Shown: positions 1-64,000 of the stretch, piece after piece | Position numbering within the stretch: the first letter of the stretch is position 1 | Layout: each line of letters opens with the position of its first letter | Origin: Bdellovibrionales bacterium | GTDB lineage: Bacteria; Bdellovibrionota; Bdellovibrionia; Bdellovibrionales; CAYMLA01 | DNA length: 64,000 nt | Reading direction: 5' to 3' | NCBI GenBank assembly: GCA_965217115.1 | Contig: OZ244239.1 | Span: 672,001 to 736,000, forward strand | Translations under genes and position numbers: made by a program | Notes under the pieces: generated by a model | The model's input: only the letters and a program-made list of their open reading frames with translations | The model's database searches: none | What the model was told of the DNA's origin: nothing

Positions 1-1461
1 TTAGATTTCGAAAAAGACTACCCCCACGCAAAAACAATCAAACTAGAAGAGAATTATCGCTCCACACAAACTATTATCTCGGCTGCCACGCACTTGATCC
101 AAAATAATACTCAGAGAAAAAATAAAAAACTTTTTACTTCTAATATTAAAGGAGAAAGGATTGTCGTCCGTGAAGAAAATAACGAGTACGACGAAGCCCG
201 ATTCGTTGTTAAAGAGCTTGAGCAACAACTCTCCAAAAGTACCTACCAGTATAAAGATATCTCTGTCTTTTATCGCACAAACGCCCAATCTCGTGTCATC
301 GAAGAACAATTACGCAGTTATGGTATCCCCTACAAAATAGTTGGGGGTGTGAAGTTCTACGAACGCATGGAGATTAAAGATCTTCTAGCTTATTTGAGAC
401 TTATCAATAACATCAACGATGATATCGCTCTAAAGCGAATCATCAATACTCCTGCTAGAGGAATTGGTAAGACGACTGTAAGTAAACTCGAAGAGATTGG
501 CTTTGCAAGTAACCGTAGTCTCTTTGAATCTATTGATATTGCTTGCATAGAAAAAGCCGTTAATTCTGGAACTGCTAAAAAATTACAAACCTTTAAGGCC
601 TTACTTATCACTATAAATGAAGAGAGCAGAGGCCTATCTCCTTCTAATATCTACCAAACCATTATCGATCAGACAAAGTATGTTGAAAAATTGCAAAAAA
701 ATGACTCCGCTGAAGCTAAAAACCGCTTAGAGAACTTAGAAGAGCTTAACAATGCTCTCGTTCATTTTGAAAAAGAACGGGGAGAAGAGGCTACGCTAAC
801 AAGTTTTCTCGAAGAAATTGCTTTGGTCTCAGACATCGACCGTGTCGATAGCTCTGAAAATTCTATCACTCTTATGACTCTGCATATTTCTAAGGGCTTA
901 GAATTTCCCGTTGTTTTTATCGTTGGTATGGAAGATGGCCTTTTTCCGAGTGGACGTAGTTTTGACTCTTCTGACCCAACTGCCATCGAAGAAGAGAGAC
1001 GTCTTGCCTATGTCGGAATCACTCGTGCTAAAGAAAAGCTTTTTTTGTCCTACGTAAAATCTCGCCGCCTATGGGGCAATGAACAGTGCAATTCCCCTAG
1101 CCGCTTTCTTAAAGAAATCCCTAACAGCTTAACCCTCTTTCTCTCATCCATGCGTAAACCTAAAACTGCGAATCGTCGCCGCTCTTCTAATTTCTCTGAT
1201 TTTGACACTCAAGAAAATTTTCCTAATTACGAAGATATTTCCGATGATTTTAATAGTGAAGAAACGCAACTACAAAAAGGCGTGAGCGTAAGACATCCCA
1301 CATTTGGTCCTGGCGATATTTTTCAGATAGAAGGCAGTGGAGAGGATCTCAAAGTCAGTGTGAAGTTTAGCGATCGAACGATAAAAAAATTTGTTGTCAA
1401 GTATGCCCGCCTAGAAATCATCGGAAAAAAAGGCGGGGGCCTCACGAATGAGGCCCCCTAG
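1..1461 (+). CDS. pcrA: UvrD/PcrA-family ATP-dependent DNA helicase, 5' part outside the window
   Basis: Frame is open from position 1 (LDFEKDYP..LEENYRSTQ). Motifs YRTNAQSR, TLHISKGLEFPVVF, EEERRLAYVGITRA and a C-terminal Tudor-like domain (VRHPTFGPG). Confidence 0.95.
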   Translation, partial: LDFEKDYPHAKTIKLEENYRSTQTIISAATHLIQNNTQRKNKKLFTSNIKGERIVVREENNEYDEARFVVKELEQQLSKSTYQYKDISVFYRTNAQSRVIEEQLRSYGIPYKIVGGVKFYERMEIKDLLAYLRLINNINDDIALKRIINTPARGIGKTTVSKLEEIGFASNRSLFESIDIACIEKAVNSGTAKKLQTFKALLITINEESRGLSPSNIYQTIIDQTKYVEKLQKNDSAEAKNRLENLEELNNALVHFEKERGEEATLTSFLEEIALVSDIDRVDSSENSITLMTLHISKGLEFPVVFIVGMEDGLFPSGRSFDSSDPTAIEEERRLAYVGITRAKEKLFLSYVKSRRLWGNEQCNSPSRFLKEIPNSLTLFLSSMRKPKTANRRRSSNFSDFDTQENFPNYEDISDDFNSEETQLQKGVSVRHPTFGPGDIFQIEGSGEDLKVSVKFSDRTIKKFVVKYARLEIIGKKGGGLTNEAP

Positions 1462-1498
1462 GAAAACGGAAAAAAAAGCGGAAAGCCTAAGCTCTCCA
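1422..1498 (-). terminator. Two tandem intrinsic terminators for the convergent minus-strand gene; the lower one overlaps the pcrA 3' end
   Basis: Hairpin GGGGGCCTCA-CGAA-TGAGGCCCCC (1435-1458) and hairpin GGAAAGC-CTAA-GCTCTCC. Each is preceded on + by an A-run, i.e. a U-tract on the minus strand. Confidence 0.7.
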
Positions 1499-1609
1499 GG
1501 TTTCCATGGAAATTGGAAACCTTATCCTATCTAGTTAAAATCTCTGTTTCCACGATCTCTATAAAGTTTGAACTCTTCCTATTTTTTACCCCAGCGATTC
1601 CAAGTTCAG

Positions 1610-2782
1610 TTAATTAACCTTTGGTTTACCCAACAACGAGCGTACATTAATGCCAGTACTACTACCACGACCAGTCAATCCCAGACTACTAGAAACACCT
1701 TGAGCTGTACTGGTCTTCAAAGATGGCGCCTTATAACTGTTACAAGAGTTTCCTATACCATTACTACTGGGGTTAAACATAGAACCAAAAAATACCTTCA
1801 ATTCCACTGGAACCGAAGAGTTCACAGGACAAAAGTAATCCTTAAGATAAAGCTGACGAGCGAAATCTTGGCTTAAGTGATTCTCCTCTCTAAACCCACT
1901 TAAATAACTAGAAAAACTGCTCTCATCTATTTTAAAAAGATTATGAAAATCAACTAAGCTCCTTTCTCGTTCATAGATATCTGTCTTCTTTAATGCCTTT
2001 TCTAAAGATCTCTCTCCTGGGACTTTATATGTCTTAGCAAGAAGCTTTGCTAATTTTTCTCTTACTTCAAAACCTAATTTATGATCAAAACGGTCAATAA
2101 AACCTGCAATCTTGTCCCTAAATTCACTTAACTCATCATCCTCAAATTTACCACGTCTTATCTCTCTCCACATTGCTTCTAACACACCTGATATCTCAGC
2201 CTTGTAACAATTCAGAATCGTTTGCCTAGCTTCCAACTTTTTCTTAGAAACTTTGATCAGTTCCAAGCATTTATCAACTCCACACTTTAACATCTTGGAT
2301 GTCTCACCTGAGGCAGAGCAATCTTCTTCTTTTGATGAACTGATTTTTTTTACTTTGTTTTTTCCAAAAAAATCACTTTGCTTCTCAATAGCGTCTAACA
2401 ATTGATTTATGTCAGAAAAATCGGTTCCTGATTTCTTCAGAGTCACACTTCTTAATACACAATCAGTGCAATCTTGAGCCTGTGTCTCTTGAAACACAAT
2501 CGTAGTGGTGTCACCTTTTTGTTCTGACCTTAAAGTAAAATCTTTCCCATCACGGTGAACGTCCGCTTCATAAGTTTTCTCTACTTTATCTATCGATTTT
2601 GGAGTTATAAGGTATCTTCCCCCTCCCCCACTGGCTAATTCCGAAAAACCCATTCGCAGATCTTTATTGCTGTCCTGCTCCCAATTGATGTTAAGTCCTA
2701 ATACGCCTATTAAAGACAGTGTTAGAAAATATTTTCTGCAGGTTCCCCAGTCTATTTTCTTTTCTCTATTTTTTCCATTCAT
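1610..2782 (-). CDS. Hypothetical exported/membrane-anchored protein with CxxC motif
   Basis: 390-aa ORF, GGAGG RBS upstream, N-terminal hydrophobic segment (YFLTLSLIGVLGLNI), QAQDCTDC motif. No family recognised. Confidence 0.8.
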   Translation of the reverse strand: MNGKNREKKIDWGTCRKYFLTLSLIGVLGLNINWEQDSNKDLRMGFSELASGGGGRYLITPKSIDKVEKTYEADVHRDGKDFTLRSEQKGDTTTIVFQETQAQDCTDCVLRSVTLKKSGTDFSDINQLLDAIEKQSDFFGKNKVKKISSSKEEDCSASGETSKMLKCGVDKCLELIKVSKKKLEARQTILNCYKAEISGVLEAMWREIRRGKFEDDELSEFRDKIAGFIDRFDHKLGFEVREKLAKLLAKTYKVPGERSLEKALKKTDIYERERSLVDFHNLFKIDESSFSSYLSGFREENHLSQDFARQLYLKDYFCPVNSSVPVELKVFFGSMFNPSSNGIGNSCNSYKAPSLKTSTAQGVSSSLGLTGRGSSTGINVRSLLGKPKVN

Positions 2783-2844
2783 AATTCTTTCCTCCGTTTA
2801 AGACTCTAAAGATTGAGCCCATTTTTTTCCCTACCAAATACAAT

Positions 2845-2860
2845 TACAAAACACGGGCCA
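2845..2860 (-). promoter_or_regulatory. Putative sigma-54 (-24/-12) promoter for 1610..2782
   Basis: Minus strand TGGC-CCGTGTT-TTGTA: correct 7-nt spacing, TTGT instead of TTGC. Confidence 0.45.
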
Positions 2861-3090
2861 AGAGAGAAAACTCTAGTGAATGGTATAATTACTTGATTTT
2901 ACTTGTGTTTCCTCAGTTGTTTTGACTGTCACTTAAATAGACGTCTGACGAACTTCTGTCGCCTCTCTTTGAGAATAGGCGGTAATATTAACTTATTACA
3001 GGTAGTTATGGGCTTTTTATTTATTCAACACCTGTCTAAAAAACAACATGGAAAAAACATCATTTTCCCTGGATTCTCTAGCTAAAAAAA

Positions 3091-3595
3091 GGTTCTTTGT
3101 GATAATATAGTGGAACTGTTCCCAAGAGATTCATCTTGAGGGCTCTCTTTCTAAAACTATCCATGGATAACAGCGTTGTTATACATGGAGGTCTGCCATA
3201 GAAATAGAGGAAATCTGTCTAGTTAACGGAGCACAGTTCTCTAAACCAACCCAGGTTTATTATTATTCGTTTTAAACTTTCGAGGGAATTTGTCCAGAAT
3301 AAATGACCTATTTCTAAACCAACACTTTGGCCTTCCCAGTCTCTCTTTTGTACAATTCCCTTTGATATTACACTAGAGATCCATTGACCCATTGATTGAA
3401 TACGGATTTTTTTCTAGAGTCTCTCCCAAAAGAATCCAGTTCTTTTCGGCGAGTTTGGCTTGGCAACTTCCATTGCATTTTTCTGCAATGGGAGGTGACA
3501 AACGAATGTTTGAGCAAGAAAAGGGCTGGATTCTTTTGGGAGAGACTCTAGAAAAAAAACTAGCTCCACTATTGTTTTGTTTATCATAAAGAGTC
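3091..3595. mobile_element. MITE copy 1 (non-autonomous, IS1595-like ends)
   Basis: Imperfect TIRs GGTTCTTTGTGATAATATAGTGGAAC.../...TCCACTATT..ATCATAAAGAGTC, flanked by 8-bp direct repeat TAAAAAAA. Closely similar to 53253-53599 and to the reverse complement of 59014-59477. Confidence 0.85.
3414..3551. repeat. Nested ~138-bp palindromic element inside the MITE
   Basis: Perfect 26-bp IR CTAGAGTCTCTCCCAAAAGAATCCAG/CTGGATTCTTTTGGGAGAGACTCTAG around core GCGAGTTTGGCTTGG...CAAACGAATGTTTGAGC. Confidence 0.85.
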
Positions 3596-3630
3596 TAAAA
3601 AAATGCCCCTTGGGTTTGCACCCAAGAGGC
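3596..3630 (-). terminator. Intrinsic terminator of the porin-like gene
   Basis: GCCCCTTGGGT-TTGC-ACCCAAGAGGC hairpin preceded by an A-run on +. Confidence 0.6.
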
Positions 3631-3701
3631 CCTGCTCCACCACCATAAAATGTGTTCAAAATGTTTACTTAGATGCCGTACAAAATGTAATCAAGTTGCT
3701 A

Positions 3702-5126
3702 TCAAAAGTTGATGGCGGCTTTCGTTATAAAACCATAAACTAGTTTTAGTTCAGAATTTTCACTCATTTCACTCTTAAAACTATCTCCAGGAATGACAAA
3801 GCCCACCTCAGTCACCCACTTAAAGTTACGATGAATCTGACTAACGAGTGCCACATCAAATTCATAGCCTAAATCTAAAGACGCCTCTGAATTGGACAGT
3901 GATTCCTTAAGTAACTTCCCATAGGTAAACGTTCCGCGAAGAGATAGCGTCTCTGACCATTTCCAAGTTGCTCGGGGAGAGAAGTAAATAACATTGGATA
4001 AAGCCTGGTCATCGACCCTATTTGAAGAGGCTTTTGTTGAATTTCTATCAACACTGGAACGGAAAACATTTGCCTCCCCCAGAGAATGATTAAAAAGAAG
4101 CATCGCTACGTCGTAGTTTCTATCAAAAATATAACCTTCATAAGCCTCAGTATTAGGATCATCGCCACTGGCATAACCAGATTTAATTTCCCAGTGCCAA
4201 CGAGAATTGGGAACCTGATAGGCCCACTCAGTGCTCACGCCTAAACCTTGTAACTCTATATTCTCTCCAGCAGATTCAACTCCAGTGGTGCCTTTTTGTA
4301 AACCAAGCTCAATTGCAAAATGAGAATTCTCATAGTTTCTTCCAACAAAAAAATTAATGTCTTCCGTCTTCCAACCGGTAAGTATCATTTTATCTTCTAA
4401 AGGTGTACCCTCACTACCAAGAGAATCTCTAGGCGCATCATTCCCAGGGGCAGAAGCCACTCGGCTTTGATAAAACAAGCCCATCTTCAAAGCAGCATCT
4501 TTATTATTATAATTAACATTAAAGATATAGTCTGTTACATCGTCTTCAACACCCGAATTCCCTTCATTGACTTTCGCTAACATGAAACCGTAATCAATAT
4601 TGCCACTTACCATCTTGTAGGAGAAGAGATCTCTATTATCAAACCAGTGATCAAATTCACCATGTCCGTCACTAAACATCATCCCTAAGCCGAAATTCAA
4701 AGGAGCACGGCCGACAGTCAAAGTGCTATAGTCTCCCGTCCATGAAATATAGAGTTCGTTAACGGCGAGGTTTGCAAAAGCCATTCTCTGGGAAAGAACG
4801 TTGGAGTCGGTATTATCAGTAGAGTCAGTACTCCCTAGACCGTTTCCAAAAAAACCACCAACGGCAGATGTTGGGTACTCTAAGCTGTTAACTAAGTTGA
4901 ATTGACCATGAAGTTCTATGCCGTCGGCTGCAATAATATGGGGGCGCAAAATCAAATGGTGTAAACCATAGGACTTAGACCCACCCGTTGAATTTATGTC
5001 TACATTATCTAACTCAACAAACTCAAAGCGGTACAAACCCTTCCAATCAATGGAAAAAGCCTGGGTTGTCAAAGGTGTGGTCAGCGGAACTAGTAAAAAC
5101 AAAACAATCTGTAAAAGTCTTGCCAT
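3702..5126 (-). CDS. Outer-membrane beta-barrel (porin/alginate-export-like) protein
   Basis: Likely start MARLLQ (5126) after AGGGG RBS; ORF track starts at 5180. Signal peptide (..TQA-F), alternating beta-strand pattern, C-terminal Phe. Confidence 0.8.
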   Translation of the reverse strand: MARLLQIVLFLLVPLTTPLTTQAFSIDWKGLYRFEFVELDNVDINSTGGSKSYGLHHLILRPHIIAADGIELHGQFNLVNSLEYPTSAVGGFFGNGLGSTDSTDNTDSNVLSQRMAFANLAVNELYISWTGDYSTLTVGRAPLNFGLGMMFSDGHGEFDHWFDNRDLFSYKMVSGNIDYGFMLAKVNEGNSGVEDDVTDYIFNVNYNNKDAALKMGLFYQSRVASAPGNDAPRDSLGSEGTPLEDKMILTGWKTEDINFFVGRNYENSHFAIELGLQKGTTGVESAGENIELQGLGVSTEWAYQVPNSRWHWEIKSGYASGDDPNTEAYEGYIFDRNYDVAMLLFNHSLGEANVFRSSVDRNSTKASSNRVDDQALSNVIYFSPRATWKWSETLSLRGTFTYGKLLKESLSNSEASLDLGYEFDVALVSQIHRNFKWVTEVGFVIPGDSFKSEMSENSELKLVYGFITKAAINF

Positions 5127-5399
5127 AAATTCTACCCCTTTAGTGAAACCTAAAAATATCACGACGAAAGTCCCAGTCAATTAAAAAATTACAACACCAT
5201 ACATTACAATATATTTTCCCCGGGAAGAATCGCCTCTTTCTTCGTTAAGTAGCTGATTTTCGTCTCTTTTCGCCCATCTGCTGCTGAGCAGCTATTTCTC
5301 TGTCTGGGATGTGAGCTCTTTCAAACAGAGGGATCTCCCACGAGTGACGTGTTTTTCTAGGCACTTTCAATTATTTTCAAGGTGTTTTAAAAGGACGTC

Positions 5400-5675
5400 T
5401 TAATTTTGCCCGCGGCGTTTTAGCTCTTGCTCGTAGTACTTTTGATACATAATTTCCCATTCAGGAGAGTCTTCAACGACCGATCTCTGGAGAGACCGTA
5501 TCATCTTTGTTACCTTGGCATCCAACTCTTCATGGAGACGAACAAAGTCAATCACTCCCGCCTTCACAGCATTTAAGGCAGCCCTATCGTCTGTATAATC
5601 TGCTAAATCATCGTGATAAATTCCATCAGTGATTAAGTGGGCCAAGTGTGATTGACGGTCTTCACTGATAATCAC
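5400..5675 (-). CDS. DUF507-family protein
   Basis: C-terminal ..KIRSLQRSVVEDSPEWEIMYQKYYEQELKRRG-type pattern typical of DUF507; overlaps the upstream paralog (GTGA). Confidence 0.8.
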   Translation of the reverse strand: MIISEDRQSHLAHLITDGIYHDDLADYTDDRAALNAVKAGVIDFVRLHEELDAKVTKMIRSLQRSVVEDSPEWEIMYQKYYEQELKRRGQN

Positions 5676-5953
5676 AGCACAAACCCCTGTTGCTCAGCCA
5701 ATTTTTTCTTCAACATACCAAACATTTTATAACGTTGAAATTCCCCACCGTGATCTTGTTCCAATTGATCCAACATCCGGTCTACCTCTCTATCAAGAGT
5801 CTGTTCATCTTGTATGTTTTTCTCAATCACAGAAGAGACCTTCGTCGCCACAGCGTTTTCTCCCGCTTTTAGATCAATAGGAGATTGAGTCTCTCTTAGG
5901 CGCTTCATAATTAACTTCACTAATGTATCAATTTGTCTCTTTTTTAATCTCAT
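5672..5953 (-). CDS. DUF507-family protein
   Basis: Start MRLKKRQ at 5953. C-terminal YKMFGMLKKKLAEQQGFVL typical of DUF507. Confidence 0.8.
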   Translation of the reverse strand: MRLKKRQIDTLVKLIMKRLRETQSPIDLKAGENAVATKVSSVIEKNIQDEQTLDREVDRMLDQLEQDHGGEFQRYKMFGMLKKKLAEQQGFVL

Positions 5954-5994
5954 ACTTTTGACTAAATGACTCTCCTTCAATAAAGTCAAGGAAC

Positions 5995-8289
5995 ATGAAG
6001 CGAATATTAAAATTATCTCTTACTCTTATCTTCCTACTCTTCACCATTTTTGGTTTGTGGGTTTTTCGCCTTGATCAAACAATCAAAAATAAAATTGATG
6101 GGAATCGCTTCCTACCTCCAACAGAATTTTATTCTTCATCCACTAAATTAACTCAAAAACAGACGGTTTTCCTTCATCAAATTGACGACACCTTTCATCA
6201 AGCACAGTTTCGCAAAAGGCCTCCCAACTCATCTCTCTTTCCTGGCGACTATAGTTTGTGGAGCCCAACACAATGTCAAAAAAACACCTATCTGAAAATC
6301 CCCCCTGAAACCAAGCACTGCCTCGCCTTCAGAGATTTTAATACTTCATCCCAACAAATTCAACTTCTTGTCCTAGAAGAAAACCACACTCAAGAACATT
6401 CTAAGAAAAAAAATGAACAAAAAATCGCCTCCATCTACCAAGGACCTCCGTTTAAAGAAATCAAGCAAACACTGCTTCCCCCTCTTCTCTTTGCGCAATA
6501 CATTGGCAACTCTCCCACACAAAGAAAAATTGTCTCCCTAGGAAGTATTCCCACCCATTGTAAAAATGCTTTATTAGCCATTGAAGACAGTCAGTTTTTA
6601 GAACACTCAGGAATAAGTCCTCTGGCTATTCTAAGAGCCTTTTGGAACTTAATCAAAAAGCAAAAAATTACCCAGGGTGGTAGCACCATCACTCAACAAT
6701 TAGTCAAAGTTTATTTTCTCAATAGCGAACGTACTTTTAAACGTAAAATTATTGAAGCCGTCATGGCTCTTATCTTAGAACATCGAATTAGCAAAGACGA
6801 TATTTTAGAGCTTTATACTAACTCTATATATATGGGACAACAGGGGGTTTTTCAAATTCGAGGCTTTGCCGCTGCCTCAGAATACTATTTCAATAAACCC
6901 ATAAACAAGATCAACCTCCCCCAGTGCGCACTACTTGCCGCCACACTCAACAGCCCTGGCCTCTTCAACCCATTCACTCAACCAGAGAACTCTCGCAATC
7001 GCCGTAATCATGTCCTCAAACGAATGGCTCAATTCAAAATGATCTCCTCTCAACAAAAAGATTCTGCCCAAAAAGCTTCCCTCCCACAGAAACCCTCATC
7101 TAATCTAAAGGACAATGCTTCTTATTATATCAACGCCGTTAGACAGAAACTAAAAAAACTTAATATTTCAATGAAAGATGGAGGTAGAATTTACACCTCT
7201 CTGGATCTCAACGCACAAAAAACTGCCCGACAAGCAATCAACAGGCAACTCAACCGTCTTGAAAAAAACCGCCCTCAACTGAAAAAATCCGGCCATTCTC
7301 TACAAGCTTCTTTGATCTCCGTTGACACCGCCACGGGACATATCAATGCCTTAGTTGGAGGACGCAACTACAAAAAATCTCATTTCAATCGTGTTCTTGA
7401 ATCCAAGAGACAAATTGGTTCTTTAATGAAACCCTTTGTTTATTTAACTGCCCTAGAATCTTTAGATGAAAATGGCAACCCTATCACTCCGCTCTATCAA
7501 ATAAACGACTCTATCTTTACCCACTCCTATGAAGGACAAAAATGGACTCCCCATAACTACAATAAGAAATATCTCGGCCCTATTCCCCTCTACTTTGCTC
7601 TAAAAAACTCTCTGAATGTTCCCACCGCTAAAATTGGTTTACAAATCGGCCTCGAAGCTATTATCGACACTGCCAAACGCCTTAAAATTAGTTCCAGTCT
7701 AAAACCCGTTCCATCTCTCACTCTCGGCGCTTTTGAAGTCTCTACCTGGGAATTAGCACGGGCCTACACAGCGATCGCCCGAATGGGAAATCTCATTGAT
7801 ATTTCTCTTATACAAAAAATTGAATCCCTTAAAGGTGATACTCTTTACCTTAATTCTCCCTCGATAGAACAGGTTGTCTCCCCTAGTGTCGCAGCTGTCC
7901 TCATTGGCATACTTAAAGAAACCTTGCGCACAGGGACCGCTCGTTCCATCGGCAAGTGGTACGGCTTTAACCGTATCGCTGCTGGTAAAACTGGCACAAC
8001 GAGTGATCATCGCGATGCCTGGTTTTCAGGTTTCACACCGAGAAATCTCACCATTGTTTGGGTTGGTTTTGACGACAATCGCTCTCACAAACTGACTGGA
8101 GCCTCCGGTGCTATTCCCATCTGGGCTGATTATATGAGAAACACAACTCTACAATATCAAGACGAAGATTTTAACTGGCCAGAGAGTGTCACCCCCCATT
8201 TCTACTCCCGTGAAAACCTACAAAGATGGCCCCTCCCAGAACTGCAGTGGCCTGATTTTCAAGGAATTGAACTTATTATTAAAAAATAA
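5995..8289 (+). CDS. mrcB: Class A penicillin-binding protein (PBP1B-like transglycosylase/transpeptidase)
   Basis: GT51 motifs EDSQFLEHSG, QGGSTITQQLVK, RKIIE. Transpeptidase SxxK (GSLMK), SxN (SLN) and KTG; N-terminal TM anchor. Confidence 0.9.
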   Translation: MKRILKLSLTLIFLLFTIFGLWVFRLDQTIKNKIDGNRFLPPTEFYSSSTKLTQKQTVFLHQIDDTFHQAQFRKRPPNSSLFPGDYSLWSPTQCQKNTYLKIPPETKHCLAFRDFNTSSQQIQLLVLEENHTQEHSKKKNEQKIASIYQGPPFKEIKQTLLPPLLFAQYIGNSPTQRKIVSLGSIPTHCKNALLAIEDSQFLEHSGISPLAILRAFWNLIKKQKITQGGSTITQQLVKVYFLNSERTFKRKIIEAVMALILEHRISKDDILELYTNSIYMGQQGVFQIRGFAAASEYYFNKPINKINLPQCALLAATLNSPGLFNPFTQPENSRNRRNHVLKRMAQFKMISSQQKDSAQKASLPQKPSSNLKDNASYYINAVRQKLKKLNISMKDGGRIYTSLDLNAQKTARQAINRQLNRLEKNRPQLKKSGHSLQASLISVDTATGHINALVGGRNYKKSHFNRVLESKRQIGSLMKPFVYLTALESLDENGNPITPLYQINDSIFTHSYEGQKWTPHNYNKKYLGPIPLYFALKNSLNVPTAKIGLQIGLEAIIDTAKRLKISSSLKPVPSLTLGAFEVSTWELARAYTAIARMGNLIDISLIQKIESLKGDTLYLNSPSIEQVVSPSVAAVLIGILKETLRTGTARSIGKWYGFNRIAAGKTGTTSDHRDAWFSGFTPRNLTIVWVGFDDNRSHKLTGASGAIPIWADYMRNTTLQYQDEDFNWPESVTPHFYSRENLQRWPLPELQWPDFQGIELIIKK

Positions 8290-8380
8290 ACAATCTTCAT
8301 TCAAAATGCCAAAATGACACCTGAATTCATGGAATAATTTTCTACGGAGCTTTTACTCAGCTTCTTTCTAGACCTTTTCT

Positions 8381-8396
8381 TGGCTCTCAAATTGCT
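8381..8396 (+). promoter_or_regulatory. Sigma-54 (-24/-12) promoter of the radical SAM gene
   Basis: TGGC-TCTCAAA-TTGCT matches TGGC-N7-TTGC(A/T) and ends 45 nt before the GTG start. Confidence 0.75.
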
Positions 8397-8440
8397 ATAA
8401 CTCTAGTGAACCTACCTTAAGTAGGGCAAAAGGACACCAA

Positions 8441-9757
8441 GTGAACTTAAGAACAAGGCAAAACATTGTCTCTATTAGAACCGAAGAAGGAGATTATGTT
8501 GGTTTTCACAGCGAAAACTTAGAGGTGGCCTCCCTAGACGAGAGCGCCTGGCTAGCTATGACCGAGTCCCACGGAGGAATTGAGAAACCTACCTCACAGG
8601 CCTCTTTAGAACTCAATGTATGGAATCAATCTCGCAATCCTGATTCCAAAAATATGCTCACCTCACAAAAAGTACGCAGCATTACCATCAATGTCACCCA
8701 ACTCTGTAACTTTAACTGCTCTTACTGTGCGGCTAATGGCGATGGCACCTATGGTGACCCTGTCGCGAAAATAGATATCGAACAAACTATTCCCCAGCTC
8801 AAGTATTTCCTCAATGCTCTCACCCATGGAGATCATTTCCACATTCATTTTCTCGGTGGAGAACCACTCCTTTACCCAAAGGCCATAGAAACTATCTCTA
8901 AGTACGCTCAGCTCTTTACTGCTGGGAAAGACATATCGCTAAAATTTTCAATCACGACCAATGGAACTTTACTCACAGAAAAAAACATCCAACTTCTCAC
9001 TAAACTCAATTGCCACGTGCAAATCAGTCTTGATGGGCCTCCTGAAATCAATGATAAACAAAGACACAGTAAGAAATCACCCTTCAACACATCCAGTATT
9101 GTTCAAGGACTTAAAAGATTACAAAAAGAGGCCGCTCAACTCGGCAGTATCGGTCTTAGTGCTGTCTTCAATGAAAACAACATGAACGTGGTTGAATGCT
9201 ACGAGTTTTTAGATAAATTCGATACTGATTGGATAGAGCTGACCTTTTCTTTCACCGATAAGTCCCCACTACTTTCTCAACAGTATGCTGAGCAGATGCA
9301 GAAAGTCGCAAGCTTAGCCTATAAGAAAAATGGCCTCGATGGGTTAAAAAAAATTAAAGCCTTCAATAATATTTTAAATAATATCGACCAGCGAACTCGT
9401 ATCAGAAACTACTGTGGAGCAGGTAAAGACTTCCTCATGATAGATGCTCGTAATCAAATCTACTCATGCCCTTGGGATGTGGGGACCGTTTCGGAAAAAA
9501 TTGGAGATTTAGACAAAATTGACCAGAGAAAGCGTAGCACCTATAAAAAAGACCTCGTGGACAAAAAATCTTGTCAAACCTGCTGGGCACGCTTTCTTTG
9601 TGGTGGAGGCTGTATGTTTACCCACAAAATGGCCACTGGAAATAAGAAAAAAGTGGATAAAGATTTCTGTGACCGCACAAGAAGCTTGATTGCCACAGCA
9701 ATTATATACTATGAAAGAGAAGGGAGAAAAAATGATGAAACATATCAAAATAATTAA
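8441..9757 (+). CDS. Radical SAM/SPASM peptide maturase (CteB/SCIFF ranthisynthase-like) with probable N-terminal RRE
   Basis: CxxxCxxC (CNFNCSYC), GGEPLL, TTNG, SLDG. Seven-Cys SPASM pattern CGAG..YSC..CQTCWARFLCGGGC..FC; ~70-aa N-terminal extension; AAGGA RBS before GTG. Confidence 0.9.
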   Translation: MNLRTRQNIVSIRTEEGDYVGFHSENLEVASLDESAWLAMTESHGGIEKPTSQASLELNVWNQSRNPDSKNMLTSQKVRSITINVTQLCNFNCSYCAANGDGTYGDPVAKIDIEQTIPQLKYFLNALTHGDHFHIHFLGGEPLLYPKAIETISKYAQLFTAGKDISLKFSITTNGTLLTEKNIQLLTKLNCHVQISLDGPPEINDKQRHSKKSPFNTSSIVQGLKRLQKEAAQLGSIGLSAVFNENNMNVVECYEFLDKFDTDWIELTFSFTDKSPLLSQQYAEQMQKVASLAYKKNGLDGLKKIKAFNNILNNIDQRTRIRNYCGAGKDFLMIDARNQIYSCPWDVGTVSEKIGDLDKIDQRKRSTYKKDLVDKKSCQTCWARFLCGGGCMFTHKMATGNKKKVDKDFCDRTRSLIATAIIYYEREGRKNDETYQNN

Positions 9758-9824
9758 AAACACAGGAAAAGGCACTAAAAAGCCCTCAGGAATCCAATGT
9801 ATTCCTCTCGGAGATCTTGACTAA
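9732..9824 (+). CDS. Putative RiPP precursor peptide (M)MKHIKIIKNTGKGTKKPSGIQCIPLGDLD, not in the ORF track
   Basis: AGGGAG RBS at 9721-9726, ATG at 9732/9735, TAA at 9822-9824. Overlaps the maturase 3' end; N-terminus MKHIKI matches the SCIFF/ranthipeptide leader. Confidence 0.8.
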   Translation: MMKHIKIIKNTGKGTKKPSGIQCIPLGDLD

Positions 9825-9897
9825 TCCCTGAACGTAGCACACTGCAACGATGTTGCTGTGTACAATTCTCAATATTTCGACTACATATCTAAGAGAC

Positions 9898-11727
9898 ATG
9901 AAATCTCTCGCTCTGAATCGTATTCTAAGACTCGCCTTTGCTTTATCCATTGCTGCGCTCGTTAATGAAATTAATTTAGATTATATTGAATCCTACATAT
10001 ACGATCTTCGTGTACGTTTATCTCCAGCTCCACAAGTGTCTGGGCATGTTTCCACTGTCTCTATCTCTCCATCCACCGTTCAATTCTTCCAAGGCGTCCC
10101 CTCTATGGGACATCACGTTCAAGCACTCAAACAGTTACTAAAAGCCAATCCTCGATCTGTAACTTATCTTACTAAACCAGATCAAATTTTTGGAACTCCT
10201 AAAGAAATAGCTGAATTCGCCAAGCTCGCTAAAAAAATTCCTTTTTACGTTCTTGCCAATCATCTTTCTATGAAGGGAGAAGATAACAAATTCTCCATGC
10301 CCAAGCCTCTAAATAAACTCACAGTCTTTTCTGGTCCTAAAACAGCTGACACCACTCTTTTTGCTAAGGATGGGGTCACACGAAGAGCTCTATACTCTTA
10401 CCAAAATCAACCTTTATTACAGGTCCATCTCGCCCAATCTTATAACACCCATATTAAAGACCCTGGAAAAGTTCGAGGACTATGGAGTTTTCGTGACTCA
10501 AACCAAGTTTATATTCACTACGCCCCAAAAGGCTCCTTCATTCAAATTAAATTTGAAGACCTCGTTAAAGGAGAATTTGATCCAAAAAACATTAATGACA
10601 AAATCATTCTCATAGGAACTGATTTAGGAACAACTATCAAAAACTATGCTTCGAGCCCCTACTCAAGAGCTATTGAACATGGCCTTCCTACGCTTGAACT
10701 CAACGCTAACATGATTGACACTTTCATCCGTAACTCTGCTCCCATTCAATCACCTAAGTGGCTCAATATTCTACTTACTTTTATTACTTCTCTCATCACC
10801 GTCTATGTGGTTCTTTCCATCCACCCTCTAAATGGACTTTTGATTATTGTTGGTATCTTAGGTGTGTTCTTTCTTACGGCCTATTTATCTTATTGGCCTT
10901 TTGGAATATGGCTTAAAATATCCCACCCTATTGCCACTATCTTTATGTGTTATTACTTTTTTATTCCCTATCGACTTATTAAAGAAAATCGCCGCAGTTG
11001 GGAGTACTACCAAAAAAATAAATTACTCACTAAAGTTGAGGAGTTAAAAGATAATTTCATTAGTATGATGTCCCACGATCTTAAAACTCCCCTGGCGCGA
11101 ATCCAAGGAATGGCTGATGTCATAAGAACTGACCAAACTGTCTCTCTATCCGAACAGCAAAATCAAGCTGTTGAAACCATCCAAAGCTCATCATTGGAGT
11201 TAACAGATTTCATTGAATCCATTCTCAATTTTAGCCGTATTGAAAGCCATGGTGTCGAACTGCAATTTAAGTCACAAGATGTTAATCAGCTCATCAAAGA
11301 AAGTATTAGAAAGTTAGATTTCAAAGCCAAATCGAAGAATATCGAACTCATCAGCGAACTTGAACCTCTTTTTAGCTTGAAGATGGACCCCTATTTAATT
11401 CGCCAGATTCTTACCAATCTCATAGAGAATTCCATTAAATATAGTCCTGAAGGGACTAAAATTCTGATTAATAGTGATGAACAAGACGACTTCATTGTTG
11501 TTCAAATTTCTGACCAAGGCCAAGGGATTTCTAAAAATGATCTCGAAAATATTTTTATGAAGTTTTATCGTTGCAAAGAGGCAAAAACTTCAGCCATCAA
11601 GGGGTCAGGGTTGGGCCTTTACCTCTCTCAATACTTTGCCCATTTACATAAAGGCAAGATCACAGTGGAAAGTGATCTCAATATGGGCTCCACTTTCAAT
11701 CTCTACATCCCCTACAATAAAAATTGA
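9898..11727 (+). CDS. CHASE2-domain membrane sensor histidine kinase
   Basis: N-terminal TM, CHASE2 hallmarks (DGVTRR, DKIILIG, SPY), 3 TM helices, H-box SHDLKTPL, N/G1/F/G2 boxes. Start MKSL at 9898 likely; ORF track starts at 9850. Confidence 0.9.
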   Translation: MKSLALNRILRLAFALSIAALVNEINLDYIESYIYDLRVRLSPAPQVSGHVSTVSISPSTVQFFQGVPSMGHHVQALKQLLKANPRSVTYLTKPDQIFGTPKEIAEFAKLAKKIPFYVLANHLSMKGEDNKFSMPKPLNKLTVFSGPKTADTTLFAKDGVTRRALYSYQNQPLLQVHLAQSYNTHIKDPGKVRGLWSFRDSNQVYIHYAPKGSFIQIKFEDLVKGEFDPKNINDKIILIGTDLGTTIKNYASSPYSRAIEHGLPTLELNANMIDTFIRNSAPIQSPKWLNILLTFITSLITVYVVLSIHPLNGLLIIVGILGVFFLTAYLSYWPFGIWLKISHPIATIFMCYYFFIPYRLIKENRRSWEYYQKNKLLTKVEELKDNFISMMSHDLKTPLARIQGMADVIRTDQTVSLSEQQNQAVETIQSSSLELTDFIESILNFSRIESHGVELQFKSQDVNQLIKESIRKLDFKAKSKNIELISELEPLFSLKMDPYLIRQILTNLIENSIKYSPEGTKILINSDEQDDFIVVQISDQGQGISKNDLENIFMKFYRCKEAKTSAIKGSGLGLYLSQYFAHLHKGKITVESDLNMGSTFNLYIPYNKN

Positions 11728-11857
11728 CATTTTTCGTCTGTATTTTTTTCACACCATCCATAAATTACATAACAAGCATTTTTTTCCCAAAAACAGTCAA
11801 AAAACACTTATTATGTGAACAAGAGATATATTTGTTTTTTGCAAAGGAAATATCATT

Positions 11858-13378
11858 ATGAACCATAAGCTAAAAGTTCTTGTAGTCGATGATGACCAAG
11901 GCCTGCGGCTGTCTATCAAGAACACACTCATAAATACAGAGAGATTTGACGTCGACGAAGCCTTCGACGGTATCAACGCTCTAGAAAAAATCGCCGAAAA
12001 CAATTACTCTCTTATTCTACTCGATGTCGATATGCCCAGACTCAATGGTCTACAAACACTAAAGAAAATCAAAGAACAAGACCCCGGAATCACCGTTATT
12101 ATTATGACGGCCCATGCAACAATCAATGATGCTGTCACAGCCGTGAAAAAAGGGGCCTATAATTATCTTTCCAAACCTGTCAGTGGCAGTGAACTCATCG
12201 AAAACATAGATAATGCCCTTGCTGCTTACAATATTATCTCCAGCGTAGCTCGCTCCGCCCCTGTTCTTGTGGAAGAAGGACGTAAAATAGTGGGCAATAC
12301 AGCACAGATGCAGAAAGTCTTTAATATCATCAATCGTTTATCAAAAGTTGACACCCCAGTGCTTATCCGTGGAGCCTCTGGGACGGGAAAAGAATTAATT
12401 GCTCGCGCCATTCACATGAACTCTGATAGAAAGAATGAAAAATTTGTCGCTATCAATTGCTCCGCTATCCCTGAGAATCTTTTTGAATCAGAACTCTTCG
12501 GCCATGAAAAGGGCTCTTTCACAGGAGCTGAGCAAAGAAAAATAGGTAAATTCCAATTCGCCGAGGGCGGCACTCTTTTTCTCGATGAAGTTGGCGATAT
12601 GCCTGGACTCATGCAAGTTAAATTATTACGTGTTCTACAAGAAAAAATATTCACTCCTGTAGGCGCCAACAGAGAACTTGATTCCAATGTCCGTATTATT
12701 GCTGCCACCAACCGCCCTCTAGAGAAAATGATACAAGAAGGGACCTACAGAGAAGATCTCTTTTATCGTCTTAACGTAATGCCTATTTTTCTCCCATCTC
12801 TTAAAGAACGGGTCAATGATATCGACTCAATGGTGAATCACTTTATTAAAAAGTTCAATCACACCCACCAAAAATCCATAACTAGCGTCACTCCCGATGC
12901 TTTAGCTTGCATAAAAAAATATGACTGGCCTGGAAATATCCGTGAACTTGAAAACGTGATTGAACACGCTTTTATCATGGAGACCAACCAAGTCATTTCT
13001 GTCCTCTCACTTCCTGAGTCTTTACTCGCCTCCACAGGAGTTGACATAGACGCTCTCTGTGCGGCACAAAATAATGCCTATAATAAACTAGCTGAAAATA
13101 TGTCGATACGACAAAACGTAGCGGCCCATGAAGACAAAGAACCTGTGAATATCGATCCCACATCAGCGCCTAGTCCTGACAGCACTATCATTGAGATATC
13201 ATCTGATAACTTAGATTTTTCTGTGCAGAAAGAGTCCTTTGAAAAAGAATTTATCATTAAAGCCCTAAAAACATTTAAGGGCAGAATCAATCAAACGGCC
13301 CTACACGCCAATATTCCAAAGAAAACTCTATTGCGCAAAATCGAAAAATACGGGATCAACGCCAAAAAATATTTTTAA
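11858..13378 (+). CDS. Sigma-54-dependent NtrC-family response regulator (REC-AAA+-Fis HTH)
   Basis: REC domain (VVDDD, LLDVDMP, KP), Walker A GASGTGKE, ELFGHEKGSFTGA, Walker B FLDEVG, REDLFYRL, C-terminal HTH. Confidence 0.93.
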   Translation: MNHKLKVLVVDDDQGLRLSIKNTLINTERFDVDEAFDGINALEKIAENNYSLILLDVDMPRLNGLQTLKKIKEQDPGITVIIMTAHATINDAVTAVKKGAYNYLSKPVSGSELIENIDNALAAYNIISSVARSAPVLVEEGRKIVGNTAQMQKVFNIINRLSKVDTPVLIRGASGTGKELIARAIHMNSDRKNEKFVAINCSAIPENLFESELFGHEKGSFTGAEQRKIGKFQFAEGGTLFLDEVGDMPGLMQVKLLRVLQEKIFTPVGANRELDSNVRIIAATNRPLEKMIQEGTYREDLFYRLNVMPIFLPSLKERVNDIDSMVNHFIKKFNHTHQKSITSVTPDALACIKKYDWPGNIRELENVIEHAFIMETNQVISVLSLPESLLASTGVDIDALCAAQNNAYNKLAENMSIRQNVAAHEDKEPVNIDPTSAPSPDSTIIEISSDNLDFSVQKESFEKEFIIKALKTFKGRINQTALHANIPKKTLLRKIEKYGINAKKYF

Positions 13379-13531
13379 TAGACTCGCTTTTTAAAGAGTG
13401 ACTCAGCACCAAAAATAAGGACCCATCAAAATTGTCAATGGAAAGTTAAATTTTTCCGCGGCTCGTAAAATTTTCTAGTTTTCATTTTCTTATTGAAGTT
13501 AAAAGTAAGTGCCTGTAGTTTGCAAAACTCA

Positions 13532-13981
13532 ATGGCTGTATCTAATCTACCTCCTCAGGCTTATACCAAAGACACTCTGACAAAGGCTTTCGCCTGGTTG
13601 CAGACTCAAACAAAGGAAATCAAGGACATAGCCACTTCTCCCGAGATTTTAGTTGGTCTCTTCCACAGGGATAAACGTCGCGAAGACTTCTCTGCCCCAG
13701 CAAACTCACAAGAGTTCAAACTAGAGCTGAAGTCCCTTTCAGGAGAAATGCAGCCATTTATTAAAAAACCTCGAAAAACTGAAGAAAGTCCTCAGGCTGT
13801 CACTGCTCAGAAGGCATCAACCCAGTCTTCATTAAACCAATCTAGTTTTCTATCACAATTAGATCCTGAAACTGAAAATCTTATCAATGAAGTCACCCAA
13901 AACCTCAATCTCAGTTCTCCCAAAGAAGCCCTTCGTATGCTCATCATCCTAGGCTATAAACAAATCAAGCCTGTACTCTAA
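13532..13981 (+). CDS. Conserved hypothetical protein
   Basis: ORF with likely start MAVSNLPPQAYT; ordered N- and C-terminal regions with a linker between. Confidence 0.7.
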   Translation: MAVSNLPPQAYTKDTLTKAFAWLQTQTKEIKDIATSPEILVGLFHRDKRREDFSAPANSQEFKLELKSLSGEMQPFIKKPRKTEESPQAVTAQKASTQSSLNQSSFLSQLDPETENLINEVTQNLNLSSPKEALRMLIILGYKQIKPVL

Positions 13982-14095
13982 AAGCAATTCTTTAAAAACA
14001 CAGGTTGCCGTAGGTTTAGAAAAAACGCTAGAATAAGCGGACTTGAAAAATTAAGAACCCCTATAATCTCACAGATTTTAAGAGGATAGAAGAAT

Positions 14096-16903
14096 ATGGG
14101 AGAGACTCCTGATTACAAAAGCTCCATCCATTTACCTAAAACTAGTTTTCCCATGAAAGCTGGGCTTGCAACTAAAGAGCCTGAACAGCTCAGAAAGTGG
14201 CAGGAGAATAAAATTTACAACAAGATGGCCTATCGCAACAAAGGAAAAAAACATTTTACCCTTCCCGATGGACCTCCCTATGCCAATGGTGACATTCATA
14301 TGGGCCACGTTCTCAATAAGGTTCTTAAGGATATGGTCATCAAATATCGCAATATGGCAGGTTACTGCGCTCCCTTTATTCCTGTCTGGGACACTCACGG
14401 TCTGCCCATTGAACACGCCGTCACAAAAAAACTCGGCTCCAAACGCCAGAATATGACTAATAAAGAAATTCGTGACCTCTGCCGCAAGGAAGCCATGAAA
14501 TGGGTCGACAAACAACAGGAGCAATTTCAACGCCTAGGTATCATGGCCGATTGGGACAACAAAAACCTTACCATGCAACCTTCCTACGAAGCAGAAGAGG
14601 TGCGCCAGCTAGCTAAAGCATTTAAAAATGAGGTTCTCTACAAAGGAGAAAAACCCGTTTATTGGTGCTGGGCCCTACAGACAGCCCTCTCTGATGCTGA
14701 AGTCGAATACCAGCAGCACACAAGCCCCTCAATCTACGTTAAATTTCCCATCACTGAAAAACTAGAAAAATTAGACTCCCCTAGTAAGCCTGTATCCTTT
14801 GTTATTTGGACTACAACTCCATGGACCATTCCTGCCAACATGGCCATCTGTCTGCACAGAGATTTTGATTATGAACTTTTTGAAAACTCTGATGAATACC
14901 TTCTCATTGCCAAAAACCTCAAAGAAGCTGTCGAAAAGGACACTGAGAGATCTCTCATCTCCACAGGTAAAATCTTTAAGGGTCACCAACTCGAAAATTT
15001 AACGGTCAACCACCCCTTTATAGAAGGACGTCAGCCCCTCGTTATTCTAGGAGATCACGTTACTTTAGAGACTGGAACAGGCTGCGTACACACAGCTCCC
15101 GCCCACGGACAAGATGACTTCTTTGTCGCAAAAAAATATGACCTTCTCCCCATCAATTACATCGAAGCTAACGGAACTTTCTCTAATGAAGTTCCAAGTG
15201 AGATTTCTGACCTGAGCGGACAGAACATATTTAAGGCGAACCCCACCATTATTGATAAGCTCTCCAAAAGTAAACATCTCCTTGCTGTTAAAAATATCAC
15301 CCACAGTTATCCCCATTGCTGGCGCTCTAAAACTCCTTTAATTTTTCGCACAACTCCACAATGGTTTATTGGTATGGACATAGAGAAGAATAGTATTCGA
15401 AAAAAAGCCAATGCCATTATTAATTCCATCGATTTTTTCCCTGAATGGGGAAAGCAGCGATTCAGCGCCATGATAGCTAACCGTCCTGATTGGTGCATTA
15501 GTCGTCAACGATTTTGGGGGGTTCCCATCCCCATCTTTTATTGCAATGCCACAGAAGAAGCGCTTCTTGATTACGATGTTATGATGAAAATTGCCGACTG
15601 TATGGAGAAGAATGGTGGCCTTGAAGCCTACTGGGACACTCCCATCGAAGAATTTCTCACAGATGACATTATCTCCAAATACGCTCAAAAAAGTGACTCT
15701 CCTGAAAAGTTTGGAACAGAAGGCTTTAGCCGTAGCAGAGATATTCTCGATGTATGGTTTGATAGCGGTGTTCTTCACAGCGCGGTAAAAACTCCAAATT
15801 CTGATGATATGCAATTTCCTGCCGACGTGTATCTTGAGGGAACCGATCAGCATCGTGGTTGGTTCAACACCAGCCTGATCTCTGCTCTAGCTGCAACAGG
15901 AGAGGCTCCCTATAAAGCTCTTATCACCCACGGTTTTGTTGTTGATAAAGATGGTAAAAAAATGAGCAAGAGCCTAGGCAACACAGTCTCCCCTAAAGAA
16001 CTTATTAATAGCAATGGTGCTGAAATTTTACGATTTTGGACTTCCTATGAAGACTATTCTAGAGATCTCACATGGGGTGATGAAGATCATAAACGTGTCA
16101 TGGACACTTATCGCAAACTCCGCAACACCATGCGTTTTTTATTAGGTAATTTAGATGATTTTGATTTTAAAAATGATCACATTCCCTATTCACAGATACT
16201 TCCCTTAGACCAATGGGCTTTAGGACGCTTAAATCTTCTCAACGAAAAAATGACGAGTGCCTTTGAGAGTTATTCTTTCTATAAAACCTATCACGCTCTG
16301 AATAGTTTCTTCACCGTAGATATGTCATCTACTTATTTAGATATTATCAAGGATCGTCTTTACACTTGGAAGAGAGACGGCCTAGAGAGACGCTCATCCC
16401 AAACCGTGATTTATCATATTATCCATAATACCTGTGGGTTAATGGCTCCAGTTCTCTCGTTTCTTGCCGAGGAAGTTTATTCTCACTTAAAAGACGGAAA
16501 TGCCGAAAGTATCTTTCTCACCGACTATCCAAAAACACAAGATAAATGGGTCAACGCTTCTGTAGACAAGGACTTTGTAACAATTCTCCAAGTACGAAGC
16601 GACGTGTCTAAAAATCTTGAATCTTTACGCACTGATAAAACCATCGGCTCCAGTTTAGACGCACAAATAATTCTCACTGTTCCTAAATCAACATTTGATA
16701 TTTTAAAAAAATACGAAAAATCTCTCATGGAGCTTTTTATTGTTTCGCAAGTCACTCTAAAGGAAGGGAAGGAGTTAAATATTTCAGCTTCTCTAGCTGA
16801 AGGTCTTAAGTGCGTGCGTTGCTGGCATATACACACAGAAACAGGCAAGAATTCAAGTTACCCAGACGTTTGTCCTAAGTGTGTTACGGCTTTGAGTACC
16901 TGA
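14096..16903 (+). CDS. ileS: Isoleucyl-tRNA synthetase (type 1)
   Basis: DGPPYANG, HMGH, WTTTPWT, GTDQHRGWF, KMSKS, C-terminal CxxC..CxxC zinc finger. Confidence 0.98.
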   Translation: MGETPDYKSSIHLPKTSFPMKAGLATKEPEQLRKWQENKIYNKMAYRNKGKKHFTLPDGPPYANGDIHMGHVLNKVLKDMVIKYRNMAGYCAPFIPVWDTHGLPIEHAVTKKLGSKRQNMTNKEIRDLCRKEAMKWVDKQQEQFQRLGIMADWDNKNLTMQPSYEAEEVRQLAKAFKNEVLYKGEKPVYWCWALQTALSDAEVEYQQHTSPSIYVKFPITEKLEKLDSPSKPVSFVIWTTTPWTIPANMAICLHRDFDYELFENSDEYLLIAKNLKEAVEKDTERSLISTGKIFKGHQLENLTVNHPFIEGRQPLVILGDHVTLETGTGCVHTAPAHGQDDFFVAKKYDLLPINYIEANGTFSNEVPSEISDLSGQNIFKANPTIIDKLSKSKHLLAVKNITHSYPHCWRSKTPLIFRTTPQWFIGMDIEKNSIRKKANAIINSIDFFPEWGKQRFSAMIANRPDWCISRQRFWGVPIPIFYCNATEEALLDYDVMMKIADCMEKNGGLEAYWDTPIEEFLTDDIISKYAQKSDSPEKFGTEGFSRSRDILDVWFDSGVLHSAVKTPNSDDMQFPADVYLEGTDQHRGWFNTSLISALAATGEAPYKALITHGFVVDKDGKKMSKSLGNTVSPKELINSNGAEILRFWTSYEDYSRDLTWGDEDHKRVMDTYRKLRNTMRFLLGNLDDFDFKNDHIPYSQILPLDQWALGRLNLLNEKMTSAFESYSFYKTYHALNSFFTVDMSSTYLDIIKDRLYTWKRDGLERRSSQTVIYHIIHNTCGLMAPVLSFLAEEVYSHLKDGNAESIFLTDYPKTQDKWVNASVDKDFVTILQVRSDVSKNLESLRTDKTIGSSLDAQIILTVPKSTFDILKKYEKSLMELFIVSQVTLKEGKELNISASLAEGLKCVRCWHIHTETGKNSSYPDVCPKCVTALST

Positions 16904-16967
16904 CAAATAATAAATTCTAAGATACAATGACCTTAATTTTATTATAGATAGCTATAGGGTGTATAAT

Positions 16968-17474
16968 ATGAGTAAAAAAATTCTAATCTTAGCAGCTCTT
17001 AGTGGAGCAATTATTGCTTTGGATCAAGCAACTAAAATGTATGTTGTCACTCAATTTGTCCTCCATGAACAGTACGAAGTTATCAAACATTTCTTTGATT
17101 TCACCTACGTTCAAAATCGAGGAGCTGCTTTTGGTTTTCTCGCCGATAGTGATCCCACCTTCAGAGATATTTTCTTCACCGTCATGCCCCCTTTTGCTCT
17201 ACTCATTATCTTTTCACTTCTACGCAATGTCTCCGATGATGACAAATGGCAGATCATTGCCCTGTCCTCTGTCTTCGGCGGAGCTATTGGTAATTATATC
17301 GATCGTCTTCGTTTTGGCTACGTTATTGATTTCCTCGATTTCCATTGGAGAAATATTTGGACCTACCCAGCATTCAATGTTGCTGATATGGCTATTGTCT
17401 GTGGCGTCTTTATTCTCATGCTACTCATGATTCGTGATATAAAAGAAGAACGAAGGAAAAAACAAACCGCTTAA
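16968..17474 (+). CDS. lspA: Lipoprotein signal peptidase II
   Basis: DQATK, NRGAAFG, GAIGNYIDR, VIDF, FNVAD motifs; follows ileS. Confidence 0.96.
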   Translation: MSKKILILAALSGAIIALDQATKMYVVTQFVLHEQYEVIKHFFDFTYVQNRGAAFGFLADSDPTFRDIFFTVMPPFALLIIFSLLRNVSDDDKWQIIALSSVFGGAIGNYIDRLRFGYVIDFLDFHWRNIWTYPAFNVADMAIVCGVFILMLLMIRDIKEERRKKQTA

Positions 17475-17514
17475 AAGCGAATATCATAAGTCTTCTTTAA
17501 GCTTAGGGAAAATA

Positions 17515-18288
17515 ATGTATCCAATACTCATTGATTTAGGGTTCCTTAAAATTCATTCCTATGGCTTTTTAATGACTCTAGGATTTGCCATTGCCTTGTA
17601 CCTTATTCGTCAAAAAGCAAAATCTGAAAAAATCTCCCCAGGAAAAGTTACAGACATTATGTTTTGGTCTTTCCTCTTAGGATTAATTGGAGGCCGTGCA
17701 CTCTTTATTGTAACCACATGGGAAAATTATCAAAATAACCTAATAAATATATTAAAATTTTGGGAGGGCGGCCTTGTTTTCTACGGAGGACTGGTTACTT
17801 CTATAATTAGCATTGCTCTTTTCTCCCGTTATCACAAAATTTCAGTATTAAAACTCCTAGATATCACAGCCCCATCCATTGCCATTGGCCATCTCCTAGG
17901 ACGTTTTGGTTGTTTCGCCTCTGGCTGCTGCTTCGGTCATGAGGTCGACACAGATTTTCCCCTCAGCGTGATTTTCAATCACCCACTGAGTGTTGCTCCT
18001 AAAAATGTTCACCTTCACCCTGCACAGCTATATGATGCCTTGAACACCTTTATTATATTCATGATTCTACAGTGGCTTTATAAAAGAAAGAAGTTCAATG
18101 GACAGGTTATCATATGCTACGGAATACTTTATGCTATTGGGCGCTGGATTGTAGAAGAATTTCGTGGTGACAGTATCCGTGGCTTTGTCTTCAACGGACT
18201 TCTTTCCACTAGTCAATTTATATCTATTATCATTTTCTCAATGTCTTTGTTATTATATTTTTTCTTCAGAAATAAACACGCTCAGTAA
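17515..18288 (+). CDS. lgt: Prolipoprotein diacylglyceryl transferase
   Basis: GGR, WEGGLVFYGG, GRFGCF..GCC, HPAQLY, EEFR motifs. Confidence 0.95.
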   Translation: MYPILIDLGFLKIHSYGFLMTLGFAIALYLIRQKAKSEKISPGKVTDIMFWSFLLGLIGGRALFIVTTWENYQNNLINILKFWEGGLVFYGGLVTSIISIALFSRYHKISVLKLLDITAPSIAIGHLLGRFGCFASGCCFGHEVDTDFPLSVIFNHPLSVAPKNVHLHPAQLYDALNTFIIFMILQWLYKRKKFNGQVIICYGILYAIGRWIVEEFRGDSIRGFVFNGLLSTSQFISIIIFSMSLLLYFFFRNKHAQ

Positions 18289-18306
18289 TTTAATTGGTCT
18301 AAGTGC

Positions 18307-19560
18307 TTACGAATGACGATGACCGACATCGGTTCTCTTCTGCAAGCCTTGCCAAGATACTTTCTCAGACAAAGCATAGGCTTTTTCCGATGCCTCTTTT
18401 GCAGTAGACCCTAAGCCAACCGCATTAAGCACTCTTCCACCACAAGTAACCCAACCAACATCACTCTTACGAGTTCCTCCATGGAGAAAATAACTAGATG
18501 GAGTCTGTTCAAAAAGGTTCCCCTTTATCTTTAAATCTTTTACTGGGCTCTCAGGATAACCTGGAGAAGCAAGAACAACACAGGCCGTGTGCAAAAAACG
18601 CCAACTCATTTGCGGCATTTCACCCTTTGCCACAGCTCTTAAAACCTCACCCCAGTCTCCATTTAAAAGAGGAAACATCACCTGCGCCTCAGGATCACCA
18701 AAACGACAATTAAACTCGATCACCTGTGGCCCTGATTCAGTAATCATCAAACCAATATAAAGTACTCCACGATATATTATACCTCTTCGCGAAAGTTCCT
18801 GAAAAACTGGTTCGATGATCTCTGTCTCTATTTGTGAACGCAAAGATTCTGAAATTCCTAAAGGCGCAACCGTTCCCATACCGCCTGTATTCGGACCCTT
18901 GTCTCCATCGGCTAGTCTCTTGTGATCCTGAGCCAATGGCATTGAAACATATTCTCTGCCATTTGTTAAAACATGAAAACTTAACTCCCAACCTTCTTGA
19001 AACTGTTCAAGCAAAGCACGCTGACCAGCTCTACCAAATCTGTTTTTCACAAAAAACTCATCAGCATTTTTAAAAAGCTCTTCCGGCGTTTCGCAAATAA
19101 CAACGCCCTTACCCCCTGCCAAACCATCTGCCTTTAAAACATAAGGTGGCTCAAAATGAATGTAAGCATCTTTTACTTCATCCACTGAAGAGACTTCCTT
19201 AAAACTCGCCGTCGGCACTCCTGCTGCCTGCATAAATTCTTTTGAGAAAATCTTACTTCCTTCTAATTTTGCTCCCTCTTTAGAAGGCCCAAAAACCAAG
19301 ACACCTTTTATTCGTAAAATATCAGCCAAACCATAAACCAATGGGTCCTCAGGGCCAATAACAACCAACTCAATTTCATTTCTTTTAATAAACCCTAAAA
19401 GTTTATCTTCGTTCTTCCAATCTAACTTATGGCACAAAATAATCTCAGCCATGCCGTCGTTACCTGGTATCGCATGCACTTGAGTCACTGAAGGTGATTC
19501 ATTCAAAGATCTCACAAGGGCATGTTCTCTCCCTCCCTGACCAATCACTAATACATTCAT
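18307..19560 (-). CDS. purD: Phosphoribosylamine-glycine ligase
   Basis: GQGGREHAL, GPEDPL, KADGLAGGKGV, QDHKR..GPNTGGMG, EFNCRFGDPE. Confidence 0.97.
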   Translation of the reverse strand: MNVLVIGQGGREHALVRSLNESPSVTQVHAIPGNDGMAEIILCHKLDWKNEDKLLGFIKRNEIELVVIGPEDPLVYGLADILRIKGVLVFGPSKEGAKLEGSKIFSKEFMQAAGVPTASFKEVSSVDEVKDAYIHFEPPYVLKADGLAGGKGVVICETPEELFKNADEFFVKNRFGRAGQRALLEQFQEGWELSFHVLTNGREYVSMPLAQDHKRLADGDKGPNTGGMGTVAPLGISESLRSQIETEIIEPVFQELSRRGIIYRGVLYIGLMITESGPQVIEFNCRFGDPEAQVMFPLLNGDWGEVLRAVAKGEMPQMSWRFLHTACVVLASPGYPESPVKDLKIKGNLFEQTPSSYFLHGGTRKSDVGWVTCGGRVLNAVGLGSTAKEASEKAYALSEKVSWQGLQKRTDVGHRHS

Positions 19561-20846
19561 GTGCGACTCATCTTGTTTAACAGATTTTTAGCTCTATCAT
19601 AATTATCTGGAGAGACATAGAGGCGACTAATAATTCGAGTCTCTTCGTATTTTTGAAAAATCTGTGTGCATTTTTCTATTGGCTCTGGCTCACTCCAATG
19701 ATCATACTGATCAACAACATAAATAATATCACTCTGATGAGTCGGCAGCGTAGAATGATACTTAGATAAACGAACTTTTGAAGATGCTGCGATACTATGA
19801 ATTCCCTCTTCTTTAAGATTCTCTTTGATCTTTCGTATACGCCCACCCTCTTTCAACATATGAAGCTCTATCAAAACACGATAGGGTCTACGTTGACTGA
19901 TCGCCTTAGCCCAAGGATTTTCCTGTTTTGCCAAATGTTGATAGAGAGCATAGTCCGTACACAAAGTGTACTTCTCAATCTCTGGTGGTAGAAAGAATTT
20001 ACAATCATCAGATTTAAGATAACGCATCAACATCTCTTCATAAATAATACTCTTATGATGAAAGTAAACCATCAAATGCATATGATGACGTGAAATAAGA
20101 AAGTCATCGAATGTGTACAAAGCTCTTCTATTTAAAGCTAAAAATAAATCATTCTCAACTTGATGATAAGTCAAATTGGACAGAAGCCAATTTTGTTCAA
20201 TATGGCCGTAATTTGTTCCACAAAAGAAAGCATCTCTCTCCAAATAATCCATACGATCCACATCAAGTTCAGAACTAACAATTTGACTTAAAATAGGACG
20301 GAAGTTCATGCCATTATCGATAAAAAAGTCATCTGGGCACTCAAGTTCTCGATCTATCAAACAGGCAATATACATGGGGTCTAGATCAGGAAACTCTGCT
20401 CTCAACACCTCGGTTAAAAATGAATCAGTAATATACTTAATCGTATAATCTTCATGGGTCGCTTGGCGATCCTCGTCCTTTTTCAAACCGTAGGCCCCTA
20501 CACAGAGCTTAAATAATTGCGGCATGACCTCTTCGGTCGCATGACTAAGAGGTCCATGCCCTATATCGTGGAGCAAAGCTCCCAGTCGTAGACACTGACG
20601 AAAACGAATACGAACGTCATTACTCGTAAAAGGATAGGCATCGAAAATCACATCAAATGCACGACCTGCCAGATGTGCAACACCAATAGAATGAATATAA
20701 CGATTATGAGTTCCACCGGGGAAACTAAACTCTGAAAACCCTAACTGCTTAATCGTACGCAATTTCTGATACTCAGCCGTATCAATCACCGCAACTTCTT
20801 GGGAAGACAAAGGAATTGAACCATGAATGGGATCGCGTATTTCCAT
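19557..20846 (-). CDS. HD-domain phosphohydrolase (dNTP triphosphohydrolase/SAMHD1-like)
   Basis: RDPIHG, QLG..HNRYIHSIG, LLHDIGHGPLSH, DVDRMDYL. Start MEIRD at 20846. Confidence 0.9.
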   Translation of the reverse strand: MEIRDPIHGSIPLSSQEVAVIDTAEYQKLRTIKQLGFSEFSFPGGTHNRYIHSIGVAHLAGRAFDVIFDAYPFTSNDVRIRFRQCLRLGALLHDIGHGPLSHATEEVMPQLFKLCVGAYGLKKDEDRQATHEDYTIKYITDSFLTEVLRAEFPDLDPMYIACLIDRELECPDDFFIDNGMNFRPILSQIVSSELDVDRMDYLERDAFFCGTNYGHIEQNWLLSNLTYHQVENDLFLALNRRALYTFDDFLISRHHMHLMVYFHHKSIIYEEMLMRYLKSDDCKFFLPPEIEKYTLCTDYALYQHLAKQENPWAKAISQRRPYRVLIELHMLKEGGRIRKIKENLKEEGIHSIAASSKVRLSKYHSTLPTHQSDIIYVVDQYDHWSEPEPIEKCTQIFQKYEETRIISRLYVSPDNYDRAKNLLNKMSRT

Positions 20847-21017
20847 GATAAACAAACTTCTAACCCGTATCTTTAATAAGGACAAGAGTGAAAGCATCCT
20901 GAGTGATTACAACAAAATAACGCAACGAATTATGTGGCTAGAATTTTTATTCTCCTCTACTATGTTGAGCTGTTACCAAATGGCTAGATTCAAGGCACAA
21001 AGAGCCAAGGAAGAATT

Positions 21018-21812
21018 ATGGAAAACTACCATCAACTTATGAAAAAGATTCTCAATGATGGCCTCAAGAAGGAGGATCGCACAGGAACTGGAACTCTTTC
21101 CCTCTTCGGGCACCAAATGCGTTTTGATTTAGAATCTGGTTTTCCTCTCGTGACCACAAAAAAATGTCATCTCCGCTCCATCATTTACGAACTTCTGTGG
21201 TTCCTCAAGGGGGACACCAACATCAAGTATCTCAACGATAACAAAGTTAATATATGGAATGAATGGGCCGATGATAATGGAGACCTCGGACCTGTCTACG
21301 GAGAGCAATGGCGCTCCTGGAAAACTTCAGACGAAAAAACAATCGATCAAATACAGAACGTCATCAACTCTATAAAAAACACCCCCAACTCTCGTCGTCA
21401 CCTCATTGTTGCTTACAACCCTGGAGTTGTCGATAAAATGGCTCTACCACCTTGCCATTCTTTCTTTCAATTCTACGTCGCTAACGATAAACTCTCATGT
21501 CAACTCTACCAGAGGAGCGCCGATGTTTTTCTCGGAGTTCCCTTTAACATTGCCAGCTACTCTCTGCTCACGATGATGGTCGCCCAGGTTTGTAATTTAA
21601 AACTCGGTGATTTCGTCCATACTTTTGGTGATGCTCATCTCTATCTCAATCATCTCGAACAAACTCAATTACAACTTTCACGCAACATCCGTCCCCTTCC
21701 CAAGATGGAAATCAACCCAGAAGTTAAAGATATTTTTGATTTCAATTTTGAAGACTTTAACCTTGTCGGTTATGACCCTCACCCAGCCATTAAGGCGGAG
21801 GTTGCTATATGA
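21018..21812 (+). CDS. thyA: Thymidylate synthase
   Basis: [31 protein letters not shown]. Confidence 0.98.
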
Positions 21813-22300
21813 TTCTTTCCCATATTGTTGCTACAAGTGAAAACCGAGTCATTGGCAAAAGCGGAGAACTGCCATGGCATATTCCAGAAGATCTAAAGTT
21901 TTTTAAAGAAAAAACCAATGGCCACATTCTTATCATGGGCCGTAAAACTTTTGAATCGATAAAAAAACCACTCCCAAATCGCTTTCATATTGTTATCACT
22001 CGTAATAGTAACTATCAATACGATCATCCAATGGTCTCTGTTGTCTCTTCCTTAAAGGATGCCTACGCTCAATCTGATAAGCTCACTGATAAGTATGGCA
22101 AAGAGATTTTTATCGTCGGTGGAGGAGAAATCTATAAACAATCCCTGCCAGACATCCACCGTATCTATCTCACCCTCATACATGAGAAAATCACAGGAGA
22201 TACTTTCTATCCTGATATTGATTTTTCTAACTACACTCAAATGAGATCAGATAGATCAGAATTTCCTGTTCCACATACCTATAAAACATTTCATCTTTAA
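21809..22300 (+). CDS. folA: Dihydrofolate reductase
   Basis: [33 protein letters not shown] overlap with thyA. Confidence 0.97.
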
Positions 22301-22367
22301 ATGTTGATAAATCGTACAAAGCATTGAATAGTTATAGCCATAACCATTCAATGCTCTTGGAGTTTAT

Positions 22368-23834
22368 ATGTTTTCGAAACCCATATTTATTATTATTACT
22401 GCATTTAGTCTAATTATCTCCTATTCGGACTCTTCGTACTCATCCCCAAATAATCATACTCTCCAAATAAGTCGAGATCATAAAACTAATACAGATTATT
22501 TCCTTATTTCATACAAAGAAAAAAACCTTTGGTTCCTTGATTTTTACCAAGTCCCTGACAATCAATTACAAAAAAGACTCTGGCAAAAAATATTTCAGAC
22601 TAAAAAGGATATGGAAGAGAGTATTGGCCATCTAAAGAAAAAAATCTCAACTCCTTTTACCCCATTCAATAAAAAATCACTTGCTTTGCGTAAATCAATA
22701 CAGAGTGAAAGTACAAAAACTATATGGTCTGCCAAAAATCATTGGACTTGGGATTGGGAAAAGAAATACTCTTCTTGGGTTAAAACCAATGTCGACGCAG
22801 ATTTTTTTATAACTTACAACATCGCCACTGATTGTGCAGATGTCATTTTTGCACTACGATGGATTTTTGCGCGTATAAACTCCCTACCTATTGCTAGCTC
22901 GTTAGCTGGTACAGGAGCTATCTTTTCCAACGAGTCCACTAAAAAAAGTTGGCAACACCTCAAACGACACGAAAACTGGTGGCAAGATTCTCTTTTTCTC
23001 AAAGCTTTAGAATATATTCTTAACAACACCTACACACATACCCTCTGGCAAGACAGCTACCCTACTACGATTAATTCAAAAACCTTTCTCTCTGGCAGTT
23101 GGTTCCTAGAAAAATATGGAAGCTCTGGACACGCTAGCATTGTCCAATCTATTGACCGCTTAACCCCCTACTTTAATATCACCCTCATCAGTTCCAGCGT
23201 CCCTCGACAAGTAAAATCTTTGCTTGAACAGTCTTTTTCGCGTAAAAACCAACCCTCTCCCACCAAATCTGGTTTCCTGCGTATGCGCTGGCCACGGAAA
23301 GATGACTCTAACCTTTGGACCCTTGTTGAAGCTAAAAGCATGGTTCACTATTCAAAAGAACAGTATCTCCCTGAATTCATGTCTCACCTTTCCTCTTTTA
23401 ATTTAGCTGTACTAAAGAATATCGGCTCTGAAGTTCCCACTCCTCTACAAAGGTTCAATAGAATTGCAAGAAACATCTATCTCTATATGTTTGATAGAGC
23501 TAAAACCGTAGAGCAGGGACATGAATATTGTGTTGTTAAAAACAATGACTGCAGTAAGGGCTCTTGGGGATGGTTTTCATGGAGCACCCCTTCTAGAGAT
23601 GGGAGTATCAGTACTAGCATAGCCAACCTATTAGAGATATACAATGGTCATGATCTTCAAAAATCATGGTCAGATTTCCTTACCTGGCCTTTTAAAATTG
23701 AAACCTCAAATCATTACTACGAGACAAATATGGGGCATCTTATTCACTCATTCCTCGAAAGAGAAACCTCTTACAATCCTAATGATTCTATTGAGCAACG
23801 ATGGAATCTCGACCCCTTAGAGCGTTCGTTCTAA
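22368..23834 (+). CDS. Secreted hypothetical protein, possible Cys/His hydrolase
   Basis: Signal peptide, Trp-rich; DCAD and GHA motifs. Confidence 0.75.
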   Translation: MFSKPIFIIITAFSLIISYSDSSYSSPNNHTLQISRDHKTNTDYFLISYKEKNLWFLDFYQVPDNQLQKRLWQKIFQTKKDMEESIGHLKKKISTPFTPFNKKSLALRKSIQSESTKTIWSAKNHWTWDWEKKYSSWVKTNVDADFFITYNIATDCADVIFALRWIFARINSLPIASSLAGTGAIFSNESTKKSWQHLKRHENWWQDSLFLKALEYILNNTYTHTLWQDSYPTTINSKTFLSGSWFLEKYGSSGHASIVQSIDRLTPYFNITLISSSVPRQVKSLLEQSFSRKNQPSPTKSGFLRMRWPRKDDSNLWTLVEAKSMVHYSKEQYLPEFMSHLSSFNLAVLKNIGSEVPTPLQRFNRIARNIYLYMFDRAKTVEQGHEYCVVKNNDCSKGSWGWFSWSTPSRDGSISTSIANLLEIYNGHDLQKSWSDFLTWPFKIETSNHYYETNMGHLIHSFLERETSYNPNDSIEQRWNLDPLERSF

Positions 23835-23877
23835 GAATAAAAAACCTAATGACTTTTTTCTAGAAATACGGAGGCTT

Positions 23878-25548
23878 TTATTTTCTAATATAGTGGGTAA
23901 ATGCCACCAAACCAAAAAAAGCTGCTATGCCGTAACCAACCCAAGCTATCAATGGAATATCTAACCACTTCATTCCAACCTGAGCTTGCACTAAAACTGA
24001 AGACCCTAAAAGCAAGCTTCCAATCACCAATCCTAAAAAGACAAGACTCGAAGATCTTTCAACTTCTCTCTGTAGTCCCTTAACTTCATCCACACGCAAT
24101 CTAAAAATATGCTCTGGACTATTCACCTTTCTCATAAAATGCTTCAATTGACGAGGCAACGAATACAACAATGACGTTGATTCTCGAATAAGCATTGAAA
24201 ACTCTTTGCCCATTTTTTCTTTATCATAACGATGCTTAACCATCTCTCCTGCAAAATCTAATGCCAAAGCAAGAAAATCAAAATCTTTTTTAATCAAATG
24301 CCCCACACTCTCTAAAGACATCAAAGATCTAAAAAAGAGTAGCAACTCTGACGGGAGAACCAACCCATATTTTGACGTCGCCACAGCTGTATCGAGCAAC
24401 AATCGACCCATATTGAAATTCTTTAGTGTCAACCCATAATAGGGCGCAATAATTCCACGCAAATCTCTAGCCAATAAATCCAAATCAACTTTTTCACTAA
24501 ATGGTGCTAGCTCTACATACTCGTAGGCCAAACGATCATAATCTTCACTGGAAATCGCAACCAACATATTTGCAATCGCTTTCTGAGTTTTAATATTCAA
24601 TCTACCTACAACACCAAAATCAATTAAGCCAATCTGACTTCCAGGTAAAACAAAAAGATTCCCTGCATGCATGTCGCCATGAAAGAGTCCATCTCTAAAA
24701 ACCATCTCCATAAAATTACGGATCACCGTAGCAAGTAACTGATCTCGATCTCCATCGTAAATATCCCAATCTTTTTCTTTCATTTGGTTCAATGATGTCC
24801 CAGAAAAAAATTCTAAAACCATCACTTTTTCTGTGTTTAAATCCATAAAAATCTGAGGGATTTTAATTTCAAGAGTATCTGAGAAATTATCTTGAAAACG
24901 ACGGACGTTATTCGCCTCAACTACAAAATTAGTTTCTAACTGTAACGTCCTAAAAAACTCATCGACAATCGCCAGTGGGCTGTAAGCACGGCTCTCTGGT
25001 ATATATTTCTCTAACAATTCTGCCAATAAATAGAGCACTCCTAAATCTCCATTGATCGTTTCAACGATACCTGGTCTTTGCACTTTTATGACTACACTCT
25101 CTCCGTTGATCAGAGTTGCCCTATGCACTTGAGCAATACTCGCAGCCCCTAACGGCTTCTCTTCTACATGGGAAAATATTTGATTTATTGCTCCTAATTC
25201 ACTCTCAATAACTTCATGTATATTTGTAAAAGGCTCTTCTTGGACTCGATCATGCAAGTTTTTGAATTCTTCAATAAAATTCTCTGGAAGAAGATCAGGA
25301 CGAGTTGCCAGAAGTTGACCCAGTTTTACAAAAGTTGGCCCTAACTCTTCAAAACTCATTCTCACTCTTTCTGCCATAGTGTACTGCTCTAAATTTAAAA
25401 CTGACCGCCCAGATATAAAACGTTCTAGTTTCATCTTAACAGCTAAATTCTGAAATCCATGGCGCGCAAAAACAACCACAATCGTTTTTAACCTTCCTGC
25501 ATTTCTCCATGTTTTACCAATCTGCTTTCCTGTTTCTAAAAACTTCAC
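23878..25548 (-). CDS. ubiB: ABC1/UbiB-family atypical kinase
   Basis: LGPTFVKLGQ, AASIAQVH, VIKVQRPG, FHGDMHAGN, DFG; C-terminal TMs. Confidence 0.9.
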   Translation of the reverse strand: MKFLETGKQIGKTWRNAGRLKTIVVVFARHGFQNLAVKMKLERFISGRSVLNLEQYTMAERVRMSFEELGPTFVKLGQLLATRPDLLPENFIEEFKNLHDRVQEEPFTNIHEVIESELGAINQIFSHVEEKPLGAASIAQVHRATLINGESVVIKVQRPGIVETINGDLGVLYLLAELLEKYIPESRAYSPLAIVDEFFRTLQLETNFVVEANNVRRFQDNFSDTLEIKIPQIFMDLNTEKVMVLEFFSGTSLNQMKEKDWDIYDGDRDQLLATVIRNFMEMVFRDGLFHGDMHAGNLFVLPGSQIGLIDFGVVGRLNIKTQKAIANMLVAISSEDYDRLAYEYVELAPFSEKVDLDLLARDLRGIIAPYYGLTLKNFNMGRLLLDTAVATSKYGLVLPSELLLFFRSLMSLESVGHLIKKDFDFLALALDFAGEMVKHRYDKEKMGKEFSMLIRESTSLLYSLPRQLKHFMRKVNSPEHIFRLRVDEVKGLQREVERSSSLVFLGLVIGSLLLGSSVLVQAQVGMKWLDIPLIAWVGYGIAAFFGLVAFTHYIRK

Positions 25549-25553
25549 TTAAA

Positions 25554-27710
25554 TCACCTTCTTGATTTTTTAGATTTCCCAGTTTTTTTTCTAGCGTTTC
25601 TATTCTGGCTATCCTTTCTTTTCTTTTTCTTTCTTTTTGGGTTTTCTTCGCTCTCTCTATCTGATTTATTTTTTCTCAAGACATTATCTACAAAATCACT
25701 CAAAGATTTTGTTTTTTTATCTCTTCTACCATCCTCTTTGTTTTTTCCTGCCTTCTTCTTATGAGGCTGCCTATTCTCTTGAGAGGCTAAAACAAAATTA
25801 ATTTTACCATCTTCCACATTTACATTTTCAACTCGAATGCGCATTGACTGGCCTATCTCATAAGTTCTCGATGTTTTTTTGCCTACTAACTTCAAATAAT
25901 CTGGATCAAACTCAAAAGGCTCATGTCCTAAATTCTCCAGATGAACCAGACCATCCACATCAAACTCACGCAAGAGGACAAAAATACCAAACTTTGCCAC
26001 CGAACTGATAATACCATCAAATTCCTGACCTATCATGCCACTCATAAACCGCGCTCTTTTAATCGAAGAGAGCTGTCTCTCCGCCTTCACCGATCTTTGC
26101 TCACAAGAGCTCAACATTTGCCCCGCTGTCGCCAAGTCACCCTCAGCTAACAATCGATAACCATCGCCTTTAACGACTAAATTTTTTAACAAGCGGTGTA
26201 CAATCAGATCGGAATAACGACGAATAGGAGATGTAAAATGAGTATAATTCTCAAACCCTAAACCAAAATGACCTACATTCTCGTTAGAGTAAACTGCCTG
26301 ATTCATCGAACGCAAAGTTAAAATACTCAAGATTTCAGATTTAGGATCTCCAGAAAAATCCTGCAGAGCTTGAGTTAATTTTTTTTGTAAAGACCCCCCC
26401 GACAAACTTCCTTTGCCTCCAAAATTATGAATAAACTGAGTCAATTTAAGAATATTTTCAGGATCAGGTTTTTCATGAATTCGGTAAATCCCAGGTATTT
26501 CTTTTTTTATAAAAAACTCTGCCACAGCAACATTTGCCATCAACATCATTTCCTCTATTAAACGATGGGCAAAAAGACGTGTCGATTTAATAATATCTAT
26601 TGGTATGCCCCCACCATCAACAATCACTTCTGTCTCAGACATATTTAAATCTAATGACCCATTCTCTAAACGACGGGCCATAAGTATTTTTGCCAACTCC
26701 GCGGCCAATAAAATATTATCCTTTACATGTTTATGCTTCTCAACTTCCTGAGCATCAACAATATCCTGCGCCTCTCCGTAGGTCACACGAGATTTGCTTT
26801 CAATAACAGCTTCATAAAATTGAGAACGTAATAACTCCCCCTTAAGAGATAGCTGCATTTCTGCTACCATCGCCAAACGTGGAACATGAGGTTTCAAAGA
26901 GCACAATCCATTGCTTAGAACCTCTGGTAACATTGGCACCACATAATTAGGAAAGTAACTGCTATTCCCCCTCTCATAGGCTTCTTTATCTATCGCGCTT
27001 CCCTCTTTAACATAATAAGCAACGTCAGCAATCGCCACCCATAGATTAAAATTTTCTTTATTTGATTCTACATAAATAGCATCATCAAAATCCTTAGCCG
27101 TAATTCCATCAATAGTTATAAAATTTAATTTTCTTAGATCTTTACGATTCTGAAAATCCTTGGGATCAACCTCTTCTATAAAATTCTTAGCCTGTTTTTC
27201 GACTTCCGCAGGAAACTCATAAGGTATGTCATGGGTATGAATAACTCGACGAATATCGTTAATTGGATCAAGGGCTTCACCAATCACTTCCACAACAACC
27301 CCTGTAAATCTCTTGCCTCGATCGGGAAAAGTTCTTATCTCTACAGCGACAAGATTCCCTTCCTTCGCTTCCATGACATCGTGTGCTTTAATTAAAAGGT
27401 CCTGTCCCCAACCATTTCCCTCATCAGGAACAATCCCTCCACCCGACGCCAGAGGATGAAAACGCCCTAAGACTCTGCTCCTAGATCTTTCAATAATCTT
27501 AACAATACGCCCACGAAAACGATTGCCACCTTTTTCAGGAAACACTTCCACAAGGACTTTATCATTGGTCATAATCCCCGTCATTTTGGGACGAGGTATG
27601 AAAGCATCAGATTTTGTCTTGTCATCTGGTATAAAAAAACCATAACCATCAGGGTGTCGTTTTACAATTCCAGGTAAATAAGGCGATCGATTCATACTTT
27701 GCTGTCCCAC
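25554..27710 (-). CDS. rnr: Ribonuclease R
   Basis: Cold-shock domains, TIDGITAKDFDDA, HFTSPIRRYSDL, S1 domain, basic C-terminal tail. Confidence 0.95.
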   Translation of the reverse strand: MGQQSMNRSPYLPGIVKRHPDGYGFFIPDDKTKSDAFIPRPKMTGIMTNDKVLVEVFPEKGGNRFRGRIVKIIERSRSRVLGRFHPLASGGGIVPDEGNGWGQDLLIKAHDVMEAKEGNLVAVEIRTFPDRGKRFTGVVVEVIGEALDPINDIRRVIHTHDIPYEFPAEVEKQAKNFIEEVDPKDFQNRKDLRKLNFITIDGITAKDFDDAIYVESNKENFNLWVAIADVAYYVKEGSAIDKEAYERGNSSYFPNYVVPMLPEVLSNGLCSLKPHVPRLAMVAEMQLSLKGELLRSQFYEAVIESKSRVTYGEAQDIVDAQEVEKHKHVKDNILLAAELAKILMARRLENGSLDLNMSETEVIVDGGGIPIDIIKSTRLFAHRLIEEMMLMANVAVAEFFIKKEIPGIYRIHEKPDPENILKLTQFIHNFGGKGSLSGGSLQKKLTQALQDFSGDPKSEILSILTLRSMNQAVYSNENVGHFGLGFENYTHFTSPIRRYSDLIVHRLLKNLVVKGDGYRLLAEGDLATAGQMLSSCEQRSVKAERQLSSIKRARFMSGMIGQEFDGIISSVAKFGIFVLLREFDVDGLVHLENLGHEPFEFDPDYLKLVGKKTSRTYEIGQSMRIRVENVNVEDGKINFVLASQENRQPHKKKAGKNKEDGRRDKKTKSLSDFVDNVLRKNKSDRESEENPKRKKKKRKDSQNRNARKKTGKSKKSRR

Positions 27711-27966
27711 TGTAATTTACAGACTATAGTATGAGTTTTCATAGAAGGCGACCTATATTAGCTGTAACCGTTCAAACGGGTTTTTTTAGTTTTCGCTCGA
27801 ACAGCTATAATTTAGAGCTATCTGCGATGCGTTATCTCCGAAGAGGCGAAGCCTCCCCATTTCAAAACACCGACCTTGGTCTAGTATTTGACCTATATCC
27901 CTATCTATCACTCCACTGTTAATTGTTCATTCGCTACTCTAAAAAAAACGTCTCAAGGAGTCAGGT

Positions 27967-28641
27967 ATGAAAAATTTATTTATCGCTTTAATAACTGTTT
28001 TTTCAGTTTTGCTATCAACAGCATACGGCACATCTTTCATGGAAAGAGATCCTCTTGGTGAAAATGCTCACTATGAATTAGTCCGTGGAGACCGCACAAC
28101 AGGCCTCATCAAAAAAGGAATATTTGATGCTGAAATCCTCGAATACAATCCAGATACAGCCGATGGCCCCATATATATTGCAAGTTTAAAATACGATATA
28201 AAAGCGACCTTTATTGGTCGTCATAAAGGAGAACTAAGAATCGATATTCCTTTTGAGTATTTTTCACCTGAATTCATTCTTCGACTACGAAAAGAAACAA
28301 CCATTAAAACTCCCAAATTCACAGTCACTCATTTAGGCTACGACGATGCTGAAACAAAAAATGGTCAATCTTACGAGAATTGCGACAAATTAAAAATCTA
28401 TAATATCAAAATATCTGAAGAAGAAAATAATATCTTTGTTAATATCCTCAAGTCTATCGTCTCAGGAGTGGTCACTTCGGAGGCGAATAACCTTCAAGAC
28501 AACCAAATTAAAGATCTTGAAATTGTCGCTCTACGCGCAGAAGAAATTCCTGTCCTAGGTGCTGTACAGCTCGATGTTAAAGGGAAAATCCGAGGGTATC
28601 GTTTCAAAGCTGGCCTTGATTACACCCCCAATGAAGAATAG
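27967..28641 (+). CDS. Secreted hypothetical protein
   Basis: AAGGAG RBS, signal peptide; no family recognised. Confidence 0.8.
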   Translation: MKNLFIALITVFSVLLSTAYGTSFMERDPLGENAHYELVRGDRTTGLIKKGIFDAEILEYNPDTADGPIYIASLKYDIKATFIGRHKGELRIDIPFEYFSPEFILRLRKETTIKTPKFTVTHLGYDDAETKNGQSYENCDKLKIYNIKISEEENNIFVNILKSIVSGVVTSEANNLQDNQIKDLEIVALRAEEIPVLGAVQLDVKGKIRGYRFKAGLDYTPNEE

Positions 28642-28767
28642 GGTGAATTTTTAGTATCAATCATAAGTTTCCCTCTGTTGCTTTATGATAAGATGGCTGT
28701 TATACAGCCTCTTCAGCAAGTCTTTATCTAATATATAATGTAACAATAATTCTAAGAGGAAAAAAAT

Positions 28768-29721
28768 ATGTCTGACACTCGTAAAGTTCCCGAATTAAGC
28801 CTAATGTCCTACATCAAGGGTTCTGATGACGATAAAAAAATATTCAGCCAACAGTTTTATCATGCCCTTTCTAATTATGGCTTTATCATACTTAAAGACC
28901 ATCCTATCTCGACTTCTCTCTTAGAAAAAAACTACGCCCTATGTAGAGAGCTTTTTGACCTCCCTCTTGCAACAAAGGAAAAGTACATTCTAGAGAAGGG
29001 TGCTGGACAAAGAGGATACACGAGATTTGGAAAAGAAAGCGCAAAAAATTCTGATGTTATGGACCTTAAAGAATTCTGGCATATAGGCCCTCAATTTTCT
29101 AAAGAGAGTAAGCTGTCAAAGGTTTATCCTGATAATATTTGGCCCGAAGAAATTAAAGAGTTTCAGCAAACTTATTTAAAAATATATCAGGAATTAGAAA
29201 AAACAGGGAAAATTATGTTAGAGGCACTCGGCATGGCGTTAGATGTGCCCAAGGATTTCTTTGATAAAATGATCACGGAGGGCAATTCCATAATAAGGCT
29301 TCTGCATTACCCTCCTATTCCTGAAAATGTAGACCCTAAATGCATACGTGCTGCCGCACATGAAGACATCAACCTCATAACCATACTCGCTAGTGCCACC
29401 TCATCAGGTCTACAACTCAAAGACCACGACGGGCAATGGCTAGATGTTCAAGGCGACCCCCATAGCCTTATTATTGACGCTGGTGATATGCTCGCGCGCA
29501 TCACCAACGATGTTATACCAGCCACCACTCACCGTGTAATCAATCCTGATGATGGAGAAAATACGAGCCGTTACTCTATGCCCTTTTTTATCCATCCACA
29601 TAAAGATGTTATTTTATCTTGTCTTGATTCTTGTCGAGGTGATGGTCCTAAATACACAGATATTTCTTCCCATGATTTTCTCATGGAAAGAATTAGTGAG
29701 TTAGGATTAGATAAAAAATAA
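28768..29721 (+). CDS. 2-oxoglutarate/Fe(II) oxygenase, isopenicillin N synthase-like family
   Basis: DIOX_N region (GQRGY, DLKEF), HxD (HED), distal His (THRV), RxS (RYS). Confidence 0.92.
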   Translation: MSDTRKVPELSLMSYIKGSDDDKKIFSQQFYHALSNYGFIILKDHPISTSLLEKNYALCRELFDLPLATKEKYILEKGAGQRGYTRFGKESAKNSDVMDLKEFWHIGPQFSKESKLSKVYPDNIWPEEIKEFQQTYLKIYQELEKTGKIMLEALGMALDVPKDFFDKMITEGNSIIRLLHYPPIPENVDPKCIRAAAHEDINLITILASATSSGLQLKDHDGQWLDVQGDPHSLIIDAGDMLARITNDVIPATTHRVINPDDGENTSRYSMPFFIHPHKDVILSCLDSCRGDGPKYTDISSHDFLMERISELGLDKK

Positions 29722-29797
29722 TCTGCCTAGAAATTAAAGACGAGAGGTCAAAACCTCAAGTCAAAAAAACGTGGAAAACAACACGTCAGTAGAACAA

Positions 29798-30457
29798 TTA
29801 ATATCTTCTTCTACCATAAATGTGACAAACACCTTCGTAGATATAGTCTCTGTAATTTCTTTTAGCAGTTTTATCAAAACCACCCAAAGGAGCACCTTTC
29901 CCATTCGTATTTAACAAATTCACAACGATGTGAATTGTTTTTGTCACTCTATGAAATTCAACCTCTTTTTCTCCCTCAGCCCAAACTCTCTCCCATCGGC
30001 AATGGACAGGGTCACCGCTACAAACTCTCTCTTTGACTAGCCTACGACAACTCTCAACTCCTCGAATAAGATCACTCTTCTGAATATCCGTTGTTAACTG
30101 GCCTGCAAGGTTAACAGGTTGTCCACTGACTGAAGATGGTAAGTTAATCGGGCCATTCTCTTTAGGGACCTGCGACTCATTCTCAAACGTAAATCGAATA
30201 TCTGTAGAAGGATTAGGGCCATTAGGCTCATCAGGGTCACCGGAACCTCCATCGGCGTCTTCTATAGTAAATGTTATATGTTTTTTCTTGTGATTAACTG
30301 TTAATTCAATTTCATGTTCACCGGCATTTAGTTTATAGTTCGAGTTCCAGTAGTCCTTGAAAACCACATCCTGTAATAGAGTCAACTTAACTGTTAATGA
30401 GCCATTGCAGCCACCCAATAAAAGTGTTATCAACACAACCCAAATCAAATTTTTCAT
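29798..30457 (-). CDS. Hypothetical lipoprotein
   Basis: AGGAGG RBS, start MKNLIW, lipobox LGGC. Confidence 0.75.
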   Translation of the reverse strand: MKNLIWVVLITLLLGGCNGSLTVKLTLLQDVVFKDYWNSNYKLNAGEHEIELTVNHKKKHITFTIEDADGGSGDPDEPNGPNPSTDIRFTFENESQVPKENGPINLPSSVSGQPVNLAGQLTTDIQKSDLIRGVESCRRLVKERVCSGDPVHCRWERVWAEGEKEVEFHRVTKTIHIVVNLLNTNGKGAPLGGFDKTAKRNYRDYIYEGVCHIYGRRRY

Positions 30458-30569
30458 GTCCCCTCCTAGTGCACAAAACATATACATATAAACACATCCT
30501 TACTATAGGCGAGGAATGACCAGTTTAGATACATAATTGCGGCGACTGCACGCGTTAATTTATCCTTTT

Positions 30570-32189
30570 TTAAAGCTTATTAATACGAGTCTTGAAGAAA
30601 TCATTCCCCTTGTCATCCACAATAATAAACGCGGGAAAGTTCTCCACATCTATTTTCCAAATAGCTTCCATACCTAGCTCTTCATATTCAAGAACTTCAA
30701 TATGTTTAATACACTCTTTTCCTAAGCGGGCCGCAGGACCACCAACAGAGCCCAAATAAAAGCCTCCATGGGTTTTGCAAGCATCTGTCACCTCTTGAGT
30801 GCGGTTTCCCTTTCCAAGCATAATCATCGACCCACCATGACTCTGAAATAACGGCACATATGGATCCATTCTTTGGGAAGTGGTTGGTCCAAAAGCCCCT
30901 GATATCTCTCCTTTAGGAGTTTTTGCTGGCCCTGCATAATACACTAGCATTTCCTTAAAATAATCAGGCAAATCTTTTCCGTCATCCAAAAGGTCTTTTA
31001 ATTTGGCATGTGCGCTATCACGAGCCACACACATAGTTCCTGTTAACATCACACGTGTCGCTACTTTTAGGCCTGAAAATATTTTCAAAATCTCTTTCAT
31101 CGGTTGATTTAAATTAATATTAATTTCCTCTTGGTCACTATCAACGACACTCGTTGGTAAAAAACGAGCTGGATTCATTTCAAGCTTTTCAAGAAATAAC
31201 CCCTCTTTATTAATCTTTGCCTTAATTTGTCGATCTGCCGAACAACTCACTCCAATTCCCACAGGGCAAGAAGCCCCATGGCGTGGTAATCGTATCACTC
31301 TTACATCATGCACAAAATATTTTCCCCCAAATTGCGCCCCAATCTCCGTTTCCCGAGACCATTGATGGATGCTCTTTTCCATCTCCCTATCTCGGAAAGC
31401 ACGGCCCAGCTTATTACCACTCGTAGGTAATTCATCCAAATCATGACAAGAAGCTAACTTAACTGTTTTTAAGTTTGCCTCAGCCGAAGTACCACCTATC
31501 ACCACAGCCAAATGGTAAGGTGGGCAGGCTGCTGTTCCCAACTTAACAATTTCTTCCCTAATAAACAGTTCCATAGAAGATGGATTTAAAAGAGCCTTTG
31601 TCTTTTGGAAAAAATACGTTTTGTTAGCACTCCCCCCGCCCTTAGCTACAAATAAGAATTTATATTCATCACCTGAGCAGGCATAAATATCTATCTGCGC
31701 AGGTAGATTGCTACCCGTATTCTCTTCTTCAAACATAGACAAGGGAGCTATCTGGCTATAACGCAAATTGCGTTCGTGGAATGTTTTATAAACACCTTTC
31801 GATAAAAATTCACTATCATCCACTCCTGTATAAACTCCCTCTCCTTTTTTACCCATAATTATTGCTGTCCCTGTGTCTTGACAGGAAGGAAATACCATTT
31901 CAGAGGCTATCACTGCGTTTCGTAAAAGATCTAATGCCACGTAACGATCATTATCTGAAGCCTCAGAGTCCTTTAAAATAAGAGACAACTGCTCTAAATG
32001 AGATGCTCTCAACAAGTGAGAAATATCCTTGAATGCTTCCTGACTCAAGAGAACTAAGGCCTCAGGAGCAATCTTTAGAACCTCCCTCTTTCCCTGAACC
32101 TCAACACTGACAAAATCCTTTGAAAGTAACCTATATTCCGTCGAAGACTCATTCAAATTAATAATTGGCTGATAGATAAAATGAGACAT
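30570..32189 (-). CDS. fumA: Fumarate hydratase class I (Fe-S)
   Basis: [34 protein letters not shown]. Confidence 0.95.
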
Positions 32190-32195
32190 CTTATC

Positions 32196-33578
32196 TTAAA
32201 CCTCTATTCCGTAGCTTTTAATCTTACGATGCAAATAACTTCTTTCAAGACCAATCACTTCTGCTGTCTTACTAATATTACCACCATTATCTTTAATCTT
32301 CTGCATCAGATATTTTTTTTCAAAAGCCGCTCTCGCCTGACGAAAAGTTGTGAATTCTGCAATAGAACCAACAGAGGGGGGCATTAGACTCTCAGGATCT
32401 AATAAACCAGCAAAACGAATATCATGAACATCCACATGCTCTCCTGGAGTTAAAATATAAATTCTCTCAATAAAATTTCGTAACTCTCTTACATTTCCAG
32501 GCCATTCGTAATTTACCAATGTTTGCAAAGCAGCTTTCGAAAAATTCTTTCTTAAAAACCCACCTTCTCGGCAAAAAATAGCATTGAAATGGAGTACTAA
32601 TACAGGCACATCTTCTCTTCTATCCCTCAAATCAGGTATCTCTAAAATATTTAACGCCAAACGTTGATACAGATCTTCTCTAAACTCACCTTTTGCAACT
32701 TTTTCCGCTAAATCTATGGTTGTCGCCATCACAATACGGATATCAACAACAAACTTTTCTTCTAATTTATTAAAACACCCATCTTGAAGAATTTGTATCA
32801 ACACCCCTTGAGCCTCTAAACTCAAGTGCTCTACATTATTCAAGTAGAGTGTACCACCGTGGGCCAACTCTACCTTCCCCTTCCTCAGCTCCCCCCCTGG
32901 CAGCTCTTGTTCACAATAACCAAATAGCTCTCCATACAAAAGCTCCGATGGAATCGCTGCACAGTTTAACTCCACAAAAGAAGCCCCTATCCTCGGACTT
33001 AAATAGTGACAATTCTGGGCTAAGAGGCATTTTCCACTCCCTTCACTTCCGTAAAGTAAAACCCAATTAGGAGAAGAGGCCACCCTCGCGATCACCTTTT
33101 TCACATTCATCATAGATTTACTATCGCCTACAATCGCAATATCTTTACGTAGCCTATTAAGAAGAGATTTTTTTTCATCCCTAGCTTGTCTCAGAGTCGA
33201 TATGTTTGAGATCAGAATTGAAACCTTATCAATAGATATTGGCTTTTCTATGAAATCCCAAGCCCCTAACTTAGTTGCCTTAACCGCTGTCTCAATCGTT
33301 CCGTGACCAGACATGACTATAAACTCTGGTTCAGAAATTCTCTTGTTCTGCGCCATCTCTTTAAAACGCTTTAAAACCCCTATACCGTCTATAGCCCCTG
33401 GCATCCAGATATCTAAGAGCACAATACTTGGTCTATTTTTTTCAATACTCAATAATCCACTTTGGCCATCTCTGGCAGTCAGTACCTCATGCCCTTCATC
33501 TTCTAATGAAGCCCCAAGAACCTCTCGAATAGGCTTTTCATCATCAATAATAAGAATTTTCTGTTTCCTCTTCCTCAC
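32196..33578 (-). CDS. ntrX: NtrX-like response regulator with degenerate AAA+ domain
   Basis: REC (LLDIWMP, SGHGTIETAVKATKLGA), Fis HTH (GLERSYLHRKIK); GAFTGA and Walker B motifs are altered. Follows the ntrY-like gene. Confidence 0.8.
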   Translation of the reverse strand: MRKRKQKILIIDDEKPIREVLGASLEDEGHEVLTARDGQSGLLSIEKNRPSIVLLDIWMPGAIDGIGVLKRFKEMAQNKRISEPEFIVMSGHGTIETAVKATKLGAWDFIEKPISIDKVSILISNISTLRQARDEKKSLLNRLRKDIAIVGDSKSMMNVKKVIARVASSPNWVLLYGSEGSGKCLLAQNCHYLSPRIGASFVELNCAAIPSELLYGELFGYCEQELPGGELRKGKVELAHGGTLYLNNVEHLSLEAQGVLIQILQDGCFNKLEEKFVVDIRIVMATTIDLAEKVAKGEFREDLYQRLALNILEIPDLRDRREDVPVLVLHFNAIFCREGGFLRKNFSKAALQTLVNYEWPGNVRELRNFIERIYILTPGEHVDVHDIRFAGLLDPESLMPPSVGSIAEFTTFRQARAAFEKKYLMQKIKDNGGNISKTAEVIGLERSYLHRKIKSYGIEV

Positions 33579-33613
33579 TCTCTCTAAAACTCCTTATAAT
33601 ACTTCATCACTTG

Positions 33614-35818
33614 TCATCTGACTGGTAGCTCAATAACAAACTCAGTCCCTTGAACATTAGACACAACACGAATAAATCCATTATGGTCTTGTATAATTCT
33701 TTTTACAATGGGTAATCCCAACCCTGTTCCACTTTTTTTTGTGGAAAAATACGGTTCAAAAACACGACTCATCTCTTGATCAGGAATACCCACACCATTG
33801 TCCATCACGCTTAATCGAACAAGATTCAGATCTGAATGATATGATATTTTAATTTTAACCACCCCTCCCTCCTCAGGAAGGGAAGATAAGGCATTCTCTA
33901 ATAGATTATTTAAAACTCTTTTCATTTGATCAGGATCAAACCTAAACTTTGGCAACTCCTTATCTTCAATAAATTCAAATTTCGCACTGTAGCCAGTTTG
34001 ATAAAATGTCACCAAATCTTTCACAAACGAATTAAAACAAGACAGCACTGGTTTCACCTGTGGTAGTCTAGCAAAACTATTAAATTCATTAACTAAAGTT
34101 TTTAAGCTCTCACTCATATCAATAATCATCGTCGTGCAGACTTTAAATGCTGGATCTTTTATCTCATCACCAAACTTTTTTTGTAAACGCTCTGCTGATA
34201 ATTTAATCGGTGTTAAAGGGTTCTTAATTTCATGGGCTATCCTCTTAGCGACTTCTGACCAAGCAGCTGCCCGCTGCGCATTGATCACAGGAGTTAAATC
34301 ATCAAAAGCGATAATCTTACCTATATCTTTTTCCGCACTATCCTTCAAGTTACTCAAAGTTAACTGCAAAGGAACTACCTCATCGCCAATATCAACACGA
34401 ATTTCTCTTCTCAGGTCCTCTGCAGCATGATTGTTTAGTTCTTCCAATAAGCCTCTAAAAACCTCTCCCTCATCTTTTATGAGAGATGTTATGTGTTTTC
34501 CTATGAAATCCTGTGGTTGAACATTCAGTAACTGACACGCATGGTGGTTTAACATTTTAATTCTATCTTCCGTGTCCAAGGAGACAACTCCCTCACTCAC
34601 ATTGGACAACACCATCTCTATGTAGCGATTATGCTTATCCATGCTCTTCAGTGCTTCCTTTAAATTATAATTAGATTCTTCCACTTCTCTCTGCCATTTT
34701 GCCAGATCATTGGTCATATAATTAAAATCGTTAATTAATTGCTGGATTTCATCACTCCCCGTTTCCATACGAATTTCTCGATAATCTCCAGTGGCCACTC
34801 TCCGTGTTGCTTTTCCTAAAAAAATCAGCGGAATCGACAATTGTCTCGCCAGATGCACTCCAAACCATGTCGCTCCAAACATAATCACTAAGGCCATTAA
34901 AGATAAAATCAACAAATAGATAGATTTCAAAGGAAGCTTAAAGTCACTAATTCCTCTATAATTATCATAGGTCTCTGTAATCACATTCATTTGTGAAATT
35001 AGAGACAATGGAATTATTCTGGACACAACGATTGCTCCTTGCACCCTCCTCCCATTAACTGGGACAATGACTCGAATAAGATTCCCCTTACCAAACTGAT
35101 GAATTGAACTGGCCTCAACTCTTTGCTTCAACCCTTTATCAAATAACTCTAAAGAAATCTTTGGTATATGAAAGGCCTCATGAGTTGATTTCACCGATAT
35201 CAAGCGACGGGATAAAATATCTGGGTAGTATTCCAAAACATCTAGATCAAGATTTCGTCGTGTCGTCGTTATTTTTTTCTTAATACTCTTTAAACTTCTC
35301 TCTTTAGCTATACTCTTAGCTATTTTGTGAGCAAAATAATAGTTTTTTTTCTTAGCATCTAAATAGTAAGAGTTCGTCACTTCAAGAGATGTTTTTAAAA
35401 TATCAGAGGTCTGCCCACTAAACCACTTGTTAAAACTACTATTAATATAAAACACCGATAGAACAAACATCAAAACTGTAGGGATAATACTATAGGCAAC
35501 AAAAGACACAATGAGTTTACTCTTTAGAGACCCCCCAACTAAACGTCCTCGACGTTCAGAAAAAACTTTAACAATATTGCGAAATATTAAGAACAAAACA
35601 AATAACAATAAAATTATATTGAAATTAATTAATCCAAAGAAAAAAACTGAATGGGCAAGAGGAAATACTCGACCCATATCAAAGAAACTAGCCTCCACCC
35701 AACTCAAAAGGATGAACATGAAAATCAAGGCCAAAACAGTAAACACTTCTCGTTTACGCTTCCGCACCTCCTTAAGTCGTTTCTTTAGTTCATTAGTTCT
35801 TTTGTCTATTTTTTTCAC
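33614..35818 (-). CDS. ntrY: NtrY-like sensor histidine kinase (TM-HAMP-PAS-HisKA-HATPase)
   Basis: AQRAAAWSEVAKRIAHEIKNPLTPIKLSAERL signature, HAMP, PAS, GTGLGL. Confidence 0.9.
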   Translation of the reverse strand: MKKIDKRTNELKKRLKEVRKRKREVFTVLALIFMFILLSWVEASFFDMGRVFPLAHSVFFFGLINFNIILLLFVLFLIFRNIVKVFSERRGRLVGGSLKSKLIVSFVAYSIIPTVLMFVLSVFYINSSFNKWFSGQTSDILKTSLEVTNSYYLDAKKKNYYFAHKIAKSIAKERSLKSIKKKITTTRRNLDLDVLEYYPDILSRRLISVKSTHEAFHIPKISLELFDKGLKQRVEASSIHQFGKGNLIRVIVPVNGRRVQGAIVVSRIIPLSLISQMNVITETYDNYRGISDFKLPLKSIYLLILSLMALVIMFGATWFGVHLARQLSIPLIFLGKATRRVATGDYREIRMETGSDEIQQLINDFNYMTNDLAKWQREVEESNYNLKEALKSMDKHNRYIEMVLSNVSEGVVSLDTEDRIKMLNHHACQLLNVQPQDFIGKHITSLIKDEGEVFRGLLEELNNHAAEDLRREIRVDIGDEVVPLQLTLSNLKDSAEKDIGKIIAFDDLTPVINAQRAAAWSEVAKRIAHEIKNPLTPIKLSAERLQKKFGDEIKDPAFKVCTTMIIDMSESLKTLVNEFNSFARLPQVKPVLSCFNSFVKDLVTFYQTGYSAKFEFIEDKELPKFRFDPDQMKRVLNNLLENALSSLPEEGGVVKIKISYHSDLNLVRLSVMDNGVGIPDQEMSRVFEPYFSTKKSGTGLGLPIVKRIIQDHNGFIRVVSNVQGTEFVIELPVR

Positions 35819-35825
35819 AGCAGTC

Positions 35826-36296
35826 TTATTTCTTCAGGATTCTTATGGAGTTCAACATTTCAACCGTAACTTCAGCCGCGTCAAAACCTTTATTTCCTTT
35901 ACGACCACCAGCTCTTTCCAATGCCTGTGTTTTATCTTCCGTTGTTAAAACTCCAAAACCAATGGGTGCTGAGTATTCTAAAATTAGATGAGTAATTCCT
36001 CTTTCTACGCTTTGGCAAACATAGTCATAATGACTCGTCTCTCCTCGTATAACAACGCCCAAAACTACAATTCCATCACAGTTTTCCTCTAAAAGAGTTT
36101 TTGCCATCAATGGAATCTCAACAACTCCAGGAACTCTGACGATAGATAATTCATTTTTTGAATAGCCTATTTTAAGTAAGGCCTCGATAGCACCTTCTTC
36201 AAGTTTCTTCGTAACATCTCGATTAAAACGAGCTGTGACAAGCCCAATACGTGTCCCTTCTATCTTGTCTAATTTTCCTTGAATAAAATCACTCAT
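35826..36296 (-). CDS. ribH: 6,7-dimethyl-8-ribityllumazine synthase
   Basis: ARFN, VPGVVEIP, LGVVIRGETSHYDYV, GNKG. Confidence 0.96.
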   Translation of the reverse strand: MSDFIQGKLDKIEGTRIGLVTARFNRDVTKKLEEGAIEALLKIGYSKNELSIVRVPGVVEIPLMAKTLLEENCDGIVVLGVVIRGETSHYDYVCQSVERGITHLILEYSAPIGFGVLTTEDKTQALERAGGRKGNKGFDAAEVTVEMLNSIRILKK

Positions 36297-36302
36297 CTTA
36301 TA

Positions 36303-37460
36303 TTACCCCATGTTAAAAGGATCATTGTCTGTCAGAGAAGACTGAAACGTTCCTCTTAAAGGAACTGTTTCAATAATTTTCAAATCATACCCAATAATTC
36401 CTGCTCTTTTAACTGGTTGATTCGCAATCAAGCGAATTTCACTCACTCCTAACTCTCTAAGAATTTGAGCCCCAACTCCATAATCTTTCTGATCCATGTG
36501 ACGTGACTCTTTATTAGAATTCAAATCTCTTAACTCCTGAACCATATCTTCCTGCCTCTGACCACGAAGATAGAGAAGGATTCCAGAACCCTCTTTTTCA
36601 ATCATTTTTAATGACACCAAGAGAGGGGAATCCACCCCTTCTTTAAATCCTCTCAACAAATCACGAGTGACCGATTCTAATTGAACTCGCACAAGAGTTG
36701 GTTTATTTACTTCAACCTCTCCCTTCTGAAAGACTAAATGTTCACTATCATCAATAAGGCTCTGAAAAGCTCGAATTCTAAAACCTTCTCCAAATGAATT
36801 TTTCTCAAATTCATGGCTCACAACTTCTTTTACCAATGTTTCATTCTGCAGACGATATTGAATAAGACTAGCAATCGTACCTATCTTTAATTGATGCTTG
36901 TGAGCAAAAACTCTTAGATCATCCACTCTTGCCATTGTACCGTCTTCATTCATAACTTCACAAATAACCGCCGTTGGACTTAATCCTGCCAATTTGGCTA
37001 AATCTACACTCGCCTCCGTATGACCAGCCCTCTTTAAAACACCACCTGCTTGTGCCCTTAACGGAAAAATATGACCTGGCACGATAATATCTTCTCTTTT
37101 CACATCAGAACGAGATGCTACATAAATTGTATGGGAACGGTCAGCTGCCGAAATCCCTGTTGTTACACCTGATGCTGCTTCAATACTCACTGTAAATGCC
37201 GTTTTATTAGAAGAATAATTCTTCGCCTCCTTAATCATCAATGGCAACTCTAATCTATCAACGTGTTTTCTTGTTAAAGATAAACAAATTAACCCTCGAG
37301 CCTCTTTAGCCATAAAATTAATGACTTCGGGGGTTACCTTATCAGCTGCTAAAATCAAATCCCCTTCATTCTCTCTATCCTCATCATCAATAAGAATAAC
37401 CATCTTTCCCTGACGGATATCTTCGATAATCTCTACAATATCATGAAAATTCTTATTCAC
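36303..37460 (-). CDS. ribB: DHBP synthase fused to a degenerate GTP cyclohydrolase II domain (RibBX type)
   Basis: DDEDRENEGD, TGISAADR, RAGHTEA, ICE. The C-terminal GCHII-like domain lacks the Zn-binding Cys residues. Confidence 0.9.
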   Translation of the reverse strand: MNKNFHDIVEIIEDIRQGKMVILIDDEDRENEGDLILAADKVTPEVINFMAKEARGLICLSLTRKHVDRLELPLMIKEAKNYSSNKTAFTVSIEAASGVTTGISAADRSHTIYVASRSDVKREDIIVPGHIFPLRAQAGGVLKRAGHTEASVDLAKLAGLSPTAVICEVMNEDGTMARVDDLRVFAHKHQLKIGTIASLIQYRLQNETLVKEVVSHEFEKNSFGEGFRIRAFQSLIDDSEHLVFQKGEVEVNKPTLVRVQLESVTRDLLRGFKEGVDSPLLVSLKMIEKEGSGILLYLRGQRQEDMVQELRDLNSNKESRHMDQKDYGVGAQILRELGVSEIRLIANQPVKRAGIIGYDLKIIETVPLRGTFQSSLTDNDPFNMG

Positions 37461-37516
37461 TCTGCACTTCTCACTTTTGTTATTACCGATTCAAAAAAAC
37501 TTTATCGCACAACAAG

Positions 37517-38134
37517 CTAATTTCTGCTATTTAATTGTAAATTTCTCACCATAGCACGAGCCATATAGTCAGGTTCAATATGTACTCCCTCCCCCTCTTT
37601 GACCATAGAGAGATTTGTTCTCTTCATAGACTCAGGAATTAAGCATATTTCCACGGAAATATCATCTAATTTATTTATAGTTAAGCTCACCCCGTTGACT
37701 GTAATACTGCCTTTCTTCCATATAAACGGCAATACCGACTCAGGAACCTCAAACTCAATGATTCGAGATTCTCCCAAATCCTCCACTCTTGTAATTTTCC
37801 CCACTCCTTCCACGTGACCCGTCACCAAATGACCATGAATTCGATCTCCCAAGCACAAGGACCTCTCAACATTGAAACACCAATTATGACTGGGGGGGGA
37901 ACTCTTGAAACGCTCACGCCATTGTAAAATTTTTAAGGACTCTGCGGCAAGGGCAAAGGTCATGATTTCATCGTCAAATTCTTCAACTGTCAAACAGACG
38001 CCGTCAACAGCCACGCTATCACCCGCCTTTAAATCATCAAAAAAAGGGGGCCTTTCTAGAGCTAACTCAACATTTTCTTCCCGTTCTTTAATCTCTCTGA
38101 CTTTGACACAAGCCTCGACAACACCTGAAAACAT
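37517..38134 (-). CDS. ribE: Riboflavin synthase (alpha chain)
   Basis: MFSGVV, GDSVAVDGVCLTV, GHLVTGHV, KGSITVNGVSLT. Confidence 0.95.
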   Translation of the reverse strand: MFSGVVEACVKVREIKEREENVELALERPPFFDDLKAGDSVAVDGVCLTVEEFDDEIMTFALAAESLKILQWRERFKSSPPSHNWCFNVERSLCLGDRIHGHLVTGHVEGVGKITRVEDLGESRIIEFEVPESVLPFIWKKGSITVNGVSLTINKLDDISVEICLIPESMKRTNLSMVKEGEGVHIEPDYMARAMVRNLQLNSRN

Positions 38135-38223
38135 AATAATTCACCACTCAAAAAGGATTACACAAAATCCCCCGAAGAGTAATCTCTATACCCATAACAC
38201 GTCAACAAAACCAAGTAAATAAA

Positions 38224-38430
38224 GGTATTTATAACAAATAGTGGAAGAACTGCCGCCCCTCAAAAAGAGATCGCCTTTTTAAAAACCTTCGACTCTAGGA
38301 AGAACACTAGAGGCTAAGGATTTACAAAAAAAAAATACTCACCTCTTTTTTATTTATTCATGGAATGAACTTTATTTTTTATCCATAAAGTCATAACATT
38401 CTCGATTTTTAAAAATGAGGCTCTTGGGAA
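38224..38430. mobile_element. Degenerate relic of the MITE family
   Basis: GGTATTTATAACAAATAGTGGA resembles the TIR at 59014. ATGAGGCTCTTGGGAA resembles the subterminal ATGAGTCTCTTGGGAA near 59435. Confidence 0.45.
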
Positions 38431-38444
38431 ATCTTGTCCCCTCT

Positions 38445-38471
38445 TTATCGGCTTCTAATGAGTCCGCTTCA
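38445..38471 (-). promoter_or_regulatory. Putative sigma-28 (FliA) promoter facing the rib operon
   Basis: Minus strand TGAA-N15-GCCGATAA; the -10 box is a perfect consensus match. Confidence 0.55.
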
Positions 38472-38482
38472 AAGACACACAC

Positions 38483-39517
38483 TCATTGCTCAGAAGATTG
38501 CTGCACCCATTTCACCTTAGCGCCCAATACAGGGTTAATCAACGTCTGTTCGATCACTCTACCGTGAGCTATGTCTTCTCCTAAATGGCTAATCTCTATC
38601 ACTGCCACAGGCTCTTGTGTCGTTGGCACTCCGCCTAAATAATCTGAATTACATGGTTCTCCTCTCCAATGATGACTCTCATTATAGATTTCAAACTGAT
38701 CTCCCACCTGAATTCCTGAACGTCTACCACCGAGAATGACCAAATGCGTGTCATGCCTCTCAATCACTCGACTCGTCCAAGGTTCATCGTCTAATTGAGC
38801 AGTTAAGTCATTTATGACTTTGCTCAAAGCTCTATGGGTCACATCTGCTAAAGGAGATTCAAAATAAAAGCTAGGGCCTAAACTAAAAGATCCAAAATCT
38901 AATTTCAAATTTATCTTAGTTTTAGTTTGATTAGAAGATGCTTCACTTGCAGCTAATATCGTGCCATTGATCGCATCCTCAACTTCCAAACCTAGATTCA
39001 AAGCAGCTGTTGTCACACTGATCGCTGCTCGGGGAATATATCCCAAATCTGATCCTGGACCTAAACCGAAATCGAGTCCTCCCTTTGATTTGAACTCAAA
39101 ACTGCGAATAGATCCACCTATCTTAACTTGAGGAGAATGGAGCAAGCACTCCGCCTCTTTGCTCCCCTTCATTGAAATAATAGATTTAGCCTTACTCTGC
39201 CAACCTGAATAAACTTTGTAATCAGCTGAGCTGAGCATGGCTCCATGGCTTGTCGATTTTTCCAAACGAGGCATAACATAGCGTTCACTCTCATTGATTA
39301 GATTATAAAGCTGCATGTTTGCAACAAAAGCGAAATCAAACTGGCCACCACCTTCAATATTCATTGGACGTGTTTGAATTTGTCCGACAAGGGCCCTTTT
39401 CTTAAGAACTCTCTCACCGCTTTCTCCAGCAAACTGGTCACAACTCTCATTACCCATAGACAATGCAGCAATAGCAAAAAATAAACCTGCTTTGAAAAAG
39501 TCTCTTAATCCTTTCAT
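38483..39517 (-). CDS. CsgG/FlgT-like exported (lipo)protein
   Basis: GGAGG RBS, signal peptide ending MGNESC, CsgG/FlgT-middle-like region (GGSIRSFEF..LNLGLEVEDAINGTILAA), FlgT C-terminal-like domain (GIQVGDQFEIY). Confidence 0.65.
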   Translation of the reverse strand: MKGLRDFFKAGLFFAIAALSMGNESCDQFAGESGERVLKKRALVGQIQTRPMNIEGGGQFDFAFVANMQLYNLINESERYVMPRLEKSTSHGAMLSSADYKVYSGWQSKAKSIISMKGSKEAECLLHSPQVKIGGSIRSFEFKSKGGLDFGLGPGSDLGYIPRAAISVTTAALNLGLEVEDAINGTILAASEASSNQTKTKINLKLDFGSFSLGPSFYFESPLADVTHRALSKVINDLTAQLDDEPWTSRVIERHDTHLVILGGRRSGIQVGDQFEIYNESHHWRGEPCNSDYLGGVPTTQEPVAVIEISHLGEDIAHGRVIEQTLINPVLGAKVKWVQQSSEQ

Positions 39518-39780
39518 CTCTTCACCTCCAAGAGAAACCTATACCTTAGATTTGTTTTTTCCTCTGGACTTAAGAATAGCCTAGTTTGCAATGTTTCTTC
39601 AAATCTTAGCTAAGCCATGATATTCGCTGCACTTTTCCCATATAAACCCATTATGAGACACTCTAAGTGTCTAGAATTATTTGATTTACATTTTAATACC
39701 AATTTTTATTTTTTTTTACTTGTAAACTTATTAGACTTTTTTCTCAAACTTCTTTGCTTTTCCAGTTTTTTGTTAAACAT

Positions 39781-41118
39781 CTACACAATTTTGTCCCCTT
39801 GAAAAATCACTTCTTCGACACTTTTCCCATTAATTTTTGAATACGTATTTTTCAACCAGTTTTTTTCTGGATGAGAGTGATAAAACGACCATTGTTTTTG
39901 TGGTGCAGGAATCCCCACTTTTTCTGCATCCACGATAGCTTCTTGATTCCTACTGATCCAAGCTGGTTCCACTGGACAATCACTCCCGAAGAAAAAAGGA
40001 ATCCCTCTGTCTTCCATTTTCCTCCAAGGAAAAGTATTATGAATAAGATGACCCACCTTAGACTCCAACCAGTCTCTGTCAGACAGCCAATGGCAGGGCT
40101 GAAAAAAACAAGTTACTTGAAGGGATTTCATTTTTTCAATAGTTTCGTCTCTAACGATCTGAGCATGCTCAATATGAATAGGCCCTTGAATACCTCTGTC
40201 TTGCTTAAGTGAAAATGCCGCCATCACAACTTCATGCACAGCTTGATCTCCGATGGCATGAATAGCTGGAGTTAAACGACTCTCCCAAGACTTAATCATG
40301 ATCTCTTGAATTAGCTGTTGATTTAAAATCCAACATCCCTGTCCTGATCCTGATTTATAGGGCTGACTTATATAAGCTCCTTCTGAGCCCAAGGCACCAT
40401 CAGCAAAAATCTTAATACCTTTTACCTTTAATAAATGTTTTTCTTCATGACGAGCTTGTATCGCATCCTTGATAGATAGCCCATAATCCTCAGCACTAGG
40501 GTGAAAAAAGAACTCTTCAACTCCTAAAGTTAGCTCCTGTTGATCCTCTAACTCACGTGCTAAATGCCACTGTTCAAGTGTACAGGTCATATCGCGAATA
40601 TGAGTGATCCCTTGTTGATTAAATTCTCTCATCCCACGAATAAGAGATTGTTTAAGATATGTTTTTTTCTTTTGTGGCTCAGCAGCAAAAACTAAATCAC
40701 GGGCTGTATCAATGAGCACTCCTGTCGGCAAATCATCCTTATCGCGAATGATCACTCCTCCTTCGGGATCAGGAAATTGATGGGAGTTTTTATCAAACAA
40801 ACCCATTAACTTTAAAGCTTTAGAGTTCACCCAAGAGGCATGAACGTCAGTCCTTATGAAGTGGACAGGATGATTAGGGAAATATTTATCTAATACTTCC
40901 TTTGTAGGAAGTTTTTTATCATCTTGCCAGTCATTCTGATCCCAACCAAATCCCATAAGCCAATCGCCTTTGTAATGATGTGGCTCAATTTTCAAATGAA
41001 CAACATCATCAGGCTTTTTAAGATTCTTTAAAGGGACATAGCTTTCAATTTCGCCTGTCTTCAACCAATGCACGTGACTGTCATAACAGTTTTGAATTTT
41101 CAATAGGCCCACTTTCAA
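39781..41118 (-). CDS. Amidohydrolase family 3 (YtcJ-like)
   Basis: DSHVH, GIKIFADGALGS, HAIGD, IEHAQ, FGSDCPV. Confidence 0.92.
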   Translation of the reverse strand: MKVGLLKIQNCYDSHVHWLKTGEIESYVPLKNLKKPDDVVHLKIEPHHYKGDWLMGFGWDQNDWQDDKKLPTKEVLDKYFPNHPVHFIRTDVHASWVNSKALKLMGLFDKNSHQFPDPEGGVIIRDKDDLPTGVLIDTARDLVFAAEPQKKKTYLKQSLIRGMREFNQQGITHIRDMTCTLEQWHLARELEDQQELTLGVEEFFFHPSAEDYGLSIKDAIQARHEEKHLLKVKGIKIFADGALGSEGAYISQPYKSGSGQGCWILNQQLIQEIMIKSWESRLTPAIHAIGDQAVHEVVMAAFSLKQDRGIQGPIHIEHAQIVRDETIEKMKSLQVTCFFQPCHWLSDRDWLESKVGHLIHNTFPWRKMEDRGIPFFFGSDCPVEPAWISRNQEAIVDAEKVGIPAPQKQWSFYHSHPEKNWLKNTYSKINGKSVEEVIFQGDKIV

Positions 41119-41175
41119 AAAAGCCCACCTGCTAGATGGACTTTTATCGTATGAAAATTAGAATAACAGCTCTTT

Positions 41176-43482
41176 TTAACGAATCTCCGTATTTACCGTT
41201 GGAGGATTTGTCAAATTTGAATTTTGAGGATTATAACCACCACTAATTGAACCACTAATTGAACCACTAATTGATCCACCAATTGATCCACCAATTGAAC
41301 TACTTCCTGAAAAGTAAGAACCATTTTGAATTGAGTTAATACGTATTTGAAGTTGCTGTGCCTCAGAATACAAGTTGGTTAATAATCTCTGCTCAGTTGC
41401 CCTTCTCTGATTAGCCTCTTCCAACCGTCGCTGTTGCTCTTGATAAAACCGTTGCTGCTGTTCAAGTAGCTGTCGTTGGTAATCCAAGCCGCCAGTATAC
41501 CCACCGCCAAAAGGACCGCCACCATACTGACCACCGCCAAAAGGACCACCACCATACTGACCACCGCCAAAAGGACCGCCACCATACTGACCACCGCCAA
41601 AAGGACCGCCACCATACTGACCACCGCCAAAAGGACCACCACCATACTGACCGCCGCCAAAAGGACCGCCACCATACTGACCGCCACCAAAAGGACCGCC
41701 ACCAAAAGGACCGCCACCAAAAGGGCCACCGCCAAAAGAGCCGCCGCCAAAAGGGCCACCGCCAAAAGGGCCACCGCCAAAAGAGCCGCCACCAAAAGGA
41801 CCACCGCCAAAAGAGCCGCCACCAAAAGGACCACCGCCAAAAGGACCACCGCCAAAAGGACCACCGCCAAAAGGACCACCGCCAAAAGAGCCGCCACCAA
41901 AAGGACCACCGCCAAAAGAGCCGCCACCAAAAGGGCCACCGCCAAAAGGGCCGCCACCAAAAGGACCACCGCCAAAAGAGCCGCCACCAAAAGGACCACC
42001 GCCAAAAGAGCCGCCACCAAAAGGACCACCGCCAAAAGAGCCGCCACCAAAAGGACCACCGCCAAAAGAGCCGCCACCAAAAGGACCACCGCCAAAAGAG
42101 CCGCCACCAAAAGGGCCACCGCCAAAAGGGCCGCCACCAAAAGGACCACCGCCAAAAGAGCCGCCACCAAAAGGACCACCGCCAAAAGGGCCGCCACCAA
42201 AAGGACCACCGCCAAAAGGGCCGCCACCGTACTGACCACTGCCCCAGCTGCCTCGCAAACTACCGCCACCTGCGATACCTCCAGCGCAACCCATAGAACC
42301 ACCACCTCTTAAAGCTGATACCGCTCCATAAATTCCAGCAGCAGCTAATGGGTAACCGTAACCACGGGAAGGAAAACCTAAATCAGCATTTTGGCTTGCT
42401 GTCTTTTTAGCTAAGCTATAACCAGCATAAGTTTGCAGGATTCCCAATGCTAATCCACTTAATTTATCCCCTGTAGAAGATTTCCTTTTATACCTATAGC
42501 CAGCTCCTTGGCTTCTACACCAAGGACAGTCCGCCTCAGTCCTTTGTTTCTTAAAATCTCTTTTTACTTTTTTGTTTAATCTTCGCTTCTTTTTTCCGAT
42601 CTTTTTATGCAACCTTTTTTTCTGGTTATCTAATTTAACATAGGCTGTTCTTAATTTAGCCATCTTTTTGTATTCATCTTGGGCATTCTTTGCATTTGTT
42701 TTACAATCCTGAGCATCTGCATCCTCATCTTCTAAATACTTTCTCTTACACAATTCCTTGACGTTAAATTTTCCCTTGTTTTTAACATCACAAATTTTAT
42801 AAAAATCTGGATATTCAAATCCAAAATCTTCAGGATTTTTCCCGCCTTCTGTATAAATCACCTTGCCTAAAGAACTCTCCTCATGCTCTGTACAAACTTT
42901 TCTAGTGGTACTAGCCCCACCCGGCCTTAGACTTGTCACTTCCTCTTTTTTGATACAATGCCTTTCTTCTCCAGTACTTATCTCTAGTTTTCCATTACTT
43001 CCTAAAAGTCTATACTCATAACCATCATCTGTAGAATTAGGTAATCTCACATACTTAGGACCTTCACCTTTCCACAAAGATTTTTTATTCTTCTGTGAGT
43101 ATAAAGGCTCAGATAAACTGTTATCAGAATCAACACTTACATACCCTTCATAAGCTGAACAACTCTTCTGATTTTCCACATGATCTTTAAAAGTCTCATG
43201 CGCTAAATCTTCTAAATTATCTTTCAGCTCATCCATTTCAGTCTCAAATTCCTCTTCTGCTTCTTTCATAGCATCTTTGGCTTCGCTATGTTTTTCCATA
43301 AGCGCTTCCATACTCTGATTAAGCTCATCTAAATCATCTACTATATCTGTTGCTCCCTCAGATAAACCAGCAGAGCCACCAGGACAAGATGCTCCACCAG
43401 ACCAGCTACCGTAACCATAGAATCCCATAGCCCCAACTGAAAGGCTCAGCACACTTAAAACAACTATTAGACTTCTCATCAT
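41176..43482 (-). CDS. Secreted coiled-coil protein with a long glycine-rich pentapeptide repeat
   Basis: AGGAG RBS before ATG at 43482 (ORF track starts at 43530). Signal peptide, coiled coils, CPWC, 48 GGG(P/S)F/GGGQY repeats, Gln-rich C-terminus. Confidence 0.85.
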   Translation of the reverse strand: MMRSLIVVLSVLSLSVGAMGFYGYGSWSGGASCPGGSAGLSEGATDIVDDLDELNQSMEALMEKHSEAKDAMKEAEEEFETEMDELKDNLEDLAHETFKDHVENQKSCSAYEGYVSVDSDNSLSEPLYSQKNKKSLWKGEGPKYVRLPNSTDDGYEYRLLGSNGKLEISTGEERHCIKKEEVTSLRPGGASTTRKVCTEHEESSLGKVIYTEGGKNPEDFGFEYPDFYKICDVKNKGKFNVKELCKRKYLEDEDADAQDCKTNAKNAQDEYKKMAKLRTAYVKLDNQKKRLHKKIGKKKRRLNKKVKRDFKKQRTEADCPWCRSQGAGYRYKRKSSTGDKLSGLALGILQTYAGYSLAKKTASQNADLGFPSRGYGYPLAAAGIYGAVSALRGGGSMGCAGGIAGGGSLRGSWGSGQYGGGPFGGGPFGGGPFGGGPFGGGSFGGGPFGGGPFGGGPFGGGSFGGGPFGGGSFGGGPFGGGSFGGGPFGGGSFGGGPFGGGSFGGGPFGGGPFGGGPFGGGSFGGGPFGGGSFGGGPFGGGPFGGGPFGGGPFGGGSFGGGPFGGGSFGGGPFGGGPFGGGSFGGGPFGGGPFGGGPFGGGQYGGGPFGGGQYGGGPFGGGQYGGGPFGGGQYGGGPFGGGQYGGGPFGGGQYGGGPFGGGYTGGLDYQRQLLEQQQRFYQEQQRRLEEANQRRATEQRLLTNLYSEAQQLQIRINSIQNGSYFSGSSSIGGSIGGSISGSISGSISGGYNPQNSNLTNPPTVNTEIR
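41509..42228 (-). repeat. Coding tandem repeat, 48 x 15 bp
   Basis: 720 bp of 15-bp units (e.g. ccgccaccaaaagga on +) encoding GGGPF, GGGSF and GGGQY. Confidence 0.95.
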
Positions 43483-43520
43483 ACTGCGTCTCCTAAAGTA
43501 CGCGGTTCTTTCATAGCTCT

Positions 43521-43547
43521 TGTTCGACATAGAAAAACAAGCACTTA
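43521..43547 (-). promoter_or_regulatory. Putative sigma-28 promoter for the Gly-rich protein
   Basis: TAAG-N15-GTCGAACA on the minus strand, 39 nt upstream of the start. Confidence 0.45.
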
Positions 43548-43630
43548 AAAGATATCCTTAATAATTAGACTTTCAACCAGTACTTCTCTTATTTATTCTC
43601 CCACAATAAGCCATAATTCAACAATACCAT

Positions 43631-43657
43631 TAATATCCTCCCTAAAAGTGCCGATTT
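43631..43657 (+). promoter_or_regulatory. Putative sigma-28 promoter for the hybrid kinase
   Basis: TAAT-N15-GCCGATTT. Confidence 0.5.
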
Positions 43658-43703
43658 AGATAGCTCTTATCTTAATAGTTATTTTTACACAAATTGCGGA
43701 CTT

Positions 43704-44789
43704 ATGAAACATACTATTCTTGTTGTAGACGACGAACGCGATAATACTGAGGCTCTAGAGCGACTTTTTAGACAAAAGTACCACGTGCTAAAAGCCCAGT
43801 CTGGTTCTGAAGCTCTCAATATTTTAAAGTCAGAAGATAATGTCCCGCTCATTATATCTGATCAACGTATGCCTGAAATGACAGGAGTTGAATTTCTTGA
43901 GAAATCACTCAGCACCCATCCTGATACTATGAGAATCCTTTTAACAGGTTTTACCGATATTGATTCCGTCATTAGTGCCATTAATTCAGGACAAGTTTAT
44001 CGTTATCTCACTAAACCCTGGGACCCTATAGACCTGCAAGCCACCGTCGATCGAGCAATCGAACAATTTGAACTCTCCCAAAAGATTGTTCGACAGAACA
44101 AAGAACTCTCAGTCTTAGATGAAGCTAAGGATCAGTTCATGATTCTTATCAATCACGAACTAAAAACTCCACTTACTTCAATGTTAAATTTTTTGTCCTT
44201 ACTCAAAGAGTCTGAACTTAACATTGATCAAAGTCTCTACGCAGATCGTATTGAAACTAGTGCTATTAGGCTACAGAAGTTAATCAATCAGTCCCTAAGA
44301 CTTGTCAAGGCAGAAGCTGGCCGTATAAGTATCCATACAAAAACATTCCCCTTAGACCATCTCAGTAATTTTATATTTAATTCCACTCTTCCTAAGAAAA
44401 TTTCTAATAAGAAACAAATTCTAAATATCTCCTTCGAAAAAAACATTCAAACTAAAATTGATTCCGAAATTATCTCCAGCTGTTTACATGAACTCATACA
44501 AAATGCCCATCAATTTTCTCCACAGGGCGCCTCTATTAACTTAAAATCTCAAATTCAAGACAAACAGATCATTATCACTGTCTCTAATACTGGGATTTCC
44601 ATGACACAAGAAGTGATTCATAAAATACTCAAACCTTTCAGCCTTAACGAGGATATTATGAATCACAGCAAAGGCCTCGGGCTTGGGCTAAGTCTTACCA
44701 GTGCTTTGCTTAAAACCCATAAAACCGAACTAAAGATAGAATCCAGTGTAGACTCTGTCTCTATGAGCTTCTCTCTGCCAAAAGCATAA
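43704..44789 (+). CDS. Hybrid response regulator-histidine kinase (REC-HisKA-HATPase)
   Basis: VVDDE, ISDQRMP, KPWD; H-box NHELKTPL; GLGLGL. Confidence 0.9.
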   Translation: MKHTILVVDDERDNTEALERLFRQKYHVLKAQSGSEALNILKSEDNVPLIISDQRMPEMTGVEFLEKSLSTHPDTMRILLTGFTDIDSVISAINSGQVYRYLTKPWDPIDLQATVDRAIEQFELSQKIVRQNKELSVLDEAKDQFMILINHELKTPLTSMLNFLSLLKESELNIDQSLYADRIETSAIRLQKLINQSLRLVKAEAGRISIHTKTFPLDHLSNFIFNSTLPKKISNKKQILNISFEKNIQTKIDSEIISSCLHELIQNAHQFSPQGASINLKSQIQDKQIIITVSNTGISMTQEVIHKILKPFSLNEDIMNHSKGLGLGLSLTSALLKTHKTELKIESSVDSVSMSFSLPKA

Positions 44790-44827
44790 TAACATTCCTT
44801 CAACAAGCATCGTGCCTTGTTCTATGA

Positions 44828-45953
44828 ACTTTAAATATCTGAACAACTTCCCCCCCCCAATATCTCCATTACCCCCATTCCATAAAATTCCCAAAACAGA
44901 GTCTTTAAAGTAGATGTTTGTTTTTTTGCGAGTTCGGATTGGTGCGATGCTCGCAAAGCGAGCCACGCTGCCAAACGAATGTCTGAGCAAAAAAATAAAC
45001 ATCTACTTTAAAGACACTCTTCTTGCTAGAAATTTAAATTTTATAACTTACCACATAGACAAGATCATACCTAAGATCGCTATAATAACCCATTAGTACC
45101 TATACTTTAAATATCTGAACACCCCCCCTCCAAGCTCTCCATTACCCCCATTCCATAAAATTCCCAAAACAGAGTCTTTAAAGTAGATGTCTATTTTTTT
45201 GCGAGTTCGGATTGGTGCGATGCTCGCAAAGCGAGCCACGCTGCCAAACGAATGTCTGAGCAAAAGAATAAACATCTACTTTAAAGACACTCTTCTTGCT
45301 AGAAATTTAAACTTTATAACTTACCACATAGACAGAGATCATACCTAAGATCGCTATAATAACCCATTAGTACCTATACTTTAAATATCTGAACACCTCC
45401 CCTCCAAAATCTCCATTACCCCCATTCCATAAAATTCCCAAAACAGAGTCTTTAAAGTAGATGTTTGTTTTTTTGCGAGTTCGGATTGGTGCGATGCTCG
45501 CAAAGCGAGCCACGCTGCCAAACGAATGTCTGAGCAAAAGAATAAACATCTACTTTAAAGACACTCTTCTTGCTAGAAATTTAAACTTTATAACTTACCA
45601 CATAGACAGAGATCATACCTAAGATCGCTATAATAACCCATTAGTACCTATACTTTAAATATCTGAACACCTCCCCTCCAAAATCTCCATTACCCCCATT
45701 CCATAAAATTCCCAAAAAGAGTCTTTAAAGTAGATGTTTGTTTTTTTGCGAGTTCGGATTGGTGCGATGCTCGCAAAGCGAGCCACGCTGCCAAACGAAT
45801 GTCTGAGCAAAAGAATAAACATCTACTTTAAAGACGCTCTTCTTGCTAGAAATTTAAACTTTGTAACTTACCACATAGACAGAGATCATACCTAAGATCG
45901 CTATAATAACCCATTAGTGCCTATACTTTAAAGACACTCTTCTTGCTAGAATT
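44828..45953. repeat. Tandem array of four ~274-bp units plus a partial unit
   Basis: Unit starts ACTTTAAA at 44828, 45104, 45378, 45652 and (partial) 45925. Each full unit contains a ~115-bp palindrome and a copy of the 3' end of gene 45954..46310. Confidence 0.95.
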
Positions 45954-46310
45954 TTAAACTTTGTAACTTACCGCATAGACAGAGATCATACCCAAGATAG
46001 CTATGATGATCCATAGTCCTTGCGCTTTCTCAGGCATTTTTTTAATAAAAGCAATGATGCCGCCTAAAATAAGCCAGATCACTAATTTGATGTAAATCCA
46101 AGGGGGCAAACCGCCTGTTATCCCCAAACGGGCGAGCATACCAAAGCCACCAACTAAAATAACTAGAAGAGACAGACCGTGAGTTATACCCATCCATTTT
46201 GGCCATGCCTCTTGGGGGTTTATTAATCGCACTGTGGCCATAGAGGCTAAGCACATAAAGAGAATAAGAATAGATGAAATGTGCATAAAATGATAAGATG
46301 AATAACTCAT
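45954..46310 (-). CDS. Small 4-TM membrane protein (SirB2/DUF2269-like)
   Basis: 118 aa, four hydrophobic segments, His in TM1 and TM2, PPWIYIKL motif. Confidence 0.75.
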   Translation of the reverse strand: MSYSSYHFMHISSILILFMCLASMATVRLINPQEAWPKWMGITHGLSLLVILVGGFGMLARLGITGGLPPWIYIKLVIWLILGGIIAFIKKMPEKAQGLWIIIAILGMISVYAVSYKV

Positions 46311-46512
46311 GGAGAACCCTCTTTGTTTCTTAATTAATAAAAATTTTATCTCAAATTTACTCAGAAGTTATTTCAAAGTGATATATTATAGACCTTCGTC
46401 GAGACACACAATGGATAAACACCCTCCATTCCATCACTTAACGTTCAGATTGCAGCGTCTCTCACTTTCCAAACCACGCCGTTGTTCCCAGTCAAATGCA
46501 GATTTCAACTAA

Positions 46513-46632
46513 GAGTTTTTTTAATGTGCTTTTATTATTTAGCGAGTTCGGATTGGTGCGATGCTCGCAAAGCGAGCGGCGCTGCCGAACGCAATGTCTG
46601 AGCTAAATAATGAAAGCACATTAAAAAAACTC
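46513..46632. repeat. Solo palindromic element, same core as the array and MITE palindromes
   Basis: IR GAGTTTTTTTAATGTGCTTTTATTATTTA/TAAATAATGAAAGCACATTAAAAAAACTC around GCGAGTTCGGATTGG..GCTCGCAAAGCGAGC..AATGTCTGAGC. Confidence 0.85.
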
Positions 46633-46654
46633 CTTATTTGCCCAAATCAAAAAC

Positions 46655-47782
46655 CTATTGGTGAATTTCGTATTTAAGAAACCGACAATCCACCCCCCCA
46701 TTTTTAACTGGATATTTACGAGCTGTCTTCATACTCAAAAGAGGCGTTAAGTCTTTATTGCCTGCTAAAACCCAAACTGTCCAACCTTTGAAGTGAGTTT
46801 TAAGCGTAAAACCAAGATCTCGATAAACATCTTTAAGGTTCTCCTCTTCACCCATACGAATTGCATAGGGAGGGTTCGTCACCACAATTCCTTTTTTACA
46901 AGGGGCCTCTAAAGTCGTCACATCCCCACGTTTAATCTCTATCAACGACGCCACACCTGCGGCTTTAACATTAGCTATCGCATGTCTTAAAGCCTTGCGA
47001 TCTCGATCAAAACCATAAAGTTCACAATCAACCTCATCTAATTCTTTCTCCAAAACTTCATCTAAAATTTTTTGATATTTTTCTTCATTAAATTTTTTGT
47101 GCTCCATAAAAATAAAACGATTTCGCAAAGTTCCCGGACCCACACGCAAAGCCTTCAACGCTGCTTCAATAAGAAACGTTCCAGAACCACACATCGGGTC
47201 AACCAAGTTACTACAGCCATCCCACTCAGCTATCGCAAGAAGTCCCGCCGCTAGATTCTCCTTGATAGGAGCCTCTCCCACTTGTTTACGATAACCTCTT
47301 TTGAATAAACTCTCTCCTGTCATATCTAAAGACACATCATAACGATCCCGCACTCCACGAATCTGAATTCTTAACTGAGCCTCCATTTTATCCACGTCAG
47401 GCCGAATATTAAATTTATCACGAAACTGATCTGCTACTGCATCTTTGACTTTCATTGCAAGCAGTCTTTGATCCCTAATTAAACACTCTCGAATAGAGGC
47501 ATCCACATACATTTTTCCATTTGGTTCAATGTACTTAGTAAAATCTAGTTTTTGAATATTACTATAAACCTCATCAGGGTTCTTTGCATAAAACCTTGAT
47601 AAAGGTTTTATGAAACGACTAGCAATTCGTGATTCTAAATGAACGCGATAGATTCCCATAATATCCGTCTTAAAGATCACCTCAGAGGCGTTGTTTTCCT
47701 GAACATCAACCCCTTGCTCCCTCAACTCAGAAGACAAGACATCTCCCAGCCCCTTAGCTGTTAGTGCAATATAGGTTTCCAC
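46655..47782 (-). CDS. rlmL: THUMP-domain RNA m2G methyltransferase (RlmL-like)
   Basis: THUMP domain, SLFKRGYR..APIKENLAA, DPMCGSGTFLIEAA, NPPY. Confidence 0.85.
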   Translation of the reverse strand: METYIALTAKGLGDVLSSELREQGVDVQENNASEVIFKTDIMGIYRVHLESRIASRFIKPLSRFYAKNPDEVYSNIQKLDFTKYIEPNGKMYVDASIRECLIRDQRLLAMKVKDAVADQFRDKFNIRPDVDKMEAQLRIQIRGVRDRYDVSLDMTGESLFKRGYRKQVGEAPIKENLAAGLLAIAEWDGCSNLVDPMCGSGTFLIEAALKALRVGPGTLRNRFIFMEHKKFNEEKYQKILDEVLEKELDEVDCELYGFDRDRKALRHAIANVKAAGVASLIEIKRGDVTTLEAPCKKGIVVTNPPYAIRMGEEENLKDVYRDLGFTLKTHFKGWTVWVLAGNKDLTPLLSMKTARKYPVKNGGVDCRFLKYEIHQ

Positions 47783-47992
47783 TTCTCACTCCTTGCCACG
47801 GGTGACATTAACGCAATACAGATCTGGACAGATACAGGTCTTCTCCTGCGAGGTCAAACACATCCTAACTCTATCCATAAAATGCATAAATTATCCACTT
47901 TGACCTTTAAATAAGTCCACTGTATAAATTGACTATAAAAAATCTCGTTTATTGATACTAATAAGCTATATTATTTGTAGGAGACTTAATCA

Positions 47993-49645
47993 ATGTCAGA
48001 CACCTTCCAGCCCCTCAGATACCAAAAACCACTTGATCACGGAAAATTAATTCTGAACGAAAAACCTGATAATGACGCCGTTCCTATGGATGTTCTTTTT
48101 GTCGGAGGCGGACCCGCTGGCTTATCTGGAGCCATTGAACTAGCAAAACTCATCAAAAAAGACTCTGAAAATGGCGGTAACTTAGGAGACATAGAAATTG
48201 GCATTTTAGAAAAATCAGCCAATCTCGGTGAACATTGCCTCTCTGGGGCCGTCATAAATCCCTGTGTTTTTGAAGAACTCTTCCCTGAAAAAGAAATCTC
48301 TGAGTTTCCTTTTCGACAGAAAGTCGAACATGATGCTACCTACATTTTAACAAAGAACACCCATATACCAATTCCAACTCCCCCAACAATGCACAATAAA
48401 GGCAATTATGTTGGCTCTATCTGCGAAGCTGTTCGTTGGCTAGGGGAGCAAGCCGAGGAAATGGGTATCAATATACTTCCTGGTTTCCCTGCCGCATCTC
48501 TACTCGTAGACGATAAAACAGTGATCGGCGTTAGAACCGCTGAAACAGGTCTTAATAGAGATCATTCCCAGAGCGACAATCATATGCCAGCAACTGATCT
48601 AACAGCTCAAGTCACTGTCCTCACCGAAGGAACACGCGGACCGCTTGGACAAGCCTATCGACAATGGCAAGGTATCACTTCTCCAAATCCACAAATTTTT
48701 GCTCTCGGTGTTAAAGAAATTTGGAAAGTTAAGAAAGCTCCAAAAAAAGTTATCCACACTCTTGGCTGGCCTCTCTCCTCTGATGTTTTTGGTGGAAGTT
48801 TTATGTACCCAATGGGTGATGATCAGATAGCTCTTGGCATTGTTGTTGGGCTTGATCACAAACAAAACAACCTAGATACTCACCGTCTTCTTCAGCAAAT
48901 CAAAGAACATTCTTTATTCAAATCATACCTCGAAGATGGGGAACTCATCGAGTGGGGCGCAAAAACGATTCCCGAAGGTGGACACTATTCTCTACCCGAA
49001 AGATTCCATGGTGACGGTCTGCTCATGGCTGGAGACACCGTTGGTTTTGTTAATGTTCCTGCGATTAAAGGCATCCACTATGCCATGAAATCAGGAGTTC
49101 TCGCAGCTCGTACCATATTCAAAGCCTTAAAAGAAAAAAATACCAAGGCCGATCAATTAAGAATCTATGACGATATGATTAGAAATAGTTTTATTCAAAA
49201 AGATATGTACGAAACACGCAATATGCGTCTAGCCTTCAAAAATGGCTTTTTCTTAGGTGGACTCAAAGCTGGTTTAATGACTGCAACCAAAGGGGCTTTT
49301 CCTGGGAAACAAATCAAAATCGTCGAAGACGCCGCTGTTTTTAAGTCCTCCGGAGACTCTCTAGAGCCAGTCAATACCCCCCTTAGTAAGGCCGATGCCG
49401 TTTATCAATCTGGTAATAAAACTAGGGACGACGCCCCCTCACACTTAGACGAACAAGAAAATCTCCCCGAAGAGATTGTCGATATGTACGTAGCCATGTG
49501 TCCAGCGGGAGTTTATGAAAAAAATGGCAAAAAAACACTTCTAATTAACACACCAAACTGTGTCGACTGCAAAGCTACAGACATCCTCGGACCACGTTGG
49601 GAAGCAAGAGAAGGGGGTTCAGGCCCTTCCTATCAACAAATGTAG
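47993..49645 (+). CDS. Electron-transfer flavoprotein:quinone oxidoreductase (ETF-QO)
   Basis: VGGGPAGL FAD motif, LSGAV, GVKEIW, WGAKTIPEGG, KGIHYAMKSG, C-terminal CPAGVYE..NCVDCK. Confidence 0.92.
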   Translation: MSDTFQPLRYQKPLDHGKLILNEKPDNDAVPMDVLFVGGGPAGLSGAIELAKLIKKDSENGGNLGDIEIGILEKSANLGEHCLSGAVINPCVFEELFPEKEISEFPFRQKVEHDATYILTKNTHIPIPTPPTMHNKGNYVGSICEAVRWLGEQAEEMGINILPGFPAASLLVDDKTVIGVRTAETGLNRDHSQSDNHMPATDLTAQVTVLTEGTRGPLGQAYRQWQGITSPNPQIFALGVKEIWKVKKAPKKVIHTLGWPLSSDVFGGSFMYPMGDDQIALGIVVGLDHKQNNLDTHRLLQQIKEHSLFKSYLEDGELIEWGAKTIPEGGHYSLPERFHGDGLLMAGDTVGFVNVPAIKGIHYAMKSGVLAARTIFKALKEKNTKADQLRIYDDMIRNSFIQKDMYETRNMRLAFKNGFFLGGLKAGLMTATKGAFPGKQIKIVEDAAVFKSSGDSLEPVNTPLSKADAVYQSGNKTRDDAPSHLDEQENLPEEIVDMYVAMCPAGVYEKNGKKTLLINTPNCVDCKATDILGPRWEAREGGSGPSYQQM

Positions 49646-49667
49646 CTCTTGCTAGATCGGTAACCAT

Positions 49668-49916
49668 TTATTGCTCGCTAAGAATCTCTTTCTGAACAAC
49701 TAGAAGATTTACGACCCTAGCGGGATAAGGTAAATTCTCCTGCACCTGCAAGGATCGCTCATCGACACCTCCAGGATAAAGGCGTTTCTTAGCTCGTAAG
49801 TCCAACTCCTGATCTTTTTGAAGATCAGCCTGTTCCTGAGAAAAAACAAGCGAGAACGGTAAAAGCAAGAAGAGTATCAATAGCAGAGAGGACATTTTTT
49901 TTATTCTATCATTCAT
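49668..49916 (-). CDS. Small secreted hypothetical protein
   Basis: Signal peptide; KRLYPGG.DE..L.VQ..L motif. Confidence 0.6.
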   Translation of the reverse strand: MNDRIKKMSSLLLILFLLLPFSLVFSQEQADLQKDQELDLRAKKRLYPGGVDERSLQVQENLPYPARVVNLLVVQKEILSEQ

Positions 49917-49983
49917 CTTTTTATTCTACCTCTTTGATCGTACTCAGAGCTTTAGCATGACTAATATCAAAAACAAAGACAAG

Positions 49984-50010
49984 AAAAAAGGGAGTTTCTA
50001 GGCTCCCTCT
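49984..50010 (-). terminator. Intrinsic terminator after rpmB-rplX
   Basis: AGGGAGT-TTCTAG-GCTCCCT hairpin with an A-run on +. Confidence 0.55.
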
Positions 50011-50052
50011 TATATATCTATTCAAATTTAAAGTACAATCTAAGTACAAATT

Positions 50053-50289
50053 TTAACTTTTATTAGAAGACACCGACTCTACAAGTTTAATATTTGAATA
50101 ATCAATAAAGCCCTCTTTCTTCAGAAGCCCCTTCTCTTTGTCAAAGTGAGTTTGAACATTAACACCCTGAACCTTAACCTTTAAACTGTCTCTGTTCATA
50201 AGCAAAACAGAACCTTTTGTCCCTTTACTTGACCCAGCTATGACCTCGACCATATCACCTTTTTTAATTTTTAATTTCATCTTTCCCAT
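50053..50289 (-). CDS. rplX: 50S ribosomal protein uL24 (short, outside the spc operon)
   Basis: KOW motif IKKGDMVEVIAGSSKGTKGSV; VQGVN..KEG.IDYSNI. Confidence 0.85.
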   Translation of the reverse strand: MGKMKLKIKKGDMVEVIAGSSKGTKGSVLLMNRDSLKVKVQGVNVQTHFDKEKGLLKKEGFIDYSNIKLVESVSSNKS

Positions 50290-50314
50290 TTATCTAGGCC
50301 CCTAATCAATTTTT

Positions 50315-50605
50315 CTATTTGTTTTTTCTATTGAGCTTAGCTCTTACTCTTTTGTAAACAGCTTGCGCTCTTTTAGACATTTTTTCAACTGGCGTCCTTA
50401 AAATAAACGTATCGAACCCACCCTGGTGCTCCATCGTCCTCAAAGTGGTCATTGCCATTTTGAAACTCACCATCTGGTTCAAGACCCGACTATAAACACG
50501 TTTTTTTTGTATATTAGGTTGCGCAACACTCTTAGTCTTGATGTTCGAGTGACTCACCAAATTTTTTACAACAGGCCCTTTGCCCGTCAGCTCACAGCGA
50601 CTCAT
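50315..50605 (-). CDS. rpmB: 50S ribosomal protein bL28
   Basis: MSRCELTGK..VSHSNIKTK..PNIQ. Confidence 0.95.
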   Translation of the reverse strand: MSRCELTGKGPVVKNLVSHSNIKTKSVAQPNIQKKRVYSRVLNQMVSFKMAMTTLRTMEHQGGFDTFILRTPVEKMSKRAQAVYKRVRAKLNRKNK

Positions 50606-50922
50606 TTTCTAACTCCTAATATATCCCAAAATACCGAATAAAAACATGGAGATACTCATATATTCTAAAAAGCCTCCTCTTGGCAACATAATTTTCTGTT
50701 TCAGGCCCTTTTCTTCATCACTGCCTCCCTTCTATTTGACTCATTTTGCCAAAAAACCAATGTTTTTCATTGCTATTAGTATCTCAATAGCTGTATACAA
50801 TTGGACTGTCTTGGGAGATAAGAGCTTTAAGAGGTTAAAAACACTTGATTTCTAGAAACACTTATTTGCCAGCTCAGAGACTTTTAATTTAGAGACAAAA
50901 TAGAAACAAAGGATTAGAAAAT

Positions 50923-51195
50923 ATGCTCAAACAAGGCACTAGAGGTAAATACCGCACTGAATTTTCTGGAGACTACCAGTTTGATTATAAAAACCCATAT
51001 CTTTTAGGACGTTTTCTCAGCGAAGCTGGAAAGATCACTCCCGCTCGTATTTCTAAGTTAAGTCTAAATCAACAGAGAAAGCTTGCAGCGGCTATTAAGA
51101 AATCTCGCAATCTTTCCCTTATCCCAATAGGCTCTCACGCCTACGACTCAGCTCATAGACCTGAGATTGTTTCTCCAGTCCCCTTTGAGTATTAA
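50923..51195 (+). CDS. rpsR: 30S ribosomal protein bS18 (Cys-less form)
   Basis: FDYKN..LGRFLSEAGKITPARIS..QQRKLAAAIKKSR.L.LIP. Confidence 0.93.
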   Translation: MLKQGTRGKYRTEFSGDYQFDYKNPYLLGRFLSEAGKITPARISKLSLNQQRKLAAAIKKSRNLSLIPIGSHAYDSAHRPEIVSPVPFEY

Positions 51196-51335
51196 AAATA
51201 CACTTAATTAAATAATTCTTTAAATGTTAAAGGCCCGATTCCTGGAATGCGGACCTATTATTTGTTTATTTCAAGTAAAATACTCCTCTTCTTTTCTCTA
51301 TAATCATTTATTTAGCCTCTACACGCAGAGAGCCT

Positions 51336-51351
51336 TGGCCTTCCTATTGCT
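51336..51351 (+). promoter_or_regulatory. Sigma-54 promoter for the small gene 51394..51609
   Basis: TGGC-CTTCCTA-TTGCT with exact spacing. Confidence 0.65.
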
Positions 51352-51393
51352 TTAAGAAAGTGGAACCGAACACACATACAAGGGGGTCACTTA

Positions 51394-51609
51394 ATGAAAA
51401 AATATATGGGAATCAAATGGATCAAAACTCTCAAAAAACAATTAAAAGAATTTGGACTTGATCATCATCAATGGGAGATTGTTAAAATCACTAATAATTA
51501 TGGCGAACTTACCTATAAAAAAGATCCAGATATTCGCCTGGGGGGGCAGATCAGAAAAAAACAAGGCTTACTCCAATGGAGTCGCCTCTCCCTGGTTTCA
51601 TTCTTATAA
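51394..51609 (+). CDS. Small hypothetical protein
   Basis: AGGGG RBS, upstream sigma-54 motif, FGL...W motif. Confidence 0.65.
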   Translation: MKKYMGIKWIKTLKKQLKEFGLDHHQWEIVKITNNYGELTYKKDPDIRLGGQIRKKQGLLQWSRLSLVSFL

Positions 51610-51615
51610 AACGAT

Positions 51616-52254
51616 TCAACGAAATCTGTTGCAATTATCAGAGAGAATGCTGCGTTGTAAAATTTCTCTTCGTGGCATTCCCTCTGTCCCAGGTAATAAT
51701 GTCAGAGCTTTTAATTTAAAGCTCTTCCATTTTTCCTTACCGCTATTAAAAATCAGCTTATCTCTCATTTTACAATACAAATTCATATCGTAGGCCTCTA
51801 GCCAACCATACTTATCTCCCAAACCTTCGGGGGGAGCCTCTCCCCAGCCCATCATAACCAAAAGCTCCACTCCCTTCCACAGATACCCTTCAACTTGATG
51901 AGATGATATAATCTCATCAGGTTGAGTTTTAATTTCGAGAAGTTGACGACGACACTCTGGATACACACCCTCTATTTCTAGCAAAATTTTTCTAAGACCA
52001 TGAAAATACTCTAAACACCCCCCTATGGTATTAGTCTTAAGACACAAGTCTTTTAACACTCTCAACTTTGCTTTTTTCTTCTGCTCACCAGTGCCTTCAT
52101 CAAAGAGAAAACTTTTTTTTGTCTCTTTAAAATTCTCTAATTGAGCATCACAAATAGTTCGAGGGGGGTCTGACAACACTATAAACAACGTTCCTAGGAT
52201 TAAAGCGCCTAAAACAAGAGTCGGTTTTGAAAGTTGATTAAACCAGTTTCCCAT
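51616..52254 (-). CDS. Membrane-anchored Cys-containing hypothetical protein
   Basis: N-terminal TM followed by DPPRTICDAQ, WGE.PP, six Cys. Confidence 0.75.
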   Translation of the reverse strand: MGNWFNQLSKPTLVLGALILGTLFIVLSDPPRTICDAQLENFKETKKSFLFDEGTGEQKKKAKLRVLKDLCLKTNTIGGCLEYFHGLRKILLEIEGVYPECRRQLLEIKTQPDEIISSHQVEGYLWKGVELLVMMGWGEAPPEGLGDKYGWLEAYDMNLYCKMRDKLIFNSGKEKWKSFKLKALTLLPGTEGMPRREILQRSILSDNCNRFR

Positions 52255-52420
52255 ATGCTGAATATATCATCACGGAAAAATGAACTCAAACAAAACTCTC
52301 GATGCTGTTTTTCCATTTCTTAACCCATGGAGTTATATAAGTTTTTGTTCCATTTTATTGCTATTTTATTGATTTTTTGACACAAATAACTCTAGACCAA
52401 CTTTAAACAAGGATTCTTCA

Positions 52421-53227
52421 ATGCTCTCAGTTTTTAACCGTTTTGCTCATTTAAGAATAATAGTTCTCCTGGCTTTTTCTACCTTTCCATCTTCCTATGC
52501 CTTTTCCGCAGATCTTGATTTTTCTTGGAGTAAAGTTCAAGGAGCTGCCGGAGTAGAGTATTTCTCAAACACTTACAAGAGAGGAATTCTTACCTACGGA
52601 AGTGGACAACTCATCCCTATTTATTCAATCGATCTAGGAACACCAGATATCCAATTTGCAGGTTCTTCATTCACTTTTCGTTCCTTTTTAATAGACGATA
52701 AACTTCTTTTTCGCAGTCGAATTTTTTTCGATTCCACCTTCGATCAACCACTGTACTTCTCTGCAGAAAAAGAAAATGATCGTGTACGACGAGAAGCCAC
52801 CAACGAGTTAGATCTTTTCTTAGAGTATCGCTTCCGACACCGAGGAGAGCTTACTCTCATGCTTAGTCAAGATCTGACCGCCCATTCAGGAACCTATGCT
52901 GAATTTGGTTTTCGAGCTATTCTCGCTAATTTAAAACCTAAAAATAATAGTTTTCTTATCCAACCTGCTTTTTTCGCCTCTATTGGCGGTGGAAACACAG
53001 CCCATAACAAGTATTTCTACGGAGATGGAGCCTCTGATTGGTCCTTTTCTAACTATTCCATGGGGTTCTCAATATCAAGCCCTGCTGTTATTGATATCCT
53101 ATATCCTGTACTCAAAATCACCTATTTTGGTCTTCTTGGTGACGATAACCAAACAGCCTCCTATGTAAAAAAAGGAGAGACAACTGGTTGGAATGTGATT
53201 GCTCTTGTCGCCTTTCGCGTATTCTAA
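52421..53227 (+). CDS. MipA/OmpV-like outer-membrane beta-barrel
   Basis: Signal peptide, HNKYFYG motif, C-terminal Phe. Confidence 0.7.
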   Translation: MLSVFNRFAHLRIIVLLAFSTFPSSYAFSADLDFSWSKVQGAAGVEYFSNTYKRGILTYGSGQLIPIYSIDLGTPDIQFAGSSFTFRSFLIDDKLLFRSRIFFDSTFDQPLYFSAEKENDRVRREATNELDLFLEYRFRHRGELTLMLSQDLTAHSGTYAEFGFRAILANLKPKNNSFLIQPAFFASIGGGNTAHNKYFYGDGASDWSFSNYSMGFSISSPAVIDILYPVLKITYFGLLGDDNQTASYVKKGETTGWNVIALVAFRVF

Positions 53228-53252
53228 TGGAACTAATGCCAAGCAGTTTACT

Positions 53253-53599
53253 GGTTCTTTGTGGTAAATAGTGGAACTGTTCCCAAGAGACCCATCTTGA
53301 GGGCTCTCTTTCTAAAACTATCCATGGATAACAGCGTTGTTATACATGGAGGTCAGTCATAGAAAGAGATCCATTGACCCATTGATTGAATACAGCATTT
53401 TTTTCTAGAGTCTCTCCCAAAAGAATCCAGTTCTTTTCGGCGAGTTTGGCTTGGCGACTTCCATTGCATTTCTCTGCAATGGAAGGTGACAAACGAATGT
53501 TTGAGCAAGAAAAGGGCTAGAGTCTTTTGGGAGAGACTCTAGAAAAAAAACAGCTCATCAGAAAAAAACTGGTTCCACTATTATTTGTCATAAAGAATC
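53253..53599. mobile_element. MITE copy 2 (internally deleted)
   Basis: Same ends and nested palindrome as 3091-3595; degenerate 8-bp duplication AGTTTACT/AATTTATT. Confidence 0.85.
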
Positions 53600-53602
53600 A
53601 AT

Positions 53603-55210
53603 TTATTTCACTCCAGCAAAAGACACACCCGATAATTCATGCATGTCTTTTTTCCAAGTCACTAAATCATTCTGAGACAATTGGTTCAAATGGTTATGAC
53701 CACACGCACGAGCCAGTATTTTCATTAAATGCACAGTGGCATCAAAGTAATTCTGTAATCGTTTCGCCGAAGCCTCCACTATGAACCGTTCACGAAGATT
53801 TTTTTTCTGTGTTGCTATGCCCACTGGACAGTTGTTGGTTTGACAGGCTCTCATTCCTAAACAACCGATGGCTTGCAACGCCGAATTAGAAACTGCAATT
53901 GCATCAGCGCCCATAGACAAAGCCTTAGCAAAATCATCAGCTGTTCGTAAACCACCAGTAATTATTAAACTCACGTCACTTCTTTCCAAATCATCCAAGT
54001 GACGACGCGCTCGTGCCAGAGCAGGAATTGTCGGCACTGAAATATTGTCACGAAATAAAATCGGCGCGGCCCCTGTGCCGCCTCCACGACCATCTAAAAT
54101 AATATAATCCACACCAATCTCTAAGGCAGCATCAATGTCCTTTTCAATATGTTGAGCAGATAATTTATAACCAATAGGAATTCCACCCGTTTCTTCTCTC
54201 ACTTTTTGAGAAAACTCTTTGATCGGTTCCAGGCTCTCCCAATCTGGAAAACGAGACGGAGAAATAGCATCCTGTCCATCTTCCAAACCTCTGACTTGAG
54301 CAATCTTTCCTCTTACTTTCTCACCAGGAAGATGTCCGCCTGTTCCCGTCTTAGCTCCCTGACCTCCTTTAAAATGAAAAGCCTGGCATTTTTTTACCTT
54401 CTCCATCGAAAAACCAAATCGTGCAGAAGCTAATTCATAAAAATAACGAGAGTTGGCGGCTTGCTCTTCTGGCAACATCCCCCCTTCTCCACTACAAATA
54501 CCTGTCCCTGATTTTTCCGCCCCCAGAGCCAACGCCACTTTTGCCTCTTCTGATAAAGCCCCAAAACTCATATCCGATACAAAGATGGGTATGTCTAATT
54601 TCAACGGTTTTTTAGCGTTTGGTCCAATAATGACCTCTGAACCTACAGACTCTTCATCTAATCTGGGAACATTAGCTAACTGGGCTGTTACAAATTGAAT
54701 ATCTTGCCAACTAGGTAATTCCCCTCTGGGAACACCCATCGCAGACATCGGCCCATGATGGCCCACATTTTTTAAACCATTTTTTGCCAATTCTTGAATC
54801 TGATTATTAAATGGCTCCTCTTCAGAGCCATGAATATCCTGATAACTCCCAAGATATTCGTCTCTATTAAACGGCTGTGGATTTTTTTCCTGCCAAGAAG
54901 ATATCTCTTCCTCATCCACCCAAATTTCTTCTTTTTCTACCCAGCTCTGAAATTTATGTAACTTTTCACTGTTATTATATTCACTCACCCCTGTGTCATA
55001 ACGGTAATCCCAATTATGAACACCACAAATAAGGTTCTCACCGTCGATATGACCATCAGCTAATAGAGCCCCCCGGTGATGACAGCGACCATATAAAACA
55101 GACACTTCCCCACCGTAGCGGATCACAACTAAGTCCACATTGGCAACTAACGCATAGTAAGGTTCACGATCTTTTACATTTGAAAAATCAGCTATTTTTA
55201 TTTTTTTCAT
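53603..55210 (-). CDS. Rieske [2Fe-2S] domain fused to an FMN-binding glutamate synthase-family domain
   Basis: CHHRG..CGVHNW Rieske motif; MSFGALS, GEGG, GQGAKTGTGGHLPG, DGRGGGTGAAP, CLGMRACQTNNCPVG. Confidence 0.9.
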   Translation of the reverse strand: MKKIKIADFSNVKDREPYYALVANVDLVVIRYGGEVSVLYGRCHHRGALLADGHIDGENLICGVHNWDYRYDTGVSEYNNSEKLHKFQSWVEKEEIWVDEEEISSWQEKNPQPFNRDEYLGSYQDIHGSEEEPFNNQIQELAKNGLKNVGHHGPMSAMGVPRGELPSWQDIQFVTAQLANVPRLDEESVGSEVIIGPNAKKPLKLDIPIFVSDMSFGALSEEAKVALALGAEKSGTGICSGEGGMLPEEQAANSRYFYELASARFGFSMEKVKKCQAFHFKGGQGAKTGTGGHLPGEKVRGKIAQVRGLEDGQDAISPSRFPDWESLEPIKEFSQKVREETGGIPIGYKLSAQHIEKDIDAALEIGVDYIILDGRGGGTGAAPILFRDNISVPTIPALARARRHLDDLERSDVSLIITGGLRTADDFAKALSMGADAIAVSNSALQAIGCLGMRACQTNNCPVGIATQKKNLRERFIVEASAKRLQNYFDATVHLMKILARACGHNHLNQLSQNDLVTWKKDMHELSGVSFAGVK

Positions 55211-55998
55211 TGCCTCTCTCCATTCCTTGGTAATCGTTTAATGCTCTCAGGGCGAAGTTTATAAACAAACATATCTCCCCATTTTTCTATCTTACCTTCT
55301 GCTTGCACTAAGTCACCGATAAAGGGAATGATCGACTCTAGAATAGGTTCTCCATCCTCTGTTAACAGTAAATAAAAAGTCTCCCGCAAGAACCTATCTC
55401 GTACGACAAACATGGGAGGTATCCCACCTTTGATACACAGAGTCGCACAAGCCTTGTGAGTCTTCCCACCCCCTGGTTTCATCGCTCCGATATAGCATTT
55501 AGGGTCAATGATCTCTCCCTTAAGGGAGTTCTCGCCTAAAGAGATCACTGGAGAGAAATCCTCTGGGATATGACTAAGAGTCTCTGCAGGCAAAACACGA
55601 ATAGCACTCTCAGCATCTAAGATAGAAAAAAGAAATCGACCCTCTTTATGAATCATCACTCCAGTAAGTTCAACGGCTTTACCTCCAAGCCCCTTAATAC
55701 GCTTTTTTACTCCTGACTTAATCATTGAAGTCAAAATCGCTGTCTGTATTGAACCATCCTTGTGCTGAAAACGAGCAAGACCATATGGCTTCGTCCACAG
55801 GCGAGTCTGAATTTTCATCGCACTCACTCCAGATGCGTCCCACCCCTGTCCATCACCTGGAAGTTTTTGATTCTTAGCAATTAAAAAACCTAAACCCAAA
55901 ATCAATGGGAACATAAAAGACAAAAGGACCTTCAAAAAACGACGGTGCCTAGAAGGCATCGGAAAGTACCCCACATAGAAATCATCCTCTTTATTCAT
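55207..55998 (-). CDS. Membrane-anchored protein with a Cys/His motif
   Basis: FYVGY N-terminus, one TM, GEIIDPKCYIGAMKPG.GKTHKACATLCIKGGIPP; overlaps both neighbours. Confidence 0.8.
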   Translation of the reverse strand: MNKEDDFYVGYFPMPSRHRRFLKVLLSFMFPLILGLGFLIAKNQKLPGDGQGWDASGVSAMKIQTRLWTKPYGLARFQHKDGSIQTAILTSMIKSGVKKRIKGLGGKAVELTGVMIHKEGRFLFSILDAESAIRVLPAETLSHIPEDFSPVISLGENSLKGEIIDPKCYIGAMKPGGGKTHKACATLCIKGGIPPMFVVRDRFLRETFYLLLTEDGEPILESIIPFIGDLVQAEGKIEKWGDMFVYKLRPESIKRLPRNGERQ

Positions 55999-57049
55999 TC
56001 GTTACCTCACAGCCCGTGGATGGTTCAATATACACACCTACCCCCTCTGTCTCAGGCCAAACATAAACATACCCATCACTCACCTTGGTTCTATAGGTCG
56101 ATATTTTTTCCTCAAATGGAGGGGGACTTTGACCATCCTCTGGACGGTACTGCCAACCATGCCAAGGACAGGTAATACAACCATCTATCACTCGACCCTC
56201 ACTCAACGGCCCCCCTTGATGGGCGCAAAGATTCGTCACTGCATTAAATCCCTTAGCGTGCTTGAAAACAGCTATCCTCTCTCCACCCTCTGCACAAACG
56301 ACCTTGGCCTTATCTTTAGCAAAAGCATCAGCAGGAGCTACGGATAACCAGCCCTCTCCATCTAAAGTCTTTCCTCTATCTTTTTTATTCTCTTTAAAAA
56401 AAGCAATGAGGTGTAAGCCCACGACAACAGTCAAACCCAATCCCATCAACCACACATAAGCAGGTGCCTCTTCCGACTGCAGCACTCCCAATGCCACATG
56501 GATCACCACCGCGGCATAGGCCACATAAATCAACATATGAATACCTTTCCAAATATCCCGACCCAGATTTCTTTGCCAGAAGTCATGGCTCGTCGACGCC
56601 AATAACAAGAGAATTAACAGCGCCACCAACCCAAATACCTCAAAAGGAAACGCTGTAAAACTTGTATACTCTGAACTACTCGTCAACAAAGAGACAAAAG
56701 GGTTTATCTTACCAAAACTATGATAAAAGAACGTGACCAATGCAGCATGTAGCAAAGAGATAATGGCTGTCATCACACCCAAATGACGACGATTATAAAC
56801 TAACGGTAAAAACAATGGATTTAAACGAGCCAGAGGTCCCATTAATAAAATCACATGGAGCAACACAAGTGCGCAGCTACCAAAAGCGCGAATTAAAAGA
56901 ACTATCCCACTGAGCTGCTGATTCTCTGGCAAGAAAAACACACTGCCAAATATATAAGCCAAGATATAAGAAGTAATAAGACCCGCCGCAATCCAATCAT
57001 ACCATCTCTTATGCCCCGTCCATTGCACTGTCACATAATTAGCACTCAT
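55991..57049 (-). CDS. Ferric reductase-like (MsrQ-type, heme b) transmembrane domain fused to a Rieske domain
   Basis: GPLARL..YNRRHLG, TSHDFW..WKGIHMLIY..Y..VIH; C-terminal CAHQGG..CPWHGW. Confidence 0.88.
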   Translation of the reverse strand: MSANYVTVQWTGHKRWYDWIAAGLITSYILAYIFGSVFFLPENQQLSGIVLLIRAFGSCALVLLHVILLMGPLARLNPLFLPLVYNRRHLGVMTAIISLLHAALVTFFYHSFGKINPFVSLLTSSSEYTSFTAFPFEVFGLVALLILLLLASTSHDFWQRNLGRDIWKGIHMLIYVAYAAVVIHVALGVLQSEEAPAYVWLMGLGLTVVVGLHLIAFFKENKKDRGKTLDGEGWLSVAPADAFAKDKAKVVCAEGGERIAVFKHAKGFNAVTNLCAHQGGPLSEGRVIDGCITCPWHGWQYRPEDGQSPPPFEEKISTYRTKVSDGYVYVWPETEGVGVYIEPSTGCEVTNE

Positions 57050-57102
57050 TAAAGATAAAACTCCCTTTTACAAATAATAAAAATAACATCTCAACAGTAA
57101 AT

Positions 57103-57198
57103 TCATCTCAAGAAAATAGACAATAGAAATACAATTCCAATAATTACACCCAAAACCACCCATAATCGGCCGTGCCATAAACGATGATGACGCGTCAT
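57103..57198 (-). CDS. Small single-TM protein MTRHHRLWHGRLWVVLGVIIGIVFLLSIFLR, not in the ORF track
   Basis: ATG overlaps the stop of 57198..57398 (TAATG); basic N-terminus followed by one TM helix. Confidence 0.6.
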   Translation of the reverse strand: MTRHHRLWHGRLWVVLGVIIGIVFLLSIFLR

Positions 57199-57398
57199 TA
57201 CCCTCTCCTCAATATTTTTATTAATAACCAAGGCCAGATGAGAACCGATGCTGGCATTAACAACAAGCAAAAACTAACACTTGAAGACTTCACAACAGGG
57301 TCCAAAATTTTAGCTCCTTTTAAAATAAAGAATATAGCGAAGCAAAATCCTAAGATTAAATAACTCGCCACTAGAAATAAAAAAATCTCAACTACCAT
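57198..57398 (-). CDS. Small two-TM membrane protein
   Basis: 66 aa, Y...G..FA..F...G...LDP....S...F..L..P....WP pattern; first gene of the redox cluster. Confidence 0.7.
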   Translation of the reverse strand: MVVEIFLFLVASYLILGFCFAIFFILKGAKILDPVVKSSSVSFCLLLMPASVLIWPWLLIKILRRG

Positions 57399-57474
57399 GT
57401 GCCTGCCTTCACAGTCATCCGTAATATAGGATGATTATTATTTGGAATAATATTACTCACAACTTAATATCTCT

Positions 57475-58038
57475 CTACCTTACGGAAGTACCGCAGTTTT
57501 TGTACTGCTCTTGATTAATAGGATTAAAGGCCTTCCAGCTTTGCCGTCTCTTAGTGCTTTGTAACCATATGTTTTTATCTTTACTACAGAAAAAAATACG
57601 ATGCTTGTTCACTTTATACGTTCTTACTATTTCAACTACGCTACGAAAAAAACCGCTCAGTGCTTGCTTTTTTAGTTCTCCAAAACTCTCCTTAGCTATG
57701 CCAATATTTATTAACACTAAAGGGAAAACCTTTTGCAAATGCACCTTTTGTGCGTTCTGAGAAGATATTGAGTTCATGCTTGCCTGAACCTTCTTAGAAA
57801 TCAATGATAGCTGAGAATTACTACGTGCTGTATCTTTAGGGAAATCCACTAAAACTTCATGTAGATTCACGACTTCGTCTAATAATTTATTAACCTTCTC
57901 TGTTAAATCAGAAGAGAGTGCAATATCTCGATGCCTTCTGGCTTCAACATAGAGCGTCGCCGCAACAATAAGAGCTATCAAAAAAATATTTTTCACAAAG
58001 GCCACCTTAAACACAAGAGCCGAAAATCTTAACATCAA
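57475..58038 (-). CDS. DUF3347-like exported protein (possible metal binding)
   Basis: Helical domain ending FFC..KNIWLQ..FNP..YKNCG, resembling DUF3347-type C-termini. Confidence 0.55.
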   Translation of the reverse strand: MMLRFSALVFKVAFVKNIFLIALIVAATLYVEARRHRDIALSSDLTEKVNKLLDEVVNLHEVLVDFPKDTARSNSQLSLISKKVQASMNSISSQNAQKVHLQKVFPLVLINIGIAKESFGELKKQALSGFFRSVVEIVRTYKVNKHRIFFCSKDKNIWLQSTKRRQSWKAFNPINQEQYKNCGTSVR

Positions 58039-58211
58039 TCTTCAAGCTCCCCTTAGACCATACACAAGGTAAATCTCAATATTTACTTCAAAATAACGCG
58101 CCGAGCAGTGTCTTCTTTTTTTTTAAACTTCCCTCCCCTCCTCTCTTAATATATGTTGTCAGCTAAAGGTCTGGTCTCAAGCCAGAGAATCTATTAAAAA
58201 GGAGCCATTTT

Positions 58212-58551
58212 ATGAAAAAAATCATTTTTATTTTAGGGGCAGTTTTACTCTCCTTCAACTTAGCATCTGCCAAAGAAGAGCAGTGCTTGAGAAAAGGTCA
58301 CAACACTTGAAAGACTTGTCGAAACTCTTGATCTTAAAGTTCGTCTTTTAGAGCGAAGCATCAGAAGAGATAGACCCGCCTGCATATTTTATCGCTGTAA
58401 TGCCCGTTCAGTCTATACTACCAGACATTTTACAGCGACAGGAAGAACAAAGTGCGAAGCAGTTTCAAATGTCATAGAGACGTGCAGAATAGCTGGTGAA
58501 AAGTGCCTAGATCTCGATGGGTTGATGGGGTGCCTCCAAACTCGCTACTAA
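58212..58551 (+). pseudogene. Frameshifted gene for a secreted Cys-rich protein
   Basis: AGGAG RBS and a signal peptide in a frame that stops at 58310. The +1 frame continues from ~58291 (..KVTTLERLVE..CIFYRC..GRTKCEA..C..C..C) to TAA at 58551. Total length 340 = 339+1. Confidence 0.7.
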
Positions 58552-58573
58552 GTATTTTTTAGTTTCGTAAAAA

Positions 58574-58599
58574 AATTGGCCCGTCGAAGCGGGCCAATT
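58574..58599. terminator. Intrinsic terminator hairpin
   Basis: AATTGGCCCG-TCGAAG-CGGGCCAATT. Confidence 0.75.
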
Positions 58600-59013
58600 A
58601 ATAATTTACTAAATAGTTGTTTTATTTCATAAGATTGTGAAGATTTTGTCCGGGCTTTATAGATTTCATAGACTTTATAGACTGCGTAGACTTCTGCATC
58701 TGCATAGTTGCAGGAAAGCCTGGTAAAAGATTATCATTACTGCACTCTATGGCAGTGGCTGCCTCCCCTACTGTTAAACTAAAAGACACTGTTTTAGTCT
58801 CCCCTCCCATTGCCGTTAAATTTATTTCACTAAATACCTAGAAGCAATTCTTGGTCCAATAATATAAAACCCTAAAGAACTTATATTATTAAATAATTCT
58901 TCCTGCTGCTGATTTCTCCACCAAAAAAAACTATTAATTAGTCAGTCTATGCCAAAACAGGCTCCTTTACCCAAAATCTGCTAAGCCTGAACAGTTCAGT
59001 CTCTAAAAAAAAA

Positions 59014-59477
59014 GGTTCTTTATGACAAACAATAGTGGATCCAGTTTTTTTCTGATGAGCTGTTTTTTTTTTAGAGTCTCTCCCAAAAGAATCCAGCCCT
59101 TTTCTTGCTCAAACAGCCGTTTGTCACCTTCCATTGCAGAAAAATGCAATGGAAGTCGCCAAGCCAAACTCGCCGAAAAGAACTGGATTCTTTTGGGAGA
59201 GACTCTAGAAAAAAGGACGTATTCAATCAATTGAGTCAATGGATCTTTAGTGTAATATCAAAGGGAATTGTACAAAAGAAAGACTGGGAAGGCCAAAGTG
59301 TTGGTTTAGAAATAGGTCATTTCTTCTGGACAAATTTCCTCGAGAGTTTAAAACGAATAATCATAAACCTGGACTGACCTCCATGTATAACAACGCTGTT
59401 ATCCATGGATAGTTTTAGAAAGAAAGCCCTCAAGATGAGTCTCTTGGGAACAGTTCCACTATTTATCACAAAGAACC
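59014..59477. mobile_element. MITE copy 3 (inverted orientation)
   Basis: TIRs GGTTCTTTATGACAAACAATAGTGGA/TCCACTATTTATCACAAAGAACC, flanked by A9 runs; reverse complement of copy 1 with a ~55-bp internal deletion. Confidence 0.88.
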
Positions 59478-59509
59478 AAAAAAAAACGGGGTGCTTTCCC
59501 AGCACCCCG
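59478..59509 (-). terminator. Intrinsic terminator of the beta-barrel gene
   Basis: CGGGGTGCT-TTCCC-AGCACCCCG with an A-run on +. Confidence 0.75.
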
Positions 59510-59541
59510 CCTTAGTTATTTTATATTATATCGATTTTAAT

Positions 59542-60168
59542 TTAGAAATAATTTACTATGCCTAGATAAAGCCCATTGCCAGTGAAATCAGTTTCAACAT
59601 CCCTTATTTTATAACTTGAAAGGAATCGAGACTTTAAGCTCGCACTTACACCCCAATAATCTTGGCCCGCAGGAAACCATTTCAATCCAAAAGATCCTTT
59701 AAACCCAGAGTAACTTATAGAATCTTTTTGGTTTGATGAATATTCATACTGAAGTGCAACAAAAGGGATAAGATCGTTTCCTTTTTTATTCTCTATAAAG
59801 AAATAAGAAAATGTCGGGCCTATACCAAATGTATCTGCATCACTGCCTACATCTATCCCAATCTCAAAAAGTTTATAATTTTTTGAAAACTCAACAGCTA
59901 TCTTTCTTGTTTCATTATCTGGTCCATTTTCAAATTTAGAATTGGAAAATTCAGATTTTATTGTAAACCCATACTCTCTATTGAAATCACTCTTCCCTTG
60001 GGGACTACCAGAAGCATTAATTTTATAATATTTATTTACTTTTAGTTTATTTCCAGAGACAACCTTGACCACAATTTTTTTTCCTTTAACCCTCAAAACC
60101 TTCACTTCTGTTGAAAAAACAGATAAAGGGAACGCAAGAAGGACACATATACTAAATAAAAATTTCAT
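59542..60168 (-). CDS. Small outer-membrane beta-barrel protein
   Basis: AGGAGG RBS, start MKFLFS at 60168, signal peptide, amphipathic strands, terminal YF. Confidence 0.75.
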   Translation of the reverse strand: MKFLFSICVLLAFPLSVFSTEVKVLRVKGKKIVVKVVSGNKLKVNKYYKINASGSPQGKSDFNREYGFTIKSEFSNSKFENGPDNETRKIAVEFSKNYKLFEIGIDVGSDADTFGIGPTFSYFFIENKKGNDLIPFVALQYEYSSNQKDSISYSGFKGSFGLKWFPAGQDYWGVSASLKSRFLSSYKIRDVETDFTGNGLYLGIVNYF

Positions 60169-60269
60169 TCTAAAACCTCCTGAGATCTTCTTCTTTTGAC
60201 ACAATAACAGTAACAATACAGATGCAGATGCAGATACATATAGACAACAGCAACCAAGACAAAGGTCAT
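60165..60269 (-). CDS. 34-aa upstream peptide MTFVLVAVVYMYLHLHLYCYCYCVKRRRSQEVLE
   Basis: AAGGAGG RBS 5 nt before ATG; its TGA overlaps the ATG of the barrel gene (ATGA). Confidence 0.5.
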   Translation of the reverse strand: MTFVLVAVVYMYLHLHLYCYCYCVKRRRSQEVLE

Positions 60270-60387
60270 ATTGACCTCCTTAGATTTTAAAAACATTCAA
60301 AAAAGAACCTCCATCAATATTCAATGGCGAAAAAAGACGGAAAGGGCATAGACACGTCATTAGACAACCTCTATTATTCCTAGATTA

Positions 60388-61224
60388 ATGATAAAACCGA
60401 GTGTTAATAACACCAAAAACTCATCGAGGTATCATATTAAAATTAGTGACTCTATTTTTAAAATTAATGACAAAGTTACAGACTGTTACTTGATTCAAAA
60501 CAAAATTTATGGGGCCTTTGACCATTCTTTCCTTTTAGATATTATTAAAAAAAATCAAGTGGAAAATATCTTAGATGTGGGTACAGGGGAAGGTTCGTTT
60601 ATATTAGAATTAGAGACGCTGGTTCCAAAAATAAAAATTGAAGCCATAGATGCCAATGAAAATCTGATTCTAGCTGCCATAAAAAAGAGGAAAAACAGTG
60701 AAATCGATTTCAAAACAGGCCTATTTGATCAAAACTACACCTCCAAGACCTTTGGGCTGATTATAGCTCGCTTTGCTGTAGAGCATATGTCTAAGCCTTC
60801 TGAATTTCTTATAAATGCATTTGATAATCTTGCACATAAGGGATGTCTAGCCATTGTTGAATACCATGTTCATTTCTCAGGTAAAGAAATCCCCATTTGG
60901 AAGGCATTTAAAGATAAGGAAATAGAACTCTATAAAGCGGTAAACTCAAATCCTAACGTGACTTATGGGCTTACGCAGGGACTAGCCAAAGTTGGTTTTT
61001 CCAATATTAAATCCCAATGGCACTGTATTTCTCCATCAACCGTGGGGAGTGACATCTTTTTTAGTTTAATCATTACATACGCCCATTTATATAATAAAAT
61101 AAATGACCAAATTTGGACTTCATCTTTTGTGGAAGAGATCACCTCGTGGTCTAAAAATCAAAACGACGAAGACGAGGAACCCTCATTAATGATCACTCAC
61201 ACTGTGGGTCAAAAAATTCTTTAG
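60388..61224 (+). CDS. Class I SAM-dependent methyltransferase
   Basis: ILDVGTGEG motif I, acidic residue after strand 2 (AID), ARFAVEHM. Confidence 0.85.
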   Translation: MIKPSVNNTKNSSRYHIKISDSIFKINDKVTDCYLIQNKIYGAFDHSFLLDIIKKNQVENILDVGTGEGSFILELETLVPKIKIEAIDANENLILAAIKKRKNSEIDFKTGLFDQNYTSKTFGLIIARFAVEHMSKPSEFLINAFDNLAHKGCLAIVEYHVHFSGKEIPIWKAFKDKEIELYKAVNSNPNVTYGLTQGLAKVGFSNIKSQWHCISPSTVGSDIFFSLIITYAHLYNKINDQIWTSSFVEEITSWSKNQNDEDEEPSLMITHTVGQKIL

Positions 61225-61416
61225 CTCTAAAAAGCACTCTATTTTTAACAGTGGATCGGTTCTCATTTAGCCGACTATTTCTTTTTCCCAGATTTTCAAA
61301 GTAACAATAAATCTGACGTAACAGATATCCCAACCTGTACAACACCTTAGACTGGAACATCAGACTCATCGTACAAGTAAGTACCTCGCCATAACGAGAT
61401 ACTTACTAAATTTATA

Positions 61417-61893
61417 CTAATTTCTTTTATAAGAGCATTGAGTAAATGATTTAACTATTGGTGTTTTTCCTTTTCGTTCAAGAGTATATTTACTTGTATT
61501 TTCTGCATCACAAACATTTTTTATTTCAATCGTAATTCTTACCGAGGCATTGTTCTCTAAAGCATCCCTTGATTTATTGTCAGCAATAATTTTTGATGGC
61601 CCACATTCTCCGTTTGAGTGAAATTGACTTACAACATTCAGGGAGGTTACTATTGTTCCTTCTGAATCAACAATCTTAACAGATTGAATTAAACCATAAC
61701 TGGTTTCACCTTCATCAAAGTAACCTAACCTTTCAGAGAGATTGAAAGTATCAGTTAGTATTCCTCCATTTTCAAACTCAATATTTTCAGGCATAATATT
61801 AGTGCATGTAACATTGAGTTCATACGCAAATAAATCCGTCGTTAAAATAAATAAGCTTGCTACAATAAATAATTTCACCATGTTCTTCTCCAT
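61417..61893 (-). CDS. Secreted hypothetical protein
   Basis: Signal peptide (LFA-Y), four Cys. Confidence 0.7.
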   Translation of the reverse strand: MEKNMVKLFIVASLFILTTDLFAYELNVTCTNIMPENIEFENGGILTDTFNLSERLGYFDEGETSYGLIQSVKIVDSEGTIVTSLNVVSQFHSNGECGPSKIIADNKSRDALENNASVRITIEIKNVCDAENTSKYTLERKGKTPIVKSFTQCSYKRN

Positions 61894-62056
61894 TGTTTGT
61901 TGTTAATTTTTTTATTGAAAAGACCATAGCACAACGTCACTCTAGATTTAATCTGTCTTGAAATATTTACATGAGATCACAAGAGAAAGTGATGGCAAGC
62001 CTGAACACGCTTAGTTATTAATAGCTATGTGAACAATTATGAGTAATTATAATTAA

Positions 62057-62893
62057 ATGAGACCAAACCTTTTTAACTACACCGATTATAGAGTCTTTTT
62101 AACAGACTTTTTTAATTACAAAAAAAACTGTAACTCAGGCTGGAGCTACAGAAGCTGGTCAAATAACCTGGGAATAAAAAGTAACGCCTCTCTTCTGAAG
62201 ATTATTAATGGTGATAGGGAAATCGGTAATGAAATAAAATTAAAGCTTTTAAGGTATTTTTCTTTCACAGAAGATGAAACCATGTATTTTGAAGACCTTA
62301 TTAGATTATCAAAATTTCGCAAAGACTCTAGACTCTCCCATTTAATTTTCAAGAACCTTGCAAAAGAACACAGCACTAAGCATTACCGTGCTCTTACACC
62401 TGAAGAATTTAAAAAAATTTCAAACTGGATATATTTTATTTTAAGCTCTTTATCGAGAAGATCTGGTATTAAAAACGATGCCGAATGGATAAGTCAGAAT
62501 TTTATCTTTAATACAGAGAAGGAAGAGATTCAGACAATTATTGACGACATGCTAGATAAAGAAATACTTCATTTAGATAAGAGTAAAAACATGCTCGTCT
62601 CTTCAGCTAAATCTCTGAGGGCCTACGAAGGACTTTCTAAAAGCACTGATGATATGAAGAAAATCCATACTCAATTATTAGAGATTGCAAAGGAATGTAT
62701 AAATAATCACCAACAAGGCGATCACAAAATAATATTACACGGTTTTTCGTTAAATGTATCTCAAGATGATATTCCAGCCATGAATGAAATGATATATGAA
62801 TTCTTTGACGAACTCACTCAAAAGTTTTCAGTAGAAAATACACGTTCTGCCTATCAATTACAACTGCAATGCTTTCCCTTAACCAAAACCTAA
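62057..62893 (+). CDS. TIGR02147-family (DUF4423) HTH protein
   Basis: FNYTDYRVFL..WSYR....LGIKS...L..IING.R, NWIYF, terminal YQLQLQCFPLT. Confidence 0.85.
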   Translation: MRPNLFNYTDYRVFLTDFFNYKKNCNSGWSYRSWSNNLGIKSNASLLKIINGDREIGNEIKLKLLRYFSFTEDETMYFEDLIRLSKFRKDSRLSHLIFKNLAKEHSTKHYRALTPEEFKKISNWIYFILSSLSRRSGIKNDAEWISQNFIFNTEKEEIQTIIDDMLDKEILHLDKSKNMLVSSAKSLRAYEGLSKSTDDMKKIHTQLLEIAKECINNHQQGDHKIILHGFSLNVSQDDIPAMNEMIYEFFDELTQKFSVENTRSAYQLQLQCFPLTKT

Positions 62894-63236
62894 CTTTATT
62901 AGGATTTTTGTGCGGTTTTTATCTTTTGAGAATAATTAGGATTGCTCTAAAACAAAAATTAATGGCCTCTTGGTTATAGGTGTTTTTGTTTTGAATCGAA
63001 CGGACTTCTTCATTTACCAGTATACTCAACTTTAGGCCTTTCCGGTGTGATTATTTATGAGTCAATTCGAAAATCACTCTGGCATTGCGTTAAACAGATT
63101 ACTTCTTGCTTATTTACGAAGGGGCGTGGAGAGTAGAAGTTTCTTTAATTAAAGAAATTACAGGAAAGGCTCATAATAAAACCATTACTCATGTGAATAA
63201 ATAAAAAAAGGTGCTTTTAAAAGCGAACTCCAAAAT

Positions 63237-63839
63237 ATGGAAACTATGAATAAAATAAATGTTAATGACGTAGAAATTGACAGTTTTAGTCTTGAGGACG
63301 TTATTCATTTTACTAATTATTGGCACGATACTCCAAAGGAATTCTGGGAAGAGAGAGGGGTCACGCCTAATATCTTAATAAGTAGAGAGGAACACATAGA
63401 ACGTCTTAAAAAACGTGTCCTTAGTGATTCTATTTGTTCAGTGATATTTAAATCCCAGAGAATAGGTGTACATATACTTTCTCATCGTGAGGAAAAAAGT
63501 GCGCTTATGCATTCACACTATTGGAAAGCAAATTATCGAGGGTTAGGGATTGGCACAATAGCCTATGTTAAAGCAATGGAATGGTTTTTTTCTAATGCTG
63601 AATTAAAAAAAATTATCTTTAAAACTCCAAAAAAAAACATAGCTGCTAATCGAATAAAAGATAAACTTGGTATAAAAGCTCTCGGTGAAGTTATGTATAA
63701 GGGGCCAAAATTAAAAAATTCAGTCCCAGCTTTTTTATATGAGGTCAACGAAGAGAATTTACAAAATCTACGCTCTAAATTGCCCCCCATTTTGGCTCCT
63801 TATAAGGACCATTTTAACATAAAAAGTGGCCCTGGTTAG
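63237..63839 (+). CDS. GNAT-family N-acetyltransferase (RimJ/RimL-like)
   Basis: YRGLGIGT acetyl-CoA motif A, N..A.R...KLG motif B. Confidence 0.8.
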   Translation: METMNKINVNDVEIDSFSLEDVIHFTNYWHDTPKEFWEERGVTPNILISREEHIERLKKRVLSDSICSVIFKSQRIGVHILSHREEKSALMHSHYWKANYRGLGIGTIAYVKAMEWFFSNAELKKIIFKTPKKNIAANRIKDKLGIKALGEVMYKGPKLKNSVPAFLYEVNEENLQNLRSKLPPILAPYKDHFNIKSGPG

Positions 63840-64000
63840 CCCCAGTAGGTCAAGCTCATAAAAAACTGGATTGTTTCTTTTTCAACTTCAATAATTAATA
63901 TTCTCTTAGTGCCGAATAGTCTTTCTAACCAAGTGATCTTTAAAAAACTAGTGGTTGAAACTCACTTTTAAACCAACATTTTGGCCTAGCTCCTATTTTG

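Follow-up and report, generated by a model that had tools for sequence, protein, structure and literature searches.

A probable autoregulated sigma-54 two-component operon opening with an optional peptide-modification cassette in a Bdellovibrionales bacterium

We analysed a 64,000-nucleotide stretch of the genome of a Bdellovibrionales bacterium (GCA_965217115.1 OZ244239.1:672001-736000), hereafter the window, and describe in it a locus where a -24/-12 promoter element is followed by the genes for a radical-SAM/SPASM peptide maturase, a one-Cys peptide, a CHASE2 sensor kinase and an NtrC-type activator (Table 1). The parts agree with an earlier note made from the window's sequence. The sigma-54 promoter that it had placed at 8381-8396, correctly spaced and ahead of the maturase and peptide, stands on position, spacing and conservation. 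The CHASE2 kinase, which it had starting 73 nt past the peptide stop, carries the Pfam domain and has an ATG at exactly that distance (9898). The NtrC-family activator has the intact Walker motifs and GSFTGA loop attributed to it, all genes lie on the + strand as claimed, and the caveat that no exporter or protease adjoins holds in the window and in 17 related loci.

Table 1. Genes and predicted sites at the locus, numbered from the first nucleotide of the window.
Feature	Position	Strand	Remarks
Candidate enhancer (UAS) AATGCCAAAATGACACC	8305..8321	.	Palindrome match at 11/14 positions
Predicted sigma-54 type -24/-12 promoter TGGCTCTCAAATTGCT	8381..8396	+	Predicted transcription start at about 8407
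Radical-SAM/SPASM peptide maturase, 438 aa	8441..9757	+	Pfam domains and Cys motifs
Precursor peptide MMKHIKIIKNTGKGTKKPSGIQCIPLGDLD, 29-30 aa	9732 (or 9735)..9824	+	Conserved family, one Cys, ribosome-binding site
CHASE2 sensor histidine kinase	9898..11727	+	Pfam CHASE2, HisKA, HATPase_c; alternative start 9850
NtrC-type sigma-54 enhancer-binding response regulator	11858..13378	+	REC, AAA+ with GSFTGA, HTH_8
Conserved downstream hypothetical gene	13532..13981	+	Trails the activator in most related loci

The maturase gene starts with a GTG codon. Its product, which matches Pfam Radical_SAM (E 1.4e-16), is extended at the N-terminus by about 75 aa ahead of a CX3CX2C motif at residue 89 and has a CX2CX5CX3C motif at residue 378 and further Cys residues at 325, 343 and 410. 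Both Cys motifs, together with the adjoining short precursor gene, place the protein in the broad class of radical-SAM/SPASM peptide maturases. Its best NCBIfam match was PapB (NF047865), at 185.6 bits vs a cut-off of 340; it scored 124.5 bits against the SCIFF maturase TIGR03974 (cut-off 425) and 91.8 bits against the anaerobic sulfatase maturase TIGR03942 (cut-off 349). By sequence, the nearest solved relative is 5wgg/5why (E 7e-26). There are 678 homologs at E <= 1e-40; the named ones among the best 120 come mostly from Bdellovibrio and relatives (Bdellovibrionota), the cultivable Bdellovibrio bacteriovorus included, and mostly bear generic names. A contig search with the single protein gave only distant radical-SAM enzymes (22-38% identity), and the orthologs used here were obtained by searching genomes. 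Anaerobic sulfatase maturases target a C/S-x-P-x-R motif, and formylglycine chemistry was considered because four peptides (L094-L097) end in C-I-P-[IV]-R. We rejected it as a general reading, since C-x-P-x-R occurs in only those 4 of 18 peptides and the maturase falls below the TIGR03942 cut-off.

The peptide gene overlaps the 3' end of the maturase gene and is preceded by a GGGAG ribosome-binding site. It encodes an N-terminal M-K-H-I-K motif, a Lys-rich middle and a C-terminal C-I-P core that holds the single Cys, and the family signature is K-H-I-K-K...G-C-I-P. Members of the family are found in 18 of 18 maturase loci, every one with a ribosome-binding site and one Cys, and C-x-P is present in 14 of these 18 peptides; metagenomes add 16 peptides, of which 15 have one Cys. 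The peptide matches neither an NCBIfam nor a Pfam model, and the maturase and peptide together form a compact family that lies below every curated model. The window peptide has no signal sequence, and the Lys-rich peptides carry no export signal.

Loci without the maturase often have a different small gene in this place. In eight of 22 such loci it is a small Lys-rich ORF free of Cys, in two (L118 and L121) it is a signal-peptide-like small ORF ending in CVIC, and the remaining 12 have no detectable small ORF before the kinase. In all, 28 of 40 loci place a small peptide gene, of one of three kinds, downstream of the system's own promoter and ahead of the kinase. The Cys tracks the maturase, with one Cys in all 18 peptides that adjoin a maturase and none in the eight Lys-rich ORFs without one. 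The Cys-free ORFs bear the marks of coding constraint: nucleotide identity is 64-69% within the ORF vs 28-33% just downstream, and the differences favour third codon positions. We sought homology between the two groups by running a profile of the 18 peptides against 3621 small ORFs from the 22 loci without a maturase, and nothing was significant; the Cys-free ORF of L119 ranked second (E 0.79), and the other seven fell outside the top 25. Given this result, we refer to the Cys-free ORFs as positional analogues rather than homologs, and they may be genes unrelated to the Cys peptides.

The kinase matches Pfam CHASE2 (E 5.3e-21; 75.8 bits vs a cut-off of 26.3), HisKA and HATPase_c. Its hydropathy profile, with a transmembrane helix at residues 8-24, an outside domain at 25-287 and a transmembrane region at 288-355 ahead of HisKA and HATPase_c, fits the layout of a CHASE2 sensor histidine kinase, and we assign it to that class. 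The start at 9898 is likelier than that at 9850, because in the longer ORF the alignment to orthologs does not begin until residue 8-28. Full-length orthologs were found in 40 of 60 relatives. At 26 of 26 CHASE2 positions conserved in maturase loci, the majority residue is the same in maturase-free loci. An AlphaFold model of the CHASE2 domain was good (pLDDT 87.2, pTM 0.88, from an 18-row alignment), and Foldseek gave no match to it in the PDB at E <= 0.001. The best wide VIA-align hit (3mvn; Z 5.2, rmsd 3.5 over 103 residues) was below the meaningful level, as were the Mur/Mpl peptide ligase C-terminal domains that made up four of the top five (Z 4.5-5.2); a PDB sequence search with the domain returned no match. 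A 2016 paper describes CHASE2 signals and ligands as unknown (PMC5192318). The genome also holds a paralogous CHASE2 kinase-activator pair near 2.03 Mb, with no promoter-like site before the kinase and, in a scan limited to large ORFs, no ORF of at least 100 aa there.

The activator matches Pfam Response_reg, Sigma54_activat (E 4.3e-71) and HTH_8 and carries DVDMP at 56, GASGTGKE at 172, GSFTGA at 219 and LFLDE at 240, which place it in the NtrC-type class. Because it scores below the equivalog cut-offs of NtrC, AtoC and ZraR, we regard it as a member of the family and as none of those named proteins. In the related loci fetched it adjoins the kinase every time (39 of 39). The genome encodes RpoN (461 bits, above the cut-off) and nine clear Sigma54_activat enhancer-binding proteins, this activator among them, so another one could serve the promoter studied here. 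The gene downstream of the activator matches no Pfam or NCBIfam family and has Bdellovibrionota hypothetical proteins as its Atlas look-alikes; it may be part of the operon. Neither an exporter nor a protease gene is adjacent in the window, Pfam identified none among the 24 upstream ORFs of 17 related loci, and Peptidase_C39 had no match in the 99.4%-complete genome.

Comparison among relatives separates a core from an accessory part. The order maturase-peptide-kinase-activator is kept in 17 of 17 fetched related genome loci, and of 15 metagenome contigs with enough sequence to tell, 14 have the kinase next after the maturase; the exception (L138) has promoter, maturase and peptide, with no kinase within 1.7 kb downstream. 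The four-gene synteny that the earlier note had named as a check is real when viewed from the maturase. Viewed from the kinase, the maturase is missing from 22 of 40 sampled relatives with a full-length ortholog, all of which retain the kinase-activator pair and the same promoter. The pair is the conserved core. On a kinase-plus-activator tree, at least 3-4 changes are required to account for the presence of the maturase, which falls on both sides of the midpoint root, a distribution that fits an old cassette lost repeatedly. The upstream neighbours differ between loci, yet the cassette sits right before the kinase each time. PBP1b upstream and IleS downstream are likewise conserved, so part of the synteny reflects general conservation of gene order. 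Metagenomes also gave 61 more distant radical-SAM loci; none of these adjoins a match to this kinase, and a match to the activator appears in one contig only (L204), where it is weak, on the opposite strand and about 4 kb away.

The promoter element, TGGCTCTCAAATTGCT, has the GG-N10-GC spacing that is correct for sigma-54, with GG at -24 and GC at -12 (TGGCAC-N5-TTGCW type), and lies 60 nt ahead of the maturase start at 8441, inside the 151-nt gap that follows PBP1b. Matches to the pattern are not significantly frequent within the window itself (2 vs 0.95 expected, a number reached by 24 of 100 shuffles); it is conservation among loci that carries the case. Of 40 orthologous loci, 28 have a strict sigma-54 pattern upstream on the coding strand and none has it on the opposite strand; among control tiles it occurs in 16 of 894. 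The promoter stands directly 5' of the first gene every time, be that gene the maturase, a small ORF or the kinase. Orthologous loci often have a palindrome with the consensus GGTGTCA-N3-TGACACC 26-144 nt above the promoter, and its candidate counterpart in the window, AATGCCAAAATGACACC, lies 76 nt upstream of the -24 element. A palindrome matching at least 11/14 positions within 200 nt upstream of the promoter was found in 12 of 28 loci vs 12 of 1797 control tiles, and one matching at least 12/14 in 7 of 28 loci vs 0 of 1797, an enrichment test that is partly circular because the consensus was derived from those very loci. A search of the bacterium's own genome for the perfect palindrome found a single site, unrelated to the locus. 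The palindrome-promoter pair occurs both with and without the peptide cassette. A conserved upstream palindrome fits an enhancer site, so it is plausible that the promoter is activated by an enhancer-binding protein, most simply the activator encoded here.

The genes are probably co-transcribed as one operon. In the window, the gap between peptide and kinase has no terminator-like site on the + strand, no significant hairpin (fold z-score 0.24) and no second promoter, and 16 of 18 loci have no promoter-like site in this gap. Co-transcription would not be universal, however, as the peptide gene of L101 is followed by a very strong hairpin, of -62 kcal/mol, and its kinase gene is preceded by a second promoter-like site.

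The reading that in our judgement probably accounts best for the established gene content and order, the conservation of promoter and palindrome and the co-occurrence of Cys and maturase is an autoregulated sigma-54 two-component operon whose first genes are an optional peptide cassette under the system's control. The kinase would sense an unknown signal outside the cytoplasm and phosphorylate the activator, which, bound at the palindrome, would open the sigma-54 promoter and raise transcription of its own operon. One transcript would supply both peptide and maturase, and the maturase would act on the single conserved Cys near the peptide C-terminus, most likely forming a thioether cross-link. 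The cassette would thus be an optional first cargo of a conserved two-component operon, an output rather than an obligatory input. Counting against this reading are the 12 of 40 loci that lack the strict promoter pattern, the imperfect palindrome in the window (11/14), the nine enhancer-binding proteins of the genome, the hairpin and second promoter-like site of L101, the missing kinase within 1.7 kb in L138 and the curated NCBIfam cut-offs, none of which the maturase reaches.

The earlier note had proposed a positive-feedback loop, in which the kinase senses the modified peptide and the regulator activates the peptide operon, and had held that the proposal would fail if the kinase/regulator pair usually occurred without the maturase; this is the case in about half of the relatives (22/40). 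What stood of its model is a conserved four-gene unit behind a conserved sigma-54 promoter. What did not is the peptide as the only or obligatory signal of the kinase, given the 22 of 40 relatives without a maturase, the 12 of those 22 without a small ORF, the unchanged CHASE2 residues and the lack of an evident export route. A fully closed autoinducer loop would have the modified peptide leave the cytoplasm and bind the periplasmic CHASE2 domain, whereupon the activator would boost peptide production, and we consider it unlikely. Maturase and peptide hardly ever occur apart from the kinase (they adjoin it in 17/17 loci and 14/15 contigs), but 22 of 40 relatives keep kinase and activator with no maturase, and in 12 no small ORF was detected either. 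In 28 of 40 loci the promoter-kinase slot holds a peptide gene of one of three kinds, and the signal-peptide-like N-terminus in L118 and L121 would put those peptides in the same compartment as the CHASE2 domain; the window peptide, in contrast, has no signal sequence, no exporter or protease adjoins in 17 related loci, and the genome has no C39 peptidase. The loop would also suit a sensor domain whose ligands are given as not known (PMC5192318), yet the CHASE2 residues of maturase loci equal the majority residues of maturase-free loci at 26 of 26 positions.

The small peptide, modified or not, might instead be a feedback modulator that is never secreted and that targets the kinase or activator from within the cell or at the membrane. 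This would be consistent with Lys-rich peptides that lack an export signal, with the 28 of 40 loci whose peptide genes follow the system's own promoter and with the coding constraint on the Cys-free ORFs (64-69% vs 28-33% identity). MgrB, a small protein that tunes a two-component system by acting on PhoQ, is a model for such a role. The 12 loci without a small ORF argue against it, as does the failure of the Cys-peptide profile to find the Cys-free ORFs (best E 0.79 among 3621), which may be unrelated genes, and we hold this role to be quite improbable. We are just as sceptical of a linkage that is positional only, the product having an unrelated role (for example as an antimicrobial or a predation factor) and its expression depending on another activator or a borrowed promoter. 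The cassette always lies directly 5' of the kinase while its upstream neighbours vary, none of the 61 distant radical-SAM loci adjoins a kinase match and their sole activator match (L204) is weak, and the palindrome-promoter pair is the same with or without the cassette; these observations speak against a purely positional linkage, and in its favour are the conserved PBP1b and IleS synteny, the nine enhancer-binding proteins of the genome and the contig L138, which keeps promoter, maturase and peptide without an adjoining kinase.

A more far-reaching proposal, which we consider unlikely, is that the small peptides at the operon head, whether radical-SAM-modified with one Cys, Cys-free and Lys-rich, or signal-peptide-like and ending in CVIC, are cognate ligands or modulators of the CHASE2 sensor. 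If they were its ligands, they would be the first ligand class for CHASE2 and part of a sigma-54-wired peptide self-signalling loop with lineage-specific signal variants in Bdellovibrio-like predators. We found no paper on this module or on the peptide/maturase family in the available portions of the literature on Bdellovibrio or CHASE2. The module gives a testable handle on a CHASE2 sensor, the palindrome is a candidate enhancer sequence for one enhancer-binding protein, and natural controls exist in the lineages that have the maturase, a Cys-free peptide or no peptide. Were the peptide to feed back on the kinase, Gram-negative predators would have a form of peptide signalling that is new; without such feedback, the locus still provides a new peptide-modification family whose expression cue is now identifiable.

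Among known systems, the thioether maturases PapB (NF047865) and SCIFF (TIGR03974, solved as 5wgg/5why) are closest to the enzyme described here, as its best NCBIfam and PDB sequence matches. They share with it the complete radical-SAM and SPASM Cys motifs and a short precursor encoded directly downstream, with a leader-like N-terminal motif and a C-terminal Cys core. The maturase of this locus is, however, far below the curated cut-offs, and its peptide has one Cys rather than several, whereas the SCIFF precursor has six. PapB substrates carry repeated Cys-X3-Asp/Glu motifs, a spacing found in none of the 18 peptides here. Nisin NisRK and staphylococcal Agr are autoinduced modified-peptide circuits in which, as at this locus, the genes for a precursor and a modifying enzyme cluster with those for a membrane histidine kinase and a response regulator, and in which the promoter is (here probably) activated by the encoded regulator. 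The present system differs from them in its sigma-54 AAA+ regulator, CHASE2 sensor and Gram-negative host, in having no exporter or processing protease at the locus or in 17 relatives and no C39 peptidase in the genome, and in a kinase-regulator pair that about half of the relatives keep in the absence of the peptide system. The glnA-ntrBC operon, a positively autoregulated two-component operon of the NtrC family, offers a further parallel in its palindromic upstream site, -24/-12 promoter and kinase and activator genes inside the operon that they control. From operons of that type the locus is set apart by a periplasmic CHASE2 sensor with no known ligand and by a peptide-modification cassette at its head.

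We found that the maturase, peptide, CHASE2 kinase and NtrC-type activator genes (interval 8290-13378) lie between a PBP1b gene on one side and, on the other, a conserved hypothetical gene and then ileS. The features reported in the earlier note were borne out as written, because Pfam and NCBIfam verified all domains of the maturase, kinase and activator, motif checks found both the radical-SAM and SPASM Cys motifs of the maturase, and the genome (a single contig of 2.17 Mb, 99.4% complete) carries rpoN and nine clear enhancer-binding proteins. A correctly spaced sigma-54 element precedes the maturase and peptide, the 73-nt distance to the kinase holds with its likely ATG, and the activator, on the same strand, retains Walker A, Walker B, the GSFTGA loop and the receiver Asp. 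Hydropathy predicts that the CHASE2 domain (residues 25-287) lies outside the cytoplasm. Its structural model had no clear solved analogue; the weak top matches, all under the meaningful range at Z 4.5-5.2, came from Mur and Mpl peptide ligases (their C-terminal domains). The hypothetical gene is found 3' of the activator in most related loci, has no family in Pfam or NCBIfam, resembles hypothetical proteins of Bdellovibrionota in the Atlas and is a possible member of the operon.

Coordinates of the features discussed (window positions unless another sequence is named)
Feature	Position	Strand	Remark
PBP1b gene	5995-8289		
Palindrome match (11/14)	8305-8321		76 nt before the -24 element
-24/-12 sigma-54 element	8381-8396	+	TGGCTCTCAAATTGCT
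Radical-SAM/SPASM enzyme (maturase)	8441-9757	+	438 aa
Small ORF (peptide)	9732/9735-9824	+	encodes MMKHIKIIKNTGKGTKKPSGIQCIPLGDLD; GGGAG ribosome-binding site in front
CHASE2 histidine kinase	likely ATG 9898	+	start 73 nt past peptide stop
CHASE2 model	9970-10767		confident, pLDDT 87
NtrC-type enhancer-binding response regulator	11858-13378	+	
Hypothetical gene	13493-13981		likely start 13532
ileS	14096 onward		
Further Sigma54_activat match	~32652-33134	-	147.9 bits; genome 704652-705134
Second exact sigma-54 pattern match	51336-51351	+	TGGCCTTCCTATTGCT; only a doubtful 113-aa TTG ORF follows on + strand
Tied promoter-like site	contig ~1409210, outside window	+	GGTGTCAATCTGACTTT 64 nt upstream; equally good palindrome
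Second CHASE2 kinase and adjacent second enhancer-binding protein	own genome ~2028633-2031356, outside window	-	
Small ORF, locus L118	~399-295 nt before kinase		ends …IKCVIC
Small ORF, locus L121	~324-187 nt before kinase		C-terminus …RGCVICSEEQ
Contig L138, the two intervals noted (pilin-like gene and secreted repeat protein)	2542-3009 (- strand) and 4908-5468		
FGE-sulfatase-domain protein, locus L099	8637-10802	- (of locus)	722 aa

The gene order is conserved in nearly all loci in which the maturase could be followed. Maturase orthologs were present in 18 of 60 related genomes of the same order (36-46% identity, E <= 1.5e-93), and all 17 loci compared (the 18th sits on a 2.9-kb contig) had the maturase, a small ORF, the kinase and the activator in this order on one strand. 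A metagenome scan with the maturase alignment recovered 19 more orthologous loci; the kinase followed the maturase in 14, four were too short to judge and one (L138) was an exception. There, PBP1b, promoter, maturase and peptide are followed not by the kinase, absent within 1.7 kb, but by a pilin-like gene whose product has an N-terminus of the prepilin type; a secreted protein built of repeated C-T-T-W-Y-T-T-N-Q-T-C-G units is encoded upstream. None of 61 more distant radical-SAM loci (22-33% identity) adjoined a match to this kinase, and only one of their contigs (L204) had a weak activator match, at a distance of about 4 kb and on the other strand. In a single locus (L099), probably by coincidence, an FGE-sulfatase-domain protein is encoded directly upstream of the maturase.

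The two sigma-54 pattern matches in the window (0.95 expected) were not significant by themselves; the case for the promoter was decided by comparison with the relatives. The strict pattern (TGG[CA]-N7-TTGC[AT], coding strand, at most 400 nt upstream of the first gene) occurred in 28 of 40 orthologous loci against 16 of the 894 remaining tiles of 400 nt from these loci; on the opposite strand it occurred in none of the 40. AGGC replaced TGGC in two further loci. Many loci also carry a palindrome, GGTGTCA-N3-TGACACC, upstream of the promoter. Within 200 nt upstream, at least 11 of its 14 positions matched in 12 of 28 loci (12 of 1797 control tiles) and at least 12 in 7 of 28 (0 of 1797), a contrast that is inflated because the consensus was derived from these loci. 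Among the 85 promoter-like sites of the genome, this locus had the best palindrome match, tied with one other. Downstream of the tied site is an ORF of 175 aa whose start resembles a signal peptide; the site may be another target of the operon's activator. In the window, the gap from the peptide stop to the kinase start contains neither a terminator-like site on the + strand nor a significant hairpin (z = 0.24), and a promoter-like site was absent from this gap in 16 of 18 loci. In the clearest exception (L101), the peptide stop is followed by a long inverted repeat that is almost perfect (-62 kcal/mol), and the kinase has a further sigma-54-like site, TGGCAGGGGCTTTGCT, in front of it; this lineage may have two transcription units in place of one.

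At the core of the system stands the kinase-activator pair, to which the peptide cassette is an optional addition. Of the 60 relatives, 40 had a full-length kinase ortholog (E <= 4e-138) and 22 of these 40 lacked a maturase ortholog; none of these 22 loci had a maturase match, yet kinase and activator were adjacent in all of them, and in most the next genes were again the hypothetical gene and ileS. Synteny of the four genes, which the earlier note had proposed to check, holds in the 17 maturase loci compared, and the pair also occurs without the maturase. The maturase-free loci keep the sigma-54 pattern and palindrome directly before the kinase or a small ORF. The kinase is preceded by the maturase and a one-Cys peptide in 18 of the 40 loci, by a Lys-rich, Cys-free ORF of 25-44 aa directly after the promoter in eight (L117, L119, L120, L122, L125, L126, L129 and L130), by a small ORF whose N-terminus resembles a signal peptide and which has CVIC at, or close to, its C-terminal end in two (L118 and L121), and by no detected small ORF in 12. 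In two pairs of Cys-free ORFs, nucleotide identity was 64-69% against 28-33% just downstream and differences favoured third codon positions, signs of coding constraint. A profile of the Cys peptides failed to detect them (best E 0.79), and they are best described as positional analogues rather than as homologs. The ORFs of L118 and L121 directly follow a sigma-54-like promoter, and their CVIC bears a loose resemblance to the G-C-I-P core found in the peptides that accompany a maturase. The kinase-activator tree follows family labels, requires at least three to four changes in maturase presence and has maturases on both sides of its midpoint root; the simplest history would be several losses of an old cassette, with the pair retained throughout. 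The genome's second CHASE2 pair has neither a sigma-54-like site nor a large ORF (>=100 aa) upstream, and similar second matches occur in most relatives.

In the maturase loci, every small ORF comes with a ribosome-binding site, carries an M/V-K-[HF]-I-K-K motif at its N-terminus and contains a single Cys, usually within G-C-[IV]-P and 3-12 residues before the end. The metagenome scan added 16 peptides of this family, 15 with one Cys, and no curated model in NCBIfam or Pfam matched the peptide. Because the Cys accompanies the maturase in 18 of 18 loci and is found in none of the eight Lys-rich ORFs, the maturase most likely acts on this residue; no acceptor residue was conserved across the peptides. 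By sequence, the closest families are thioether-forming (PapB, nif11-like peptide maturase, QhpD and SCIFF maturase), all with scores far under the curated cut-offs, and the nearest solved relative is 5wgg/5why. Membership in the PapB, SCIFF or anaerobic-sulfatase-maturase families was ruled out by curated cut-offs or substrate motif. Among the best 120 of 678 homologs (E <= 1e-40), names, where given, were mostly generic and mostly from Bdellovibrio, Pseudobdellovibrionaceae or Bdellovibrionota; a few had been labelled automatically with a function, for example SCIFF maturase or heme biosynthesis protein.

The earlier note had interpreted these genes as a closed autoinducer loop in which the modified peptide is sensed by the CHASE2 kinase. 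The conserved sigma-54 operon supports part of this interpretation, as do the nearly constant linkage of the cassette to this kinase, the recurrence of small peptide genes in the same slot and the two small ORFs whose signal-peptide-like N-termini would let them reach the CHASE2 compartment. However, 22 of 40 relatives keep the pair although they lack the maturase, 12 of them with no small ORF either, and no export signal is present in the window peptide. The note's own caveat also extends beyond the window: neither there nor in 17 related loci (24 upstream ORFs scanned) is an exporter or protease gene adjacent, and the genome lacks a C39 peptidase. Further, at the 26 CHASE2 positions conserved among maturase-bearing loci, the majority residue is unchanged in the other loci, although this test is weak because the non-maturase set is phylogenetically broader. 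One published account describes the factors recognised by CHASE2 as not known (PMC5192318). On balance, we consider this closed loop unlikely.

The findings best fit a sigma-54 two-component operon under positive autoregulation, headed by a peptide-modification cassette. The operon's own activator would be the most economical candidate for binding the palindrome, eight other enhancer-binding proteins being encoded in the genome. The parts belong to known broad classes (sigma-54 promoter, NtrC-family enhancer-binding protein, CHASE2 kinase and radical-SAM/SPASM maturase), and we found nothing on the module in the literature on Bdellovibrio or CHASE2. A conserved, undescribed family of one-Cys peptides and maturases heads a conserved sigma-54 CHASE2/NtrC operon, and lineages naturally without the cassette can serve as controls. 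The likeness to nisin and Agr circuits is in gene content only, their exporter or protease being missing here, whereas the proposed system would work like an autoregulated operon of the NtrBC type.

Follow-up and report, generated by a model that had tools for sequence, protein, structure and literature searches.

Does a frame of 30 codons at the 3' end of a radical-SAM/SPASM gene encode a genuine peptide, and if so, what might the enzyme do to it? The question was raised by a locus in a Bdellovibrionales genome, at which an earlier note had placed an unannotated, ranthipeptide-like precursor gene with a single cysteine. The whole stretch of DNA analysed here, 64,000 nt in length, is referred to as the window, and the features of the locus are listed in Table 1. 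The lineage of the host is predatory and Gram-negative (Bdellovibrionales), as had been supposed.

Table 1. Features of the locus, with positions in the window
Feature	Position	Strand	Remarks
Sigma-54-type -24/-12 promoter-like element, TGGCTCTCAAATTGCT	8381..8396	+	GG 8382-8383, GC 8394-8395
Radical-SAM/SPASM peptide maturase, 438 aa	8441..9757	+	GTG start
AGGGAG ribosome-binding site	9721..9726	+	read off sequence; 5 nt to ATG 9732, 8 nt to ATG 9735
Precursor peptide ORF	9732..9824	+	30 aa; 29 aa if start = ATG 9735
CHASE2 sensor histidine kinase	9850..11727	+	CHASE2 75.8 bits, HisKA, HATPase_c
NtrC-type sigma-54-dependent response regulator	11858..13378	+	Sigma54_activat 238 bits, Response_reg 102 bits, HTH_8
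Conserved 162-aa ORF	13493..13981	+	no Pfam family; after regulator in most related loci (tblastn)

A one-cysteine peptide gene behind the maturase gene

The precursor ORF is translated into MMKHIKIIKNTGKGTKKPSGIQCIPLGDLD, followed by a stop codon, and the tandem ATG ATG at its beginning offers two candidate starts. The AGGGAG ribosome-binding site and the overlap of the short ORF with the maturase gene, both described in the earlier note, were confirmed from the sequence; as the radical-SAM/SPASM ORF extends to 9757, the two frames have 26 nt (9732-9757) in common. In the ORF list, the peptide appears as the 3' portion of a 44-aa frame starting with TTG (9690-9824). Its basic leader carries the motif HIKII at residues 4-8 (nt 9741-9755), and the core, SGIQ-C-IPLGDLD, contains the only cysteine, Cys23 (codon TGT, nt 9798-9800), with Pro25 at +2. 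The search of the genome with the family profile, in which the window's own peptide is one of the rows, detected this single copy (E 3.2e-7) and no second one. The peptide belonged to no family in NCBIfam or Pfam, none of 49 relatives belonged to a family in NCBIfam, and the peptide profile gave no match to PDB sequences at E<=10. The term 'unannotated' is correct for the window but not for the homologues of B. bacteriovorus HD100 (UniProt Q6MI21), 109J and Tiberius, which are recorded as hypothetical proteins.

The presence of a conserved short ORF beside maturase orthologues had been set beforehand as a test of the proposal, and the ORF was kept in every assessable locus. In the genome search, 12/12 orthologous loci of the same order had a related short ORF immediately behind the maturase gene; in one of them (L005), the ORF is truncated by a contig end just past the leader. 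The ORF was also found 3' of the orthologous maturase gene in all 75 Bdellovibrionales loci having a 3' flank of 150 nt or more, out of 80 named loci from which five were left out owing to a contig end (L047, L087, L065, L069 and L092). The relaxed ORF pattern occurred in 14/75 reverse-complemented sequences, 74/1500 shuffles and 235/4970 other windows of the same size, corresponding to 5-19% of the controls. The identity between the maturases at these loci was 36-47%, and the position of the peptide ORF relative to the maturase stop shifted from -149 to +217 nt. The 12-locus and 75-locus sets, overlapping in genomes, jointly gave 87 peptides, of which 81 were unique.

All of the 81 unique peptides contained Cys, with a single Cys in 77 and two in the other four. 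Proline at +2 from the Cys was found in 73/81 and glycine at -3 in 53/81, while 57/81 had a leader of the form HI[KVR][KILV]; the family consensus is xHIKKxKP in the basic leader and G-x-G-C-x-P in the core. It could be argued from the length of only 30 codons, the A+T-rich DNA and the lack of any Pfam or NCBIfam match that the frame is open merely by chance in the 3' end of the gene or the intergenic region and has no product. This is extremely improbable, as the ORF, with its invariant Cys and conserved leader motifs, was kept in all assessable orthologous loci despite the shifting position, the pattern was infrequent in the controls, a ribosome-binding site is present, and the homologous gene is covered by RNA-library contigs. 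The short ORF is a genuine gene, encoding a peptide with one cysteine.

The peptide cassette was present in 20/20 genomes of one family in the phylum sample. Outside the order, one of ~160 genomes (G133, 89% complete) gave a match, which was partial and lay at the end of a contig. The peptide family is almost confined to Bdellovibrionales among the genomes searched. When 5.8 billion proteins were searched with the profile of an alignment headed by a 43-aa family member, 42 relatives were retrieved, none of which was named SCIFF. An 1127-aa 'open frame' in another genome (G190) was dismissed, the ORFs for maturase, peptide and kinase being normal and separate there. In 14 loci of the same order having the kinase gene without the maturase gene, no peptide ORF was found; the regex matches in three of them (L096, L102 and L104) were regarded as chance, with the family leader and core missing. 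A description of the cassette was not found in the literature on Bdellovibrio with radical SAM/ranthipeptides, CHASE2, or SPASM/RiPP precursor peptides, and the peptide family has not been described previously.

Predicted fold of the maturase and predicted contact with the peptide

The maturase is composed of an RRE-like domain (approximately residues 1-65), a radical-SAM domain with the CX3CX2C motif (C89, C93 and C96; PF04055, 61.5 bits) and a SPASM domain with seven cysteines (C325, C343, C378, C381, C387, C391 and C410). The motif and the seven SPASM cysteines were invariant in 13 maturase orthologues. Among the NCBIfam models, the best match was PapB (NF047865) with 185.6 bits against a cut-off of 340, and the third best was QhpD (TIGR03906) with 144.3 bits against 453. 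The scores for the SCIFF maturase (TIGR03974; cut-off 425), CcpM and anSME (TIGR03942; cut-off 349) were 124.5, 116.1 and 91.8 bits, respectively. Several Cys-peptide maturases were among the top matches, and in no NCBIfam model did the score of the maturase reach the curated cut-off. Because its scores are below the cut-offs for the SCIFF maturase, PapB and QhpD, the maturase is, as judged from its sequence, a separate family related to these three.

The AF2 model of the maturase had a mean pLDDT of 82, and of 88-94 over residues 1-40. It contained an RRE-like fold made up of strands 2-6, 9-13, 19-23 and 28-32 and helices 34-43 and 53-63. The closest solved structure was CteB (5wgg; Z 32.4, rmsd 3.3 Å, 398 residues aligned), to which residues 6..428 of the model were aligned with 1..450 of the chain, i.e. 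over the whole length including the RRE, and CteB was also the best match among PDB sequences (profile E 6.1e-47). The alignment to anSME (Z 28.5, rmsd 3.2 Å, 332 residues) started only at residue 77. The identity to relatives in the structure alignments was 17-20%, and ~19% for CteB. The N-terminal RRE fold, which the earlier note had proposed to look for, is thus present at the level of the predicted structure.

The predicted complex of peptide and maturase scored 0.90, while the best of three controls scored 0.02. In the calibration of the method, the mark was reached by 116/157 solved complexes and 2/215 mismatched pairs; the alignments and the riding ligands used in our run fall outside of this calibration. 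The three runs had at least 65% of the contacts in common, with a partner pLDDT of at least 64. In the model, leader residues 4-8 (HIKII) contact strand 28-33 and helices 35-39 and 53-61. Peptide residues 18-23 contact residues 323-326, 344 and 387-391, the region of C325, C343 and C391, and the peptide Cys is placed beside auxiliary cluster I. A pairing of the leader with the RRE, as supposed in the earlier note, is predicted by this model. The score may echo memory of the solved CteB-CteA structure, because the predicted complex resembles it.

The CteB/CteA (thermocellin) and Tte1186/Tte1186a pairs are SCIFF-type ranthipeptide systems of Clostridia. CteB and the present maturase have in common the three domains (RRE, radical-SAM and SPASM), an adjoining precursor gene and one Cys ahead of a conserved ...YxC. 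According to the earlier note, SCIFF precursors begin with MKHIK. The string MKHIK was absent from the portion of PMC8172795 available to us, and the literature text search for it returned only an author surname. The same portion defines SCIFF by six Cys in forty-five residues (PMC8172795). The leader of the present peptide is predicted to extend the sheet of the RRE, as that of CteA does according to the accessible text of PMC6231123. Membership of the peptide in SCIFF, to which the earlier note had likened it, did not hold, since there is one Cys instead of six and the precursor model TIGR03973 had no match at E<=10 in 49 family peptides or anywhere in the genome of the window. Also unlike the SCIFF systems are the Gram-negative predator as a host and the sigma-54 promoter, CHASE2 kinase and sigma-54 activator in the operon. 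The pairing of a single-Cys, precursor-like peptide with a CteB-type RRE/radical-SAM/SPASM maturase is nevertheless genuine and conserved.

Candidate chemistry at the single cysteine

By analogy with characterised enzymes, the neighbouring radical-SAM enzyme probably cross-links the one-Cys peptide. The leader x-H-I-K-K-x-K-P (HIKII in the window) would add a beta-strand to the predicted RRE at the N-terminus of the maturase, and this binding would deliver the short C-terminal core (G-x-G-C-x-P-x...) to the active site. From the complex model and from the seven SPASM cysteines, whose pattern is also that of CteB, the invariant Cys would be expected at the open iron site of auxiliary cluster I. 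Its sulfur would then most likely be bonded to carbon in a neighbouring residue, forming one small thioether ring; a thioether is proposed because the nearest characterised relatives PapB, QhpD and CteB all form Cys thioethers. Ranthipeptides as a class carry a thioether, introduced by a radical-SAM enzyme, between the Cys sulfur and a carbon other than the alpha carbon, and the present peptide is a candidate for this class.

Two acceptors can be considered. The first candidate is the nearly invariant Pro at +2, which would have the i/i+2 spacing of the Cys32-Thr34 link in CteA, although in the present family Thr is not conserved at this position. This Pro was the only conserved residue at a potential acceptor position in the 81 unique peptides. 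The second candidate is a carbon adjacent to a carboxylate, of Asp/Glu or the C-terminal residue, which would be located 3-12 residues past the Cys and mostly at +4. A carboxylate of either kind occurred at +3 to +6 in 63/81 peptides, and the C-terminal residue stood at +4 in 29/81. According to the part of PMC12373016 at hand, the carbon to which PapB joins Cys is adjacent to a carboxylate, and the C-terminal residue can serve as well. The PapB/PapA (freyrasin) and QhpD/QhpC systems form Cys-to-Asp/Glu thioethers, but the repeated CX3D motifs of PapB substrates are absent from the present peptides, where Asp/Glu at +4 occurred in 6/81, and QhpC is an enzyme subunit, unlike the leader-bearing peptide found here. 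The earlier suggestion of a thioether from Cys to a downstream Asp failed as the conserved chemistry of the family, because Asp/Glu occurred downstream of the Cys in only 40/81 peptides, with no fixed spacing.

A precursor with one Cys is not without precedent, because single-Cys cross-links are found in NxxcA and KgrA. The NxxcB and KgrC systems belong to Firmicutes and are under Rgg-type quorum-sensing control. In these streptococcal/enterococcal pairs (NxxcB/NxxcA and KgrC/KgrA), the short peptide carries a single thioether ring formed by its one Cys; the consulted parts of the sources describe a Cys23-Asn20 thioether in NxxcA (PMC8326336) and a single Cys in KgrA (PMC10288494). The Nxxc motif is missing in the present peptides, which mostly have Gly at -3.

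The sulfatase motif recognised by anSME is C/S-x-P/A-x-R. The core C-x-P corresponds to its first half, and anSME, which shares the SPASM catalytic core, is structurally near the catalytic part of the maturase. The maturase might therefore oxidise the single Cys in the manner of anSME to C-alpha-formylglycine or a related product, yielding an aldehyde peptide. C-x-P-x-[RK] was found in 17/81 peptides with Arg in 12 of them; Arg at +4 is thus not conserved, and the window's peptide reads CIPLG. Moreover, anSME lacks the N-terminal RRE and acts on whole-protein substrates, and the thioether-forming families outscored it in NCBIfam. The auxiliary clusters of anSME are fully ligated, unlike the open site at auxiliary cluster I of CteB, in the text of PMC6231123 accessible to us. 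Extra Cys ligands close this cluster in anSME, while the maturase family has only seven SPASM Cys, with one Cys where anSME has three. Formation of formylglycine is therefore considered unlikely, and the thioether remains the preferred product.

Operon setting and possible role of the peptide

The operon is arranged in the order of sigma-54 promoter, maturase, peptide, CHASE2 kinase and sigma-54 activator; the earlier note was silent on this context. The sigma-54 consensus is TGGCAC-N5-TTGCA, and the promoter-like element, which precedes the maturase GTG by 45 nt, fits 9/11 of its specified positions. Elements scoring at least 8 were present in the 260 nt preceding the maturase gene in 65/76 related loci, compared with 67/770 random 270-nt windows, and rpoN was detected in the genome (461 bits, above cut-off). 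From sequence evidence, the features of a sigma-54 operon all appear to be present, namely the properly spaced -24 GG/-12 GC element, a bEBP and rpoN. No sigma-70-like promoter was found on the + strand in 8200-10100. No terminator or attenuator was found on this strand from 9824 to the beginning of the kinase gene, where a small hairpin had a z of 0.24.

RNA-library contigs of a B. bacteriovorus relative (L024) came from four studies. In two studies, a contig begins at 4501 or 4503 of L024, ~18-20 nt past the -12 GC, and extends across maturase, peptide, kinase and regulator, although contigs do not prove the transcript, its start or its strand. In a third run, one contig connects the end of the maturase gene with the start of the kinase gene across the peptide gene. 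The contig of run X1, of 38 kb including upstream DNA, is uninformative on the transcript start.

The kinase gene lies directly downstream of the peptide gene on the same strand in 74/75 assessable loci. Its start at ATG 9898 (MKSLALN...) is likelier than ATG 9850, because alignments with orthologues begin near residue 17 of the ATG 9850 frame. The regulator was adjacent in the related loci, with 61-75% identity, and the 162-aa ORF is a possible further member of the cassette. The kinase was detected in 28/41 genomes and the maturase in 13/41; as the kinase-regulator pair also occurs without maturase and peptide, the kinase does not depend on the peptide in all lineages. Sigma-54 elements scoring at least 8 were found in 10/14 of such loci. 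The gene order from PBP1B to IleS is conserved throughout the region, so that the adjacency within the cassette is partly plain synteny, and the pairing of maturase and peptide survived rearrangement at only three loci (L073, L075 and L078). Conserved upstream neighbours were rejected; PBP1B is often near, but 1-2 kb of variable genes intervene in many loci.

The position of the peptide gene immediately before the kinase gene would also agree with a small protein that is real but not a substrate of the maturase, serving as a regulator or partner of the kinase or as a translationally coupled upstream ORF, while the enzyme acts on another protein. Relatives of the maturase do include modifiers of proteins, QhpD acting on QhpC and anSME on sulfatases, and no gene for a leader peptidase or exporter was conserved in or beside the operon in the related loci. 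We consider this rather improbable, since the peptide was present in 87/87 maturase loci, compared with no convincing case in the 14 loci with the kinase only. In addition, conservation extends to amino-acid motifs beyond a mere open frame, and the complex model pairs the RRE-type domain with the conserved leader motif.

We hold with reasonable, though far from complete, confidence that the ORF at 9732-9824 encodes a RiPP-like precursor whose leader is bound by the RRE and whose Cys is converted into a thioether by the maturase, as an output of the sigma-54 two-component system. The peptide would be at least an output of the CHASE2 kinase/sigma-54 activator pair, because the maturase and peptide genes lie between the sigma-54 promoter and the genes for kinase and activator.

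The agrBDCA operon of Firmicutes encodes a processing enzyme, a precursor, a histidine kinase and a response regulator. The gene order is the same here, and the operon is likely activated by its own regulator, so that by analogy in the mode of working only, the peptide may also be an input of the two-component system, closing an autoinducing loop. It is conceivable, though not likely, that a peptide with a thioether ring onto Pro +2 or the C-terminal residue acts in the periplasm, where it is sensed by CHASE2, and that the sigma-54 activator then switches the operon on. As in agr, the one Cys stands a few residues before the C-terminus; the ring of agr AIP spans the four residues after the Cys, a length also seen in 29/81 of the present peptides. 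Unlike agr, the locus lacks both a membrane protease of the AgrB type and the thiolactone chemistry, its kinase belongs to the CHASE2 type instead of AgrC, and its regulator to the NtrC/sigma-54 type instead of LytTR. Export to the periplasmic CHASE2 domain is unsupported, because no peptidase or exporter gene is conserved and the precursor leader is not a signal peptide.

Most of the known radical-SAM thioether peptides come from Firmicutes, and it is not yet clear what the widespread SCIFF type does. The locus represents a minimal form, in which the peptide has one Cys and ~8-15 core residues, conserved across Bdellovibrio and its relatives, and its sigma-54 two-component wiring would give a direct handle on the purpose of such peptides. 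The small core could also reveal which acceptor is chosen by a PapB/CteB-like enzyme offered one Cys. As B. bacteriovorus HD100 has the cassette and is genetically tractable, the chemistry and a link to predation or growth phase are testable at once. A thioether between Cys and Pro would be a linkage of a new kind. If the autoinducing circuit were true, CHASE2 sensors would have their first peptide ligand, and the peptide would act as a cell-cell or predator-prey-stage signal in Bdellovibrio. As it is encoded in one operon with a membrane sensor kinase and the regulator, the one-Cys peptide may be an undescribed peptide signal in Bdellovibrio-type predators.

A conserved short gene at the 3' end of the maturase

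The reading of the window itself confirmed what the earlier note had described, an AGGGAG ribosome-binding site and a short ORF overlapping the last 26 nt of the radical-SAM/SPASM maturase gene. Translation from position 9732 gave the peptide MMKHIKIIKNTGKGTKKPSGIQCIPLGDLD, and a family profile search of the window's own genome detected a single copy.

Features of the cassette and of other ORFs in the window
Feature	Position	Strand	Remark
DUF507 C-terminal half	5400-5675	-	91 aa; profile 95-181
DUF507 N-terminal half	5672-5989	-	105 aa; profile 1-93
390-aa ORF	1610-2782	-	no Pfam family at E<=0.01
492-aa ORF	3702-5180	-	no Pfam family at E<=0.01
Sigma-54-type -24/-12 element TGGCTCTCAAATTGCT	8381-8396	+	45 nt before maturase GTG
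Maturase	8441-9757	+	438 aa; end reaches 26 nt into peptide ORF
Ribosome-binding site AGGGAG	9721-9726	+	read from sequence
Start ATGATG	9732-9737	+	read from sequence
Stop TAA of peptide frame	9822-9824	+	read from sequence
CHASE2 histidine kinase	9850/9898-11727	+	CHASE2, HisKA, HATPase_c domains
NtrC-type sigma-54 activator	11858-13378	+	usual gene after kinase
162-aa ORF	13493-13981	+	no Pfam family; activator before it, ileS after it

Of 40 further genomes searched within the window's order, 12 had a maturase orthologue (36-44% identity), and a scan of public genomes gave 80 loci, all from Bdellovibrionales, Bdellovibrio or Pseudobdellovibrionaceae and two of them from B. bacteriovorus strains. 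The earlier note had proposed looking for a conserved short ORF 3' of maturase homologues. Such an ORF was found at all 12 same-order loci, starting from -62 nt to +57 nt relative to the maturase stop (in L005 the contig end cuts it after the leader), and before the next gene in 75/75 public loci having at least 150 nt 3' of the maturase; L047, L087, L065, L069 and L092 were left out of this count as their sequences end too soon. The counting pattern was deliberately loose, a leader-like [IV][KVR][KILV] word with a Cys among the final 18 residues, and the same pattern occurred in 14/75 reverse complements, 74/1500 shuffles and 235/4970 other windows. These control rates placed the conservation far beyond chance. 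The peptide gene is real.

The two locus sets share genomes, and their 87 peptides comprised 81 unique sequences of 27-94 aa (median 37), in which the N-termini are approximate, since each start codon was set by rule to the closest one preceding the motif. The leaders are highly basic, with a median net charge of +6, and bear the motif x-H-I-K-K-[VI]-K-P; HI[KVR][KILV] was found in 57 of the 81 peptides, and VKFIKK-like variants in the remainder. The core follows the consensus G-x-G-C-[IVP]-P-[VTLIS]-x. All 81 peptides contained the Cys, which was the only one in 77, in agreement with the one-Cys precursor proposed previously. Pro at +2 from the Cys was kept in 73/81, Gly at -3 in 53/81 and Gly at -1 in 39/81; six of the eight peptides without Pro +2 had Pro at +1, five of them reading C-P-E. 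The Cys was followed by 3-12 residues, most commonly four (29/81; e.g. CIPVR, CIPVK, CIPVQ). The second Cys seen in four peptides was located in the leader (L051, L073, L078) or ahead of the core (L075). Separately, locus L034 showed two tandem precursor-like ORFs 3' of the maturase (approximately 5790-6060), ending in ...GLGCVPVGIR and ...GLECAPLGAS.

In a phylum-wide sample, the maturase was detected at E<=1e-40 in 25 of 201 genomes, namely G000, 23 further members of its order and, outside the order, G133 with a partial match; one family had it in 20/20 genomes. The B. bacteriovorus peptide is recorded as a hypothetical protein in HD100 (CAE78161.1; UniProt Q6MI21), 109J (Bb109J_c3116) and Tiberius (Bdt_3279). 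Searching 5.8 billion proteins with the family profile yielded 42 relatives, which had either no name or the label 'hypothetical' and lacked any Pfam domain. The literature searched contained no description of the cassette; the co-mentions of Bdellovibrio and ranthipeptides that were examined came from unrelated BGC surveys.

Architecture of the maturase and the predicted complex

The maturase is a radical-SAM/SPASM enzyme (PF04055, 61.5 bits), in which C89-x3-C93-x2-C96 and seven SPASM Cys residues (325, 343, 378, 381, 387, 391 and 410) were kept across 13 orthologues. The best NCBIfam matches included several Cys-peptide maturases, PapB (185.6 bits), nif11-type (160.4), QhpD (144.3), SCIFF maturase (124.5) and CcpM (116.1), all of which scored under the curated cut-offs. 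The system is not SCIFF and falls outside the PapB, QhpD and CteB equivalog families. Against PDB sequences, the maturase profile best matched CteB (E 6.1e-47), TigE and anSME. Ahead of the conserved YxC, the maturase family and CteB have one Cys, whereas anSME has three. Both auxiliary clusters of anSME are described as fully ligated, and auxiliary cluster I of CteB as having an open site bound by a substrate Cys (PMC6231123). We infer a CteB-like open site on auxiliary cluster I of the maturase family.

The AF2 model of the maturase (mean pLDDT 82.3, pTM 0.84) contained an N-terminal domain of four strands and two helices (pLDDT 88-94 for residues 1-40). Foldseek placed CteB at the top (TM 0.78), and VIA-align superposed model residues 6..428 on CteB chain 1..450 (Z 32.4, rmsd 3.3 A, 398 residues). 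The alignment with CteB spans the whole maturase, RRE included, whereas those with anSME (Z 28.5) and ChlB (Z 28.8) start at residue 73-77. The RRE fold that the earlier note had expected at the N-terminus was thus recovered on a predicted model, and the comparison establishes that the maturase has CteB architecture.

The complex was modelled from the maturase (13-row alignment), the peptide, three 4Fe-4S clusters and SAM. Of the 67 unique peptides no longer than 62 aa, 48 joined the window's peptide in the 49-row peptide alignment, and 19 with long or divergent leaders were omitted. The complex scored 0.90, 0.88 and 0.90 in three runs (best of three controls, 0.02). As the CteA-CteB complex is a solved structure, these values show likeness, and the model may be reproducing it. 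In calibration, 116 of 157 solved complexes attained the mark, as did 2 of 215 mismatched pairs; the calibration does not extend to our own alignments or to the ligands modelled alongside. The runs had at least 65% of contacts in common, with partner pLDDT of at least 64. In the tightest contacts, H-I-K-I-I (peptide residues 4-8) lay on strand 28-33 of the maturase, the conserved N-L-E-V-A stretch, and abutted helices 35-39 and 53-61. Residues 18-23 of the peptide, the Cys being the last, touched maturase residues 323-326, 344 and 387-391 in the model, beside C325, C343 and C391. Pairing of the leader with the RRE and a location of the Cys beside auxiliary cluster I are thereby predicted, the binding mode being that of CteA on CteB.

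Operon structure and predicted sigma-54 control

The CHASE2 kinase was the next same-strand gene after the peptide in 74 of 75 assessable loci, and no terminator-like site was found between the two genes in the window. In the rearranged loci L073, L075 and L078, the regulator, or the regulator and the kinase, is divergent upstream yet adjacent. The 162-aa ORF, found in most related loci between the sigma-54 activator and ileS (32-53% identity), may belong to the cassette. A sigma-54 element with correctly spaced GG and GC that matched 8 or more of the 11 consensus positions was detected within 260 nt upstream of the maturase in 65 of 76 loci versus 67 of 770 random windows, and rpoN is present in the window's genome. 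These results establish that the operon carries a sigma-54 activator gene and a sigma-54 element that is conserved.

RNA-library contigs of the B. bacteriovorus locus L024 were also inspected. Twenty runs from seven studies contained 0.37-0.46 of the sampled words, and contigs of four runs from four studies (X1, X5, X6 and X7) were mapped. A single contig extended from 4503 (X5) or 4501 (X6) to 9498 of L024, spanning the four genes from maturase and peptide to kinase and regulator; on this locus the maturase begins with ATG at 4501, the -12 GC occupies 4482-4483, and the 24 letters ahead of the X6 contig are presumably sequencing adapter. In X7, a 1340-nt contig (5346-6665) joins the end of the maturase gene to the start of the kinase gene across the peptide gene (5793-5906), and the 38-kb contig of X1 covers the whole region, uninformative on starts. 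The contigs agree with transcription of the genes together from a sigma-54 start, a weak hint as contigs cannot prove a transcript.

Among 41 same-order genomes, the kinase orthologue was present in 28 and the maturase in 13, all 13 of which had the kinase. The DNA upstream of the kinase in 14 kinase-only genomes (merely 682 nt at one locus) contained no maturase and no family-like short ORF; three pattern matches there, without leader and core, were rejected as family peptides. The peptide tracks the maturase, not the kinase, in strict co-occurrence. A sigma-54 element preceded the kinase in 10 of the 14 kinase-only loci, against a somewhat higher background because the scan window was wider (410 nt), so that the two-component operon and its sigma-54 promoter exist on their own. 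In some lineages the maturase and peptide genes intervene between the promoter and the kinase gene, and the unit of promoter, kinase and activator appears to be the older one.

These -24/-12 elements, found among the kinase-only loci L095-L106, lay 100-350 nt directly before the kinase. Another kinase-only locus, L094 (G006:C109), carries a different 499-aa radical-SAM-like gene with a CNFKCSHC motif (931-2430, strand opposite the kinase) about 1.7 kb upstream of the kinase; another radical-SAM enzyme, an unrelated one, may be encoded in this neighbourhood. Elsewhere in the window, DUF507 is split over two overlapping genes, as adjacent ORFs match its separate halves, and in many related loci, too, the pair is found upstream of PBP1B. 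The 492-aa ORF has a signal-like N-terminus and a terminal Phe, a feature frequent in outer-membrane barrels.

Putative chemistry and role of the peptide

By analogy, one thioether from the peptide's Cys would, on balance, be the expected chemistry, since the characterised enzymes among the top NCBIfam relatives (PapB, QhpD and SCIFF maturase) all form thioethers and the seven-Cys pattern matches CteB. Conversion of the Cys to formylglycine, for which the C-x-P motif of the core would be suitable, fits less well because it agrees more poorly with the RRE and Cys pattern of the maturase. As for the thioether acceptor, a downstream Asp as suggested in the earlier note is available in the peptide of this window, at +5 and +7, but cannot be the chemistry that the family conserves, in which an acidic residue follows the Cys in 40/81 peptides at variable spacing and Asp or Glu occupies +4 in 6/81. 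One candidate is Pro +2, the sole other conserved core residue, whose i/i+2 spacing corresponds to the in-vivo Cys32-Thr34 link reported for CteA (PMC8326336). Under PapB-type logic, the acceptor would instead be a carbon adjoining a carboxylate, including that of the C-terminal residue; the PapB source reports Cys linked to such a carbon, with a C-terminal residue possible (PMC12373016). A carboxylate (Asp/Glu or C-terminus) lies at +3 to +6 from the Cys in 63/81 peptides.

No exporter or peptidase was linked to the operon, and the kinase occurs without the peptide in many relatives. As judged from the genes, the peptide is at least a putative output of the kinase/activator pair and may also be the signal; a quorum-sensing role is tabulated for SCIFF-type peptides in PMC8326336, citing Chen et al. 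2020. The peptide and its maturase make up a genuine, conserved, uncharacterised pair that probably belongs among the radical-SAM thioether peptides, with a minimal one-Cys core and an unusual regulatory setting.
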